The notes beneath the pieces were generated by a model that saw only the letters and a program-made list of their open reading frames with translations, ran no database searches and had not been told where the DNA came from. From the NCBI GenBank assembly GCA_965215185.1, contig OZ244034.1:1536001-1600000 (forward strand): 64,000 nucleotides of DNA, given 5' to 3'. The stretch is from Acidimicrobiia bacterium. GTDB lineage: Bacteria; Actinomycetota; Acidimicrobiia; Spongiisociales; ZC4RG35. Shown piece by piece: positions 1 through 64,000 of this stretch (position 1 is its first letter; every line of letters begins with the position of its first letter). The position numbers and the translations under genes are program-made.

Positions 1-357
1 CCCGGCCGGATCCGAAAAGTCCATTCTCACTCTCCCCACCACATACGTGGTGGTTCCCACCACCGTGACCGGGTCACCATACAGCTCCTCTTGGATCAAG
101 AACCTCGCCTCAGAGCCTTCGGACAACTCCCATTCCACCACCTCCGAGGAGCCGGAAGCCTCGGGCAGCGAAGCCGCAGTGGTGGTCTCCTGGGGCTGCG
201 CCGGAGTCGAAGGCGAGGTGGTGGAAGCGGCGGAAGTGATGGCAGGCGCGGTGACCTGGGTGGGATCGCCTACGTTTCCGGCCGCGAGGAACCAGACAAT
301 CGCCGCCGCGGCCGCCCCGACCAGCACCAGGATCGCGATCAGAAGCTTGCGCTTCAT
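1..357 (-). CDS. YceI-like secreted/membrane-anchored protein (5' part only; runs off window)
   Basis: Manual translation from ATG 357 overlapping the glyQS stop (ATGA): MKRKLLIAILVLVG hydrophobic N-terminus, S/T-rich linker, then 'GSEARFLIQEELYGDPVTVVGTT', typical of YceI proteins. Confidence 0.6.
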   Translation of the reverse strand, partial: MKRKLLIAILVLVGAAAAAIVWFLAAGNVGDPTQVTAPAITSAASTTSPSTPAQPQETTTAASLPEASGSSEVVEWELSEGSEARFLIQEELYGDPVTVVGTTTYVVGRVRMDFSDPAG

Positions 358-1658
358 ATCTGCAAATGATCTGCCAGGTAGGCGGGTAGCCGGTCCACCC
401 CGATCCGATCCTGGTGCATGGTGTCCCGATGGCGAACGGTTACCGACTGATCCTCCAGGGAGTCGAAATCGAAGGTGACGCACAGCGGTGTACCGATCTC
501 ATCCTGGCGACGGTAACGCTTTCCTATGGACTGGGTTTCGTCGTATTCGACCGTCCACCGTTTTCCCAGGTCGTCGGCGATCCGGGAGGCCGGTTCCACC
601 AACTGTGGTTTCCGGGAAAGCGGCAGAACCGCCACCTTATAGGGCGCCAGGCGCGGGTGAAGCCCGAGAACCACCCGCTCGGCGCCCCTCACCTGCTCGG
701 TCCGGTAGGCGTCGGTCAAGAACGCGAAAGTGGTGCGGGTGGCGCCTGCCGCCGGTTCGATGACGAAGGGGACCACCCTGACGCCGGTGGTCTGGTCGAA
801 ATAGCTCAGGTCCTGCCCGGAGTGCTCGGAGTGCCGTTTGAGGTCGAAGTCGGTCCGGTTGGCGATCCCCTCCAACTCATCCCACCCCCACGAGAACCGG
901 TATTCCACATCCACCGTCTCCTGCGAGTAATGGGACAACTCATCAGCAGCATGCGGCCGGATCCGAAGATTGTCCGGATTCATCCCCAAATCCAAATACC
1001 ACCTACGCCGGACATCCACCCAGTATTCGAACCAATTTGAGGCTTCCGAAGGCAGGCAGAACCACTCCATCTCCATCTGCTCGAACTCCCGGGTTCGGAA
1101 TACGAATTGGCCGGGGGTGATCTCGTTGCGAAAGGATTTTCCGATCTGAGCCACGCCGAAGGGGAGCTTGCACCGGGTCACCCTCAGCACGTTCGCGAAG
1201 TTGATAAAGATTCCCTGAGCTGTCTCGGGGCGCAGATAAACCAGGTTGTCGTCGGTCTCCACCGGTCCCATATGGGTGCTAAGCATCAGGTTGAAGTGCC
1301 GCGGTTCGGTGAAGGTGTCCCGCTTGCCGCACGACGGGCACTGGTCGGCGCGGGCCAGTCGGTCCTGGCGGAAGCGTTGATGACAGTTGCGGCACTCCAC
1401 CAGTGGGTCGGTGAACACCTCCTCATGTCCAGAAGCCTGCCACACCCGCCGGGACTGAATGATGGCCGAGTCGATTCCCACCACGTCGCGGCGGGCGCTG
1501 ACCATCGATCGCCACCACTCGTTCTTCACGTTGCGTAGCAGTTCCACCCCCAATGGCCCGTAGTCGTAGGCGGAGCGCAGGCCACCGTATATCTCCGAAG
1601 AGGGAAAGGCGAACCCGCGGCGACGGGAGAGGTTGACGATGGTTTCCATACTGGTCAT
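354..1658 (-). CDS. glyQS: Glycine--tRNA ligase (alpha2 type)
   Basis: SEIYGG..YDYGPLG, LRPETAQGIF, GKSFRNEITPG..FRTREFEQME, IEPAAG, SIGKRYRRQDEIGTP; start set at MTSMETIV. Confidence 0.97.
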   Translation of the reverse strand: MTSMETIVNLSRRRGFAFPSSEIYGGLRSAYDYGPLGVELLRNVKNEWWRSMVSARRDVVGIDSAIIQSRRVWQASGHEEVFTDPLVECRNCHQRFRQDRLARADQCPSCGKRDTFTEPRHFNLMLSTHMGPVETDDNLVYLRPETAQGIFINFANVLRVTRCKLPFGVAQIGKSFRNEITPGQFVFRTREFEQMEMEWFCLPSEASNWFEYWVDVRRRWYLDLGMNPDNLRIRPHAADELSHYSQETVDVEYRFSWGWDELEGIANRTDFDLKRHSEHSGQDLSYFDQTTGVRVVPFVIEPAAGATRTTFAFLTDAYRTEQVRGAERVVLGLHPRLAPYKVAVLPLSRKPQLVEPASRIADDLGKRWTVEYDETQSIGKRYRRQDEIGTPLCVTFDFDSLEDQSVTVRHRDTMHQDRIGVDRLPAYLADHLQI

Positions 1659-1707
1659 GATGTCAAAGACGAAGGCTACCGGAAACGGGGCCGACGGTGA
1701 CCGTCCT

Positions 1708-2430
1708 TTAGATCGGCTCCTGGATCCGCCCGAATCGCCGTTCCCTGCGGCGGTATTCCTCCAGCGCCTCCTCGAAGTGGCTCCGATTGAAATCGGGCCA
1801 CAGCACCTTGGTGAAGTACAGCTCGGCGTAGGCACCCTGCCACAGAAGAAAATTGGAGAGCCGATTCTCACCGGACGTCCGAATGATCAGGTCAACATCG
1901 GGCATCTGGGGGACGTGCAATCGAGCGGCCAGAGCCTGTTCGTCAACGTCCTCGGGGTGGATTCGTCCCGCCGCGACCTCTTCCGCCAGCCGCCGGGCAG
2001 CTTCTGCTATCTCCCGTCGACCCCCATAGTTGAAGGCCACCACCAGGTTCAAACCGTCATTGCCGGCGGTGAGTTCGCGGGTCTCCTCGATATGGCCGCG
2101 TACCGTGTCGGGTATCCGGGCGTCGGCAATATCGCCCGCGAAGTGCAGTCTCGCTCCCTTCTCCGCCAATTCCCGGCCCCGGCGCAGCAACATGTCGTCG
2201 CAGAATTCCATCAGGAACTCGACCTCGTCGGCTGAGCGCTGCCAATTCTCTGTGGAAAAGACGAACACTGTGAACCACTCGATTCCCGCCTCCAAGGCGC
2301 CTTCCAGCACATCCAGCAGCGCCCCCTCTCCCGCCATGTGCCCGGCCACCCTCGGCAGCCCCCGTTGGCGGGCCCAACGCCCGTTCCCATCCAGGATCAC
2401 CCCGACATGGCGAGGATTGGCGCCGCTCAT
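1708..2430 (-). CDS. uppS: Polyprenyl diphosphate synthase (isoprenyl transferase)
   Basis: HVGVILDGNGRWA, FSTENWQR, NYGGR, IRTSGENRLSNFLLWQ, RRFG; ATGA overlap with recO. Confidence 0.96.
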   Translation of the reverse strand: MSGANPRHVGVILDGNGRWARQRGLPRVAGHMAGEGALLDVLEGALEAGIEWFTVFVFSTENWQRSADEVEFLMEFCDDMLLRRGRELAEKGARLHFAGDIADARIPDTVRGHIEETRELTAGNDGLNLVVAFNYGGRREIAEAARRLAEEVAAGRIHPEDVDEQALAARLHVPQMPDVDLIIRTSGENRLSNFLLWQGAYAELYFTKVLWPDFNRSHFEEALEEYRRRERRFGRIQEPI

Positions 2431-3146
2431 GAAAACGTGGCCACCGAGCGAAGGCTGCGGTCCAGATGGATTTCCAGAAACCGGGAGGCGACGCTCATGG
2501 CTTGCCGGGAAAGTTCGGCAGTGGTGAGGGGCAGTTCGCGCAGATCCGCCCGGGCCAGTTGGTGCAGATGGCCGGTGACCCCCGCCACCAGCCGGACCGA
2601 ACCTTGCGGGCGGCATCGTTCGCATACCACCCCTCCTCCCTCAAAACTGAACCTGGTGAGATCGTCCTCCCCACCGCAGGAAGCGCACCACGCCAATGCG
2701 GGCCCCACCCCCACCACCTCGGCCAGCCGCAGCAAAAAGGCGGTGATCAAACCCGAGACGTCCCCTGTCCCGCAGAGGGCCCCCAGCCCTTCGTTCAGCA
2801 GATCGAACAGTGACCGGGAACGCTGCTCGGGCTGAGCCGCGGCATCCACCGCGTTCACCATCATGGAGGCGGCGAGGAGACGATCCAGATCGGATCGCAA
2901 TTCCGGATAGGCCGCAATGACGGAAACCGAGGTGATCAGATCCAATTCCCGGCCCCGATACAACACCAATTCCACGTGACAGAACGGTTCCAAACGTCCT
3001 CTAAGCCGACTTTTGACCCGGCGGACCCCGCGAGCCACAGTGCGAAGCATCCCTCTCTCGGGGCTCAGCAAGACCACTACCCGGTCTGCCTCGCCGAAGG
3101 GATAGCTACGAAGCACCACCCCTTCCTGATGACTGATCTTGCTCAT
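2427..3146 (-). CDS. recO: DNA repair protein RecO
   Basis: GVVLRSYPFGEADRVV, ARGVRR..SR, CASC..CERC zinc finger; usual position next to uppS. Confidence 0.95.
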   Translation of the reverse strand: MSKISHQEGVVLRSYPFGEADRVVVLLSPERGMLRTVARGVRRVKSRLRGRLEPFCHVELVLYRGRELDLITSVSVIAAYPELRSDLDRLLAASMMVNAVDAAAQPEQRSRSLFDLLNEGLGALCGTGDVSGLITAFLLRLAEVVGVGPALAWCASCGGEDDLTRFSFEGGGVVCERCRPQGSVRLVAGVTGHLHQLARADLRELPLTTAELSRQAMSVASRFLEIHLDRSLRSVATFS

Positions 3147-3204
3147 ATGACAGAGTGGGTTCTGGGGGATGAAACTATCCGCCCAACTACCAGGCAGTGG
3201 GCTC

Positions 3205-4137
3205 TCACACCACCAGGTTAACCCATTTACCCTCTCCGCGGAAGGCTTGCAGGTTGGCGGCGAAGATTTCCGCCAGACGATCGGCGTACTCGGGAGAGAA
3301 CCCGCCCAGGTGGGGGGTGAGCACCACCTTGGGGTGCCGCCACAACAGCGACTCCTGGGGAGGGGGTTCAGGATCGGTGACATCCAACCCGGCGCCGCGC
3401 AGTTCTCCCAAGTCCAACGCGGACAACAGTGCCTCGGTGTCCACTACCGAACCCCGCCCCACATTCACGAACCACCCGTCCCCCAAAGCAGCGAACTCGG
3501 CCGCCCCCGCCTGGGGAGGCGCCCCCCTACCGTCCGGAAGGGCGCATATCACCGCATAGGACCGACGGAAGACTTCGATCGTCTGCTCAGGTCCGTACAC
3601 CTGGGAAGCGCATCCCTGGTAGGAGCTGGGGTCTCGCTTGGAGCCGATCACATTCATCCCCCACGCTTTGGCCCGCCAGGCGATCTCCTCTCCCACACTT
3701 CCCAGCCCCAGCACCCCCAGAGTCTTGCCCGCCAGTTCGTATCCCATCCCCTGCCTCCACAGCCCCCGCTCCGAGAAACGCACCGATTTGCCCACCCTTC
3801 GGGTAATAGCCAACAGCAGAGCAAAGGCGTGCTCCGCCACTGCCGGGGCGTTAGCGCCCCGTCCCGATGTCAAACGAATCCCGGCCGCGGCCAGTTGCTC
3901 GATGGGATAGTGGTCAAGCCCCGAGGAAATCGATTGAATCCAGCGCAGACCCAGGGAGAGGCACTCGTCCGTCCAGATGAAAGACACCAGGATCTCCACT
4001 CGGGGGTCGGTGAGACATTCGCTCAGACTGGCCAGATCAGGGGGTGACATCACCTCCACCCCCGGAACCTTCGCCAAGCTTTCGGGCACTCCCCGTGGGT
4101 GACAGGGATGAACCACCACCCGGTGGGAGGCGGTCAT
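3205..4137 (-). CDS. D-2-hydroxyacid dehydrogenase family protein
   Basis: AVAEHA, GLGSVG Rossmann motif, NVGRG, GLDVTDPEP, LTPHLGG. Confidence 0.9.
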   Translation of the reverse strand: MTASHRVVVHPCHPRGVPESLAKVPGVEVMSPPDLASLSECLTDPRVEILVSFIWTDECLSLGLRWIQSISSGLDHYPIEQLAAAGIRLTSGRGANAPAVAEHAFALLLAITRRVGKSVRFSERGLWRQGMGYELAGKTLGVLGLGSVGEEIAWRAKAWGMNVIGSKRDPSSYQGCASQVYGPEQTIEVFRRSYAVICALPDGRGAPPQAGAAEFAALGDGWFVNVGRGSVVDTEALLSALDLGELRGAGLDVTDPEPPPQESLLWRHPKVVLTPHLGGFSPEYADRLAEIFAANLQAFRGEGKWVNLVV

Positions 4138-4150
4138 GGCCGGGCGGAGA

Positions 4151-4723
4151 TCATGATCCGAAGACGGCGTTCCACACACTGCCCAGTTCTTCCCACACCC
4201 GGCCCAGCGCCCACATCAGCAGCAGTCCCAACAGCGCCATACCCGCCCCGGTCAACAAGAACCGCATCCGGTACACCCATCGTTCCTCGAGAAGGTTGTA
4301 CCGGTAGGAAACGACTCCCGACGACCCCTCCCGCGAACCCGCCGATCCCATCCAGGACGGCCTCTCCCGCGGCCCCTCGGGCGGAGAGTCAAGAGGGTGT
4401 ACGGGCGGCGCCACCTCGGGTTGGGACAAGGTAGCCAGAGATTGACTTATGGTCATTCTCGGCTCCACCTGAGCCGGCGCCGAAAACCCGGCGGCCCGGG
4501 AAAGCAACCCCTCGGGGATCTCCAGAATCACCTCAAGCGAGCGAAGCAAGCCGGGATGCATGGGTATCTCAACTCCCTGTTCCCAGTCCTTGATCTGCCC
4601 CTGAGTGACCCCCAGTTGACGACCGATCTGCCTTCTCTTCAAACCGCGCCGACGACGAAAACTCTCCAGTATCTCCCCGAAACCGGGGCCCGTACCGGGT
4701 TGACGACTCATGCGTTGACTCAT
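4151..4723 (-). CDS. XRE-type HTH protein with C-terminal transmembrane helix
   Basis: N-terminal FGEILESFRRRRGL..QLGVTQGQIKDWEQG; C-terminal hydrophobic LLTGAGMALLGLLLMWAL. Confidence 0.7.
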   Translation of the reverse strand: MSQRMSRQPGTGPGFGEILESFRRRRGLKRRQIGRQLGVTQGQIKDWEQGVEIPMHPGLLRSLEVILEIPEGLLSRAAGFSAPAQVEPRMTISQSLATLSQPEVAPPVHPLDSPPEGPRERPSWMGSAGSREGSSGVVSYRYNLLEERWVYRMRFLLTGAGMALLGLLLMWALGRVWEELGSVWNAVFGS

Positions 4724-4773
4724 TATGGAAAAGAATACGGCACCGCGGGGGTTTGTGCGTACAACCCAGCCGG

Positions 4774-5196
4774 CTAGTGGGGGGGATTGGGGGGAACGCT
4801 GTCGGGCTCCGGTTGGGCGGTCACCCTCATCTCCCCCACCCCTTTCACATTCCAGCAGAGAGTGCGCCCCCCGGGCACCAGCATCCGAAAGGGGCCTCCT
4901 TTTTCCCGAGGAAGGCTCTCCGCGCCCAGTCCGTACACCACTACCCCTTTGGCGGACAGTTCCTCTATGGGTATGGACGCCCGGTACCCGCCGTCGCAGC
5001 TTTCCACCGACACAAAACCACCCCGAGGGCCCGAAGCCTCAAGGAGAGCACCAGCCGAGACGCCGCGACCTTCGGCCCCGGTCACCTGCCCCGATAGCCC
5101 AGCCAAATCGTCCATGCCCCATTCATCTGGTCTTTCCACCAGCCCGGTCACGCGAAGAACCGCCGCTTGGTCAGAATCCTGCTCGTGGCTCTTCAT
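4774..5196 (-). CDS. Small stand-alone sulfite-oxidase-fold (Oxidored_molyb-like) domain protein
   Basis: LRVTGLVERP, DGGYRASIP, LPREKGGPFRMLVPG..NVKGV. Confidence 0.7.
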   Translation of the reverse strand: MKSHEQDSDQAAVLRVTGLVERPDEWGMDDLAGLSGQVTGAEGRGVSAGALLEASGPRGGFVSVESCDGGYRASIPIEELSAKGVVVYGLGAESLPREKGGPFRMLVPGGRTLCWNVKGVGEMRVTAQPEPDSVPPNPPH

Positions 5197-5239
5197 GGTC
5201 CCATCACGGTACCAGCCTGACGCAGGTACCCTTGAGCCC

Positions 5240-5331
5240 GGAGGCGAGCGAGCGCCTGGTGGGCTCCCCGGTCTTCAAAACCGGTGGGGGGTCGCACGAC
5301 CCCCGGCGGGTTCGATTCCCGTCCGCCTCCG
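5240..5331 (+). tRNA. selC: tRNA-Sec (anticodon UCA)
   Basis: Acceptor GGAGGCG/CGCCTCC, anticodon arm ccggt-CTTCAAA-accgg, long variable arm ggggtcg-ca-cgacccc, T arm cggg-ttcgatt-cccg; CCA not encoded. Confidence 0.93.
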
Positions 5332-6214
5332 CTAGAACACCGCTATTTCCCCAGGTCAGAGCGTTACCTTGCCGGGTCGTTATCCGTTATGCCATCAACA
5401 CCCGTTTGGAAGAACGGAGGAGGAGCCCAGACCGCCCGGCGCATTGCCTTCTCCCCTACCTTGGGATCTCACAGTGGGAGGGCCTTCCTCTCCCAAGCCT
5501 GAATCCCGTTGTGTTTGTGCGGCCGCAGGGCGAATCGCTTCAATGGATTGGATCGGCAAGCTATATGTTCCCGAGCTGCGAGCGACTCAGCTGTAGCCTT
5601 GCCATGGGTCACTACGGCGGCTGTGCGGCTGAACTCCTGCAAAGCGACACCTGGAACCCTCATGAGTGTCCATGACCTCCGTCTCGTCTTGCCAAACCCG
5701 TCGGGGGGCGGAGCGAGGGAAAGCAGACTATCCGGATTTTGGCCACCTCGAAGTGCGAAGTCAATGATCTCCGTCCATACGATCAGATATATAGCACTAC
5801 TGAAGTATCTCGTGTATGCGGTCATACCCGTATGGCATGGCGGATGCATCGCATGGGGAATAAGCTGCCACATCATGGTTGTCGGTAGAGTACTCAGCAG
5901 TGGGTTCCCAGTCCTGGAAAGCCAAATTGGTCGTCTCCTGCTCGATTCCTAGTCGGAATGGTGTCGCGATGGCTTGTATCAGACATGATCTGCGACCAGC
6001 AATAATGCTCGCCTGTGTTGCGCCTGGCGTAACGTGATATGGATAGTCGTCTCCTTGCTGCTGGCCACCCTCGGGGTGATCGTCCTCATCTATACATGGG
6101 ACGCGATGACTGACCTATTCGAGCATGGCCGCAACCCAAAGAAGCTGGTCAACAGGTTTTCAGTGCGACCGGAGCGGATCGGGCGACCCACCTACCGGTT
6201 GACGTTGGAACTGC

Positions 6215-6761
6215 CGATAGTGACGCTTGGAAGAGAATCGCGGTGTCGCTGGTAGACGAGAAAGGCCCCACGCGCCAGGTGATCGAAGAAGGCAAAGGAG
6301 ACGCCAGGGAGTTACTGGCAGACGTACGGAGCAAACGAGCCGGAAAGGCCCGCTTCCCCCTGCTCAGAGGACCGAAGATAGCTCCGATGTGGGTACGGAT
6401 TATGGCCGCTCCGGGCGGAGCGGCCATAAGGTACATGGAAACCATCCCGGTGGCGGTTGATGTGCATGTGCGCAGGGTTACCGAGAACCTGGGAGTCACC
6501 GATACCCGAGGCCTAACCCTAGGGAGAGATGTGAAACGCCGGATTCAGTCAGCATGGCAGGAGGCAGTCTCCGTCGCTGATTTCGGTGGACCACTCCAGA
6601 TTGCCGGTACCTGCGCGGCTCTCGATCCTGCTCTGTGGCTCTTCGGCGCTCGCGGTTGCAGTGTCTGCGAAAAGCAGGACCACCGGATACCGATCAGCAA
6701 GGCTTGTAACAGTTGCCAGTTATTCGACGTTCCGCGAGCAGCGGGTTCTGGTTCTCGTTAG
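6215..6761 (+). pseudogene. 5'-truncated HhH-GPD / endonuclease III-like glycosylase with C-terminal Cys cluster
   Basis: FPLLRGPKIAPMW (HhH-like), IPVAVDVHVRRV, LDPALW, CSVC...CNSC; coding-like frame begins mid-protein at DSDAWKRIAVSL. Confidence 0.55.
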
Positions 6762-7138
6762 GGGCACCTTGTGGGGCAGCGTCCCAGAAGTCAGTAATGG
6801 ATCGTGGGTCCGGAAGAATAAGGGAATGGCCCTCTCGTCCGGCCATGTGGCAGCGATCCTGGTCGGAGCGGCGCTCTTGAGTCCCTTGTACACAAGAAAG
6901 CCCACCAAGATAGCTCCTCAGGATGAGTCCGACGGCGACGCGCCCGGAGTGGCAACGACCCGATGGGACGGGATCTGAAGCGGGCTTGAGACTGGTTCGC
7001 CCGGGGCGCGCCTTCATTTTCAGCTAAGCGTTCCGGTCACTCCCCTCTCGCTGGGTTGTGTAATGCGGCCGATGGTCCAGACCCAAGGACGAAGGAATAT
7101 TATTGGATCCCTCCAGCACCACGCTGAAAGGATCTTCA

Positions 7139-8209
7139 ATGCCGACATCTGGACTCCCTTCAGGAGAACGGCAAGGAACCGTCATGACAGTGACGGGCCC
7201 GGTAGCCGCCTCCGACATTGGAACAACACTCGTTCACGAACACATCTTCCTCGACATGCGACACGCTTACAAGGAGGACAATCCTGACGCTCAGTACGGC
7301 CCACCGGAGATTCACGTGCTGGGAGAATGGCGCCGCGACTACTCAAAGTTCCCGGACTTCATGGTCCTTGACGAAGTCGATCTAGCCATCTCCGAGATAT
7401 CCGAATTCGCCGAGTACGGCGGGAAGACCATCGTGGATGCAACTCCGATCGGTCCTCGCCCTCGATCCCCGCACCTCTACCCGACCGGCATCAGGGCAGT
7501 GTCTTTAGCTGTAGGTATCAATGTGATCGCTGGATGCGGATACTATATCCAGGCTTCCCATCCGGAGTACGTGAGCACGTCAAGTTCCCGGTCCCTGGCC
7601 GAGGGGATCCTCTCCGAGATAGAGGACGGCATCGAGGGGACCGGCATCAGACCTGGTGTGATCGGCGAGATCGGACTAAGCCAGCCCGTTGAAGAAGACG
7701 AGTGGAAGGTCCTCGAAGCCGCATGCGTGGCGCAGAAACAGACGGGCCTCCCGCTCTACATACACCCCTATTTCGGAGCGAGGAGCAGGATCGCTCCCGA
7801 GGTCGCCCATTTCGTACTTCGTAAAGGTGTGGACCCCCAGAAGATCAACATGTGTCATATGGACGGCTACATGAACCTCGACTACCAAAGACGTGTGGCC
7901 GACCTGGGCGTGTTCATCTCATTTGACAATTTCGGCCTGGAGAACTACTACGACTCCATCGACTTCAGCTACAACAGCCACGACTCCCAGCGTCACGAAC
8001 ACTTGCTCCAGTTGCTGGCTCTCGGGTACGGCGATCAGATACTGATCTCCCAGGACACCTGCTACAAGACTCAGCTCATACGGTACGGAGGTTACGGATA
8101 CGCACACATCCTCCGCAATATCGTGCCTGCCCTACGTCATGCCGGGGTTAACGACACAACGTTGGAACGCATCCTGGTCAAGAACCCGCAACAGCTGCTT
8201 AGCCATTAG
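7139..8209 (+). CDS. Phosphotriesterase-related amidohydrolase
   Basis: TVTGPV, TLVHEHI, IVDATP, IGEIG, IH, CHMD, ILISQD, NPQQLL. Confidence 0.92.
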   Translation: MPTSGLPSGERQGTVMTVTGPVAASDIGTTLVHEHIFLDMRHAYKEDNPDAQYGPPEIHVLGEWRRDYSKFPDFMVLDEVDLAISEISEFAEYGGKTIVDATPIGPRPRSPHLYPTGIRAVSLAVGINVIAGCGYYIQASHPEYVSTSSSRSLAEGILSEIEDGIEGTGIRPGVIGEIGLSQPVEEDEWKVLEAACVAQKQTGLPLYIHPYFGARSRIAPEVAHFVLRKGVDPQKINMCHMDGYMNLDYQRRVADLGVFISFDNFGLENYYDSIDFSYNSHDSQRHEHLLQLLALGYGDQILISQDTCYKTQLIRYGGYGYAHILRNIVPALRHAGVNDTTLERILVKNPQQLLSH

Positions 8210-8356
8210 CCCCTGATTCTGGCAGCCCTTCCTCGGGAGGCCGGCCTTGCTCCCGTCGGACCGACCTCCGACAGGACATACCAAGCTCATTCTCTTGCCA
8301 TTTGTCGTTGAGAGGTCCAGAGATGAGACTTAGAACGTCACTGAATCACGCCGATG

Positions 8357-9673
8357 TGAATCGCGCCGGGTTTGGTAGAGACTTTGATGGTCCCCCGGTT
8401 TCGTGGAGTCAGCTCACTTGGATCAGTGGTGTGAAGGTTGTGGTGTTGTTGTGGTTTCTTTCGTATTCGATGGGGGTGCGCATTTCCAGTGCGGTGTGGC
8501 GCTGGTGGCGGTTGTGGAAGATCTCTAGGTACTCGAAGATAGCGTTGGCGAGTTCGATACGGGTTCTCCACCTCCTGCGGTCCAACAGCTCGACTTGCAT
8601 ACGAGCCCAAAACGATTCCATGGTGGCGTTGTCGAAACAGTCTCCAACGGTTCCCATGGACGGAACCAGACCGGATTCGAGGGCCCGTTGGGTGAACGCC
8701 CAGGAGGTGAATTGGGTGCCCTGGTCCGAATGTATGACCGTGCCGGGGTCGGGTTGGCGGTTCCCGATTGCCATACCTAACGCGGAGGTGACCAGTCTGG
8801 AGGTGGCCGTGTTGTCGATCGACCAGCCGACGACCCGGCGGCCCGTACACGTCCAGCACCACCGCGCAGTACACCTTGCGCTTGCCTGGTGGGATGCTCT
8901 GTGATATCGGTCACCCACAGTTGGTCCGGTTCGAAACGGGCGAAGTTGCGGTCGACCAGGTCCACTGGCGTGTCTGCGGGGCGGGTCCGCCGTCTGGGAC
9001 TTCGGTCACCTACTAAGACCAGCTAGACCGGCTCTGCGCATCAGCATCACTACTGCGTTGTGTCCGACGGTTATTCCATGACCCAACCGCAGTTCGGCGT
9101 GCACCCGCCGCGCCCCATAGGTGCCGCATGACTGTTGGTGGATGTGGTAGATCATGTCGGTAAGCCAGGCGTGGCGGATGGAACGGGCTGACGGCGGTCG
9201 AGACCTCCAGGCGTAGAACCCGGACTGTGACACTTCGAGCACTCGACACGCCACCTGGGTGGGAAGCCCTTCGGTTCTCATGGTCCGGATCGCCTGGTAG
9301 CGTCTTTTGGGGACACCACCTGGTCTCCCAGCAGTTCAATAGCCCGTTTCGTCACGGCCAGTTCGGTTTCCCCGACGGCGAGCGGCCCACAGTTCGGCCT
9401 GTTCCTCCGAAGTGGCACCCGGTTGTAGACCGCGGTCGATTCGGTCTTGACGCCGCCAGTTGTAGATCGTCTGATCAGACACCCCCAGATCCGCTGACAA
9501 CGACGCTACCGACCTACCAACTGCAATCAGGTCGAGCACCCTGCGACGGAACTCGGGTGGATATCGATAAGGCATGAAGACTCCTTTCGGGTCAGTCACA
9601 CCACCAATTCAAATAACCCGACTCCACCAAAGTGGGGTACCACCAAACCCTCTATGAAACCCGGCACGGTTCA
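8357..9673 (-). mobile_element. IS3-family insertion sequence, transposase frameshifted (orfA 9575-9336; orfB in pieces 9281-8409)
   Basis: OrfA YPPEFRRRV..QTIYNW; OrfB YGARRVHAEL, WVTDITEH, HSDQGTQFTS, DCFDNATMESFW in three different frames; TGAA...TTCA ends with 54-bp imperfect IR (43/54). Confidence 0.92.
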
Positions 9674-9694
9674 CACAGCCTTGGACTGGAATGG

Positions 9695-10681
9695 CTACGC
9701 GCAAGCCGGTGCGTCGGATGACCAGCGGTTGTAAGACGGATCGTTTTCCCTGGCTAGACGCTCGCGGGTATCTCTCCATTCCTGTGCCCACACCTGCGCG
9801 TCGCGAAGCTCCGCCTCCGGGTGGGCCCTGCTCCGCGCCACGAATCCGGGAAACGCCGCTCTCCCGGTATGCTGGCCAACAGGGTTGTAGCGCAGGTCAA
9901 GGCTCCACCTGATCCGGTCGCTGTTGTTCGGCAGCGAACCGTGGCAGGTCAGCCGATGCATGAACAGCACGCTCCCTCGCCGCATCGGTATAGGAAGGGC
10001 GTCCCTGATCCGGAACATCTCGTCCGGTATCTGGAGCCCGGACGGCGAGGTCGCTGTGCCTCCCGGACAGTGCTGGTACAGCCCTTCAATGTGGCTTCGC
10101 GGCACCAGATGGAGGCAACCGGCCTCCTCGTCAGCGCCCCAGACCGGAATCCAGACGGTCAGTATGTCCGTGTCGTCCGCCTCCTCCGTCACGACTCCCC
10201 CGTCCTGGTGCCAAGGTGTCGCTCCCAACTGGACGCCGCCCGTTTCTGGATTGACCGGGGTGAGCGCTTCGGGCAGTTTGAGCCGCACGTGCTGCGTCGG
10301 GTTCGAATAGATCTCCGGCCCAATGATCGACTCCACTGCGTCCAACAGCGGCAACGCCGTTAGTACGTCGAACACCGCTGGCCCATGCCACATAGGGGTG
10401 TCATACGTGATGTTCTTTTGTGGAAGCGAGAAGTCGAAGTACTGGGTGTGGACCTTGCCGCTTTTCTGGTAGATCCTGGTCAGACGCTCGCCGAACTCAA
10501 TCCCGTCGTACGTGGATGGGATTGCTCCTTCTTCGTGCAGTTCACGGGCAAGGTTGTCCAGCACCGCGCCGTACTCGGCCTCCAGCGGATCGAGCACCCC
10601 CTCCGGGTCGATCACGTCCTCTACGACGACGTAGCCCTCTTGGTGGAAATGCTCCAGTTGTTCGTCATTGAGCCGTGTCAT
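9695..10681 (-). CDS. Phytanoyl-CoA dioxygenase (PhyH) family Fe/2OG oxygenase
   Basis: FHQEGYVVV, TPWHQD, TVWIP, GCLHLVPRSH, HGSLPNNSDRIRWSLDLRY. Confidence 0.92.
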   Translation of the reverse strand: MTRLNDEQLEHFHQEGYVVVEDVIDPEGVLDPLEAEYGAVLDNLARELHEEGAIPSTYDGIEFGERLTRIYQKSGKVHTQYFDFSLPQKNITYDTPMWHGPAVFDVLTALPLLDAVESIIGPEIYSNPTQHVRLKLPEALTPVNPETGGVQLGATPWHQDGGVVTEEADDTDILTVWIPVWGADEEAGCLHLVPRSHIEGLYQHCPGGTATSPSGLQIPDEMFRIRDALPIPMRRGSVLFMHRLTCHGSLPNNSDRIRWSLDLRYNPVGQHTGRAAFPGFVARSRAHPEAELRDAQVWAQEWRDTRERLARENDPSYNRWSSDAPACA

Positions 10682-10868
10682 ACAACAACGCCCCCGGCGG
10701 GATTCCGAGATGTCGGAATTGTGTCCACTACGACGGTCAAAATCCTAGTGATGCGACTCGGCACATGCCAACGAGGCTAGTGGAAGCGCACCTGGAGACG
10801 TTCGCTGCACACTGGGGCACCCCTCTAGCTTCGTTTATGAAGGCTCTTGTATGTAGGCGTGTGGCGCC

Positions 10869-10962
10869 CAAATATGGAGAGGGGTGGCAGCCGGTGTGCT
10901 TGCCCATCGCTTGGGACGCAATCGGCACGGGCCAAACGCTCAGGCCCGGGACAGCATATTTG
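10869..10962 (+). promoter_or_regulatory. Glycine-riboswitch-like aptamer (variant or degenerate singlet)
   Basis: caaatatg/catatttg closing stem, GGAGAG, P2-like ggtggca/tgcccatc, GCAA, ggc-acgg-gcc, AAACGCTCAGG, GAC; the core CCGAAGG reads CTTGGGA. Confidence 0.5.
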
Positions 10963-11019
10963 TATAGTGGCGTATAGTTCCGGTGAGGGCTTCAGGACTC
11001 GAGACAGGAAAGGAGCCCC

Positions 11020-12600
11020 TTGCAGTACGGTTTCGTTATCGACCAGACGGCCTGTATCGGCTGTCACGCCTGTACGGTGGCGTGCAAGACCGAGCACGAT
11101 GTTCCGCTCGGCGTGAACCGCACTTGGGTGAAATACATCGAGGCGGGAACCTGGCCCGACACCAAGCGGTCGTTCTCGGTAATGAGGTGCAACCACTGCT
11201 CCGACGCCCCTTGCGTGTCGATCTGCCCTACTGGCGCCCTCTTCCGCCGGCCTGACGGAATCGTCGACTTCGATACCAGCCTGTGTATCGGCTGCAAGAG
11301 TTGCATGCAGGCCTGTCCCTACGACGCGCTGTACATCGATCCCCTGGACCATACCGCCCAGAAGTGCAACTACTGCGTGCACCGCGTCGAGGTGGGACTG
11401 GAACCCGCCTGCGTGGTGGTGTGCCCCGAAGGCGCCATAATTTCGGGCGACGTCGACGATCCGACCACGCCGATCTCGCGCCTCCTGGCCGCCGAGCAAC
11501 TGCTTCAGCGGTCCCCGGAGCAGGGTACGAGGCCCAACCTCTGGTACCGGGGAGTGGAGAAAGCCGCTATCGACCCCTTGGGCGCCGTCGACCCAGGGGA
11601 CGGGGGAATCTGGCGTGACCCGGCCCCGTCGTTCATGACGATCGACCTGACCCCGTCGACAGCGAGGCGGGACAACGGAGGGAGTAGAAAGTTTGTTCCG
11701 TCACATCACGAACGGGCCGATGACCCTCCTCGGGTCGTGTACAACACCGACCACCCGATGCCGTGGGGATGGCGGGTGTCGAGTTACTTCCTCACCAAAG
11801 GGATCTCGGCGGGGATCGTCATGGCGCTGGCGCTGTCACTTCTCTTCGGGGCCGACCCCCAGAGCGCTTTCGCCAGGTGGGGCGCTCCGCTTATAGCCGG
11901 GATCTTCCTCGCCCTCACCGGCGTGCTGCTGGTGGCGGACCTCAAGCGGCCCGACCGCTTCTACTACCTCATGACGAAGGGAAAGACTGGATCATGGCTG
12001 GTGAAGGGTGCCTGGATACTCACCGCCGATGCGGTGATCCTCGGTCTGTGGTTCTTGTTCGGTCTCACCGGCGCCAGTTTCGTCCCGGTGTTCATCTGGG
12101 CGGCGGCGGCGGTCGGCTTGGGGGTAGCCGGCTACACCGCTTTCCTGTTCGGCCAGGCGGAGGGCCGGGATCTCTGGCAGAGTCCGACGCTGTTGTGGCA
12201 CATGCTGGCCGGGGCGCTGGCGGTGGGCGGCGGTGCGGGGCTGCTGGCCGCCGGGATTTTCGATCTCGGGGTTTCGTCCCGGCGGGCTTTCTCCTGGGCT
12301 CTGGTTGTCGGTGCGGCAGCGCTCGCCCTCGTCGCCACAGTCGAGATTGTCTCCAAGCATCCAACCGCCAATCACGCCGCGGGCATGCATCACTTGACAA
12401 AGGGCGCCTATGCAAGGGAGTGGTGGCTCGGAGGACAGGTGATCGGAGTGGTGGCGTCCTTGGGGCTGGGCGTGGCATTCTTGTTCGGCGCGGGCGTCCC
12501 GCTCTGGGTATCTCAACTGGGAGGACTGGCAGCCCTGGTCGGCATCTGGTTCGCCGACGACGCCTTCGTCAAGGCGGGCCAGAGCGTGCCCCTGTCGTGA
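11020..12600 (+). CDS. Fused 4Fe-4S dicluster (NrfC/DmsB) plus NrfD/PsrC membrane subunit
   Basis: CIGCHACTVAC, CNHCSDAPCVSICP, CIGCKSCMQACP, KCNYC..ACVVVCP; then PWGWRVSSYFLTKG, DLKRPDRF and several TM helices. Confidence 0.92.
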   Translation: MQYGFVIDQTACIGCHACTVACKTEHDVPLGVNRTWVKYIEAGTWPDTKRSFSVMRCNHCSDAPCVSICPTGALFRRPDGIVDFDTSLCIGCKSCMQACPYDALYIDPLDHTAQKCNYCVHRVEVGLEPACVVVCPEGAIISGDVDDPTTPISRLLAAEQLLQRSPEQGTRPNLWYRGVEKAAIDPLGAVDPGDGGIWRDPAPSFMTIDLTPSTARRDNGGSRKFVPSHHERADDPPRVVYNTDHPMPWGWRVSSYFLTKGISAGIVMALALSLLFGADPQSAFARWGAPLIAGIFLALTGVLLVADLKRPDRFYYLMTKGKTGSWLVKGAWILTADAVILGLWFLFGLTGASFVPVFIWAAAAVGLGVAGYTAFLFGQAEGRDLWQSPTLLWHMLAGALAVGGGAGLLAAGIFDLGVSSRRAFSWALVVGAAALALVATVEIVSKHPTANHAAGMHHLTKGAYAREWWLGGQVIGVVASLGLGVAFLFGAGVPLWVSQLGGLAALVGIWFADDAFVKAGQSVPLS

Positions 12601-12622
12601 ACGAAAAGGAAAGTCACCGAAC

Positions 12623-15367
12623 ATGACCAAACCACCGGAACAGCCCCCTTCGGACCGACTGCCTCGACTGGTTCCCGGGATGGGTCTCGTGTCCTTCCCA
12701 CCCACCAAATCGTGGGATGACTGGGAGGAGTACGACGCCAAGGCGTGGCCCGATCGGGTCAAACGCCGGTACCGCCTGGTGCCGACCACCTGTTTCAACT
12801 GCGAGGCCGGGTGCGGGTTGCTGGCCTACGTTGACAAGGACAGCGGCAAGGTCCGGCGTTTCGAGGGCAACCCCGAGCACCCGGGGTCGAGAGGTCGCAA
12901 TTGCGCGAAGGGTCCGGCGACCCTGAATCAGATGTACGACCCGGAGCGGATTCTTCACCCGCTACGCAGATCCGGGCCGCGAGGCGGGGGCGAATGGGAG
13001 CAGGTCTCCTGGGAGGAGGCGCTCGGGGATATATCGTCGCGAATCCGGAGGGCGCTGATCGAGGACCGTCACGACGAGATCATGTACCACGTGGGACGGC
13101 CAGGAGAGGACGGCTTCATGGAACGGGTCCTGCGGTCCTGGGGGGTGGACGGGCACAATACCCACACCAACATCTGCTCGTCGGGGGCCCGCACCGGCTA
13201 CGCCATGTGGATGGGTTACGACCGCCCCTCCGCCGATTTCGCCAATGCCCGGTTCATCCTTCTTCTTTCCGCCCAGCTCGAGTCCGGTCACTACTTCAAC
13301 CCTCACGCCCAACGGATCATCGAGGCTCGGCAGGCGGGGGCGAAGTTGGCCACCATCGATCCGCGCCTCTCCAACACCGCATCGATGTCCGACTACTGGC
13401 TCTCGCCATGGCCCGGTACCGAAGCGGCGATGTTGCTGGCCATCGCGGCCCGGCTGCTGGAGTGGGACGCCGTCGACCATGACTACGTCCGCAAGTGGGT
13501 CAACTGGGAGGCTTCGCTGCAAGCGCGGGCGCCCGAGCGGCCCCGCACCTACGAGAGCTTTGTCGAGTTGCTGCGGGAAACCTATGCCGCCTACACGATC
13601 GAGTTCGCCGCCGAGGAAAGCGGCGTCGACGCCTGGCGTATCGAAGCCGTGGCCCGGGGTATAGCCGACGCCGGATCCCGTTTCGCCTCCCACACCTGGA
13701 GATCCGCCGGATCGGGCAACCTGGGAGGCTGGCAGGTGGCTCGCTGCCTCTTCTTCCTGCACGTGCTGACCGGGTCGGTCGGAACGGAAGGTGGTACCTC
13801 CCCGAGCGCTTGGGACAAGTTCAAGCCCGACCACTGGAACACGCCGCCCCCGGCCAATCGTTGGAACGAAATGATCTGGCCGGGCGAGTTCCCCCTCAGT
13901 CACTACGAGATGAGTTACCTGCTGCCTCACTTCCTGAAGGAAGGGAGGGGGCGTCTGGATGTCTACTTCACCCGGACCTACAACCCCGTGTGGACCAACC
14001 CCGACGGGTTCACCTGGATCGAGGCCCTCACCGACGAGGACCGGGTCGGCCTTCATGTGGCGCTCACCCCCACCTGGTCGGAGTCAGCGTGGTTCGCCGA
14101 CTACGTACTGCCCATGGGGGTCAGCTCCGAACGGCACGACACCCACTCCTACGAGACCCACGCGGCTCGGTGGCTGGGGTTCCGCCAGCCGGTGCTCCGG
14201 GTGGCCGGAGAGCGGGCCGGGAACCAGTACGAGCGCACCTACGAGGCCAACCCGGGAGAGGTGTGGGAGGAGAACGAATTCTGGATTGACCTGTCGTGGC
14301 GGATCGATCCCGATGGGTCGCTCGGGATCCGCAAGTGGTACGAGTCTCCCAACGACCCGTCCCGCCCCATCAGTGTCGACGAGTACTACGGGTGGATGTT
14401 CGACAACTCGGTTCCCGGACTTCCCGAAACGGCCAACCAGGAAGGCCTCACTCCGCTGCAGTACATGCGCAAGTACGGCGCATACGAGATCGACCGTGAC
14501 CGGTACCTTTTGAATGAAGCGGCGGCAGCCCCCGATGAGCCCGGCGTGGAGGTCGACGGAGAACGCAAAAGCGGCTTCACTTCCCCCTCCCGTCTCCTGG
14601 AATGGCACTCGGAGACGCTCAAGGACTGGAACTGGCCCGATGCGACCATCCCCACCTACCTCAAGTCCCATGTCTACTGGCGGGATCTCGACCTGGAGGG
14701 CAACCAGCGCATCCTGCTTCCAACCTTCCGACTCCCCACCCTGATCCATACCCGATCGGGCAACGCCAAATACCTGTACGAGATCAGTCACGGTCACCCG
14801 CTGTGGATGAACCCGATCGACGCCGACCAACTCGGATTCGACACCGGCGACCTGGTCCGGATCAGCACCGACATCGGCTACTTTATCATGCGGGCCTGGC
14901 GCACCGAGGGCTTGCGACCCGGAGTGGTGGCGGCCTCCCATCACATGGGCCGCTGGCGGCTGGACCCCAAGATAGGCAACGAGCGCTGGTCATCGGCCCT
15001 GGTTGACATCGGACGCAGCGACGGCGGGTGGCTACTGCGGCACAAGTCGGGTATCGAACCCTTCAAGTCGGACGATCCCGACAGCGAGCGCATCTGGTGG
15101 CGGGACCCGGGAGTGCACCAGAACCTGGCCTTCCCCGTACATCCCGACCCGGTGTCGGGCATGCACGCCTGGCACCAGCGGGTCCGCCTCACGGCGGCCG
15201 AAAAAGGGGACCGCTATGGGGATGTCTTTGTCGACACCGAAAGATCCCACCAGATCTACCGCGAGTGGATGGACAATACCCGTCCCGGACCTGGGCCCGG
15301 GGGCCTGCGCCGGCCCCGTTGGCTCGGCAGGCCACTGCCGCCTCTTCCCGACGCCTACCAGACCTGA
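12623..15367 (+). CDS. Molybdopterin-dependent oxidoreductase catalytic subunit (DMSO reductase superfamily)
   Basis: CFNCEAGC..NCAKG Fe4S4 motif, RILHPLRR, SWEEAL, HTNICSS, DPRLSNTA, ADYVLP, HTRS; no Tat signal seen. Confidence 0.93.
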   Translation: MTKPPEQPPSDRLPRLVPGMGLVSFPPTKSWDDWEEYDAKAWPDRVKRRYRLVPTTCFNCEAGCGLLAYVDKDSGKVRRFEGNPEHPGSRGRNCAKGPATLNQMYDPERILHPLRRSGPRGGGEWEQVSWEEALGDISSRIRRALIEDRHDEIMYHVGRPGEDGFMERVLRSWGVDGHNTHTNICSSGARTGYAMWMGYDRPSADFANARFILLLSAQLESGHYFNPHAQRIIEARQAGAKLATIDPRLSNTASMSDYWLSPWPGTEAAMLLAIAARLLEWDAVDHDYVRKWVNWEASLQARAPERPRTYESFVELLRETYAAYTIEFAAEESGVDAWRIEAVARGIADAGSRFASHTWRSAGSGNLGGWQVARCLFFLHVLTGSVGTEGGTSPSAWDKFKPDHWNTPPPANRWNEMIWPGEFPLSHYEMSYLLPHFLKEGRGRLDVYFTRTYNPVWTNPDGFTWIEALTDEDRVGLHVALTPTWSESAWFADYVLPMGVSSERHDTHSYETHAARWLGFRQPVLRVAGERAGNQYERTYEANPGEVWEENEFWIDLSWRIDPDGSLGIRKWYESPNDPSRPISVDEYYGWMFDNSVPGLPETANQEGLTPLQYMRKYGAYEIDRDRYLLNEAAAAPDEPGVEVDGERKSGFTSPSRLLEWHSETLKDWNWPDATIPTYLKSHVYWRDLDLEGNQRILLPTFRLPTLIHTRSGNAKYLYEISHGHPLWMNPIDADQLGFDTGDLVRISTDIGYFIMRAWRTEGLRPGVVAASHHMGRWRLDPKIGNERWSSALVDIGRSDGGWLLRHKSGIEPFKSDDPDSERIWWRDPGVHQNLAFPVHPDPVSGMHAWHQRVRLTAAEKGDRYGDVFVDTERSHQIYREWMDNTRPGPGPGGLRRPRWLGRPLPPLPDAYQT

Positions 15368-15471
15368 GGGGCCCTACGACACTCGACAAGCCATGCGCAT
15401 GGCCGAGAAGCGACTCACACCCTGTCGAGGCAGGGGTTAACCAACACCCAAGGGTTGTTCCGGTCCCAAAG

Positions 15472-16080
15472 TCACGTCTGGTTTGGTTGCTGGGAGAGCA
15501 TGTTCGCCAGTGCCCGCAGGGCACGTCCCCGATGCGAAATCCGGTTTTTCTCGGTGGCTGTCATCTCGGCCAGAGTCCGCTCCCCCACTTCAAACACCGG
15601 GTCGTATCCGAACCCGCCCTCCCCTCTGGCAACTCGCGTGATCCTGCCTACCAGGACACCCTCGGCCACCAAGAACCGTCCGTTTGGCCACGCCAGCACA
15701 GCGACGGTGCGAAATCGCGCAGACCGATCCAACTTGCCGTCCATCTGCCTGAGCAACTGAGCAGTGTTGTGGTCATAGGTGACGTTCTCTCCGGCATACC
15801 GGGCCGAACGCACCCCCGGAGCTCCTCCCAGAGACTTCACCTCGAGACCGGTGTCGTCCGCTAAGGCTGCAATGCCCGTAGCCTCGACCACCGCCCTGGC
15901 TTTGAGCAGCGCGTTTTCCTCCAGAGTCTCTCCCGTCTCCTCCACGTCGTCCCAGGTGAGGCCGCTGACAATCCGGCCCCCAACCCCAAGTTCCAGCCAG
16001 ATCTTTTCGACCTCAGCGATCTTGTCAGGATTGGCCGACGCTACCACCAGCCGGTCCGGCGCCGAGTTCACTGTATTCAC
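15472..16080 (-). CDS. rdgB: RdgB/HAM1 non-canonical purine NTP pyrophosphatase
   Basis: ASANPDK, EETGETLEENALLKA, ADDTGL, PGVRSARY, GFGYDPVF, KNRISHR. Confidence 0.96.
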   Translation of the reverse strand: MNTVNSAPDRLVVASANPDKIAEVEKIWLELGVGGRIVSGLTWDDVEETGETLEENALLKARAVVEATGIAALADDTGLEVKSLGGAPGVRSARYAGENVTYDHNTAQLLRQMDGKLDRSARFRTVAVLAWPNGRFLVAEGVLVGRITRVARGEGGFGYDPVFEVGERTLAEMTATEKNRISHRGRALRALANMLSQQPNQT

Positions 16081-16790
16081 GACAGGGGGAAGTCAACGGC
16101 TTGCCTCTGTACGGATAGCAATTCAGAGATCCCCTCCTGGGCAAGATCCAACATCTGACTGAGGTCGGCACGGTCGAACAGGGCGCCCTCGGCGCTTCCC
16201 TGCACCTCCACCAGCAGTCCCCTGCCCGACATCACCACATTCATATCCACATCAGCGGTACTGTCATCCGCATAATCCAGGTCGAGAACCACCTCTCCCG
16301 CGACGAGCCCCACCGACACTGCCGCCACCTGATCGAAACCCGCCTCGACATGGGCCATACCTTGCCCAGCCGCCCATCGCAGCGCCTCGGTCATAGCTAA
16401 CCACGCGCCGTTGATCGCCGCTGTCCTGGTTCCTCCATCGGCCTGGATCACGTCACAATCCACCCGGATGGCGAACTCCCCCATAGTCTTCAGATTCACC
16501 ACCGACCGAAGCGAGCGACCTACCAGCCGGGAGATTTCGAGGGCCCGTCCCCGCTGATAGTGATCCCGGCGGACTCTCTGGCTGGAGGACCCGGGGAGCA
16601 TCGCGTATTCGGCGGTCACCCACCCATGACCCCGGCCCGTAATCCACGGAGGGCGCCTTTCTTCCACCGTGGCTGTGCACAACACCATTGTGCTACCCAT
16701 TTCGATCAGAACCGACCCGGGGGTGGCGTCGGTGAAGCCCATCTGCAGCCGGACGGGCCGCAGTTCGTCAAACGGTCGTTTTCTTGTCAT
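16077..16790 (-). CDS. rph: Ribonuclease PH
   Basis: ELRPV, GWVTAEYAMLP, EISRLVGRSLR, DCDVIQADGGTRTA, DLDYADDS..DMN. Confidence 0.96.
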   Translation of the reverse strand: MTRKRPFDELRPVRLQMGFTDATPGSVLIEMGSTMVLCTATVEERRPPWITGRGHGWVTAEYAMLPGSSSQRVRRDHYQRGRALEISRLVGRSLRSVVNLKTMGEFAIRVDCDVIQADGGTRTAAINGAWLAMTEALRWAAGQGMAHVEAGFDQVAAVSVGLVAGEVVLDLDYADDSTADVDMNVVMSGRGLLVEVQGSAEGALFDRADLSQMLDLAQEGISELLSVQRQAVDFPLS

Positions 16791-16813
16791 GTCCCACCAG
16801 GGTGTAGCGAACG

Positions 16814-17563
16814 CTATATACGATAAGCGGCGCCGGGCACCGCCAGTGCCACCGGCCGGTCGAATGTGCGCTCCGCGGCCGATACCGCCCGTGGAGAGTC
16901 GATGTGGGGTGGAATGTGGGTGAGCATCAGCCGCCTAGCCCGTTGCTCTCGGGCAATTTGACCAGCCCTCTCCGCGGATAGGTGATAAGACATTACCCGC
17001 GAGTACGGTTCGGCGCCCATGGAAGCCTCGCACAAGAACAAGTGGGCATCCCGGACAAGTCTGGGCCAGTCGCCCTTGGGACCGGTGTCGGCCGAATAAG
17101 CCATCGCCCGATGGCCATCGCTCCACCGGGAAGCGACAGTGGGAACCGGATGGTCGGCCTTTGCGAAGGAGACCTGCAGACCCCCGATGGTGATCTGTTC
17201 CCCGTCGGCGACGATACGCAGGTCGAACACCTCGGCAAACCGACCGTCGGAGTCCTGGCTTAGAAAGGCCAAGATGGCCGGGAAAACCTCGTCGGGGGCG
17301 TACAGGGGGATAGCCCGACGCGGGTTGGGACCGTAGGCGAAAGCATGATAGGCCGAGATCAGATCCATGCAGTGGTCGGGATGACGGTGGGAAACCACCA
17401 CTGCATCCAAGAGATCAAGGTCAAGACAGCGGGTCAATGCGGCAAAAGTTCCAGGCCCCGCGTCACACCAGACGCGGGTGCTTCCAGCCTCGATCAGATA
17501 CCCGGAAGCAGGATTGGAAGGCGCCGGATAGGTGCCGCTTGATCCGAGGATGGTCAGGCGCAT
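16814..17563 (-). CDS. MBL-fold metallo-hydrolase (RNase Z/BN-like)
   Basis: MRLTILGSSGTYP, DAGPG, SHRHPDH, YSADTG, LTH; usual position before rph. Confidence 0.9.
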   Translation of the reverse strand: MRLTILGSSGTYPAPSNPASGYLIEAGSTRVWCDAGPGTFAALTRCLDLDLLDAVVVSHRHPDHCMDLISAYHAFAYGPNPRRAIPLYAPDEVFPAILAFLSQDSDGRFAEVFDLRIVADGEQITIGGLQVSFAKADHPVPTVASRWSDGHRAMAYSADTGPKGDWPRLVRDAHLFLCEASMGAEPYSRVMSYHLSAERAGQIAREQRARRLMLTHIPPHIDSPRAVSAAERTFDRPVALAVPGAAYRI

Positions 17564-17921
17564 TATGGGACAGACTAGGGTGAGTTGCTTCTGAGACGTA
17601 GCGACACATCGGGTTAATACCAAAGTCTGGTGGGATTCGGAGGTGGATCCTGTTGCTTGGTTACCACATCGGGTAGGAGAGGGCGCCATCGTGGATAATT
17701 GTCATGCCTACCGGTGCCGGTTGGAAGTTTTGCCCTTGGCCCAGAGTTGGAAACGTGGGTGCTGCATGTATCGGCGGAAGTACCAACTGGAGCAGTACAG
17801 ATTCGCTTTCCGAAGACAGGGGGCCGCGTTCGGCAGTAGCCCTTCGCTGCACAGTTTCTTTACAGAGTCCCTGTAGAAACAGCCACTAAGGTGAGAGACA
17901 CGAGTCAAGGAGAGTGAGAAA

Positions 17922-18665
17922 ATGAACTTGTCCAGGACCCTCCGTTGCGGGCTGTCAATCGCCGGACTGACGGTGGTTTTCCTCTTCTTTGTCGCCGCTT
18001 GTGGAGGGGAATCCACCCCCGCTCCCGTGCCAGACGTTGATTTGGGCGAATTGCTTTCCAGTGCGGGAGAGAAAATGGCTGCCATGTCGACGGCGAAATT
18101 CAGCATGATCGACGAAAAGGAATCGGGAGCCAAGTTCTTTGGGACAACTTTCAAGAGCATGGAAACAGAAGTAGAGGCTCCCGACAGCTTCAGGATGGTG
18201 GTGGACGTGGAGGCGCCGGGTTTTGGATTTGTGGAGATCGAAATGTTGGCGGTCGGAGACCAGGCCTACATGAAGCTCTCCAAGGACGCGCCGTGGAACC
18301 CCTTGCCCTTGGACCAAGTGCCTTTCAATTTCGCGGGGTTGGGCTTCACCTTGCGCGATCTGCTTACCACGATCAAGGACGGCGCCACCATTACTGGCCG
18401 GGAGTCCGTGCTGGACACCCAGACCATTCGGGTTGAGGCGAACCTTGTTTCTGACCAGTTGTCATCCCTCCTCTCGACCGTGGATTCGGGTCACGCGGTG
18501 GCCTTGACCTTGTGGATTGACGAAACCGAACACGCTTTGCGGCAGATAAAGATCGCGGGCCGCATCTACGACGACGACGCCCCGGAAACCATCCGTATTC
18601 TAACCATTGTTGGTATTGACGTTCCTGTCGACATCCAACTTCCGGATGTCGGATCCGGGTCGTGA
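17922..18665 (+). CDS. LppX/LprAFG-family lipoprotein
   Basis: Lipobox VAAC; ELLSSAGEKM, beta-rich body, TLWIDE..LRQI, PVDIQLP C-terminus. Confidence 0.7.
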   Translation: MNLSRTLRCGLSIAGLTVVFLFFVAACGGESTPAPVPDVDLGELLSSAGEKMAAMSTAKFSMIDEKESGAKFFGTTFKSMETEVEAPDSFRMVVDVEAPGFGFVEIEMLAVGDQAYMKLSKDAPWNPLPLDQVPFNFAGLGFTLRDLLTTIKDGATITGRESVLDTQTIRVEANLVSDQLSSLLSTVDSGHAVALTLWIDETEHALRQIKIAGRIYDDDAPETIRILTIVGIDVPVDIQLPDVGSGS

Positions 18666-20137
18666 GCGGCGTTAGGAATCGTCTCGCCTCCCTGGGTTCT
18701 TCCGAGTCGGTTGTATTAGGAATTCTTTGCCTGGGAGTATTCTCGACCGCCTTGGATCAGACCGTGGTAGTCGCCGCGTTGCCTGGCGTAATGGTGGATT
18801 TGGAGATCCCCCTCACGGACCTGGACAGGGCGTCTTGGATCGTAACCGGGTATCTGGTGGCCTATACCGTGGCCATGCCATTGGGCGGGCGCCTGTCCGA
18901 TGTCCACGGCCGGGTCAAGATGTTCCAAGTGGCCTTGGTCGTGTTCTCCGTCGGATCGGCGTTCGTGGCGCTGGCGCCGAATTTCGGTTGGATTGTTTCC
19001 GCCAGGGTGGTCCAAGCTATTGGGGGAGGCGCCACGGTCCCCATCGGTCTGGCCATGGCAGTGGCAGCCGTATCGTCGCAGAGAAGGGGAATTGCCATAG
19101 GACTGGTGGCGGCGGCTGCTGAAGCCGGGTCCGTCTTGGGCCCTCTTTATGGAGGCGCCATTATCGAGTTGCTCGGCTGGCGGTGGATATTCTGGCTGGA
19201 CATACCCCAGAGCCTCATTCTTATCGCGCTTCTGGCCATCTTGCCGAACCGCGCCAATCCGAAGGCCAAGATGGACTACTTGGGGGCGTTGGTGATGGGA
19301 GGGGCACTCATCTTTCTAACCGCGGGGCTGTCCCAGAGGGGCCTCTTCTCCGCAACTTCTGTTTTCCCGTATCTGCTGGTGGCCGTGGGAGCACTTCTGG
19401 TCGCCGCATTGGTCGTCCTTGAACGACGCACGGATCAGCCTCTGTTGGCCCCTTTCCTGTACAGGTCCAGGGCGTTCCTGTCCTCCAACTGCACCCAGTT
19501 CCTGGTGGGTGTGGCCTTGATCATTGCTTTGGTATCCGTGCCCCTCATGGCAGGCACCGTCATGGAGAGGACGGGATTGGAGAGTGTCCTCTACTTGCTT
19601 CGCCTTACCGTCGCCATTCCGGTGGGGGCGGTGGTGGGAGGCTACATCCTTCGCTGGGCTGGAGTGCGATCGGTGTGTGTTACGGGCCTGGTGTTGATGG
19701 GAACGGGCCTGTTGTTCATGAGTGGTTGGGAGACGCAGGTGGAGGAACTGAGGCTGACCTTGCCCTTGGTATCGGCGGGTCTGGGATTCGGGCTGGTCAT
19801 CCCTCCTATTGGCGTCAGTGCTCTGAGCGCTTCGCCTAGTAATTATTGGGGCGCGGCGGCCTCTTTGGTCACAGCCTCGCGAATGGTGGGGATGGCGTTG
19901 GGGCTGGCCGCCTTGTCCGCTTGGGGCATAGAGCGCTTCTACAGCCTGACTGGCGACTTCGAGCTTGGACCGTCGTTCGAAGAGACCGAGGCAGTGTTGA
20001 TAGGCGCCGGCGTCACCGTGTTTCAGAACCTCTTCATGATCACGGGGGTTCTTTCCCTATTGGCCATCCTGCCGGCCCTGCTGATAAGAGAAGAACATGT
20101 CGAAGAAGACACATTTACCAACGAAGAGAGCCAGTAA
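18662..20137 (+). CDS. DHA2-type 14-TM MFS transporter (P55/Rv1410c-like)
   Basis: ALDQTVV, WIVTGYLVAY..MPLGGRLSDVHGR, ARVVQAIGGGA, GSVLGPLYG; GTGA overlap with the lipoprotein gene. Confidence 0.9.
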   Translation: MSGVRNRLASLGSSESVVLGILCLGVFSTALDQTVVVAALPGVMVDLEIPLTDLDRASWIVTGYLVAYTVAMPLGGRLSDVHGRVKMFQVALVVFSVGSAFVALAPNFGWIVSARVVQAIGGGATVPIGLAMAVAAVSSQRRGIAIGLVAAAAEAGSVLGPLYGGAIIELLGWRWIFWLDIPQSLILIALLAILPNRANPKAKMDYLGALVMGGALIFLTAGLSQRGLFSATSVFPYLLVAVGALLVAALVVLERRTDQPLLAPFLYRSRAFLSSNCTQFLVGVALIIALVSVPLMAGTVMERTGLESVLYLLRLTVAIPVGAVVGGYILRWAGVRSVCVTGLVLMGTGLLFMSGWETQVEELRLTLPLVSAGLGFGLVIPPIGVSALSASPSNYWGAAASLVTASRMVGMALGLAALSAWGIERFYSLTGDFELGPSFEETEAVLIGAGVTVFQNLFMITGVLSLLAILPALLIREEHVEEDTFTNEESQ

Positions 20138-20222
20138 TCGAAGGGACTTATATACCTAGGTTGACAACCAGCCACCCCTTTTGTCGCAGGGGTGGGATAT
20201 TTTTAGGATCGTGGTTCCTTGG

Positions 20223-21533
20223 GTGCAGACGATCCGGCTGAAAGGGCATTGTTCCCGCTCGGCGCACCGTCGTTTGGATGACATCTTCGCGCAGTGTTGC
20301 GAGTTGTATAACGCATGCCTGGAATCATGGAAGGGCACATACCGGTGGTGGAAAGAACACCATCCCGACGAACCCCTTCCCCTAGAACTGAATCAGTCTC
20401 ACTATGACCGTCTGCGGATGTTCACCGATGTACGCAAGGACCATCCTGAGTGGCAGCGTTTGAGCCTTCGAGTGGGGCGCGGAACGTTGCGCCGCTTCGA
20501 CCGGTCTATTCAGGCCTTTTATAAGAGATGTAAGGACCCTTCCAAGAAGGCGGGGTTTCCCCGGTTCAAGCCGCGTCACCGGTGGAAGTCGATAGAGATT
20601 GTGAACGCTGACCGCGGGATGCTCAAAGCTCCGGGAGAGAGAAAGAACCACAGCGAGAAGTGGTGGAGACTACAGGTGAAGGGCGTGCCGTAGATACGGT
20701 TTGAGGACAAACACGACCGCCTCACTACCGCGTTGGAGAGCGGCCGGCTGGTGGAACTGCGAGTGGCCCGCACTCCTCTGCGAGTCGAGATACATGCGGT
20801 CATCAAGCACCCTGACCGCCCACCGGTGGCAGATCCGGTCAATCCCGTCGGTTTGGACAAGGGGCTCAAGTCACGCCTGGTCACTTCCGACGGCGAACAC
20901 CTACCACCCACAACCGTGGATCTGCGACAGGTGTTGCGCGCTCAGCGCCGGTTCAGCAGGTCCGTCAAGGGATCACGGTCTCGCATCAAGAAGCGCAACC
21001 ATCTCGCTAAACAGCACCGCCGCCTACAGGAACAGGCCATCCAGTCGGACTTCCGCCTGGCCGACCGCCTGGTCAAGGCCTACGACGGCATAGCTGCCGA
21101 AAAGCTCAATATCGCCCGACTGCTGAAAACCAAGCTGTTCTCCAAACAGATGTCACAGCAACGCTGGGGATCCTTCGATCTCATACTGGAACACAAAGCC
21201 GCGAAAGCTGGTATCCGGTATGCGGGAGTAAACCCCAGCCACACCTCCACCGACTGTTCCCGATGCGGGCATCACCAAAAGATGCCCCTCAACGTGAGAA
21301 CCTTCCGGTGCGAACAGTGTGGACTGACCATGTGCAGAGACCACAATGCTGCAATCAACGTATGCGCCCGAGGCTATCCCACCTGGGATCCTTGGGGTCG
21401 GGTGGGACATGACCTCGTGTTTCCCGACGCGGTGCGCTCTACAAATCTCTGTTGTAAGACATCTTTCGGCTCAGGCCGGAAGATGCTGGCAGACACCGCA
21501 GAACAGTATCACCTAGACGCTCCGTCAACCTAG
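20223..21533 (+). pseudogene. tnpB: TnpB RNA-guided nuclease interrupted by one in-frame TAG (20691-20693)
   Basis: CELYNACLE, FYKRC..GFPRFK, GVP*IRF continues in frame; VGLDKG (RuvC-I D), IAAEKL (RuvC-II E), TSTDCSRCG..CEQCG, RDHNAAIN (RuvC-III D). Confidence 0.9.
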
Positions 21534-21546
21534 GTATATAAGTCCC
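21429..21546 (+). ncRNA. Putative omegaRNA scaffold overlapping the tnpB 3' end
   Basis: Nested stems gcggtg(21429)/caccgc(21494), tacaa/ttgta, and an 11-bp catctttcggc/gccggaagatg hairpin; position is typical of TnpB reRNA. Confidence 0.45.
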
Positions 21547-21676
21547 TAATCGAAACTGGTCTGTAACGGCGCCCAAGCATACGAAGAAACCTCGTCAATA
21601 GCGGTGTACTGCCACGCCGCACCCTTCCCACCACGGAGGCTTCCCCACTCCCGCCCTCTCCCCTATTCCGACAATA

Positions 21677-22321
21677 TCAAGGAGCGAGCCGTTCCACCAC
21701 CCAGCCACCGTCCAGCAACCGATACTCGAAGCGATCATGGAACCGGTTCGGCCTGCCCTGCCAGAACTCGTAGCAATCCGTCACCATGCGATAGCCGCCC
21801 CACCCGGTAGGGCGAGGAACATCCCCGTCGGGATACTGTCGCCATAGTTCTGCCATCCGTTCCTCCAGCCAGGCCCGGTCGGGCACCGCCTGGCTTTGTG
21901 GAGAGACAACCGCACTCAAACGTGAGCCGGGGGGACGGGACCGGAAATACGCGTCGGACTGCTCGCTGGAGATCTTCTCCACCCGGCCCCCCACCCGCAC
22001 CTGTCGATGAAGCGGCAGCCACAAGAAGACCCCGGCCGCACGAGGGTTCTCGGCCAGTTCCGAACCCTTGCGGCTTTGGTAGTTGGTGTAGAAAACGATC
22101 CCCTGCCGATTGGTTTCCCTCATCAACACCGTCCGCGCCGAGGGTCCGGCATCCCGGCCGGCGGTGGCCAGGATGAAGGCGTGGGGCTCCTGCAATCCCG
22201 CTTCCAACGCCTCTGAGAACCAGCGGGCGAACAACTCGGACGGATCAGCGGGCAGATCAGACCGGGACAGCCCTGCGCTCTCATAGTCGGTGCGAAGGGT
22301 GCGGAGGCGCTCTTGGTCCAT
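21677..22321 (-). CDS. pdxH: Pyridoxamine 5'-phosphate oxidase
   Basis: LATA, PSARTVL, FYTNYQSRKG, YFRSRP, WGGY, EFWQGRPNRFHDR, ERLAP. Confidence 0.96.
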   Translation of the reverse strand: MDQERLRTLRTDYESAGLSRSDLPADPSELFARWFSEALEAGLQEPHAFILATAGRDAGPSARTVLMRETNRQGIVFYTNYQSRKGSELAENPRAAGVFLWLPLHRQVRVGGRVEKISSEQSDAYFRSRPPGSRLSAVVSPQSQAVPDRAWLEERMAELWRQYPDGDVPRPTGWGGYRMVTDCYEFWQGRPNRFHDRFEYRLLDGGWVVERLAP

Positions 22322-22343
22322 GTCAATCAGCCGAGCAGCCTGG

Positions 22344-23492
22344 TCACATCTTCTTGGCGACTTCTTCCAGCATCACTTCGGTGGCCCCACCACCGATCGG
22401 ATGCAGGCGGGCGTCCCGGGACATCCTCTCGATGGGCGACTCGCGCATGTAGCCCATACCGCCGTGGAACTGAACGCAACTGTAGAGCACCCGGTTGACC
22501 AACTCGCCCATGAAAGCTTTCACCATGGAAATCTCCCGGACCGCGCCGTGTCCCTGATCCAGCAGCCATGCCGAGTGATAGAGAAGTTGCCCCCCGGCCT
22601 CCACCGACGCCGCCAACTCGGCAAGTTTCAGGCGAATGGCCTGCTTGGCCCACAGCACCTTTCCAAAGGCGCGGCGGCTCTTGACATAGGCAACCGTCAT
22701 CTCCAGAGCCTTCTGGGCCTCTCCCAAAGCCGCCGCGGCCAGGACCAGCCGCTCATTCTGGAAGTTGCGCATGATGGCGTAAAAGCCCCGATTGGGCTCA
22801 CCGATCATGTTCTTCGCCGGTACACGGCAGTCCTCGAAGACCAACTCGGCCGTGTCCGAGGACCGCCACCCGTGCTTGTCCAAAGTGCGACTGACGGTGA
22901 ATCCCGGTGTCTTCTTCTCCACCAGGAACAAACTGATACCCCGATGGGGGGCCACGTCGAGGTCGGTCTTAGCCGAAAGCACCACCACATCACAGCTGGC
23001 CCCGTTGGAAATGAACATCTTCGACCCGTTCACCACGTATTCGTCGCCGTCACGCATCGCCCGGGTCTTCATAGCCGCCACATCGGAACCGGCGTCCGGT
23101 TCGGAAACCCCCAAAGCCCCGATCAATTCCCCGCTCATCATCCCGGGCAGGTATCTGTCCTGCAACTGGGGACTGCCGTAACGGTAGAGGTAGGGCATCG
23201 CCAGTTCACCGTGCACGGCCACACTCGCCATCACCCCACCAAAGGTGCTCTTTCCGAATTCTTCGGCTACGGTCGCCGAGGCCAGATGGCCCAGACCCAC
23301 TCCGCCCCGGGACTCGGGAACCCGTAACCCGAACAACCCGATTTCTCCCAACTTGGTAAAAAGCTCCCGAGGAACCCGCCCGTCCACCTCCCAATCCTCC
23401 CCGTAAGGAACCACCTCATTCTCGACAAATCGCCTGGTTTCGGCCCGGATTGCCGCCAGATCGTCGGTCTCGTAGATACTCGGAGCTTCCAA
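22344..23492 (-). CDS. Acyl-CoA dehydrogenase
   Basis: SEPDAGSDV, NGSKMFISNG, SDTAELVFED, QFHGGMGY, IGGGATEVM; TTG start with GGAAGGA RBS. Confidence 0.95.
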   Translation of the reverse strand: MEAPSIYETDDLAAIRAETRRFVENEVVPYGEDWEVDGRVPRELFTKLGEIGLFGLRVPESRGGVGLGHLASATVAEEFGKSTFGGVMASVAVHGELAMPYLYRYGSPQLQDRYLPGMMSGELIGALGVSEPDAGSDVAAMKTRAMRDGDEYVVNGSKMFISNGASCDVVVLSAKTDLDVAPHRGISLFLVEKKTPGFTVSRTLDKHGWRSSDTAELVFEDCRVPAKNMIGEPNRGFYAIMRNFQNERLVLAAAALGEAQKALEMTVAYVKSRRAFGKVLWAKQAIRLKLAELAASVEAGGQLLYHSAWLLDQGHGAVREISMVKAFMGELVNRVLYSCVQFHGGMGYMRESPIERMSRDARLHPIGGGATEVMLEEVAKKM

Positions 23493-23588
23493 CCGTTTCC
23501 TTCCGTTCACCAATTTCACATTGTACGACCCCATCGCTGTGGAAAGTCGCGCCGTCACAACGGTCTGGAACCGTCAATGTTTGAGAAC

Positions 23589-23602
23589 CGAACATATGTT
23601 CG
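23589..23602. promoter_or_regulatory. LexA SOS box (CGAAC-N4-GTTCG)
   Basis: Perfect palindrome cgaacatatgttcg 16 bp upstream of a repair-type radical SAM ATG; matches the actinobacterial/Gram-positive consensus. Confidence 0.8.
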
Positions 23603-23618
23603 ATATAGTAAAGCCCCC

Positions 23619-24590
23619 ATGAGTTCTTCTAACCTTCGCTGGACCCTTGCCGGAGACAAACCAGCCGGGCTGTTCGAGCAATATCGGCGGGTGGCCGGCA
23701 AGGGCCAGTACCGAGGACTGACTTTTCTGGAGGTGGAAGCCAAGACCATCATCAATCGCATTCCCTACACCAAGTCCATGCCTTTCGAATACACTATCAA
23801 CTGCTACCGGGGATGCTCCCACGCCTGCGTTTACTGCTTCGCGCGTACCTCCCACGACTACCTCGGCCTGAACATCGGAGAGGACTTCGACACCAAGATC
23901 GTGGTCAAAGCCAACGCCGTGGAACTGGTGAAAGCTCAGACCGAGCCAAGGGTGTGGGCGGGACACCCTATCGCCATGGGCACCAACACCGACCCATACC
24001 AGCCCGCCGAGGGCAAGTACCGGCTCACCAGAGGGGTGGTGGAGGTACTCACCGAGCGCGCCAATCCTTTTTCGATGCTCACCAAATCGCCTCTGGTTCT
24101 GCGGGATCGTCACCTCTATGCGAAGGCGGCCAGCCGAGCCGATATAACGGTCAGCTTCTCGGTGGGCACCCTCGACACCGACATCTGGAAACGGACCGAG
24201 CCCGGCACTCCCCATCCTCGCCAACGTCTAGAGGCCGTCCGCAAACTAAGAGCACTCGGAGTTCCCTCCGGGGTACTGGTGGCGCCGCTCCTGCCCGGCA
24301 TCTCCGACTCGCCCCAGCAGGTGGCCAAGGTGATGCGAGCCTGCCGGGAGGTGGGCGCCACCTTCGCCGTCCCCATCCGCCTGCACCTGCGACCCGGCGT
24401 CAAGGAGCATTTTATGGAATGGCTGGGGGAAGAGTTCCCCGACCTGGTTGGCCCCTATCAAAAGCTCTACCAGAACCGCTCCTACCTTCCCCGCAGTACC
24501 CGATCCCGCCGGTATTCGGACCAGGCCCGCCAATCCCCAAAGACGAGGAAGCCCGCGTCAGAGGACTCCCGTCAAGGCCGATTGCTTTAG
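23619..24590 (+). CDS. Rv2578c/SplB-like radical SAM DNA repair protein
   Basis: INCYRGCSHACVYCFAR, GTNTDPYQPAEG, LTKS, EPGTP. Confidence 0.92.
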   Translation: MSSSNLRWTLAGDKPAGLFEQYRRVAGKGQYRGLTFLEVEAKTIINRIPYTKSMPFEYTINCYRGCSHACVYCFARTSHDYLGLNIGEDFDTKIVVKANAVELVKAQTEPRVWAGHPIAMGTNTDPYQPAEGKYRLTRGVVEVLTERANPFSMLTKSPLVLRDRHLYAKAASRADITVSFSVGTLDTDIWKRTEPGTPHPRQRLEAVRKLRALGVPSGVLVAPLLPGISDSPQQVAKVMRACREVGATFAVPIRLHLRPGVKEHFMEWLGEEFPDLVGPYQKLYQNRSYLPRSTRSRRYSDQARQSPKTRKPASEDSRQGRLL

Positions 24591-24631
24591 CAGCGCCTAG
24601 CCATGTCCTGCCGGCCCCTCCCCCAGGACAG

Positions 24632-25015
24632 CTACGGCGTCTTGCCTTCGTGTTGGGGACAGTAGGCGGAAATGCCCAGCGAGGCGCCGGAGCGCATTCC
24701 GCTTATTTCGAGGGGGCTCAAAGCTCTGCCGCTCTCCTCAATGGCAGCCAACTCCTGATCTTCGAACTCCTGCCAGGCGCCCCCTTCCTGTAGGGCTGCG
24801 CAGGCTCGCCACACCATGTCCTTGCTCTGTTCTCTCTGCGCCTCGCTGATAAAGGGGTTGTCCAAGAACCTGTCGAGAGCCGCTTGGGCTTCCTCAGTAC
24901 CTCGGGGCGTTCTGGAGGCGATAGCATCCGCCTCCTCGGACTCCCCACCACCGCAAGAAACCAGAAGTAAACCCAGTAGCAAGGCTGCGATCTGCCGACT
25001 CATTCTGCGCATCAC
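24632..25015 (-). CDS. Hypothetical lipoprotein
   Basis: Lipobox LLVSC; C-terminal AYCP (DUF732-like). Confidence 0.6.
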   Translation of the reverse strand: MMRRMSRQIAALLLGLLLVSCGGGESEEADAIASRTPRGTEEAQAALDRFLDNPFISEAQREQSKDMVWRACAALQEGGAWQEFEDQELAAIEESGRALSPLEISGMRSGASLGISAYCPQHEGKTP

Positions 25016-25163
25016 CGATCACTCCCTTTCCGGACTCTCCAAAGGCTTCGCTTTGATGCCAGTTTACACCTTTGGGCTCAAGGCGGGCTGATATACAACT
25101 GGCTTTAAACGCCCAACCCCCGTCTTTCGTCCTGCTAGGTTCCACAGGAAGGTGGACTTACCA

Positions 25164-25640
25164 ATGGGTGTGACGTGGGCGGACTTCGAAAGATCCGAAC
25201 CCAACCTGGCTTCATCCGTTCGGGACAGATTCGAGAGCCACCGGCACGGGGTGATGGGCACCTTGCGCAGAGATGGGGCCCCGCGGCTGTCGGGCATTGA
25301 GACCCCCATCCAAGATGGGCAACTGTGGCTGGCCATGGAAACCGTGTCGCGAATGGCGCAAGATCTGGGACGTGATCCCCGATTCTCGATACACAGCCAC
25401 CCGGACGAGGAGGAGTTGTCGCAGGGGGATGCACGGATTGAAGGTCGAGCTGTGCCATCTCTCGACAGTGAGATGGTCATATTCGTAAAAGGGCACCGTT
25501 TTCCGATCAAAGACACTTCGACAATGGCGCTGTTCACCACCCGCATCACTCGAGTGCTGCTGGTCCGGGTGGAGGACCGTTCCCTGCTGGTCGCTTCATG
25601 GACACGTGACGGCGGAATGAGCGTCACTCGCAGGCCCTGA
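25164..25640 (+). CDS. PNPOx-like split-barrel flavin/F420-binding protein
   Basis: TWADF, GTLRRDGAPRLSGIE, DLGRDPRFSIH, GDARIEGRA. Confidence 0.85.
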   Translation: MGVTWADFERSEPNLASSVRDRFESHRHGVMGTLRRDGAPRLSGIETPIQDGQLWLAMETVSRMAQDLGRDPRFSIHSHPDEEELSQGDARIEGRAVPSLDSEMVIFVKGHRFPIKDTSTMALFTTRITRVLLVRVEDRSLLVASWTRDGGMSVTRRP

Positions 25641-25993
25641 TTGCCGCCGTCACATCAAGAGTCGGCGGCTGCCTGAAACTGATTCCAATGCTCGGGACGT
25701 TCCAAGGGATCGCCAAAGACGATCTGCGCCCATGGTCGCCGCCGCAAGCCAGCCCTGGCGCCTAGCGCCGGGGCGGCATTACCTTCAAACTTCCCGCAAT
25801 TCCTCGAGATACGGGTATTTGTGGCTGATGGTGCTACCATGGGATTCGCCCAGCCAAAACTGGCTGGTTGTGTTCGCAGCCAAGTTCGGCGCTGATCCTG
25901 TGTAAGCCACCCGAATACCGCGTTGTTGCCTCGCCGACGATTCTTAAGGCATCAACGATTCCTTAGTGCCTTTCTGCACAGGAGAGGAGAACA

Positions 25994-27292
25994 ATGTCAT
26001 CCACTTTCGCCCAACTGGGCGTGCCCGACTACATATGCCAAGCGCTGGAGCGCGACGGTATCCACACCCCCTTCCCGATCCAAGCCGTCACCATCCCCGA
26101 CGCGCTGGAAGGCGCCGACATCTGCGGACGCGCCCCCACCGGGTCTGGTAAGACGCTTGCGTTCGGCATCCCGCTGGTCGCCAATGCCGAGCGGGCCAAG
26201 TCCAGACGGCCCCGCGCCCTGGTCTTGTCCCCAACCCGTGAACTGGCCAGCCAGATCGCCGCGGAGCTTCGCACCTTGTCCGGGCGGGTCCGGATAGGAA
26301 CCATCTACGGCGGCGTCGGCTACGGCCCCCAAAAGAAACAATTGCAACAGGGGATAGAAATTCTCGTGGCCTGCCCCGGCCGGCTCGAAGACCTGATCGA
26401 CCAGAGAGCGGTGAGCCTGCACGAAGTGGATCAGGTGGTCATCGACGAAGCCGACCGTATGGCCGATATGGGGTTCCTCCCCGCCGTTCGGCGTCTTCTC
26501 GACCAGACCTCCTCAAACCGTCAGACCCTCATGTTCTCGGCCACCCTCGACAACGATGTGGCCAAGCTCACTCGCGACTATCAACATCGCCCGGTCACCC
26601 ACCGGGTTGGCGACGCCAAGCCCGACATCAAAACGTCCGATCACCGATTCTGGAAGGTCAGCAAAGCAGGGAGGGTCGCCGCTTGTGTCGACCTGATCAC
26701 CGCCGAAGGATCCACGATCGTGTTCTGTCGGACCCGGCATGGATCGGACCGGCTGGCCCGCCAACTCACCCAACAGGGAGTCAGAGCCGCAGCGATACAC
26801 GGAGGCCACGCCCAGAGCCGACGCACCCGCACGCTCCGCGGATTCGTCGACGGCCACTTTGAGGCTCTCATCGCCACCGATGTCGCCGCCCGCGGAATCC
26901 ATGTGGAAGGCGTGGCGACGGTCATCCACTACGACCCACCGGAGAATGGAAAGGCGTACCTTCACCGTTCAGGCCGCACCGCCCGCGCCGGGCAGAGCGG
27001 GCTGGTCGTGTCGCTGATCCAGCCCGACCAGGTGGCCGGCGCAAAACGGATCCAGCGTCAACTCGACCTGAAGGGGTCCATCATCAACCCCGGCCGATTC
27101 GATACCGTCCCGGCCGCACCGCCCCATTCCCAAACTGAAAGCCGCAATGGTCGGACACCCCAGGGCCAGCCGGAGAGGGGCCGTCGGCAGACCGGCTCCC
27201 CAAGGGTCAATCGCAATGGCCAGCGGGCCCTGCGGAGTGGCCCGCAGCAGCGAAACCGGAGCAGATCAAGAAGCGGCGCCTACTCCCGATAG
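25994..27292 (+). CDS. DEAD-box RNA helicase
   Basis: PFPIQ, APTGSGKT, PTRELA, PGRL, DEAD, SAT, ARGI, HRSGRTARAG; strong AGGAG RBS. Confidence 0.96.
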   Translation: MSSTFAQLGVPDYICQALERDGIHTPFPIQAVTIPDALEGADICGRAPTGSGKTLAFGIPLVANAERAKSRRPRALVLSPTRELASQIAAELRTLSGRVRIGTIYGGVGYGPQKKQLQQGIEILVACPGRLEDLIDQRAVSLHEVDQVVIDEADRMADMGFLPAVRRLLDQTSSNRQTLMFSATLDNDVAKLTRDYQHRPVTHRVGDAKPDIKTSDHRFWKVSKAGRVAACVDLITAEGSTIVFCRTRHGSDRLARQLTQQGVRAAAIHGGHAQSRRTRTLRGFVDGHFEALIATDVAARGIHVEGVATVIHYDPPENGKAYLHRSGRTARAGQSGLVVSLIQPDQVAGAKRIQRQLDLKGSIINPGRFDTVPAAPPHSQTESRNGRTPQGQPERGRRQTGSPRVNRNGQRALRSGPQQRNRSRSRSGAYSR

Positions 27293-27304
27293 GTCTCACC
27301 CCAA

Positions 27305-27339
27305 GTTAGGCGGGGATTTCGGCGTATTCCCCGCCTAAC
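27305..27339 (+). terminator. GC-rich hairpin, probable terminator
   Basis: gttaggcgggga/tccccgcctaac 12-bp stem just after the helicase stop; no U-tract. Confidence 0.6.
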
Positions 27340-27380
27340 AACCTTGCTTCGCTGCCTGGTGTTCCTTAGCCTTGCGGACT

Positions 27381-28082
27381 ATGGCCGAGTCCCTCCCGCA
27401 ACGAGCCGAGCCTCCTTCTTCAGAGCGAACGCGGGTACGCCGCGGCGCCGACCGGGCTCGCTACAACCAATCCGATGTGTTGGAAATCCTCGATGCCGGG
27501 CTCATCGCCCACGTCGGAGTATCCACCCCCGACGGGCCGCTGGTGCTGCCCATGGTCTACGGACGCGACGATGATCGGCTCTACCTCCACGGCGCCTTGG
27601 CCAACCATCTGCTCGGCTCGGGTGACGGCCAAGAGGTATGCGTCACCGTCACCCATCTCGATGGGCTGGTGATGGCGCGGACCCCTTTCCATAATTCGAT
27701 GAACTACCGATCGGCGGTGGTGAGGGGCCGGGCCCGGCGCATCGTCGACGATCAGCACAAACTAGCGGCGCTAAAGCTGATCACCGACCACGTGGTCGCC
27801 AATTGGGACACCAGCCGCCCACCATCACAGTCCGACCTTCGCAAGACCTTGGTCTTGGAGTTGCCCTTAGAAGAGGCATCGGCCAAAATCCGCCGGGGCG
27901 ATCCGAAAGACGAACCCGATGACATAGCCGGTCCGTGGTGGGCTGGATTGGTACCCGTCACCACCCGCTTCGAGCCTCCGGTCACCTCTTCCGATTTCGT
28001 CGGCGACACCGGGCCCCCGGCGCCGATTGTGGTTCTGTCGGGCCTCACCCCCGACGAGCGCCTACGCCCCGGGCCCGGGTAG
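27381..28082 (+). CDS. Pyridoxamine-5'-phosphate-oxidase-family flavin-nucleotide-binding protein
   Basis: RTRVRR..RARY, ILDAG, LYLHG, VTHLDGLVMAR..HNSMNYRS, EASAKIR. Confidence 0.9.
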   Translation: MAESLPQRAEPPSSERTRVRRGADRARYNQSDVLEILDAGLIAHVGVSTPDGPLVLPMVYGRDDDRLYLHGALANHLLGSGDGQEVCVTVTHLDGLVMARTPFHNSMNYRSAVVRGRARRIVDDQHKLAALKLITDHVVANWDTSRPPSQSDLRKTLVLELPLEEASAKIRRGDPKDEPDDIAGPWWAGLVPVTTRFEPPVTSSDFVGDTGPPAPIVVLSGLTPDERLRPGPG

Positions 28083-28183
28083 CCAGCGCAGCCCAAAGGG
28101 AACCGGCGCCAAACTTAGGCGACTTGCGGTGTTTAGTGGAGGTGCAGAACAGAAGACCTTGCCGTGAGGTGGGGAAAGCGGTG

Positions 28184-29269
28184 CTATCCGGTGTTGCGCT
28201 GACCGGCGCACCCATCTTGTCTGTGGCGATTAACTTTGTCGCCGATCCAATCCCCAACTCCACCAGAGAACACATTCGCCACAATGACCGTTGTTGCGCC
28301 CGCCAACACCAAAGTTTGGTTGCCAACTTCGATGGTGGTGAAAAGCCATAACCACAACAGCGAGAACAATGTTTGCACGTAGATCAGGTTGTTGACCGAC
28401 AGGCTTTGTGTGAGCAGATTGGCCTTGATGAACAGCATGTTGGAGGGAAACATGACCACCAGGCCGCACAAGACGGCTGTTGTGAAACCCGTTGAAGACA
28501 TCCGCCATCCGCTCATCGCGGCTATGCCCGCGACAAGAGGCAGGGACAGCAGGTTTCCAACTCCATAGGCGACCATCACCAACCCCGACTCTGCTCGCAT
28601 TCCGCTCTCGCCTGCCTCTTTGGCCAGGTCTGCGCCCCACCTGAAGCTCTTTGCCGTCAACACCCCGCCCGTGGTAGTTAAGGCCGCCAAGCAAACACCC
28701 ACCAGTGTCTGCGAAAACGAACCCTGCATATTGACCGCAGTGGCGCCGCCCCATATAGCCGCCCCCATCCCACAAAAGGCCAACGTCAATACGGCTATGT
28801 TCCCCGCGGTTGGCCTCCGATATCGACCCCGGCTTCCGATGGCGCGGTCTTGTCGGCCCATGAGCAACACAAAGAGCGCGGGGAATGCTCCGACAATGAT
28901 CGCAGACACTACGGTGTCTACGAACTGGGTGGACCACACGAAAAACACCAAGCTGACATGGGAGTACGTCGACGCCAATATCAGCAACGCCGATCGCTGC
29001 TGCTTCTTGGTCTCCGTCGGGTCGCCGGCAAATCGCCACCACACAAACCAGCCAAATGCCCGCCTCAGCACTAACGTCACCACACCCCGCTGCCGCAATT
29101 CCGGGTAAAGCAATCCCAGGAAAAGGGTTGTCGACACTACCTTGCCCAACAGCGCGCCGACATGAAACCCCCAAGGGCTATCACCCGCCCCCATGCTCAC
29201 ATCCACCACCAGCGGATAGGTGGAGGCTATGAGCACGCAACCCAGCATCAGTTTTGTCGGACTTGCCAA
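28184..29269 (-). CDS. DMT/EamA-like multi-pass membrane protein
   Basis: About 10 hydrophobic segments in two halves; ends VLAGATTVIVAN. Confidence 0.6.
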   Translation of the reverse strand: MASPTKLMLGCVLIASTYPLVVDVSMGAGDSPWGFHVGALLGKVVSTTLFLGLLYPELRQRGVVTLVLRRAFGWFVWWRFAGDPTETKKQQRSALLILASTYSHVSLVFFVWSTQFVDTVVSAIIVGAFPALFVLLMGRQDRAIGSRGRYRRPTAGNIAVLTLAFCGMGAAIWGGATAVNMQGSFSQTLVGVCLAALTTTGGVLTAKSFRWGADLAKEAGESGMRAESGLVMVAYGVGNLLSLPLVAGIAAMSGWRMSSTGFTTAVLCGLVVMFPSNMLFIKANLLTQSLSVNNLIYVQTLFSLLWLWLFTTIEVGNQTLVLAGATTVIVANVFSGGVGDWIGDKVNRHRQDGCAGQRNTG

Positions 29270-29420
29270 GACTCATCGAACACTACTGGGATAATCCAAA
29301 GACTCGCCCAGGCGGAGCCCTGCCGTTAAGTCCTTATATCACCCCCGGCAACCTATTCAATTTCGACGGGAACAAGACAGCAAGCGCCGCTCCGCCCAGA
29401 TAAAACGCGAGATTTGCCGA

Positions 29421-30410
29421 CTAGTTTTCTCCGCTGCTCTGAGTGTGCTGCATAATCACCTTCCTGTGCGGGACGGGTATCTCTATTCCTGCAGCGTCCA
29501 GGGCCTCCTTGATTCGTAGGCGTAGCTCACGTTCGGTTCTCCACTGCAGAGATGGCTTGGTTTTGGCCCTCACTCGTATGAAGATGCCAGATTCCCCCAA
29601 CTCTTGAACGCCTTTGACTTCGGGCGGTTCGGACAGTTCGTCCCCGCCCCATTCGGGGTCTTCCCACATTTCTTTGCCAGCTTGGAGGATTACTGCCATC
29701 GCCTCGCGCAGATCGCAGTTGTATGAGACTTCTATATCCACCTGCGCTCGAGCCCACAACTGGGAATAATTCGCTACAAAATCGATTTTGCCGTTGGGAA
29801 CATTCCAGACGACACCCTGACGGGTGCGGATCGAGGTGGACCTCAACGTTACTTTCTCGACAGTTCCTCGGCCTTTTCCGAAATCTATGTCATCCCCGAC
29901 ACTGTATATGTCCTCAATCATCATGAACACACCGCTCAAAAAGTCTCTAACAGCCGATTGGGCCCCGAAACCTATGGCGACGCCGACGATACCGGCACCG
30001 GCGATAAGTGGACCCAAATTGATGTTGAGTTCGCCTAGAACCAGCAGCCCTGTCAGTACCCAAATGATGATCAGGGCCACGCTGCGAAGCACCACGGCCA
30101 GAGTCTCAGCTCTTCCCTTGGCTCGTAGCTTTACCGCTTCAATCGAGACGGAGGGGTCGCGTCCCACATCCCGAAGCTCCGGCCTGTTTATCCGGTCAGT
30201 GAAATGGCCGATAGCCCGCTTGACGATACGAGAAACCAGCCATCCGCCCAGCAATATCAACAGCACCGTCAACCCGGGTTGTACAAGCCAGGTGGCTATA
30301 TTGGCCAGCATCCTGTTGTCAGACCACTCGTAAACCTTTTCACATACCAGGTTCGCTTGTTCGCCGCACACCGCTGGAACGGTGCTGACTTGCTGGGCTA
30401 AGAGGATCAT
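29421..30410 (-). CDS. mscS: Small-conductance mechanosensitive channel
   Basis: IAGAGIVGVAIGFGAQSAVRDFLSG, VGDDI, GTVEKVTLRST, VPNG, LRIKEALD. Confidence 0.93.
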   Translation of the reverse strand: MILLAQQVSTVPAVCGEQANLVCEKVYEWSDNRMLANIATWLVQPGLTVLLILLGGWLVSRIVKRAIGHFTDRINRPELRDVGRDPSVSIEAVKLRAKGRAETLAVVLRSVALIIIWVLTGLLVLGELNINLGPLIAGAGIVGVAIGFGAQSAVRDFLSGVFMMIEDIYSVGDDIDFGKGRGTVEKVTLRSTSIRTRQGVVWNVPNGKIDFVANYSQLWARAQVDIEVSYNCDLREAMAVILQAGKEMWEDPEWGGDELSEPPEVKGVQELGESGIFIRVRAKTKPSLQWRTERELRLRIKEALDAAGIEIPVPHRKVIMQHTQSSGEN

Positions 30411-31087
30411 CCGGACACACCTGCGCTTGGATCTAGGAAGGAAACCCGGACGGGAGTCTAGTGGTTTGCCTGTTAATAGGGCAGGTAAACAATCGCGCGA
30501 AACCCCTAGTGCACATGCCCTTTCCCTTCTGCGGACCGTATCGATTGTTTAGGCGACACCACTTGTCAACAGCTACCAAGGCATTCCCTACGGCCCTCCT
30601 GTTCTGACGCAACAGGTCCCGCTGACGGCACCGCCTCCTCCGGCAAACGCCGAAAGCGGGTTGACATCGGGTGCCACCTATTTCTTCTGCGACTTTATTG
30701 CGTCCCATACCACGCGGTCAATGTGCCGACCAAGACGGCCCGGAAGACGCTCAACGAATCGCAGATTGGGCTTTCACGGGTGGAGGTCTGCGCCAGGTTG
30801 TCCATACCCCACTACCAAGGCAAGGCCGAGGCGCCGGAGGTGACCCACGATCCCATCCCAGACTCGCAGGCGCCGAGAGCGGCGTCGTGATCTTTCAATA
30901 TTCTGAGCAGCGCCGCCGAGGCCTGGACCGGAGTAAGGTAATGCGTTGTGGGTCGCAACCCCAATCCCCTCTGGTTCGACGATTACCGGGGCCCCGTTCT
31001 GTTCAATAGAGCGGGCCTCTTCGGCCACCCTCGTGTGAAGAGAGAGCGGTCGGCAGCACCGTCCCCGTACCTGGATAGGCGGGCGGC

Positions 31088-31798
31088 GTGATCGACAAAC
31101 GGGCAGGTAACCCGCGGCAGGCCCTAGCGGGCGTCAGCGACGGTGACACCATCATGATCGGCGGCTTCGGTGAATCCGGCAGCCCGATCGAGCTCATTCA
31201 CGCCTTGATTGATCACGGAGCCACCAACCTCACAGTGGTGAGCAACAACTCCGGCAACGGCGAGGTGGGGATAGCCGCTCTCATTCGAGCCGGTCGGGTC
31301 GCCAAGGTGACCTGCTCGTTTCCGCGCAGTTCGCATTCCACCGTGTTCCCGGACTTTTACCGCTCCGGCCGGATCGAACTCGAACTGGTGCCTCAGGGCA
31401 CGCTTGCCGAGCGGATCAGAGCAGGGGGCGCCGGCATCCCCGCCTTCTACACGCCGACCGCGGCTCGAACCGACCTGGCAGCGGGCAAAGAGAGCCGGGA
31501 GTTCAATGGGCGGCTTTGCCTCCTCGAGCATGGGCTAATTGCAGACTGGACCCTGATCAAGGCCCATACTGCCGACTGGCACGGCAACCTTATCTACAAC
31601 AAGACCGCCAGAAACTTCTCTCCGCTCATGGCCATGGCCGGCAAGACCACGGTTGTGCAGGCAACCTCCGTAGTCGAGCCGGGCATGCTGGACCCCGAGA
31701 CGGTGATCACACCGGGCATCTTCGTCGACCACGTAGTGCATGTGCCGAATCCTCAGCACGAGTCAGAACTGGTCACCCAAGGCGCCTGCTACCCATGA
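31088..31798 (+). CDS. 3-oxoacid CoA-transferase subunit A (PcaI-like)
   Basis: IMIGGFG, VSNN, PQGTLAERIRAGG.GIPAFYT, TARNF, ITPGIFVD. Confidence 0.93.
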   Translation: MIDKRAGNPRQALAGVSDGDTIMIGGFGESGSPIELIHALIDHGATNLTVVSNNSGNGEVGIAALIRAGRVAKVTCSFPRSSHSTVFPDFYRSGRIELELVPQGTLAERIRAGGAGIPAFYTPTAARTDLAAGKESREFNGRLCLLEHGLIADWTLIKAHTADWHGNLIYNKTARNFSPLMAMAGKTTVVQATSVVEPGMLDPETVITPGIFVDHVVHVPNPQHESELVTQGACYP

Positions 31799-32466
31799 GC
31801 GTGACGGTGAAGGGATTGACAAAGGAGCAGATTGCCCGGCGCGCCGCGCTGGACATCGCTGACGGCTCCTACGTCAACCTGGGGATCGGCATGCCCGAGT
31901 TAATCGCCCAGTTCATCCCAGCTGACCGCCAGATCGTGCTGCACACCGAAAACGGGCTGCTAGGAATGGGCCCGGCGCCAGCGCCCGGACACGGTGACCC
32001 GGAGCTCATCAATGCCGGCAAACAGCAGGTCACTACCCTACCGGGAGCCTCCTACTTCCACCAGGCCGACAGCTTCGCCATGATCCGAGGCGGTCACCTC
32101 GATCTCTGCGTGCTGGGCGCCTTGGAGGTGGCCGCCAACGGTGATCTCGCCAACTGGTCGACGGGCCAGCATGCCATCCCGGCAGTCGGCGGGGCGATGG
32201 ACCTTGTGTCTGGGGTAAAGGCCGTGTATGTGATGACAAGACACTGCACTCGGGATGGGACGCCGAAACTCGTCGAGCGCTGCTCGTACCCGCTGACCGG
32301 AGCCGGGATAGTTAACCGGGTCTACACCGATCTGGCCGTCATCGACATAACCGCCAACGGGTTCGAGGTCATCGAAGTGTCTGCGGGGATTTCCCTCGAC
32401 GATGTCGCGGCCCGAACGGCGGCGCCACTCCTGGACGCCCGGCCGCAGGTACTCCCCCTAGCCTGA
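31795..32466 (+). CDS. 3-oxoacid CoA-transferase subunit B (PcaJ-like)
   Basis: VNLGIGMP, HTENG, SFAMIRGGH, GDLANW, GGAMDL, YPLTG; ATGA overlap. Confidence 0.93.
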   Translation: MSVTVKGLTKEQIARRAALDIADGSYVNLGIGMPELIAQFIPADRQIVLHTENGLLGMGPAPAPGHGDPELINAGKQQVTTLPGASYFHQADSFAMIRGGHLDLCVLGALEVAANGDLANWSTGQHAIPAVGGAMDLVSGVKAVYVMTRHCTRDGTPKLVERCSYPLTGAGIVNRVYTDLAVIDITANGFEVIEVSAGISLDDVAARTAAPLLDARPQVLPLA

Positions 32467-33489
32467 AACCGGGTTACACAAGTCAGGTTCTTCGTCACAG
32501 CAGAGGATGTCACACCGGTGGGTAGGCGTTGCTACGTTGCGCGAGACTTCGGCGTTTAGCAGTCGAGCCGGGAGGTCCGGGTCATCGATGGTTACCACAA
32601 ACACCTTGCCATCATGCAGATCGACACGGATGCCAGGACCCGCACGCAGCACCACGGCAGCACGTTTCAAAAGAGTCAGGCTGCCCCGGTATCCCCAGCC
32701 ACCCCAATCGGCCGGACGAACGTCTATGGCATGAACTGTGGCGATGCGATGTATGGGCACCGATGTACGAGGCCACCCCAAGAACCCGTAACGCACCTGC
32801 AGTCCCGACTGGTCGGCGGTTACGCGTATACGACCGAAGGCGGACAAAACAATCGCTATGAACAGCAACACCAACACAACCCACAGCTCCGTGAGTTGTG
32901 GGACAACCAGCGCGACAAGCAAAACAGCCAGGCTGGAAAACAGAGGCCACCTGGCGGACAGAGTGGAACTCCAGAACACCCGCTCCCCTACAGTGAGATT
33001 CATCACCGGCGGCGGGGCGTCGGTGCCGGTCTCGGAATCGAAAGGAAGCGACGAGGCGATCCGCGCCGCCACGCTGCCGGCGCCCAGGCTGCCGCCGATC
33101 CAGACGATCAGCGCCCAAGGGGAAAGGGTTGCATCCTGCCATCGCTCCAACCCTCGTTGGTCAATGGCCGTGGTGGCGAGCATCCCGGCACAGAGCGCCC
33201 CAATGAACGCGCCGACAAACGCCACGCTCGGTGCGACCATCGGCTGAAGCTTGCGCCGAGTGAGGGCGATTGCCAGGCACCCCCCCAGGCCAAGCACCAT
33301 CAGCGCCCCGATGACAATGAAAAACTGTTCCGGTGTCATCGAGCCATCCGCTTTGCCAGAGATGCCATAGTGACTTGCTACCCGGTTGGGAAGGTCGGAG
33401 CGATAGGCCTGGAATGGAATGAGGCCCATGGACACCACCGCCACAGGGATGCCGGCGCCCAGGGCCGTGCGTCGTATCCACTCGTTCAT
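32458..33489 (-). CDS. DUF1648/SdpI-like membrane protein with PH-like C-terminal domain
   Basis: LPNRVASHYGISGKADG, several TM helices, WGGWGYRG..VVLRAG..FVVTIDD. Confidence 0.8.
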   Translation of the reverse strand: MNEWIRRTALGAGIPVAVVSMGLIPFQAYRSDLPNRVASHYGISGKADGSMTPEQFFIVIGALMVLGLGGCLAIALTRRKLQPMVAPSVAFVGAFIGALCAGMLATTAIDQRGLERWQDATLSPWALIVWIGGSLGAGSVAARIASSLPFDSETGTDAPPPVMNLTVGERVFWSSTLSARWPLFSSLAVLLVALVVPQLTELWVVLVLLFIAIVLSAFGRIRVTADQSGLQVRYGFLGWPRTSVPIHRIATVHAIDVRPADWGGWGYRGSLTLLKRAAVVLRAGPGIRVDLHDGKVFVVTIDDPDLPARLLNAEVSRNVATPTHRCDILCCDEEPDLCNPVSG

Positions 33490-33833
33490 AGCTGCACCTC
33501 CACAAGTCGCAGGATTTCGCGATTCCCAAACCCGGCGCGACGGGCTTCGCTGACCAGCTGCCGGGCGAGTTCGACATGTCGCATGACCGACTTGGCACCC
33601 GCTGCCACAGACGTACCTCGTCCTCTGCGGATTTCCAGCAAGCCCTCATCACGCAACGTCTGAAACGCCCGCAGGACCGTGTGCACATTCACCCCTAGGC
33701 CCTTGGCGACTTCGCGGGCCGGAGGTAATTTCGCGCCATCTTCAAGGTCCTGCGTGGCAATGCCACGACGCAGCTGACCGGCTAACTGTTCGTGTAGAGG
33801 TTGCGGGGATTGTGCATCAATCTTCCAAAGCAT
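33486..33833 (-). CDS. GntR (YtrA subfamily) transcriptional regulator
   Basis: PLHEQL, LPPAREVA..GVNVHTVLRAF..L..EGL..RRGRGT; 115 aa. Confidence 0.92.
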   Translation of the reverse strand: MLWKIDAQSPQPLHEQLAGQLRRGIATQDLEDGAKLPPAREVAKGLGVNVHTVLRAFQTLRDEGLLEIRRGRGTSVAAGAKSVMRHVELARQLVSEARRAGFGNREILRLVEVQL

Positions 33834-33855
33834 AATTCTATTATCACTAGAACTA
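33833..33855. promoter_or_regulatory. Probable YtrA-type operator at the gntR start
   Basis: AT-rich inverted repeat taattcta-N7-tagaacta (7/8) abutting the start codon. Confidence 0.55.
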
Positions 33856-34144
33856 TATGTATTACCAAATGACATTACACCCAAGACCCAGAGAACTCCC
33901 TCGAACGAGACTCGGCGACACCCGACAGCTTGGACGGGCTTTTTTGGGATCCAAGCATCGGGTCTGGAAGGTCTTGATGACAAAGATCGTTAGCACCGCT
34001 ATCACGTCCGAATACCTGCGGGCCGCACCTCATAGAGATGTTCATCGCGCCAACTCCATTGGGTGCTGTCCTAGAGTGGCGGTCTTGCATGCCCGCAGGC
34101 ACCAACAGCAGCGCCCTCATCCCCCAACACCGGCGAGCGGGTGG

Positions 34145-35260
34145 TCAGTTGAGGGTGTGTAGTGGTTCGGTGTAGGGGAATCCCAGGGCGTCGGCGACTG
34201 CCGGCTGGGTGATCTGGCCCCGCCGCACATTCAGGCCGTCCTGCAGACCCCGGTCGGATCGGATCGCTTCGACTGTCCCCAGGTCGGCCAGCTTAAGCAC
34301 GTAAGGGAGTGTGGCGTCGTTGAGCGCCTGTGTGGAGGTGCGGGGCACGGCGCCAGGCATGTTGGCCACGCAATAGTGCACTACGTCGTCGACTATGTAG
34401 GTGGGATCAGCGTGGGTGGTGGGCCGCGAGGTCTCAGCGCAACCGCCCTGGTCGATGGCCACGTCCACGATCACCGAGCCAGGCCGCATCTGCCTGACCA
34501 TATGGGCCGTGATCAGGCGGGGCGCCCGGGCCCCAGGCAACAGGACTGCCCCTATCACCAGGTCGGCGGCCATCACGGCATGCTCCAAGGTGACAGGGCT
34601 GGAGTAGAGGGTGTGCACGGTCGGCCCGAACCGGGCGGCCAGCGATTCGAGCACGCCTGCGTCGCGGTCCAACACGGTCACATCAGCGCCGAGGCCGAGC
34701 GCCATCTTCACCGCGTTTCGGCCAACGACGCCTCCGCCAATCACAACGACCGGCGCCGCGGCCGCGCCGGGAATGCCACCTAGTAGCACACCGCGGCCGC
34801 CCACGGAGGCTTCGAGGCATCGAGCCCCGGCCTGCACAGACATCCTTCCCGCCACCTGCGACATAGGCGCCAGCAGCGGCAGCCGGCCCGCGCGGTCCGT
34901 CACCGACTCATATGCGATGGCAGTGACCCCGCTGTCGAGCAAATTGTGGGCCTGTTCGGGGTCGGGCGCGAGATGCAGGTAAGTGAACAGGGTGTGGTGG
35001 CTCCGTAGCCGGGCTCGCTCGACGCCGAGCGGCTCCTTGACCTTCACAACCAACTCAGCTGCCTCGAAGACTTCCTCCGCGGTGTCGAGCAGCCGCGCGC
35101 CTCGGGTCGCGTACTCCTCGTCGCTGAATCCCGCCCCCGTGCCAGCGTGGCGTTCCACGAACACCTCGTGGCCCCGGTTGGCTGCCTGTGCGGCACTCTC
35201 GGGCGTGAGCCCGACGCGGCGCTCCTCGGTCTTGATCTCCTTGGGCACACCTATTCGCAT
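34145..35260 (-). CDS. ald: Alanine dehydrogenase
   Basis: MRIGVPKEIK, KVKEP, FTYLHLA, IGGGVVG, VDVAIDQGG, HYCVANMPG. Confidence 0.97.
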   Translation of the reverse strand: MRIGVPKEIKTEERRVGLTPESAAQAANRGHEVFVERHAGTGAGFSDEEYATRGARLLDTAEEVFEAAELVVKVKEPLGVERARLRSHHTLFTYLHLAPDPEQAHNLLDSGVTAIAYESVTDRAGRLPLLAPMSQVAGRMSVQAGARCLEASVGGRGVLLGGIPGAAAAPVVVIGGGVVGRNAVKMALGLGADVTVLDRDAGVLESLAARFGPTVHTLYSSPVTLEHAVMAADLVIGAVLLPGARAPRLITAHMVRQMRPGSVIVDVAIDQGGCAETSRPTTHADPTYIVDDVVHYCVANMPGAVPRTSTQALNDATLPYVLKLADLGTVEAIRSDRGLQDGLNVRRGQITQPAVADALGFPYTEPLHTLN

Positions 35261-35383
35261 AGACCTCTCCTCACCTGGAAGGCGGTCGTGTCAGACACCC
35301 GCGTAACACCCACTACTTTAGCGGTTTTTGCTTATCACATCACCAGAGAATGCGAGAAATTCGCGTCACTCCGTCGGTATTTG

Positions 35384-36382
35384 CTAATTGAGGCCAAGTA
35401 GTTTCTCGGGATTGCTCTTGACCAATTTGCGAACATCATCAGCCGGCATGCCCAGATCCAGAAGAGACGCAATAAACTCACGCAATCCTTCGACGGGATC
35501 TGGCAGCGTATACACGCCGAAATCTGTGGCAATAATGCAATGGTCGACTCCCACCTCTTGGATCTGTTCGGCAGCTTTCCTGATGCTGCCCCTCACCTCA
35601 CCGGTCGTTTCCTCATCAATGGCTGCATATTCTCGCTCGACGTAGTAGTGGGTCTTGGGAATCGTCGTGGTATGTGTGAACGCACCCAAGGTGTATTCGA
35701 TGAACGCACCCTTTCCAGCCATATAGTGGAGTTGGTCGGTCGATGCCACCTGAGTGACCGCGGTGGCGACGAGCACGTTGTTGATCCCGTAATGGTGGGC
35801 AAGGTCAACCAGGCGGATGGCTTCATCGGCCGAGACGTGGCCGGTGTTCAAAAAGACATCGGGATTGTCCGAGATCAGTCCCAGAATTTCATCTAGCTCA
35901 TGCCCGATTGGCCCTTCTACTGGGATGCTGACGGCTCGCTCCACTTCCTCTCTTTTGAACTCCGGATACAAAGCAGCTAGTGATCTGAATTCTCCGTCCA
36001 CTATTCGACCCTCCCTGGAAGCTTGGAAATAGGTGGAATGAGCGCCGAAGCTAACGAATTTGGCGCCATCACCGTACCGGAGGGCCGTTTTAACAGCCCG
36101 AGGGTTCAACCCACCATTCACGGTATTGAGGATCAGACCACCGTAAACCATGAAGTCAGGAACGGCTCTGTTCACAATCCAGGCCACTCCGTTGCTCATC
36201 TGAAAAACATCCATAAGCACTATTGCTCGCATGCCGGCATCCCGCGCCTGCATGGCGGCCTGAATCGAGTCAAGTCTTCTGGGACTGCTCGGCAGGTGTG
36301 GTGTGGCATGTACGTGGATGTCTATGGCGCCTTGCAGAAGCTCTTGAGAAAGTTCAAAGGAACGACCTTCGGGCAATAGCAT
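35384..36382 (-). CDS. Amidohydrolase-fold protein (DUF6282-like)
   Basis: GAIDIHVH, GGLNP, NTGH, ATDFG, NPEKLLGL; AGGAGG RBS. Confidence 0.8.
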   Translation of the reverse strand: MLLPEGRSFELSQELLQGAIDIHVHATPHLPSSPRRLDSIQAAMQARDAGMRAIVLMDVFQMSNGVAWIVNRAVPDFMVYGGLILNTVNGGLNPRAVKTALRYGDGAKFVSFGAHSTYFQASREGRIVDGEFRSLAALYPEFKREEVERAVSIPVEGPIGHELDEILGLISDNPDVFLNTGHVSADEAIRLVDLAHHYGINNVLVATAVTQVASTDQLHYMAGKGAFIEYTLGAFTHTTTIPKTHYYVEREYAAIDEETTGEVRGSIRKAAEQIQEVGVDHCIIATDFGVYTLPDPVEGLREFIASLLDLGMPADDVRKLVKSNPEKLLGLN

Positions 36383-36604
36383 GCAACTCCTCCTCACCGA
36401 AATGCATAAGACGAGTCATGATGAGTCGCCGCCATCGATATTACCTTTCCCAGCTTTTAGAAAACAGGTAACCTGGCGCGAGTCGCTTTAGGCGACCAGC
36501 AAGGGGATCGAAAACTCTTCGGGCGGTGCCGCCAAGGATGCCCAACCATGTGCACTGACCCGGCAAGGGCTCCCCATCCTCGCTTGCGACTTAGGTCGCT
36601 TCTA

Positions 36605-37726
36605 TCAACTGCAGGCTTCTCCGTCTTTGTCTCCGTCGAGCCGGTCAAAGTCTTGACCCGTCACTGTTAAGGGCTTGTATTTCCGAGGAATGTCGCCACA
36701 GTTGGCATCATCGCTGGTGTTGCCCAGAGCGGGAACCTCAGAGCACGGATTCCCGGAGGATGACGTGTACGGACAACTGCCGTTACCTGCCGACGCGGCG
36801 GGGGCATTGGTGGTGGCCGTTGCCGGAGCAACCCTGTTGGTGACTGGGACGGTGGTAAGGGTCACCGTGGATTCGCAGGTGTTCAGCATCTCCTTCAACT
36901 CCCGTACCTCGGTTTGGTCTGCCGTTAGGTCCCACACGGTTTTGACCTTTATCCAGTCGGTGGCGTACTCGCACCACACAGACCGATCCGACGGTTTCCA
37001 CTCGGCGGGATCCCGCGACCCTTTTGACCGGTTGGAAGAAGCACTGACCGCGGTAAGCGCCTGTGGGTGAATCAAATCATTGGCGTACTGCCTCTTTTGG
37101 GAAGAGTTCCACTGCCACCCTCCCGAAGAGTGAGCCTCGGCTAAAGGAACCATGTGGTCAATGTCCAAATCGGACGGATCGGCAACCACTTTCCCGTCGT
37201 ACCAAGAAAGCCAGGTGCTGTCTGAGCGTTTTTCTTCTTCCAAGACGGAGCAGCGTGTGTTGCATCCCGACCTGACCTGAGTCCACGACCCGTACAGATC
37301 ACGGTCGTAAGCCACTCCCCCGTCGCTTTCATCCGCTAGTCGCAGTTTCAGAACCACACCTTCCGATTTCGGAGAAACGTCGGCCAGGGTGGTGCTCGGT
37401 GCCGTCGTAGTCGGTACCCCCGTCGTAGTCGGCGCCTCTGTGGAAGTCGGTACCGCCGTGGTAGTCGGCGCCGCCGTATCGGTAAGCACGGCGGTCGTGC
37501 TCGGCAACGCCTTGGTGATGGTTGGAGTGGCGGTCGTAGTACTGGGGGCGACCGTAGTAGCGGTGACCGGAGCAGCCGTGGTGGTGTAAGAGGAATCACC
37601 CGCGATCTCGCCACAGGCCGTCTGGGTGAACACCAAGACGGCCAACACCAAGACCAGGAGGTTGCGCCGTCCTGCCCCGTGGCGAGGAGAAGAACCGGTG
37701 AAATGGAAAGGGACACCGGAAGACAT
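36605..37726 (-). CDS. Secreted lipoprotein with Thr-rich linker, DUF1524 HNH nuclease and Excalibur-like Ca-binding tail
   Basis: QTAC lipobox; PTTT repeats; GCNTR, DIDHMVPLAEA, NRSKG.RDP.EW.P, CEYA..W..VK; DRLDGDKDGEAC. Confidence 0.85.
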   Translation of the reverse strand: MSSGVPFHFTGSSPRHGAGRRNLLVLVLAVLVFTQTACGEIAGDSSYTTTAAPVTATTVAPSTTTATPTITKALPSTTAVLTDTAAPTTTAVPTSTEAPTTTGVPTTTAPSTTLADVSPKSEGVVLKLRLADESDGGVAYDRDLYGSWTQVRSGCNTRCSVLEEEKRSDSTWLSWYDGKVVADPSDLDIDHMVPLAEAHSSGGWQWNSSQKRQYANDLIHPQALTAVSASSNRSKGSRDPAEWKPSDRSVWCEYATDWIKVKTVWDLTADQTEVRELKEMLNTCESTVTLTTVPVTNRVAPATATTNAPAASAGNGSCPYTSSSGNPCSEVPALGNTSDDANCGDIPRKYKPLTVTGQDFDRLDGDKDGEACS

Positions 37727-37906
37727 AGCAACACAACGGTAAAAGATTCACCCACGGCAACGAAACCCTTTGGGGAATGGGCTCTTGCCGGTGGCCGCCG
37801 CTGGTGCGGGGACATCATGGACTACGCCCCTAAGACGTCAACCGCCCCAGGCCCATCGTGCGGACTTGCCAAACTAAGGAATGTCACGATCAGACTGGAG
37901 GCACTC

Positions 37907-39139
37907 TTGGGACCCCTCGACGTTGAATATGCCCGTAGCCAGTTCCCCGCTTTTTCCGATGCCCGGGTCGCCGACTGGGCTCACTTCGAGAACGCGGGCG
38001 GCTCCTATGTGTGTCGTCAAGTTATCGATCGGCTGACCGCTTTCTACCGCAACACCAAGGTACAGCCCGGTTACGCCTTCCCCATCTCGGTCCAGGCCGC
38101 CGCGGCCATGGAACGCTCCTACCAGCGGCTGGCGGAGTGGATGGGCGTCGGAGCGGATGAGATACATTTCGGACCCTCCACCTCGCAGAACACCTACGTC
38201 TTGACCCGGGCATTCCGGTCCACATGGCGGGAGGGGGACGAGATTGTTGCATCCACTCAGGATCATGAAGCCAATGCCGGGGTGTGGAGGCGGTTGGCGT
38301 CCACGGGTATCAAGGTCAGGGAATGGCGGGTCGATCCCGAGAAAGGAACCCTGGATGTTGCCGATCTCGACGAGTTGCTGACCGAACGCACCCGACTGGT
38401 GGCCTTTCCCCACGCCTCCAACGTGGTGGCCGCCATCAACCCTGTCCCCGAAGTCGTCGCCCGCGCCAGGGCGGTGGGCGCGAGGGTGTTGGTGGATGGG
38501 GTGTCGTACGCCCCCCACGGCCTCCCCGACATAGGAGCGTTGGGAGTCGATGTGTACCTGTTCTCCGCCTACAAGACGTGGGGTCCGCACCAGGGGGTGA
38601 TGTTCGTCCGCCGCGACCTGACCGACCGCCTCGGGAACGAGAGCCACTACTTCGTGGCCAACAAGCCACGTCTCAAGCTGATTCCGGCCGGGCTCGACCA
38701 TGCTCAAGTGGCGGCATGCGCGGGGATCGTCGATTACCTGGACGATCTATACACGCACCATGGAGGGAGGGAAGCCTCCCCGGTGAAGCGGGGCCGGGAT
38801 GTCCACGACTGGTTCCGGGCCCACGAGACGGACCTACTGAGCCAGCTGCTGCACTACCTGGCCGACCGTGATGACGTAAGGGTGGTGGGCCCCTCCGATG
38901 CCATCCGGCGGGCCCCCACTGTCTCTATCGTTCCGTTGAAGCGGCCCATCGCCGCGGTGGCGGAGTCCCTGATCAGCAGCCAGATGATGGTGGGGACCGG
39001 GGATTTCTACGCGCCCCGCCTACTCAAGGAGATGGGAATCGCCCCGGACCCGGGTGTGCTGAGGATCTCCTTCATCCATTACACCACCGCAGACGAGATC
39101 AACCGCCTCATCGAAGCCCTCGACCGCGCCCTGGGGTGA
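37907..39139 (+). CDS. Class V PLP aminotransferase (cysteine desulfurase-like)
   Basis: FENAGGS, DHEAN, HASN, VDGVSYAPH, FSAYKTWG, LRISFIHY; TTG start with GGAGG RBS. Confidence 0.9.
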   Translation: MGPLDVEYARSQFPAFSDARVADWAHFENAGGSYVCRQVIDRLTAFYRNTKVQPGYAFPISVQAAAAMERSYQRLAEWMGVGADEIHFGPSTSQNTYVLTRAFRSTWREGDEIVASTQDHEANAGVWRRLASTGIKVREWRVDPEKGTLDVADLDELLTERTRLVAFPHASNVVAAINPVPEVVARARAVGARVLVDGVSYAPHGLPDIGALGVDVYLFSAYKTWGPHQGVMFVRRDLTDRLGNESHYFVANKPRLKLIPAGLDHAQVAACAGIVDYLDDLYTHHGGREASPVKRGRDVHDWFRAHETDLLSQLLHYLADRDDVRVVGPSDAIRRAPTVSIVPLKRPIAAVAESLISSQMMVGTGDFYAPRLLKEMGIAPDPGVLRISFIHYTTADEINRLIEALDRALG

Positions 39140-39406
39140 GGACACTTCCTGGCAGCCCGAACCCGCGAGGGCGATGCCCGATCCTTGGGCAGCGGCTCAT
39201 ATTGTTCAAGGTGCGACCGAGCACTCGGGTCGCTTTGAACGCATCGGTGCCGACTGTCCGTGGTGGGAATAGACACCTGTGCCTTCGATCTCCAAGGATG
39301 TGGGGCGTACCTTTACCCTCCGGTAACACCTCTTTTCGGACTTCTCCTGACAGATCCCGAAGGCCGCGAATAGACTCAAGACTCATGCTGACTTGAGGGA
39401 GGCGCG

Positions 39407-39890
39407 GTGCGCAAAGTCGACCTGGCTCAACCGAAGACACTTCTGTTAGCGGTCATTGTGTTGGTGACGACCTGCTCGGAACCGGTGCCGCGGCCGGGCA
39501 GGAATCGGGTTCCGACACCTTCGGTGATGTCCCTGCCGGACATTGGGCAGACCAGGCCATCGGGTGGGCGGTCGCCAACGACATCACCAGGGGCGTAGCC
39601 GCGGGCCGCTTCGATCCTAACGGAACCGTTACCCGAGCCCAGATCGTCACCTTCCTTTACCGAGCCTTCCATTTCAGCCAGGGCACTCCTGTTACCTCCG
39701 GCGCCACGAAACGATCGGTTGGGCAGCCACCTACGGCATCACTTCAGGAGTGGGCCCGAATCAATTCGGCCCCGATGGAACGGTAACCCGCGCACAAATC
39801 GTCACCTTCCTCCATCGCATGGTGAATCTTGCGCAAAGCACCCGACCACCCTCCTGATTCCAACCCATGCCGGACCTGGGAGATGTGGTG
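39407..39890 (+). pseudogene. Frameshifted SLH-domain surface protein remnant
   Basis: Manual translation: FGDVPAGHWADQAIGWAVANDITRG..FDPNGTVTRAQIVTFLYR and WAATYGITSG..FGPDGTVTRAQIVTFLHR; the signal peptide is in another frame. Confidence 0.75.
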
Positions 39891-39944
39891 GTGCATCCTG
39901 TTGCTCCGGTCGCCGGAATGGGGAATCTAGGTGTCCGGTGTCGG

Positions 39945-40290
39945 ATGTCAACTCAGCGCTGATTGTGTACACGCCGGTACGGTCGCCGCTGCCTGACCCC
40001 ACGGAGATGTAGTAGAGACCGGTGCTGTCCGGCTGGAAGACGATGCTGACGTTCTTCCCGCTGGCAGAGCTGGTCGTGCCGTTGTTCATCGTTTCGTTCC
40101 TGTCGTGGATTCCGAGGATTTTGAGGTCGGTCGCCTGGTGTTCTTCTGGTATTTCGGCTCTCGTCCAGAGTCTCACCGTATAAATGTGGCCTTGGGTGAG
40201 TTCGATTCCCCACCAGTCCTCGTCGGGTTCGCCATCCCAGTTGTCCCCAAGAAATTCGCCGGTCGAGTACGCGGGAAAGGCTGGTTGCTC
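39945..40290 (-). pseudogene. Fragment of a PPC-like repeat surface protein
   Basis: DEDWWGIELTQGHIYTV..ILGIHD..VFQPDSTGLYYISVG..TGVYTIS with no clear start or end. Confidence 0.6.
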
Positions 40291-40313
40291 ACAACATCAG
40301 CTTCGACGTAAGG

Positions 40314-41201
40314 ATGTTAAGGCAGGAAGTGGACCGCCTAGACCGAGGCGGTTTCGACCCGGGAAAAGGGCTATGCACGTACCGGCTCACTGGGCAGAAG
40401 CTGAGCCTGGCCGCAGCAAAGGCTAGCCTACCTGCACCCAACCACACTGCCCTTGCCGACGCCCGCACGTCGGCAGCGCTGGTTGAGTTTCACGCTCCGC
40501 CCTCCGCACTACGGCGCCTTGTAGAGGCGGCCTGGACACCGGAGGTGACAGGCGGCACCGCAGTAACAGTGCGACATCCCTGGTCACCACCCCGTCGTGG
40601 ATCACTGCATCAGGCCGCTGCCCAAACCCCTTGGCCCGGTACTCCTACAGCAGGGACGGCGTTCTACCTTGACACGTTAGGCCGCTGCTTAGACGACGGA
40701 TTCCTTGACCTCTCTGAACAAACCTGGCTCGACCGCACAGCCGAAGTGCTCGGACTCAGCCACCAGGACAGAACTCAATTACACAACCAGTATTACGAGT
40801 TATTGAAAAAACAGATCCTCGCTGACGGGATCGTGACAGAGGGGGAGCGGCGGCTAGCCGAAAAGATAGCAGCGGCCCTCTCTCTCGGGCCCGCACATCT
40901 TCGAGCCACGCGGACCACAGCAGACCGCGTGACGCTCCAACCGGGCATGGCCGTGTGCTTCACCGGAACAGCAATCGTCAACGGCACACCTGCTAATCGA
41001 GAGTTGCTAGAGAAAATCGCCACGCAGGCCGGAATGCGGCCCCTCCAGTCGGTAACGAAAAGATGTGATCTGCTGGTAGCCGCCGACCCGCTATCTCAAT
41101 CCGGCAAGTCCCGCACGGCCAGAGCAAGGGGCATACCCATCATCAATACGGAGGACTTCCTAAACCAGGTCTGTCTACTCGATGCCGAGTGCTCTAGCTA
41201 A
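40314..41201 (+). pseudogene. 5'-truncated DnaQ-like exonuclease with C-terminal BRCT domain
   Basis: HTALADA (Exo III motif) but no Exo I/II; VCFTG..SVTKRCDLLVAADP.SQSGK..AR..GIPII BRCT. Confidence 0.7.
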
Positions 41202-43652
41202 GAGTGTTGCCATCTGGCCTCGGGTCACTGGTTGGGTGGGGCAGTAGCGCAGGGGCCCCGTGCTGCAGCCAATGGTGATTCCGGCTGCGGCGAGGGCGTC
41301 GATATGAGCCTCGTGGGTGTTGCCCGCAGTGTCGCTGAACCCTGCTGATGCGGCCGGGTGGAGGTCGAAGGAACGTACTAGGAACGACGCCATCTGGGCT
41401 CGGGTTACCGAATCGTCAGGGCAGTACCTCCGCGGCTGGGTCGCGCATCCCTTGGTGATTTGCAGTGCCGCAAGCCGCTCCACGTAGGGCATCCACCACG
41501 CCTGGGTCTCTACGTCATGGAAGGACGTCTGGTTGACCGCGGGCGGGTCTTGGCTGTCGAGTGCCCGTACCAGCCATACCGCCACAGTCCACCGTTTGAT
41601 TGCAGCGTTGGGACAGATGCTAGAAACGGCGCATTCAGTGTCATCCAGGACGCCTCTCTCAGCCAGGGCCTCCAGCGCCGCCGCATGAGTGTTCCCCAGG
41701 GTGTCGACGAACAATGGACAGATCCCTACACCCGCGATCGGCAAGTTATCAAAGGGTGACCCCGAAGACCCCGGCGCCCGGGGCACGCACAAGCCGGTGC
41801 CGGAAACCTGCAGTTCGGTGAGGTTTGTCAAGTCGGAGATCCCGTACGGAAGGCCACCGCTCAGGTCGTTACCGGAGAGGTCAAGCCGGATGAGTTCGGT
41901 CAGTTGACCAATCTCTTCGGGTACCGATCCCATCAAGCCGTTGCCGAACGGGCCGCTGAGGTCGATCTCGGTTACCCGTCCGGCGGAGTCTGTAGATAAA
42001 CCGTGCCATTGACTCAGCAGCGCGTCGGTCTTCCAGCCCCAGGTATTGAACCAGGTGTCTCCGCCCGTGCTGTCGAACAATGCCACGAGTGCCGCCCGGT
42101 CGCCCACATGAGCAGGAGCACCCGATGGGGCGGGACCGTAGGTGTAGTTGGCGGCGGCGCTTAGAACCGTCCTACGTAGACGGTTGCAAGTCCCAAGAAC
42201 GATGATGCCGGGTTTGTTTGCGATCATTGCGAACGTGAGTGTCTCGCCATTGGGTGCCACAGTCGTCCCGGCCAGAGCGGTCGCGTCGTCGAGTTGGCCC
42301 GTCTTTGCTCTCACAGTGTTGAGCTGCTTTTCGCTTCCCCGAGACCGAACCGGTCCGCAGCTTCTCAGCGTTCCTCTCTCGCCTGACACGGACAGACCCT
42401 CGACCAGTGGTGAACCTGGACCTGCCAGCACCAGCAATTCTGCGACAGCCGCACAGGTGAGGCGGTTGGAGTAAGACAGGCCCGAGCCATCAGCGATTAC
42501 AAGTCCGTCCGCCAGGGGTCCCAGCTTTTGACGCAGAAGTGTTTGAACGCTGGCCGCTGCAGTGGCGCGATCCGAGCCTCCGGTTCGGCGGCCGATCTCC
42601 TTCAGGAGCATTTCTGCAATGGTGTTGTCTGAGTAGCTCAGCATGCGGGTGAGGATCTCGGACAAAGGCGGTGACTCGATGGCGCCGAGCATCGTCCGCT
42701 TGCTCAGAGCCGGAGCCACGCCGGCCAAAGGCCTCTGCGTGATCACCATTCCCCGCGCCTCAAGGAGGTTGTCGAAGACCGAAGCGGCATGCTGGGCAGG
42801 GTTCCCCGCTCGCACACTCCGGCGTCGGCCCTCGCTCGTTAACGTCGGCGAGTAGGACGAGAATCCGCCGTTGAGAAGCAGGGCAGACAGCGGGCCGGCA
42901 TTGTTAGAGGTCACGAAGGAGCGTTTCCACACAGGGTCAGCGCCCTCGGACAGAAACTCTCCGGTATAGTCCCGTTGCTTTTCAGGGAACCAGGACTCGT
43001 CTCCCACCAACCCGCCCTCGATTCTTCTGACGCCACGGGCGGCGAGAGTTGCGAACACCCGGTCAGCGAGCTTGGTGATGTCGGTGTGGGCAACAGGAAC
43101 TCCATAGCGATTGGCATAGCCGGACGTGGACAGCACCGGATCGCCCTGCCCGATGAGGTACAAGTCGCCTCTCAGCACCCCGCCGGTGATCGACTCCATA
43201 GCATCGGCCCGGGCAAACACTTCCGTGGAATAGACCTCGTCGGGGCGAATGACCTCGAGGGCGGTGGTGGCGGTAACCACCTTCATGAGAGACGCGGGGA
43301 GGAGGGCTGCTCTGGACTGAGACTCGAAGATCGACTCGTCGTTGAGGACGACTGACAGGCACATCGAATCGGAGGCCTCCCGTAGCGACAGCACAGCCGA
43401 GAACTCCCCTGCCAGACGATCACGTGTCTCTTGGTCCAGCGGCGCCGATTCATTCGCAGACGATCCGAATGCCGTCAGAGGAAACAGCAACGACGCCAGG
43501 AACGCCACCAGGGAGAGGGCGATGAAACGTCTAGCCCGGCGACGCGCGGCCGTCCCTATCCCCCGCAGCCGAACCGTCGGCCTGCCATCCCGCAGGCGCC
43601 GGACACTGTCGCTGCGTCGTCCTTCCAAAGAGGGTCGCATCAAAGGAGCCAT
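41175..43652 (-). CDS. dacB: D-Ala-D-Ala carboxypeptidase/endopeptidase (S13) fused to LRR and SLH domains
   Basis: PASLMK, SDN, KTG; DRAALVALF..W.G..GRVTEIDL..GSVPEEIGQL..LDLSGNDLSG LRR; TRAQMASFL and TRGQMATLL SLH. Confidence 0.88.
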   Translation of the reverse strand: MAPLMRPSLEGRRSDSVRRLRDGRPTVRLRGIGTAARRRARRFIALSLVAFLASLLFPLTAFGSSANESAPLDQETRDRLAGEFSAVLSLREASDSMCLSVVLNDESIFESQSRAALLPASLMKVVTATTALEVIRPDEVYSTEVFARADAMESITGGVLRGDLYLIGQGDPVLSTSGYANRYGVPVAHTDITKLADRVFATLAARGVRRIEGGLVGDESWFPEKQRDYTGEFLSEGADPVWKRSFVTSNNAGPLSALLLNGGFSSYSPTLTSEGRRRSVRAGNPAQHAASVFDNLLEARGMVITQRPLAGVAPALSKRTMLGAIESPPLSEILTRMLSYSDNTIAEMLLKEIGRRTGGSDRATAAASVQTLLRQKLGPLADGLVIADGSGLSYSNRLTCAAVAELLVLAGPGSPLVEGLSVSGERGTLRSCGPVRSRGSEKQLNTVRAKTGQLDDATALAGTTVAPNGETLTFAMIANKPGIIVLGTCNRLRRTVLSAAANYTYGPAPSGAPAHVGDRAALVALFDSTGGDTWFNTWGWKTDALLSQWHGLSTDSAGRVTEIDLSGPFGNGLMGSVPEEIGQLTELIRLDLSGNDLSGGLPYGISDLTNLTELQVSGTGLCVPRAPGSSGSPFDNLPIAGVGICPLFVDTLGNTHAAALEALAERGVLDDTECAVSSICPNAAIKRWTVAVWLVRALDSQDPPAVNQTSFHDVETQAWWMPYVERLAALQITKGCATQPRRYCPDDSVTRAQMASFLVRSFDLHPAASAGFSDTAGNTHEAHIDALAAAGITIGCSTGPLRYCPTQPVTRGQMATLLARALGIE

Positions 43653-43804
43653 TCTATGGGACTGGGCGAAGAATCATAGAGCCTTAGAAATTGCTGGCCC
43701 TGCTGTCGTGAAGGGCTCAGTTCGTCCTGCGGTGTACTTTCCGGACGGGCGCTTCGGAGGGGCGTCGCGGTTCGTGCCGCTGTTTCGTCTAAGGAGATCA
43801 AGGG

Positions 43805-43980
43805 AGATACCTCGATGACCTCGAACCCGTTGACGGTGATGTCGATGACGGCCGGACAGTGTAAACCCGGTCAACCACCCGGGCGCCGGTCAGAGGATAT
43901 GAGCACCGCTCGACGAGGTTGGGTGTCCCCTCCCGGTCGCAACGCATCGTTAACACCTGCACGATCTTAACCCCGGATGG
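43805..43980 (-). pseudogene. C-terminal remnant of a second CoA-transferase B gene
   Basis: GVK..GTPNLVERCSYPLTGA.VV.RVYT / AVIDITVNGFEVIEVS, closely parallel to 32210-32380. Confidence 0.75.
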
Positions 43981-44188
43981 CATGGTCTGGGTCGTGGCCA
44001 AAGGGAATTATCGGGAGCGCCGGGAGGTCGAAGGGCTACTCAAGGGCGGGCGGAGCCTGGGGTGGTTCCGAAACGTCTACTCATGTTTCAGGACATCCCA
44101 TAAACCAGATCCACAGCCTATTCGTAACATACCCTACGCTCCGATCTACTCTGAAGGTAGAGGCAACTGATGACAAGGAGTTCGCCGA

Positions 44189-45172
44189 ATGAACCATATG
44201 AGAACCGGATCCGGAGACCCCCCCATACCCCCACCTTCAGTCCGAGATGTGCAAGAGGCCGCCCGACGGATAAGCGGAGTGGCGATACGCACGCCGCTGC
44301 TGAGGTACAAACCTTCTGAGCCCGGAGAACCCATCTGGCTTAAGGCAGAGTGCCTCCAGCCTGTCGGATCGTTCAAGCTACGAGGGGTGTTCAACTGGGC
44401 ACGATCGCTGTCCGACGCTGAGCTTGCAAGGGGAGTGACCACGCAGAGCGCGGGCAACACCGCGCAGGCCCTCGGGTACGCGGCCCGGCTGCTGGGGGTT
44501 CCGGCCCGAAGTCTCTTGCCCGACAGCGCCCCGAAAGTGAAGGTCGATGGGGTCCGCGCTTACGGCGTCACGCCGGTACCGGTGCCATTCTCGGCACTGA
44601 TGGACTACGTATTTGACAAGGGATGGGAGAAAGAGCCTTACAGCTACCTCAACCCTTGGGGGGATCCCTCGATGCTGGCGGGCTCCGGAACGATTGCGAT
44701 CGAGATCTTGGATGAGCTTCCCGAGGTGACGGCAATCTATATACCCGTAGGTGGCGGCGGATTGGTGGCTGGTATAGGCAGTGTGATCAAAGAACTCCGA
44801 CCGGCCGTAGAGATCATAGGAGTTCAAAGCATGGCCTGTCCCTCTCTCCGAGCAGCCCTGGACGCCGGTGAACCGAGATGGGTCGAAACAGGAGAAACGA
44901 TATGTGACGGCACGATGGTGCCGGTGGTGGTCGATGAGATGTACCCATTGGTGAGTTCTGTGGTCGACAGGGTCGTCCTGGTTTCGGAAGCCGATGTCCG
45001 CAGGGCCATCGCTCATCTGGTATTGAGGAACAAGCTGGTGGTTGAGGGGTCCGGCGCCATGTCGCTGGCGGCCGCCCTCAGGGAGGAGCGGGATGGTCCG
45101 GTTGCTTGCATTCTGAGCGGCGGGAGCATCGGCGCGGACCGGTTGGCGGACATCCTGACTGCGGAAGCCTAG
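44189..45172 (+). CDS. Threonine/serine dehydratase-family PLP enzyme
   Basis: RTPL, KAECLQPVGSFKLRG, SAGN, PVGGGGL, LVVEGSGA, LSGG. Confidence 0.92.
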   Translation: MNHMRTGSGDPPIPPPSVRDVQEAARRISGVAIRTPLLRYKPSEPGEPIWLKAECLQPVGSFKLRGVFNWARSLSDAELARGVTTQSAGNTAQALGYAARLLGVPARSLLPDSAPKVKVDGVRAYGVTPVPVPFSALMDYVFDKGWEKEPYSYLNPWGDPSMLAGSGTIAIEILDELPEVTAIYIPVGGGGLVAGIGSVIKELRPAVEIIGVQSMACPSLRAALDAGEPRWVETGETICDGTMVPVVVDEMYPLVSSVVDRVVLVSEADVRRAIAHLVLRNKLVVEGSGAMSLAAALREERDGPVACILSGGSIGADRLADILTAEA

Positions 45173-45335
45173 CGAAGGTCACACGTTCGGGTCTCATCGG
45201 TATCCAAGCGATGTCCAGCTCGTGAGTAGTGAATGGAGCGTGCTGACCAGCGACGAGTCTTTGTCTGCGGTGGTGTCGATCGCGACTGGCTGATGCCTAC
45301 CAGGCAGGTTTCGACAACGCCATCAACCACTGACC

Positions 45336-46862
45336 TCAGCTGAGAGGGCCCGTCACCATCTCGACTGCCCTCACCAGCGTCTCTTCTTCGAGCAGCTGCT
45401 CAGCCGCTAGAAGCTCGGGCGCCAGGGGACGGTCGGGACCAGGTCCGGGAACCCGGGTCCGCAACAAGTCTACGGCCGCTGCGGTGGCATCAGCCGGCAG
45501 TAGGGGGGCGCGCAGTTCCACGGCCCGAGCCGCAGTGACCCACTCGATGGCCAGGATGCGACGCAGGTTGTCGACCACGCGGCGAAGTTTGCGGGCCGCG
45601 CTCCAGCCCATCGAGACATGATCCTCCTGCATGGCCGAGGTGGGGATCGAATCGACTACTGCGGGGGCGGCCAGACGGCGGTTCTCGGCGCACATCGCAG
45701 CCGCGGTGTACTGGGCGATCATCAAGCCGCTGTCGACACCGGGGTCGGCGGCCAGGAAAGGAGGTAGACCGTGGGAGCGGTTGGAGTCGAGCAACCGGTC
45801 GAGACGACGCTCGGCGATAGCGCCGACCTCAGCCAGGGCGATCGCCAGGTAATCGGCCGCCATTGCCACCGGCTCCCCATGAAAGTTGCCACACGACTCG
45901 ATCCGGCCGTCGGGAAGCACCATCGGATTGTCGATGGCCGACGCCAGCTCCCGGTCCGCCACACCCGTCACGAACCCCAGGGTGTCGCGCGCCGCGCCAT
46001 GAACCTGGGGGGTGCACCGGATCGAGTAAGCGTCCTGCACCCGAACATCGCCGGTGCGGTGGCTGGCGACGATCGGCGATCCCGCCAGCACGACGCGGAG
46101 GTTGGCGGCGCTCAACGCCTGACCTGGATGCGGCCTGAGCGCCTGGAGGTCGGCAGCGTATGCCCGGTCGGTACCCATGAGACCCTCGACGCTGAGGGCC
46201 GCCACGATGTCGGCGACGGTGAGGAGCACAGAAGCGTCATGAACCGCAAGACAGAGCATGCCCAGGATCCCGTCGGTCCCGTTGATGAGCGCCAAGCCCT
46301 CCTTCTCTACCAGCTCCACCGGCTCGATGCCCGCCTGAGCCATCGCCGCCCGGCCTTCGCCTACGCCCACGTCGGTAAGGACCTCGCCCTCACCGATGAG
46401 GACCAACGCCGCGTGGGCCAGAGGCGCCAGGTCGCCACTGGCACCGAGGGAGCCATGCTCGGGGACGACGGGAACGACACCCGCGTTAATCATCCGCACC
46501 AGCGTCTCGGCGACCAGCGGTCGCGCCCCCGAGAAGCCGAGGGCCAGGGTCCGCGTCCGCAGAAACATCATAGCCCGAACGACTTCGATCTCTACAGCCG
46601 ACCCCATCCCTGCTGCGTGGGAGCGGATCAGGGAACGCTGGAGTGCAGCCCGTCGATCGGTGGGAATCGTCGTGGAGGCCAGGGCGCCGAAGCCGGTGGA
46701 GACACCGTAGGTAGGGTCGCCCTCCGCCAGGTGTTCGACGATCCGGCGAGTAACGGACATCCGCTCGATAGCGAAATCGCTGAGATGAACCTGCTCCCCG
46801 CGGCGCGCAACCGCAACAACATCGGAGATTGTTACGCCGGGACCTTCGAGCTCCACACTCAT
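45336..46862 (-). CDS. hutH: Histidine ammonia-lyase
   Basis: YGVSTGFG, SHAAG, GSLGASGDLAPL (MIO), KEGLALINGT, QDAYSIRC, QEDHVSMG. Confidence 0.97.
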   Translation of the reverse strand: MSVELEGPGVTISDVVAVARRGEQVHLSDFAIERMSVTRRIVEHLAEGDPTYGVSTGFGALASTTIPTDRRAALQRSLIRSHAAGMGSAVEIEVVRAMMFLRTRTLALGFSGARPLVAETLVRMINAGVVPVVPEHGSLGASGDLAPLAHAALVLIGEGEVLTDVGVGEGRAAMAQAGIEPVELVEKEGLALINGTDGILGMLCLAVHDASVLLTVADIVAALSVEGLMGTDRAYAADLQALRPHPGQALSAANLRVVLAGSPIVASHRTGDVRVQDAYSIRCTPQVHGAARDTLGFVTGVADRELASAIDNPMVLPDGRIESCGNFHGEPVAMAADYLAIALAEVGAIAERRLDRLLDSNRSHGLPPFLAADPGVDSGLMIAQYTAAAMCAENRRLAAPAVVDSIPTSAMQEDHVSMGWSAARKLRRVVDNLRRILAIEWVTAARAVELRAPLLPADATAAAVDLLRTRVPGPGPDRPLAPELLAAEQLLEEETLVRAVEMVTGPLS

Positions 46863-47581
46863 GGACGTACTGACTTAGCCCTGCAAAGAGAGCTCGACGT
46901 AGCCTCAGCGGCATCTACCACGGCCGCGGTTGCAATCTCCAAGCGCTCCCCGACAAGCCGCTCGGCAGGACCCAGGACCGAGAAGGCCCCGATCACACCT
47001 GCCGACTCGTGGATGGGCGCCACCACGGCGGTGACATCGGGCTCGATTGCGCCGGTGTTGAGCACCGACTTCGACCGAACGCCGAGCACCGGCGCTTCGC
47101 TGAGCAGAGCCTCACCTACCGCGGTGCCCTCAAGTGGCACCGACTTGCCTACCCAGCCGACGTGACGGATGGCCCGCCGGCTCTCGACCGTGGCAATGTA
47201 GACCGCCTCGCTTCCATCCCGCACGGCCAGATACGCAGACTCTTCAGTGACCTCGGCCAAACGCTCGAGGCCCGGTTGGGCCACCGCCATGAGTCGGGCG
47301 TAGGGACCCGACTGGAAAGAGGCCACAGCGATACGCACGAACGCGGGTCCGACCGAGTACAGACCCCGATCGTCCCGTACCAGATAGCCCCGGTTCGTCA
47401 GAAGCCGTAGATGCCGCAAGGCGGTGCTGGTTGGTATATCAGCCTCGGCGGCCGCGTCCGTGAGGGTGACCGCCCCGTTGGTGATGACAGTGTCCAGTAA
47501 GGCGAGCACCCGCTCCGCCGAACGTGACTTGTGCAGGGTCGATGGGGACTCGCCATTGGATGCAGGCCTATCGGAAGCCAT
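46859..47581 (-). CDS. IclR-family transcriptional regulator of the hut genes
   Basis: SAERVLALL, PTSTALRHL, EESAYL, VG..PL..TAVG.ALL, VVAPI..FSVLGP; overlaps hutH start. Confidence 0.92.
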   Translation of the reverse strand: MASDRPASNGESPSTLHKSRSAERVLALLDTVITNGAVTLTDAAAEADIPTSTALRHLRLLTNRGYLVRDDRGLYSVGPAFVRIAVASFQSGPYARLMAVAQPGLERLAEVTEESAYLAVRDGSEAVYIATVESRRAIRHVGWVGKSVPLEGTAVGEALLSEAPVLGVRSKSVLNTGAIEPDVTAVVAPIHESAGVIGAFSVLGPAERLVGERLEIATAAVVDAAEATSSSLCRAKSVRP

Positions 47582-47605
47582 GCGATCGGGTCTGAGGTTG
47601 ACTGA

Positions 47606-47620
47606 TTTCATTGAATGAAA
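47606..47620. promoter_or_regulatory. Probable IclR operator
   Basis: Perfect palindrome tttcatt-g-aatgaaa in the divergent iclR/hutU intergenic region; TATAAT near 47659. Confidence 0.65.
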
Positions 47621-47720
47621 AGCGTTGCTAGTAATCGACAGCATAGATGCACCATCGGTATAATGGCAACAAGCAGCCCGGACTTGTAAACGACCCACCG
47701 TGCAAATGTTGTGAGCCACC

Positions 47721-49412
47721 ATGACCGCCATCGGACAACATAGCTCAAGCGCACCACAGGGGGGCGTCCGCTCCCCGAGGGGCAAATCGTTGACCTGCCG
47801 CGGCTGGCCGCAAGAGGCCGCCTTCCGGATGCTTCAGAACAACCTCGACCCCGACGTCGCCGAGCGACCTGACGACTTGGTCGTCTATGGGGGTACGGGC
47901 CGGGCAGCCAGGTCATGGGACGCCTACCACGCAATGATCCGGTCGCTCACCACCCTCGACCACGACGAGACCATGCTCGTGCAGTCCGGCAAACCGGTGG
48001 GCATCCTCCGCACCCATGAGTGGGCGCCCAGGGTCCTCATCGCCAACTCCAACCTGGTCCCCGAATGGGGAACGTGGGACGAGTTCCGACGGCTCGAGCA
48101 CCTTGGCCTCACCATGTACGGGCAGATGACGGCCGGCTCGTGGATCTACATCGGCACCCAGGGCATCTTGCAGGGAACCTACGAATGCTTCGCCGCCATC
48201 GCCCGAAAGCGCTTCGCTGGATCACTGGCCGGCACCCTCACCATCACCGCCGGACTGGGCGGTATGGGTGGCGCCCAGCCGCTGGCCATCACCATGAACG
48301 ACGGCGTAGCCCTTTGCATCGAGGTTGATCCCGAACGAGCGGCTCGCCGTGTCGAGACCCGTTACCTGGACGTGGTCGCCGACAACTACGCCGATGCCCT
48401 CCGTCGCTGCCAAGAGGCGGTTGCGGCCCGAAGGCCCCTATCGGTGGGGTTGGTCGGTAACGCCGCTGACCTGTTGCCTCGCCTGCTGGCCGACGAGGTT
48501 GCGGCCGACATAGTCACCGACCAGACCTCGGCCCACGATCCCCTCACCTATGTCCCCAACGATCTCTCGCTTGAAGAGGCCACAGAGCTACGTAGAAGGA
48601 AGCCCGACGAGTACATCCAGCGGTCGCGCTTGGCCATGGCTACCCACGTCGAGGCCATGGTCGGTTTCCTCGATGCCGGTGCGGAGGTATTCGACTACGG
48701 CAACAGCCTCCGAGCCGAAGCCGCGCTCGGCGGCTACGACCGCGCCTTCGACTATCCCGGATTCCTGCCTGCATACATCCGCCCGCTGTTCTGCGAAGGC
48801 AAGGGGCCGTTTCGTTGGGTGGCCTTGTCTGGCGACCCGGCAGACATCGCCGCCACCGATCGGGCGGTACTCGACGAGTTCCCAGACAACGAAGCTCTTG
48901 CCCGATGGATAGCACTGGCGGGCGAGAGAGTCGCCTTCCAGGGTCTCCCGGCTCGGATCTGCTGGCTGGGTTATGGGGAGCGCCATCGACTAGGGCTACG
49001 GTTCAACGAGATGGTCCGATCGGGAGATCTGGCCGCCCCTATCGTCATCGGCCGCGACCATCTCGACTCCGGCTCGGTAGCTTCGCCATACCGCGAGACC
49101 GAGGACATGGCAGATGGAAGCGATGCCATCGCCGACTGGCCCCTTCTCAACGCCCTGGTCAATACGTCGTCGGGAGCGTCGTGGGTAAGCATCCACCACG
49201 GTGGCGGCGTCGGAATCGGCCGGTCGATCCATGCCGGCCAGGTGTGCGTCGCCGATGGCACCGATCTGGCAGCGGCGAAGCTGGAGCGGGTCCTACTCAA
49301 CGACCCGGCCACCGGGGTCATGCGACACGTCGACGCCGGCTACGACGAGGCCATCCGGGTCGCCGCCGACCGCGGAGTGCGCATACCCATGTCGGAGAAG
49401 ACCCGGCGATAG
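47721..49412 (+). CDS. hutU: Urocanate hydratase
   Basis: [54 protein letters not shown]. Confidence 0.97.
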
Positions 49413-49648
49413 TGGCCGACAGCCGTTGTCAGGGTGGGCGCCGACCGGATGTCGAAGCTCGCGGCTCAACCCTTCCCCAGCGGCCGTTCCGCCACCCGCA
49501 ACTGTCCTGCCAACCGGTGTCGGTTATCTCGGAGAGCCAACTTGAAGCTATCCACGGAGCCTCACTGGAAGTTCTGCGAGATGGAGGCATCGACATGTTA
49601 CATCCTAAAGCCCGGTCCCCCCTCGACCACGCGCCGTTAACACAATGA
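49412..49648 (+). pseudogene. N-terminal remnant of an MttB-superfamily (trimethylamine methyltransferase-like) gene
   Basis: QRPFRHP..QPVSVISESQLEAIHGASLEVLRDGGIDMLHPKAR; GTG overlaps the hutU stop and TGA overlaps the def ATG. Confidence 0.65.
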
Positions 49649-50214
49649 CTGTCCGCCGAATTCTCTCTATCGGCCACCCCATATTGCGGACAAAGACGAC
49701 GCCGGTCCCGCGTGCGGACATCTCCAGCTCGCGTATCCAGGGCCTCATCGACGACCTCATCGACACCATGCGCCACGCCAACGGGGCAGGCATAGCGGCC
49801 AACCAGATAGGAGAAACCGTCCGGATCCTCACCATCGAGGTCAACGACAACCCTCGCTACCCCTACAAGCCCTCTGTGCCCTTGACAGTGGCCATCAATC
49901 CGCAGCTCGAGATCCTGGATGACGAGAAAGTGATCATCAACGAGGGATGTCTGTCGGTGCCGTTGAGAGGCGAGCTTGTCCGCTCGGTCAACCTGCGGGT
50001 CCGCTACACCGATCGAGCGGGCATCGACCACGACCGGGTCGTGCGAGGGCTCACCGCCGGCACCTGGCAGCACGAGTGCGACCACCTCGACGGCATCCTG
50101 GTGGTCGATCGGATCGACCCCACAACGCTCAGTACATGGGAGCAGTTCAAGGTACACCACCACGACGCCTTCGTCGAGCGCATCACTCGCTTCGTCGCCG
50201 AGATCGGATCGTGA
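49645..50214 (+). CDS. def: Peptide deformylase-family protein
   Basis: IGHPILR, GAGIAANQIG, INP, EGCLSV, QHECDHLDG. Confidence 0.93.
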   Translation: MTVRRILSIGHPILRTKTTPVPRADISSSRIQGLIDDLIDTMRHANGAGIAANQIGETVRILTIEVNDNPRYPYKPSVPLTVAINPQLEILDDEKVIINEGCLSVPLRGELVRSVNLRVRYTDRAGIDHDRVVRGLTAGTWQHECDHLDGILVVDRIDPTTLSTWEQFKVHHHDAFVERITRFVAEIGS

Positions 50215-51575
50215 CCAGATACTGGTGTGAGCTGGCCTGGCTGGGTGGTCCCAGAACCACACAGGGAGTCGTGATCGAAGTCAAGAACGGTCGCATCAGC
50301 GCTATCACATCCGACCAAGTTGCTCCTCCTGCGGGAGCTACACCGCTGCGAGGGTTGACGCTACCGGCGCTGGCCAACGCACACAGCCATGCGTTTCACC
50401 GGGTTCTACGGGGCCGCACTCAGGGTGAGCGGGGCACATTCTGGACCTGGCGCGACCTTATGTACAGGGTCGCGGCTGGCCTCGATCCCGACAACTATTA
50501 CCGACTTGCCCGGGCAACCTTCGCCGAGATGGCTATGGCGGGCATCGGTGTGGTGGGCGAGTTCCACTATGTCCACCACCGTCCCGGCGGGGGTGCCTAC
50601 GACGATCCCAACGCGATGGGGGTCTCTCTGGCGGCAGCAGCCAAGGAGGCCGGTATCCGCCTGACCCTCCTCGACACCTTGTACCTCCACGGTGGTTTCG
50701 CCTCCGACGCGGCATCCGGCTACGCACCGCTGCGACCGGAACAAGCCCGCTTCTCTGATGGCTCTTCCGAGGAATGGGCGGATCGGATGGACGACTTGGC
50801 CGCCACGATCTGCGGTCCGAATACCGCGGTAGGCGCGGCGGTGCACTCGGTGCGCGCTGTGGATCCGACGTCGATTGGGATCGCGGCGCGTTGGGCTGCC
50901 GAAAACCACGCGCCCCTCCACGTCCACGTCTCCGAGCAGCCGGCCGAGAACCGGCGGTGCCTCGAGGCTCATGGCCGAACCCCGATCGCGGTGATAGCCG
51001 GCACGGGGGGTCTCGGTCCCGACACCACGCTGGTCCACGCAACGCACGCCTCCAAAGAAGACGTCTCCCTCGTCGGCGAGGTTGGAGCCAACTGCTGTCT
51101 CTGCCCAACAACCGAGCGCGACCTGGCCGACGGCATCGGCCCCAGCGAAGCGCTCGCTGCTGCCGGCGCCCGCCTCTGCGTGGGCTCGGACTCCCACGCC
51201 ATCATCGACCTCTTCGAGGAGACTCGGACCGTCGAGTTGGGCCAGCGAGTGACCAAACTCGAACGGGGGGTGCACTCCACCGAAACCCTGGCCTTGATGG
51301 CCACCGCCAACGGCTACCGGTCGCTGGGGTGGAGGGAGGGAGGCGCTCTCACACCGGGCTCGCTGGCCGACTTCACCACCATAAGTCTCGACTCGACGCG
51401 CCTCGCCGGCACCGACGCCGCCAATGCACTCGCTGCGGCGATCTTCGCTGCCTCAAGCGCGGATGTACATCATCTGGTGGTCGGCGGAAGGCCCATTGTC
51501 GTCGGCGGGACCCATGTCTCGATCGATGTCGGATCCGAACTCGACTCCATCATCCCCAAGGTGGTGACCTCATGA
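50211..51575 (+). CDS. hutF: Formimidoylglutamate deiminase
   Basis: [61 protein letters not shown]; GTGA overlap with def. Confidence 0.94.
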
Positions 51576-52750
51576 CCCTCGTCATCGACAACATCGCCGA
51601 GTTGATCACCAACGTCCCCGACCTGGGAGAGGGACCGCTTGGGATCATCGAGAACGCATCCGCAGTGGTCGACGGCGGCAAAGTGGTCGCCATCGGCCCA
51701 GCCGGCGCCTTAGCCGACGAACGCCTTGACGCGGGCGGTCGGTGTGTGCTGCCGGGATTCGTGGACTCCCACACCCACCTGGTCTTCGCGGGTGACCGGG
51801 CTGAGGAGTTCACCCGGCGCATGGCCGGTGAGCCCTACGACGGAGGCGGGATCCGGATCACCACCGAAGCCACCCGCGCGGCGGACCGCCAGTCCCTGAG
51901 GGCGTCGCTCCATGGGCGGCTCGCCGAGGTGCACCAGGCGGGCACCACAACAGTGGAGATCAAGTCGGGCTACGGGCTATCGGTCGAATCCGAAGCCCTG
52001 TCCACCTCCCTTGCAGCCGAGGTGACTACCGAGACCACTTTCCTGGGAGCCCATGTGGTACCGAGCGAGTACCGGGGACGGGCCGACGACTACACCGAGT
52101 TGGTCTGCGGACCTATGCTCGATGCCGTTCGGTCTCATGTGCGCTGGATGGATGTGTTCTGCGAGACCGGCGCTTTCGACGTCGATCAATCGAGGGCGGT
52201 GCTCGAGGCCGGGCGGAGCGCAGGGCTGGGTCTGCGTCTCCATGCCAACCAACTGGACTATGGACCCGGGGTCCGGCTCGGCGTGGAGATGGACTGTGCC
52301 TCCGTCGACCATTGCACCTACCTGTCTGACGGCGATCTCGAGATGCTCGCCGCCAGCGACACCGTTGCCACCTTCCTCCCGGCGGCGGACTTCTCCACCC
52401 GCCAGCCCTACCCCGACGCCCGGCGCGCCATCGACGCCGGAGTTCAGGTGGCGATCGCCTCGAACTGCAATCCGGGCTCGAGCTATACGACCTCGATCTC
52501 GTTCTGCATCGCGCTGGCGGTGCGCGACATGGGCATGACGATCGACGAAGCTATCGCCGCGGTCACCACCGGCGGCGCCGCCGCGCTACGCCGAAGCGAC
52601 GTCGGCAGGCTTGCGCCGGGGGGTCCGGCGCATCTGACTATTCTCGATGCGCCAAGCCGCCATCACCTTGCTTACCGGCCTGGTGTTCCGCTGATATGGC
52701 GGACGCTCGGTTCCGACTACCGACCCCCGTCCACTGACAACAAGTGGTGA
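51572..52750 (+). CDS. hutI: Imidazolonepropionase
   Basis: [47 protein letters not shown]. Confidence 0.96.
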
Positions 52751-53099
52751 GTTCAGTCAGCCCAGGCATCCCGAAGACGTTGCTTCACCGCATGCGCCTA
52801 ACAGGTCGGCAGGTACGAAAGAGCACGACTTCATCCCAAACCTCCATCCTGGCCGATCTCTACGGCGAGGCTTGCCGAAGGTCCGCAATCGGGACCAGCA
52901 AGGCGATCACCGTCACGGAGATCGATATCGGCGCGGCCAAGAGAGACCAAGGTCGGCGCGAACTGAACGCCCCTAGGGCGGATCGTCGGACGGACACCGG
53001 CCAAGCCCCCAGCTCGGAACGGGGATCGCATCGGGGATGGCCAATGACGACAACCAGCACAGCAGCGGAAACGGTTCAACGCCAAATGGATTGCCGCGA

Positions 53100-53885
53100 T
53101 CAGATATGTTGCCAAGCGGGTTTGTCGCGATGCGTCTCCCGGTAGTAGTTGGCATGTTTCAGTTGCCCACCGGCAGCTTCGTCAACGATGACAGTGGTGT
53201 GGGGGTGTAGCTGGAGAGCGGATGCTGGCACCATCGCAGTCACCGGTCCTTCCACAGCCCTGGCGATCGGCCCGTTCTTGGCCTCACCGGTGGCAATCAA
53301 CACAATATGGCGAGCCTCAAGAATGGTGCCGATGCCCTGGGTGATCCCATATCGGGGCACCATGTCCGGGTCGTCACCGAAGAAGCGGGCATTGTCTTTG
53401 CGGGTTGCCGCGGCAAGTGTTTTCAGGCGTGTTCTTGACGCAAGCGAGGACGGCGGCTCGTTGAATCCAATGTGACCGTTGCCGCCGATGCCGAGCACCT
53501 GCAAATCGATACCACCGGCGTCTGCAATGCGCCGCTCGTAGGTTTCTCCCGCCGTGGCGAGATCCGCCGAGGCGCAGTCCAGAGCGACCAGAGCGCCCGC
53601 TGGAACGTCCACATGGTCGATGAGCTCAAGTTGGATGAAGCTTCGGCATGACTGTGGATGTTCGGGGTCAAGACCCACGTACTCATCGAGCAGGAACAAC
53701 TGCGTGCGAGCGAAACTTATCCTCCGATTGCGGTAACGCTCGATGAGCTCGCGGTAGGTGGGAAGTGGGGAGCTGCCCGTGGCCAAGCCGATAACGGGAC
53801 GATCTGTGCCGGACAGGAGACGCTCGAAAGCGTCGGCGGCGACGACCGCAGCCTCTCGGGCCGAACCAGTGATGACGATCTCCAT
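53100..53885 (-). CDS. nagB: Glucosamine-6-phosphate deaminase
   Basis: GLATGSSP, LDEYVG, GIGGNGHIGFNEP, TQGIGTI, PASALQLH. Confidence 0.96.
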   Translation of the reverse strand: MEIVITGSAREAAVVAADAFERLLSGTDRPVIGLATGSSPLPTYRELIERYRNRRISFARTQLFLLDEYVGLDPEHPQSCRSFIQLELIDHVDVPAGALVALDCASADLATAGETYERRIADAGGIDLQVLGIGGNGHIGFNEPPSSLASRTRLKTLAAATRKDNARFFGDDPDMVPRYGITQGIGTILEARHIVLIATGEAKNGPIARAVEGPVTAMVPASALQLHPHTTVIVDEAAGGQLKHANYYRETHRDKPAWQHI

Positions 53886-53906
53886 TGCGGCTATGAGCCC
53901 TTCACG

Positions 53907-54281
53907 TCAAACTGACCGGGAACTGCTTTTAGTCACCGCCCAACGCACCATCTCATGTTCGTCGTCTTTCAACAGCGCCAGCACTGCCGGTGGGGTGTTC
54001 AAGTTACCAGCAACGTCCCACTGCACATCCAAATCGGGGTCTTTCGCTAACCATGTCAGGGTGTCCGGTGGGGTGTTCAGGTTCCTACCGACCGCCCATC
54101 GCACATCCCAGTCGTCATCTTCGGCCAATACTTTCAGGGTGTCCGGTGGGGTGTTCATATTTTCGGCGACCACGGCCCGCACACGGCAATTGCCGTGCTT
54201 GGCCAGTTCGACAAGAACGTCCGGTGCAGTGGTCAGGTTCTCCGCCAACCGAAGGCATTCCTCTACATTACGGTAAGCCAT
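53907..54281 (-). CDS. Leucine-rich-variant/HEAT-like repeat protein
   Basis: Four ~24-aa repeats of the form VR.AV..N.NTPP..L..LA.D. Confidence 0.75.
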   Translation of the reverse strand: MAYRNVEECLRLAENLTTAPDVLVELAKHGNCRVRAVVAENMNTPPDTLKVLAEDDDWDVRWAVGRNLNTPPDTLTWLAKDPDLDVQWDVAGNLNTPPAVLALLKDDEHEMVRWAVTKSSSRSV

Positions 54282-54620
54282 GATCGTTCCCTTCCCGCCA
54301 CACGCCCCACAAGGCGTGCGCCTCCGGTTCCCCATACTGGGAATCATCAACCTGGACTTCCTCCACCCCCACAACCAACAATCTCCACCGAGCCATCAAC
54401 GCCCACTCACCCGACCCATAGAAACCTTCACACCTTCCACAATAAACACCACACCCAGCCGACACACCCCAAAGACGACCACAAACCTAAGAAGGCGGAC
54501 TTATCACCCCGACAAACAACACAAACCGGGTACGATTCACCCCCGCCGAAAACCCAAGAACACACAACTGATATTCGCTGAGTAACAGTTATAGCGGGGA
54601 AAGGGAGGCTGTTCTAGTTG

Positions 54621-54763
54621 AGTGGGGTGTCGGCCACCACCCCCGACCTGACTTTAGTGAGCGTTTCGGAGGGGGCTCCACATTCAAACGCAGGGGGGCT
54701 CCACATTTTCGGTCGGACATCCCTTCGGCAAAGATCTTCGAGTAGCGAGAGCATCATGCTACC
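54621..54763. repeat. Dispersed repeat, copy 1 (block A 54621-54684, extra ggggctccacatt, block B 54713-54763)
   Basis: agtgg..gtcggccaccacccc.gacctg..ttag..tttcggagggggctccacatt is similar to 56040 and 58775. Confidence 0.75.
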
Positions 54764-54935
54764 TCCTTCTACCGCCGCCAAGCAGTGGGGCGATCTGGCC
54801 GCTACCACACGAGCATCCTTCGTCGGTGCTTGTTCACTACAGAATCGGGTCCAGATTCGGCGCTGAACCTCTCCAACAGTTTGTGCAAACCTTGGACACA
54901 CTCGCTCATCCCGAACCCGCCTTCATGCGAGCGGG

Positions 54936-55763
54936 TCAGCCGTCTGGGCCGCTCAGGAGGGCGAGTTCCTCCGGGGTGAGACAACCGAGCATCGCTGCGA
55001 CCATCTCTTGTTCCGCTTGCTCGTCGATGTCGGCTCCCTGAGGGAGGGTCTCGTTGATGGCATCGACTTGTGCCGCCACACACGCGGCGCTCTCGGGCGA
55101 GACCCCTGCCGCTACCAGCTGCGCTGCGGTCAGCCTCCCAGCTGAGCTGGTTGGCTGGTCGGCGTCGTCTAGGCCCGGGACCTTAGTTTCGACGCCAGGC
55201 ACGCAATCCGGTGGAATCAGCAGGTTGTAGACGGCGATGAGATCCCCGCCGAACAACGCTATGTCTGCTGTGAGCCTGTCCGTGTCGATGTCGGTGGTCG
55301 CTGCCTGTGCACATTCCAGCACACCCGGTGGAACGTCGCCGGCGCCCAGCATCGAGTTCAAGACGATCTGGGACCACGGCAGGCACTCGACCACACCGTC
55401 AAGGATCCGGTCTCGTTCAAGGTCTGATACCAGACCGACGGGGAAGATTGAATCCGACGGTCCGTTGAGGGCCGCGAGTACCGGATCGAGCCGGTCCTGG
55501 TCGAGAGCCGCTGCTGACGCTTCGGCCACACAGGCGATCTGGTCGTCGGTGACGCCTTCGGGTCTGTCCACCGACAGGAGCGCCGCTACGCCGCTCTCGA
55601 CTTCAGAGCGCAGCTCCAGTCCGGCAGTGGTGGCTGGGGCGGCAGTGGTGGCTGGGGCGACCTGCTCTGGCTCAGCAGCGCTCGGTTGCGGGTCTGCGGC
55701 GGTGCCACAAGCGGAGACCGTCAGAACTAAAACGGCGGCAATGGCGGGGAAAATCCGATACAT
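54936..55763 (-). CDS. Hypothetical Cys-patterned lipoprotein
   Basis: Lipobox VSAC; APATTA twice; repeated A.CVA motifs. Confidence 0.7.
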   Translation of the reverse strand: MYRIFPAIAAVLVLTVSACGTAADPQPSAAEPEQVAPATTAAPATTAGLELRSEVESGVAALLSVDRPEGVTDDQIACVAEASAAALDQDRLDPVLAALNGPSDSIFPVGLVSDLERDRILDGVVECLPWSQIVLNSMLGAGDVPPGVLECAQAATTDIDTDRLTADIALFGGDLIAVYNLLIPPDCVPGVETKVPGLDDADQPTSSAGRLTAAQLVAAGVSPESAACVAAQVDAINETLPQGADIDEQAEQEMVAAMLGCLTPEELALLSGPDG

Positions 55764-56039
55764 GTAGAAGACCCTACCTCAGGTTGTTTGGTGGACATTC
55801 TAATGGTGGCCGGGATGCTTCTATGATTTGCAAATCGCTTTTCGGGCTTGGGGGGCGGACTGGTACACCAAACGTGCCCTGTGGCGGTGGAAACCCAACC
55901 AAAACTTCAATAACGGCCGCATTCAATTTCTCTGCCCGCAATGCGCCGGAACGGTTGACACAGCCGCCAAACCACTCAACAACAGCATTATTTGAGCTAA
56001 ATGGCCTACTTACCAGGCGAATATTCGCCAGGAGCCCTT

Positions 56040-56104
56040 AGTGGTGTGTCGGCCACCACCCCTGACCTGGAGCTTAGTCGGGGTTTCCGAGGGGGCTCCA
56101 CATT
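56040..56104. repeat. Dispersed repeat, copy 2 (block A), directly before an integrase remnant
   Basis: agtggtgtgtcggccaccacccctgacctgg..ttccgagggggctccacatt. Confidence 0.75.
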
Positions 56105-56134
56105 TGCGAACCCCTTGGAAAACGTGGGTTTAGA

Positions 56135-56815
56135 GTGGGCACCCGCCTCCTCTGCAAGCGAATCAGGGCAGTGATGAGATGGGCGATAGCTCACGGATAC
56201 ATCGAACGGGAACCGACCGAAAGGATCCGGGACGGACTTGGACCGAACCCCGTCAGAACCGTGCACATGCCAGCCCAGCATCACAGCCTGATCGGGGAAG
56301 TTCTGAAGATCATCGAAGGGTCCAGGGCGCATTGGGCGACCAAGGCAGCCGTCCGATTCCTGGCCTTGACGGCCAACAAAGGCCATGCAGTCCGACAAGC
56401 GAGATGCGACGAAATCGATCTTGCCAAAGCCCCTTGGACCATACCGGCCAATCGCGCCAAGAACCGGGAGGACTTCAAAGTGCCCCTCAGCCACCAAGCC
56501 CTATCGGTTCTTCACAAGGCCCGAGAACACACGGGCGGTGTGGGACTGGTGTTTCCCTCACGCCGGAGACTGGCGATTTCCAAGTCGACAATGAGCAAGC
56601 TCTTCCGAGAGAACCGAATTGGCTTCGTCCCGCACGGTATTCGCAGCACCTTCAGGGAATGGTGCGCGGAAATAGGGGTGCTCCACCAGGTTGCGGAGGC
56701 CTGTTTGGAACACACCTTCGATAAAGTCAGGCCTGCTTTGGCCCCTGTGGAAGACAGGCGTCAGGTGATGGAGGCCTGGGGGCATTATCTATTCCCAATT
56801 CTTCAACCCCGATGA
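56135..56815 (+). pseudogene. P4-like tyrosine integrase remnant (5'-truncated, catalytic residues degenerate)
   Basis: WAIAHG, FLALTA(NKG in place of R.GE), WTIPA.RAK, VPLS, PHGIRSTFREW, AEACLEH; catalytic Tyr region missing. Confidence 0.85.
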
Positions 56816-57410
56816 GATGTCACTCAATTGCCCGCTTGCATCCGATGAAAACACAAAACCGAGCAGAGCCAAGCATCAACCCTTCGGCCATTCCGGAGGC
56901 TACCGGACTAAAATCCCCGCCTCTACCCCTGAGAAAGCGCTCATGGCAAATCAAACCCACCAACCTTTTGACCACACCCCTCCGGCTCCGGGCGACCTTA
57001 CACAGCACCCTTGAACCCTCATTTGGCCCCTCTCCAACCACCACCCGAACAAGAACTTTTGGTTTTGTTTACCCCTTTACTGATCGGGCGGTGGCCGACT
57101 ACGGGTTCCGTCTGGCCGTAATGTGGGACACCGACGATGTTGCGGCGGGATCCGACCTCACTCCCTCAGGAAGCTCAGGACCTCCGCGAGTTGGTCGTGC
57201 CGGAACTCAAGAAGCTCCCCAACCCGGTCAAGCCCGCCCACCATGCCACGGTCCAAGAGCGTCTGGCCAAGCTGATGTCCTGAGTTTTCGGCCTTCTTTC
57301 CAACCGCAGTGCTTCCACGCTGCACTTACGAAGAGTTCGGAAACCAAAACGGCCGCGCTGCGTCTTGTATGGATATGACTGAACCCTCCCGCCGAGGTCG
57401 GTGAGTGGAG

Positions 57411-58584
57411 ATGAAAACGAAAACCGCTGTTGCCCATGGTGGGTTTATTGGTTGCGCTCCTGACTGCCGCGGCCTGCCAGAGGGAGGCCGGGCCGCCCAA
57501 GGAGACGTTGGAGTTGCCCTCAGGCCGCCAACCCGATGCGTCGGTACGCGGTACGGTTACCTACAGGGAGCGGCTGGCACTCACTCCCGATGCGACCCTC
57601 GTGGTAGAACTCAGGGATGTGTCCTATGCCGACGGCGCCGCACCGCTCATCGCGCGCCAAACCATTTCAGGTCCGGGTCAGATCCCGATTGAGTTCGAGG
57701 TCCATTACAGCAGCGAGGACATCCGCCCTAGGAACAGGTACTCGATCAGCGCAGACATCGTAGAGTCCGATGGGCGGCTTGCCTTTACCAACGATACGGT
57801 GCACGAGGTGATCACCCAGGGCGATCCAGACAGGGTGGATATGGTCCTGGTCTTAGTGCAGCCCCCACCCGATCTGGTCGAGGATCTTGATTCCGGGTCC
57901 GATGGGCGGACCTGGGTAGAAACCCCCGTCCGCGTGGTTTGGGCGAACCTGATTCCGAACGAACAGGAACATTTCCTAAGAATTGTCTATAACCAGTCCA
58001 CCGTGGAGGGCTGTGCCCGCCCCGGTAGCCAAGGGTTGGAGGTTGACGGATTTGACATCATCGCCCGAGTAACACTCATGCAGCCGCCGCCTACCCCCTG
58101 GGCCATCCCGTGCCACGAACAAGTTGTGGAACTCGATACCGTAGAGCCGATTGGCACATTCCTCGAACCCGCTCAGACCTACCGGATAATTGTCAACGAC
58201 CGGGAAACCACCACATTCACACTGCCGGACCCGGACCTCGGATACACATACATCGCCGAATCACCCATTGAAAGCATGCAGGTCGTGTCTTTGGACGACG
58301 CACAGCCCCGACATCAACTGCAAGTTGTCTCCGGAATGCCGAAGGGCAGTGAGTGCTCTCAGTTCAACGGCTACTAAATCCGGTGGCCAGCAGCGAACCT
58401 AATAGAGGTGACCATCACTCATCACGAGGTCGCCGACCCGCTTGTTGCCTGCACAGAGGACTATCCGGTGTTAGAAACCATCGTTCCCTTAGGTTCCAAT
58501 TTCGAGCCGGATGAGAGATACACCGTTAGCGTGAATGGGGAAGCTGCCGTGTCGTTCCGCCCGCTAGTACCCGGTAGCCCCTAG
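57411..58584 (+). pseudogene. YbaY/YscW-domain lipoprotein pseudogene
   Basis: VRGTVTYRERLAL..VELRDVS.AD..P.I..Q; in-frame TAA at 58375 followed by a homologous second repeat (ACTEDY..YTVSVNG) to TAG 58584; +1 slip after ATG 57411. Confidence 0.75.
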
Positions 58585-58774
58585 TCGCCGCGGATTCAAG
58601 ACAGGCTCTTCTGGTTGCTTCACAATACCTGCACTCTCGCATTCGTCTCCCGAGCGTCGGTACGCCATCAACCGCCATGGAAAAGACGCTGGATCCGCAT
58701 CCCGCGTCAATGTGAAGCGTCACTCACTATCCAAATTGGGACTTTCTTCCATGCTATAAGTGGAGCGGAGGCTG

Positions 58775-58919
58775 AGTGGGCTGTTGGACACCACCTCTCA
58801 CCTGCGGCTTAGCAAGGGTGTTCCGAGGGGGCTCCACAATTCGAGGATGGGTGGGACTTCACGCTTAATCGGACACCCCATCGGCAAGAACCTTCGAGTA
58901 GCGAGGCCATCACTCTACC
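58775..58919. repeat. Dispersed repeat, copy 3 (block A 58775-58840, block B 58869-58919)
   Basis: Block A as above; block B is 42/51 identical to 54713-54763. Confidence 0.75.
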
Positions 58920-58928
58920 AATGCCACA

Positions 58929-59296
58929 TGGTCTTGAGGTGGAACGGCGGAGTATCGGCTACTCAGCCGCAGGCTGGACTTGATGAAGCCATCAGGGAGG
59001 CGCAGGAAGGCCTTGACCAGTTCTATCCCGCCGATTGGGACTACTACGAGGATGTGGTAGCTAAAAACCCACCCAACGGCAAGGTGACCGTACCGCACAA
59101 AATCACAGGAGATCTTGTGCGGGTCGATTTGCTCACCCTTACACCCGACGAGATCATCGAGCAGTGCGGAATCCCCGATCACATGCGGGAAGAATCCCTA
59201 CTAGCCTATCGCTTGTTTCTGAAAGCGCGATTGCCCTTTTGGGACCGGCGTCTTCTTCCCAATTCCGTCCCGCTTTTGGATAAGGGTACCCGCTAG
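58929..59296 (+). CDS. Hypothetical protein
   Basis: Open frame with protein-like composition (LDEAIREAQEGLDQFYP); start uncertain. Confidence 0.45.
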
Positions 59297-59299
59297 GTA

Positions 59300-59567
59300 T
59301 CAATAGGCTTCTCTGGTCTGCGAACCCATTCCTGGGGTGCCCTGCAGCGACGACTCTATGTGATCCAACAATCGCAGGACCAATTGTTCGTCTACTCCTG
59401 GGTACCATTACTCCTGGGTACCATCTGTGGAAATCATCGAGGGTGTTATTGGTCTGGAGGATGGAAAACAGCGTGGAAACAGGCATTCTCGTTCCGCTAA
59501 TAACCCAAGTGCCGCTCACCTTACCCGGTGTTCGTTCTATAGCGTCGCAACCTTCCCAAAAACCCAT
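59300..59567 (-). pseudogene. DUF433 antitoxin-like gene frameshifted by a 16-bp tandem duplication
   Basis: IERTPGKVSGTWVISGTRMPV..F..WYPGV; removing one copy of tactcctgggtaccat restores an 83-aa ORF ending DEQLVLRLLDHIE..EAY*. Confidence 0.75.
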
Positions 59568-60391
59568 GAGAAAACCCTTTCTCTCGGCGGGGCCACCTCC
59601 AATGATATGGACTTGGATTCCACATATCCACCAAGACGACTGACGACATCTCCGATCTGCGGTTTTGCCTCAAGCCAATAGCAGCACCAGGTCGACGTTG
59701 CCGCTTAGCCGATGCCTCGAACCTGCGCGCCGCGTCTGCTACCTCGTCATGTGCGCTGTTCCCTCCAACCATCCACGGATGGCCTCAAACCCTATCCAAC
59801 GACCCCTTCCCTACCCGAATCCCAACATATAGCGAAGCCTCGAAAAATAGCGCCTGCCCGCCCTCATTTTGGGGTCTCCTGTTAGGTGTCTTCGTTATAC
59901 TGACAGATCATGCGATCCTCATCCGCAAGCCAGTCAGACAGTGGATATAGACCAACTGGTGGCCAATATGATCCGCAACGGAGTTGATAGTACCCCTCGC
60001 CCCGAAGGCATGGAGGAAGGATCACCGCGTTTTGGGGGGGGAAATCTATGATCGATCTCATGGAATGTGGCGATTATCAGGGTGCTGATGATTACGTTAC
60101 CTATGTGTGCGATTTCGTTCCGATTTAACTAACCGACTGTCTGTCGAAAAGGTAGAGGGCGCACCACTTCTCTAATACAGCCGCTTGCTCGTGTCTGTTG
60201 GTAATGTGACCGGCGGTTTCGGCGCGTCACTACGATGGCCCCTTGATGAACGACGCTGAGACCCAATTCTTCCTTGCGTGGCGGCACATTACAGTGCCAC
60301 CGGCCAACCAACCTAGTAAAAGGTCGTCTCTGCTGCCGTCGCTAATCTGACGCACACCAGCGCCGTCGGGAGAATACGCGGTTCAAACTAC

Positions 60392-60470
60392 GGGGAGATG
60401 GAGCAGCCTGGTCAGCTCGTCGGGCTCATAACCCCCAAAGTCGTAGGTTCAAATCCTACTACCGCTACCA
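60392..60470 (+). pseudogene. Degenerate initiator-type tRNA-Met(CAT)
   Basis: tggagcagcctggtcagctcgtcgggctcataaccc..gtcgtaggttcaaatcctac..acca; 3 mismatches in the acceptor stem and 2 in the anticodon stem. Confidence 0.7.
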
Positions 60471-60557
60471 TCGCGACGACCCAGACACAGGCCGGGTTTT
60501 CGCTTCTTCGACGTTGTGTCTCGGTGGTGACGTTCGGTGGCTGTAGCATAGTGCCCG

Positions 60558-61130
60558 GTGACCGAAAGCGTACCCGATACGAGTAGCAGCTCGGCAGAAA
60601 CCGTGTTCGAAGCTATGCGTCTTCGCCGGATGCACCGCGTCTTCACTTCCGAACCTCCGGACGCTGATGTCCTCGATCGAATTGTCTACGCGGCCAGCCG
60701 AGCTCAGGTAGCCCGCCCGGGTATCCGGCATCTCATCGTCGTCACCGACCCGCGGCTGGTACGGACGGTGCGGCATGCGTGTCCAGGTTTCGTGAACAAC
60801 GCACCCGCTGTCATCGTTATCTGCAGCGACCTCGAAAAGGCTGCGGAAGTCATGGGGCCCCGAGGAGTTGAGGTCGTCACACGGCTCGACGCCGGCGCCG
60901 CGGCCGGTTACATTACTATTGCCGCTCCCACACTCGGGATCGGTGTATGCAAAGTCACGAGTTGGACAGAGGAGGTGGTCCAAGCCATCTTTGGCCTTCC
61001 GGACCACATAAGGCCCGAAGTCCTGATGGCGATCGGGATTCCCGTAGCGAATCACCCCAAGCCCGTCAAGGGTTTCCACCCCACTGTCCACCACGACCTC
61101 TACGGGCAGGATTGGAGCGACAAACGGTGA
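60558..61130 (+). CDS. Nitroreductase family protein
   Basis: FEAMRLRRMHRVF, IVYAA..A, NAPAVIV, DAG.AA, LGIG.C, IFGLP, IGIP. Confidence 0.85.
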   Translation: MTESVPDTSSSSAETVFEAMRLRRMHRVFTSEPPDADVLDRIVYAASRAQVARPGIRHLIVVTDPRLVRTVRHACPGFVNNAPAVIVICSDLEKAAEVMGPRGVEVVTRLDAGAAAGYITIAAPTLGIGVCKVTSWTEEVVQAIFGLPDHIRPEVLMAIGIPVANHPKPVKGFHPTVHHDLYGQDWSDKR

Positions 61131-61438
61131 GCGAAGCCAAGCACAACGATCCTCTCTTCGACTTCATCCTCTACCTGGTCACCTCCGCCCGTGTCAGCCT
61201 CGATGAGAGGGCGATATACGGTTCGTTCCGGCTTATCGAAGGCGCCAGCCGGCTCATCGAAGCAGCCGAGGAGATACCGGGGTTGAAGGTGGACGACTTC
61301 CTTCGGGCCAAGCGGAACTCCATCGACCAGAACAAGGCGCGGATGATGCTAGAAAAGGATGGCTACCGGACGTGGCTTACGGACCTGGCAACTGGGTTGG
61401 CGTCCGAATCCGTGAAGCGAAGTATGGGAGAAAGCTGA
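61127..61438 (+). CDS. DUF6092-like small protein
   Basis: LFDFILYLVTSAR..DE...YGSFRLIEGASRL; GTGA coupling to the nitroreductase. Confidence 0.65.
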   Translation: MSEAKHNDPLFDFILYLVTSARVSLDERAIYGSFRLIEGASRLIEAAEEIPGLKVDDFLRAKRNSIDQNKARMMLEKDGYRTWLTDLATGLASESVKRSMGES

Positions 61439-62075
61439 CAACGGGTGGTAGTTGACCGTCCCCAGGGCGGTGCCCTACGTCTTGGGTTAACGACCAGGTT
61501 GTGGGTCTGATGTGGTCGAGTGGGGAGGTTGGTCTAGCCGAGGGAGTGCGGATCCACCTCTAAAGGGTCCGGTAGCCGGATACTTGGTGAGTCCTGATGT
61601 CTGCTGTGATGCCGATGAAAAAGATTCGGTGTTTCAGACCGCTGTGAGGAGGGGTTCCAGTCGAGTATTCTCCGACACCGTTCCTAGGCGCAGGTGAGCT
61701 AACAGGCACATCCTGTAACGGAGGAGGAAGAGCGGGATCCGAGGCAGAAGTCGGCCGCAGGGGCTTTTCGAATCGGCATTTAGAACGCAACATCATGGGG
61801 CAGATTCCAAACGCCCTGGACACAGGGATAGGCTGCGTTGACGCCGAGAAGCGTTTACCGATCCCAAGGTGACTACCCCTTATTTGAACATGGGCTGCTT
61901 CCCCTCAAAGGCGCACTGCGTCGTTTGGCAGGAGATCCTCGACTCGGTCAAATGCGAGACCTACGATTGATCTCATGAATGTGACGTACGGCTCGATCTA
62001 CTTCTTGAAAGCATGGGTCAGGTGGCAATGGGCTCTGCTCCGGTACGCCGGTCCTGACGCATCTATCACCAGTTA

Positions 62076-62551
62076 GCGTACAAACCCTACCGACCAGCCC
62101 TCTACGCCCTCAAGTTCACCTTTCTGACCGTAGCCCGAAGCGGTGAAGTCAGAAAAGCCACATGGGACGAAATCTACGAAAACATCTGGACCAAACCGGG
62201 CCACCACGTCAAAAGCGGACAACAGCATCGGGTACCCCTCAGCAAACAGGCGATGCGGGAACTCGAAAAAGCCGCCGAACACAGAGACCGCACAGGACTG
62301 ATATTCCCCTCACCCAGAGGAAAGATCATGAATTCCAGCAGCCTCTCGGACCTACTCCGCAACAACGGAATCGACGCCACGGTCCACGGAATACGAACAA
62401 CCTTCACCAACTGGGCCACAGAGCAAGGAAAAGACTACTTCGAAATAGAAATGTCCCTAGCCCACACCATCAGAAACCCATGCCTCCACACCGACCTCTT
62501 CAAAGGCAGAACCGACCTCATGCAAAATGGGCCGACTACCTAGGAATCTGA
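62076..62551 (+). pseudogene. Second P4-like tyrosine integrase remnant
   Basis: FLTVARSGEVRKATWDEI, HRVPLS, TVHGIRTTF..WA.E, EMSLAH; no N-terminus; frameshift before WADYL. Confidence 0.85.
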
Positions 62552-63249
62552 TGTCCAACGGCCCAGTCGACCGCCTCCAGCACTTGGCTGAACGCACCGC
62601 CGCCCGATACGTACACGCTGAACGCCTGCGACAATGGTTTGATGCGAGAGAACCCCATCCCGAACTCGCCGACGGATGAGAGCGGAGCGCTACAGCTCAG
62701 ACCGCCCTCTTTACAAAGAACCGCCCAAGGGGTTCATGGGAGGACTATCCATGGATAAACAGCACGACCGACCCGGGGGAATCCAAGACCCCCCACTGTA
62801 CTTCCAACCCTCTATAGGTGACCAGCACTCGCCGCTACACCTAAGTCTCTACTAAACGCGGCGCGATTCAGTTGTGGTGGCGGGACATGTCAACAAACCT
62901 ACCGCCCCGGCGGGTACCCTTCCGGCATCATCAGGAAAGCCGTAGCCGCCATCCCTCTCCTCGTCGTTTTCGTAGTGATTGCAGCAAATTTCGGCTGGTT
63001 CTTCGGTTCCCCGTTGCACATGGTGCTGTTCTGGGTTCTTGCGGCGGCTGCCTGGTGGGCTTTCTTACGGTTGAAGTAGCTAGCGGCTTGCGGCTTGCTG
63101 CCCTGAGATTCCGCTGCTGGTGAGTGGGTAATAGAGTTCAACCATCCCTACCCGACCCGCGACGGCGCCAAAACCGACGCGCTGGACGCTCGACGAGCCG
63201 CCCGCCAGGCGCTGGGACGCTCCCGGCCTTCGGTCCCCCGCGCTCGGGG

Positions 63250-63485
63250 AGCTGTATTGCCCAGGTTCAAGGGGTCGTCGCAACACTGCCTTGTTTGAGA
63301 GAGTGTAGGTGTTCGTCGAGGGTCTCGGCGGGGGTCTTCCAGCCGAGGGTTTTGCGTTGTGAGATGGCCATGTCCAAGGCGTCGGTGACCAAAGGGGTGG
63401 TGAGGTCTGATCGCATGGACCATCCCACGACTTTCCGTGACCACAGGTCGATCACCACTGCCAGGTACAGATATCCGGCCTGAGC
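63250..63485 (-). mobile_element. Chimeric IS3/IS30 transposase debris
   Basis: [29 protein letters not shown] (IS3 rve) joined to [17 protein letters not shown] (IS30 C-terminus), then GQYS. Confidence 0.75.
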
Positions 63486-63553
63486 CCCCGAAGCTTGCAT
63501 GTTCGAAGTTCTTAGCCAAAGGAGCTCTTAACGCTCGGGGCCACGGTACTACA

Positions 63554-63772
63554 ATGCGAATTATGAAACCAGCGAGAGACGCGACCATCCCATTGGACGT
63601 CGAAGGCGTTTCCTACGAAGAGTGGGGAATAAGGGTACAGCACCCCAATGGGGCGGTAAGCCACTTGCCCCCAGGGACAGAGTTGAACGAAGATCATTTG
63701 CAGGCTCTTCACGAATCAGCCGATTTGGCAGTGCGGGCACACCAGCGCTACTCGGGCGACAGCCCTGTCTAA
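63554..63772 (+). CDS. Small hypothetical protein
   Basis: 72-aa ORF with plausible composition; no motif recognised. Confidence 0.3.
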   Translation: MRIMKPARDATIPLDVEGVSYEEWGIRVQHPNGAVSHLPPGTELNEDHLQALHESADLAVRAHQRYSGDSPV

Positions 63773-64000
63773 TGAACCTGTGATCTAGTTGAATGTGGAC
63801 AGTGCGCCACCCGATCCTTTGACAAGCCCGCCTCTCTCCACATGTAGCGTTGATTGAGCGCATTGTACATCAGGCTCCCCTAAAACGCCCCACCCCCAAC
63901 CTTCACCGCTTTCCGCTGGGTTCCTTCCGCTTCCGCAAGGAAGACCGAGGTAGCCACAAGGCATGAAACACGAGACATTGAGATCGCCATTGTTGAAGCT

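Follow-up and report, generated by a model that had tools for sequence, protein, structure and literature searches.

A decayed tnpB element with IS1595-type inverted ends in an Acidimicrobiia genome, probably moved by a borrowed transposase

Which enzyme moves a tnpB element that is bounded by terminal inverted repeats (TIRs) and flanked by a target-site duplication (TSD), and what could TnpB do for such a transposon? The question is raised by an element of 1,404 bp, both TIRs counted in, that lies in the window, the whole stretch of 64,000 nucleotides of an Acidimicrobiia bacterium analysed here. The usual explanation for why IS605 and IS607 elements keep TnpB is that they excise without a scar. 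IS200/IS605 elements, as described in PMC13565253 and PMC4810608, carry neither TIRs nor TSDs, use a Y1 HUH enzyme and insert beside a fixed 4-5-nt motif. They have subterminal hairpins in place of TIRs, unlike the element in the window.

The left TIR, GGGACTTATATACCTAGGTTGAC (20143-20165, forward strand), and the right TIR (21524-21546, reverse strand) are perfect complements over 23 bp, and the 8-bp TSD taatcgaa stands on both flanks (20135-20142 and 21547-21554). The left copy holds the TAA stop codon of an MFS-like transporter ORF of 491 aa (18662-20137, forward strand), so that this gene is intact despite the insertion. The exact repeats, the duplication and the position of the stop codon were all as first read from the sequence. 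At up to 3 mismatches GGGACTTATATACCTAGGTTGAC occurs in only two places in the window, with 0.00 expected from 100 shuffles, and none of the shuffled windows (0/100) held even two TIR matches. The inverted repeat comes out at 24 nt in a repeat search, since the left TSD copy happens to end in a base complementary to the one with which the right copy begins. The empty site proposed as a check of the original prediction was also found: orthologous MFS-like genes in relatives end in ...GAGAGCCAGTAAATCGAAACTGG..., and the four same-genus relatives that were aligned all have an uninterrupted site with a single TAA(A)TCGAA. In addition, contigs from three out of four public runs carry the empty allele, where 20134 is joined to 21547; they skip 1412 positions, which is the element plus one TSD copy, and contain 8 ambiguous letters. 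The TIRs, the TSD and the insertion at this locus are therefore real.

Moreover, the element belongs to a family. The copies with an 8-bp TSD of their own that the original prediction anticipated exist: the element's own genome, MAGs of related Acidimicrobiia and contigs from metagenomes together gave 44 distinct tnpB-only, TIR-bounded elements. The two TSD copies agree exactly in 24 of these and but for one base in 6, which makes 30 with a TSD and leaves 14 with none; the TSD sequences are variable and AT-rich. In the own genome the TIR is matched 15 times at up to 3 mismatches (reversed-pattern control, 0), and 7 of the 10 TnpB-domain matches lie within TIR-bounded elements. Among related genomes, the end pattern was present in 6/17 of the same genus vs 0/14 other relatives. 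The architecture persists across TnpBs that are just 38% identical, the distant clade (38-39% identity) having ends that read GGGAATTAT..., like those of the transposase elements described below. TnpB matches at a still greater distance (L140-L142, E 1e-37 to 1e-41), from three further families in the class, showed only short, GC-rich, chance inverted repeats, and the TIR clade therefore appears bounded. Membership of IS200/IS605, IS1341 included, was rejected, since TIRs are found in all 44 elements and an 8-bp TSD of variable sequence in 30/44. A search of the own genome, a single contig at 95% completeness, for the Y1 HUH transposase (PF01797) gave 0 matches, with control genomes positive, as expected for a mover of another kind.

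The genome with most TnpB copies, and also the most recent ones, is G011. Six copies there, 95-99.7% alike, each occupy a different site; five have one 1-nt deletion of tnpB in common, a spot that in the sixth is spanned by a deletion of 56 nt. A master copy with a frameshifted tnpB was thus amplified. The same genome also contains an intact tnpB (L020, a 462-aa open frame). As side observations, nested insertions occur in the family (in L022 an element end lies upstream of a second one, and L093 and L117 sit in another element's end), and the own genome has a further TIR/TSD element of 3,513 bp (L009) with ORFs of 640, 170 and 253 aa, in which no Pfam family over threshold and no DDE or recombinase signature was found.

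The gene carried by the window element is a tnpB of about 440 codons, read from a GTG at 20211 (20211-21533, forward strand), and it ends within the right TIR at a TAG stop (21531-21533). Its frame is cut into 170 + 266/279 aa by an earlier in-frame TAG (20691-20693, forward strand). Since a sister copy (A2) has CAG at this codon, the TAG arose by nonsense mutation, which makes the window copy a pseudogene; this tnpB is broken. The original prediction had described tnpB as the sole gene, with the RuvC acidic residues and a zinc finger, and it held for the domains and motifs but not for the open frame. In fact, the Pfam families Cas12f1-like_TNB and OrfB_IS605 on the frame 20694-21533 (PF07282, 76.4 bits; PF01385, 35 bits) are the sole recognisable content of the element, and the translation shows GLDKGL, AAEKLN and RDHNAAIN together with a CxxC...CxxC finger. 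An intact relative, B1, scores 78.2 bits with PF07282, 54.3 bits with PF01385 and 191 bits with the NCBIfam guided_TnpB model NF040570 (cut-off 100), and reaches the cut-off of neither the IS200_TnpB nor the IS607_TnpB model; when it is aligned to solved TnpB-type nucleases, its GIDVGL, TEDLN and RDVNAAINI match up. Intact frames are found in B1, C1, L020, L026-L028 and L042, and dN/dS was 0.17-0.37 in all ten pairs of intact copies tested, which indicates that these copies are under purifying selection.

From the 3' end of tnpB through the right TIR (21368-21546, forward strand) the element appears, from covariation, to encode a structured, omegaRNA-like RNA. All its predicted parts lie on the forward strand: a hairpin (21397-21402/21423-21428), a long-range helix (about 21429-21435 with 21492-21499), an invariant CAGAACAGTAT (21499-21509) and a terminal stem that pairs 21506-21516 with the middle of the TIR. 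Of the 19 pairs that RNAalifold predicted from 19 elements, 6 show double compensatory changes, and in the long-range helix four consecutive pairs are each doubly compensated in 6-9 of the 19 sequences. The terminal stem has moderate support, 78.5% of cells being paired vs 12-46% when slid, as counted on a structure given by hand. When the final 45-58 nt of 15 elements were aligned with MAFFT, RNAalifold found 0 pairs, and no Rfam family matched 20000-21700 at E up to 1. No RNA run was found to contain the element, the four runs examined being available as contigs. Should the omegaRNA extend beyond the element's end, as it does in other TnpB systems, the right TSD copy and the next bases would supply the guide.

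The likely partner was found in elements that carry an IS1595-family transposase, with near-identical TIRs and 8-bp TSDs; this was the autonomous type of partner that the original prediction proposed to look for. The enzyme of these elements has a zinc ribbon and an ISXO2-like DDE domain (PF12762 + PF12760; NCBIfam IS1595, 182.7 bits vs a cut-off of 75). The element of a genome of the same genus (G007, L045:7123-10046) is 2,924 bp long, has TIRs that are identical over the 30 nt shown and the TSD ttacgttt, and encodes a 324-aa IS1595 transposase. By eye, the 23-nt end of this element differs in 1 position from a solo end of the own genome (473159-473181). Transposase and TnpB elements have four variants of the TIR middle in common, with 18-22 of 23 positions alike; all such similarities between the two kinds are counts by eye (L111 vs L035/D1, 20-21/23; L114 vs L031, 20/23; L113 vs L028, 18/23). 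An 8-bp TSD also flanks the transposase elements L045, L111, L113, L114, L115, L119 and L120, and one genome, G070, carries both kinds. The cargo of the transposase elements comprises a DNA methylase, a methylase-Mrr fusion, and a BglII-like endonuclease with a methylase. The ends do differ at positions 4-5, which read GGGAC/GGGGC in TnpB elements vs GGGAA/GGGGA in transposase elements, and that a single enzyme recognises both is accordingly an assumption.

No transposase and tnpB were found together among the 8 transposase elements examined, and a DDE_Tnp_IS1595 ORF was absent from the window element and from all 44 TnpB elements. Having no transposase ORF, the window element is not an IS1595 member in the strict sense; judged by its sequence, it would be at most a non-autonomous element with the TIRs of IS1595 transposons. 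Its own genome holds the IS1595 transposase only as a 29.8-bit fragment (C1:2082791-2082958), so that the element is probably stranded there. Across the genus, co-occurrence of the transposase with TnpB-type ends is no better than chance: IS1595 DDE matches were present in 3/6 genomes with such ends vs 5/11 without (n=17), and the matches in those three include one 29.8-bit fragment and one 163-aa partial.

Taken as a whole, the evidence makes it likely that the window element is a decayed non-autonomous transposon, with the TIRs of the IS1595 family of DDE transposons and a TnpB/omegaRNA interior, that was mobilised in trans by an IS1595-family transposase. A borrowed enzyme of this type is the most likely one because the inverted ends and the 8-base duplication are IS1595-type. 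Such a transposase (zinc ribbon plus ISXO2-like DDE), made elsewhere in the cell, would bind the GGGRCTTATA... ends and insert the element at AT-rich 8-mers, an 8-bp staggered cut giving rise to the TSD. The tnpB gene and the structured 3' RNA would fill a 'passenger slot', the matching slot beside the transposase gene of the transposase-bearing relatives being taken by DNA methylases or a BglII-type restriction-modification (R-M) pair. The RNA, read across the right TIR and on into flanking DNA, would by analogy with IS605/IS607 TnpB and with Fanzors direct TnpB to the empty target site, and the element would be copied back or retained. The original prediction of TnpB inside a non-autonomous IS1595-like element is thus supported; mobilisation in trans by the IS1595 enzyme, cut-and-paste chemistry, and the nuclease activity, guide register and homing role of TnpB are inferred.

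A feature of the target bears on this role. The base directly 5' of the left TSD copy is a G (20134, forward strand); a G stands there, on the tnpB-5' side, in 29/30 elements with a TSD, the mirror C at +9 being present in just 4/30. Since the G is also found in the empty sites of relatives, it is a base of the target and not of the element. This conserved G at -1, new here, is TAM-like, and as a TAM unproven; it is an indirect footprint and the one pointer to RNA-guided, TAM-dependent cleavage. It is possible, though on present data doubtful, that a DDE transposon has here acquired TnpB as a module for retention or homing, with a one-base TAM (G) and a guide made of the 8-bp TSD and the flank that follows. 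Restoration after excision, and with it persistence, would then be open only to insertions that lie in the right orientation beside a G; an RNA-guided nuclease would give the selectivity for target and orientation of which a transposase alone has little. If so, R-M and TnpB cargo could swap in one TIR chassis as interchangeable 'stay-put' devices.

The orientation-locked G might instead be a property of the transposase complex, its two ends functionally unequal and one active site preferring a G leaving group, with TnpB a mere passenger that has no share in choosing the target or in retention; we give this explanation a substantial chance, somewhat short of even. It is favoured by the transposase elements without tnpB, where by eye a G stands beside the TSD at 8/14 ends vs a base frequency of about 30%, by the persistence of the G at -1 in four TSD-bearing G011 copies derived from the frameshifted tnpB, and by the fact that a single conserved base is unusually short for a TAM. 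Nevertheless, in the transposase elements the G is tied neither to one end nor to the orientation of the transposase, whereas in the TnpB elements it keeps to the tnpB-5' side, exactly where a TAM is required if the guide begins at the right boundary of the element; also, the intact TnpB of G011 (L020) could work in trans for the frameshifted copies.

A transposase outside the IS1595 family, unrecognised or encoded on unassembled plasmid or phage DNA, could also be the mover, the likeness of the ends then being due to convergence or old ancestry. For this unlikely alternative speak three genomes (G011, G003 and G004) that hold TnpB elements without any PF12762 match, the systematic difference at end positions 4-5, and L009, the TIR/TSD element of the own genome whose three ORFs have no Pfam family over threshold. 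On the other hand, the four variants of the TIR middle are common pairwise to both kinds of element, and both make 8-bp AT-rich TSDs; the cargo ORFs of L009 lack any DDE or recombinase Pfam signature, and in the eight G011 regions around TIR-pattern matches, at solo and paired ends alike, a search by eye for a second transposase showed only TnpB elements and ORFs of host-gene size, TnpB being the sole large ORF in frames at the ends.

It is very improbable that an ordinary IS1341-type element has been nested within an unrelated MITE to which alone the TIRs and the TSD would belong, although nested insertions are known in the TnpB family. The stop codon of tnpB lies inside the right TIR, the 3' RNA is predicted to pair with the variable TIR middle, and less than 100 bp separate the left TIR from the start codon, which leaves no room for separate IS605 ends; the constancy of the architecture down to 38% TnpB identity and the own genome being without a Y1 transposase argue in the same direction. 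Finally, a conventional TnpB gene that happens by chance to lie between inverted and direct repeats, favoured only by the a priori expectation that TnpB elements have no TIRs, is ruled out by the shuffles (0/100), the 44 elements of like build and the empty sites.

With respect to known systems, the IS1595 family includes members with passenger genes, and the ends of the window element may be like those of its ISNwi1-like subgroup, as the original prediction proposed. The partner elements resemble that family in their G-rich TIR starts, 8-bp AT-rich TSDs and passenger genes; the window element departs from it in having no transposase gene, in a sole cargo of RNA-guided nuclease and RNA, and in an RNA whose predicted fold includes the TIR. 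It resembles IS1341-type solo TnpBs in its build (about 1.3-1.5 kb, tnpB only, an omegaRNA overlapping the 3' end of the gene) and in needing a transposase encoded elsewhere. A literature search found no paper on an association of TnpB with IS1595, and nothing on ISNwi1 with passenger genes.

The idea proved less new than the original prediction supposed, since TnpBs linked to DDE transposases and solo copies mobilised in trans are already described by Altae-Tran et al. (2023, PNAS; PMC10691335). That work distinguishes the branches DDE-1 to DDE-6, which like the window element have TnpB within inverted-repeat elements and the 3' end of tnpB at most 250 bp from the transposon end, and reads solo TnpBs with ends near-identical to those of transposase-bearing elements as mobilised in trans. 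Such systems have thus been known since 2023, and the present family adds a variant; unlike DDE-1 to DDE-6, no element with both transposase and tnpB was found in it. IS630 is the only DDE partner named in the main text of PMC10691335, and a 2026 review (PMC13565253) gives ISL2, IS630 and IS1031; a count of 'IS1595' gives 0 for both main texts, and the supplementary branch lists may include an IS1595-linked branch. The review explains the rarity of OMEGA systems with DDE transposases by the logic of scarless excision.

The eukaryotic and viral TIR/TSD transposons that carry Fanzor1 and Fanzor2* (Yoon et al. 2023, NAR; PMC10711439) offer a further parallel: a TnpB-family nuclease in elements of cut-and-paste type, often nuclease-only and non-autonomous, with the TIR as part of the guide-RNA scaffold. 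The window element differs in being bacterial, with a protein of TnpB size and canonical motifs. In Fanzors, according to the same source, the TSD is folded into the scaffold and the guide begins beyond it, whereas the conserved G 5' of the TSD suggests that in the present family the guide may start at the TSD itself.

The family represents a clean bacterial case of tnpB and its RNA within IS1595-type ends and under purifying selection, with dozens of independent insertion sites that have empty alleles to compare and an orientation-locked one-base target signature open to test; the role of TnpB in a TSD-making transposon is therefore directly testable. It also offers compact TnpB variants with the TIR in the putative RNA scaffold, and presents a transposon chassis that takes either R-M systems or TnpB as its cargo. 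A sigma-70 promoter scan gave 0 sites. Just inside the left end, a hairpin with a T-run that matches a terminator-like consensus (20172-20205, forward strand) stands in place of the GTGTCACACCC...TANNNT block, which in other subfamilies lies upstream of the tnpB start.

The TnpB-only insertion at 20143-21546 (1,404 bp) is most aptly regarded as a non-autonomous element that combines the terminal inverted repeats (TIRs) of IS1595-family transposons with a TnpB/omegaRNA cargo. Its left TIR, the 23 nt at 20143-20165 (GGGACTTATATACCTAGGTTGAC), recurs without a mismatch, in reverse complement, at 21524-21546, as had been claimed, and at up to 3 mismatches this sequence occurs in the window at these two sites only (0.00 expected from 100 shuffles). 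The claimed 8-bp target-site duplication (TSD) was also found: taatcgaa stands on each side, at 20135-20142 and 21547-21554, the TAA of the left copy being the stop of an MFS-like ORF of 491 aa (18662-20137). As regards the interior, the original prediction of a tnpB-only cargo with its motifs stood in part: tnpB (PF07282 and PF01385), whose stop codon falls within the right TIR, is the sole recognisable gene, and the RuvC motifs and zinc finger remain readable, but the frame is broken by an in-frame TAG at 20691-20693, where a sister copy has CAG, so that the window copy is a pseudogene. Save for this broken ORF, the observation is real. Directly inside the left TIR, a GC hairpin and then a T-run are found in the A-subfamily copies, that of the window (20172-20205) among them; in other subfamilies this place, upstream of the tnpB start, is taken by a conserved block, GTGTCACACCC...TANNNT, possibly a promoter, with TTGACA within the left TIR about 20 nt farther upstream.

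The left flank of the element is kept throughout the 16 remaining genomes of the genus, and the closest four were aligned at the insertion site (85-93% identity). The empty allele that the original prediction called for is present in all four, where the MFS stop passes directly to the right flank with a single octamer (...GAGAGCCAGTAAATCGAAACTGG...). In addition, three of four public runs have one contig linking 20134 to 21547, which omits 1412 bases, that is, the element and one TSD copy, with 8 letters that fit on either side. Given their shorter sides (22, 22 and 40 letters) and the likeness threshold of 90%, these contigs may derive from related strains.

With up to 3 mismatches allowed, the TIR matches 15 places in the element's own genome (one contig, 3.12 Mb, 60.7% G+C, 95% complete), against none for a reversed-pattern control; with up to 5 it matches 22, and the matches pair into seven TnpB elements. 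The window copy, A1 (nonsense codon, TSD taatcgaa), is accompanied by A2 (frameshift, no TSD), A3 (disrupted N-terminus, TSD 7/8), B1 (intact, 466-468 aa, attgttta), B2 (internal deletion, taaaggag), and copies C1 and D1 (open frames of 482 and 429 aa, both without TSD). These seven hold 7 of the 10 TnpB-domain matches of the genome; one weak remnant lies amid solo ends at about 472-473 kb, and near the other two weak remnants, at about 1,468.6-1,469.2 kb, a TIR-like end was not found. The genome further holds several solo ends and one 3,513-bp cargo element (contig coordinates C1:952908-956420; L009:1001-4513) that shares the TIRs and is flanked by a perfect TSD, acagaaaa. It sits between two paralogous threonine-aldolase-like genes and retains the tnpB 3'/RNA end, the opposite strand having three ORFs of 640, 170 and 253 aa, none of which matched a Pfam family above threshold. 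Moreover, an inverted pair of TIR-like ends spans 114 bp at C1:1958086-1958199, without TSD, each end differing from the window TIR at 5 positions, possibly a MITE-sized remnant, and a 571-bp derivative in the related genome G004 (L128:1501-2071) keeps the tnpB 3'/RNA part alone.

The B1 protein has relatives at 23 loci from 9 MAGs of Acidimicrobiia or 'Ca. Spongiisociaceae' and at 33 metagenomic loci. Further TIR-flanked copies with their own 8-bp TSDs, as foreseen, do exist: with both ends placeable and duplicates removed, 44 distinct TnpB-only elements were obtained, with an exact TSD in 24, one mismatch in 6 and none in 14, for which putative recombination between copies is the simplest account. 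Within the genus, 6 of 17 genomes show the end pattern, and none of the 14 other relatives searched does, a patchy spread which is that of a mobile element. A further TnpB clade, distantly related (38-39% identity), forms elements of about 1,250 bp of like architecture, with ends starting GGGAATTAT; for more distant matches in three other families of the class, convincing TIRs were not found. Family elements also lie in, or directly beside, the ends of other copies (L022:2865-4964; the right end of L093, one flank of which reads as the terminus of another element; L117:9033-11639).

A candidate DDE partner with near-identical ends, of the kind which the original prediction had proposed to seek, was found in the order. 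In the own genome, Y1 HUH transposases gave 0 matches, control genomes giving matches, and the IS1595 DDE domain is present as a fragment only (29.8 bits). The fragment (C1:2082791-2082958; L019 ~1501-1720), a 96-aa open stretch located about 50 bp from an end of the GGGACCTATATAC type, is a relic of a transposase-bearing element. A 2,924-bp IS1595 element of the same genus (genome G007, L045:7123-10046; TSD ttacgttt) has TIRs identical across the 30 nt displayed (GGGAATTATATACCTAAGTGGCGAAACCGG) and encodes a 324-aa transposase (PF12762, 129 bits; PF12760; NCBIfam IS1595, 182.7 bits against a cut-off of 75). In a sample of 151 genomes of the order, 21 encode homologues of this enzyme, and six further elements, each with an 8-bp TSD and measuring 2.25-3.1 kb, could be delimited in full; none of the delimited transposase elements carries tnpB. 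The first 10 nt of the ends, save positions 4-5, and four variants of the variable TIR middle are common to both element kinds, the shared middle variants being the more telling; both kinds are present in genome G070. Counted by eye, the G007 element shares 22 of 23 TIR positions with the own-genome solo end at 473159-473181, L111 shares 20/23 with L035 and 21/23 with D1, L114 20/23 with L031, and L113 18/23 with L028.

IS1595-family transposase elements of the order have restriction-modification (R-M) cargo between their TIRs; those named here are insertion sequences of 2.7-2.9 kb, with 8-bp TSDs, that transport whole R-M systems. Their cargo is a DNA methylase fused to an Mrr-like nuclease domain in L112:1323-3980 and in the G007 element, and a BglII-like endonuclease with its N6/N4 methylase between the TIRs of L114:3230-6025; L111:3202-5992 also has R-M cargo. 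The G007 methylase is split at a G run into frames of 130 and 451 aa (L045:8372-8764 and 7309-8664), either a real frameshift or an assembly homopolymer error.

As for mobilisation, genome G011 holds six copies, 95-99.7% identical and each at another site, of which five lack the same 1 nt in the early part of tnpB, and the sixth lacks 56 nt across that spot. Therefore, a tnpB-defective master was amplified, and movement does not need TnpB made in cis. Nevertheless, no IS1595 DDE matches were obtained in G011, G003 or G004, which cuts against a simple trans picture, the transposase being present in 3/6 genus genomes with TnpB-type ends vs 5/11 without. By eye, eight G011 regions around TIR-pattern matches (solo and paired ends) held further TnpB elements or host-gene-sized ORFs only, with no second transposase seen; this may reflect a lost transposase or one located on unassembled DNA.

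Overall, the inference of TnpB within a non-autonomous IS1595-like element moved in trans is supported. Strict IS1595 membership is ruled out, since no transposase is encoded. IS200/IS605 membership fails on every structural criterion; these elements and IS607 are described as lacking TIRs and TSDs (PMC13565253, PMC4810608), in agreement with what had been stated. DDE-linked TnpB as a general phenomenon is already published, so this is not a new kind of system: Altae-Tran et al. 2023 (PMC10691335) reported six DDE-associated branches, all six with inverted terminal repeats, and solo TnpBs with ends almost the same as in systems that include the transposase. IS630 is the sole partner named in that main text, whereas the partner here is of IS1595 type; a 2026 review (PMC13565253) gives ISL2, IS630 and IS1031. 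'IS1595' is absent from both main texts, and at the level of titles and abstracts no association of TnpB with IS1595 was found. Relative to these texts, the IS1595-type partner, TnpB and R-M as alternative cargo, the TIR-using RNA and a G signature at the target are new.

Judged from sequence, the family's TnpB module looks functional. Estimates of dN/dS were 0.17-0.37 across ten pairs of intact copies, computed on the first 357-368 aligned codons. A conserved structure spans the element's final ~180 nt, which overlap tnpB at its 3' end, with a hairpin doubly compensated in 6 sequences and a long-range helix with compensatory double changes in 6-9 of 19 sequences over four consecutive pairs. 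The sequence CAGAACAGTAT is invariant and is found 35-45 nt before the right end; in single-sequence folds, the bases after it are paired with the middle, variable part of the right TIR. With a hand-given structure, 78.5% of cells in this terminal pairing were paired, vs 12-46% when slid, and covariation was modest (8 doubly changed cells, equalled in 12 of 500 shuffles); RNAalifold alone gave no pairs on the short terminal alignment, and no Rfam family matched the 3' RNA region. Considering this structure, its pairing with the right TIR and the tnpB stop within it, the predicted 3' RNA would extend across the TIR; the same has been reported of Fanzor elements that possess TIRs and TSDs (PMC10711439).

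When every element is read with tnpB on the + strand, the left TSD is directly preceded by G in 29 of the 30 TSD-bearing elements (39/44 overall), and the mirror position (+9) is C in just 4/30. This G is found in the empty sites of relatives and is thus part of the target; G was likewise read by eye in two further elements, L139 and L128. TSD positions 1-3 are A or T, and the last four are asymmetric as well, with A over T (59 vs 28). In the transposase-bearing elements, G occurs at 8 of 14 ends, unlinked to either end or to transposase orientation. An asymmetry of the transposase complex is a possible, if tentative, source of the signature. G also lies exactly where the TAM, the motif beside the TnpB target, would fall if the guide starts at the right boundary (TSD plus flank), and such a reading agrees with a retention or homing role for TnpB. 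That G serves as a TAM is doubtful, however, as a TAM of one base is unusual, the frameshifted G011 copies have G too, and in the Fanzor precedent the TSD belongs to the scaffold, whereas G here fits a guide starting at the TSD; following that precedent, the TAM would lie within the TSD itself, in its A-rich 3' portion. The 3,513-bp cargo element has C at position -1 and is the sole TSD-bearing element of this sort.
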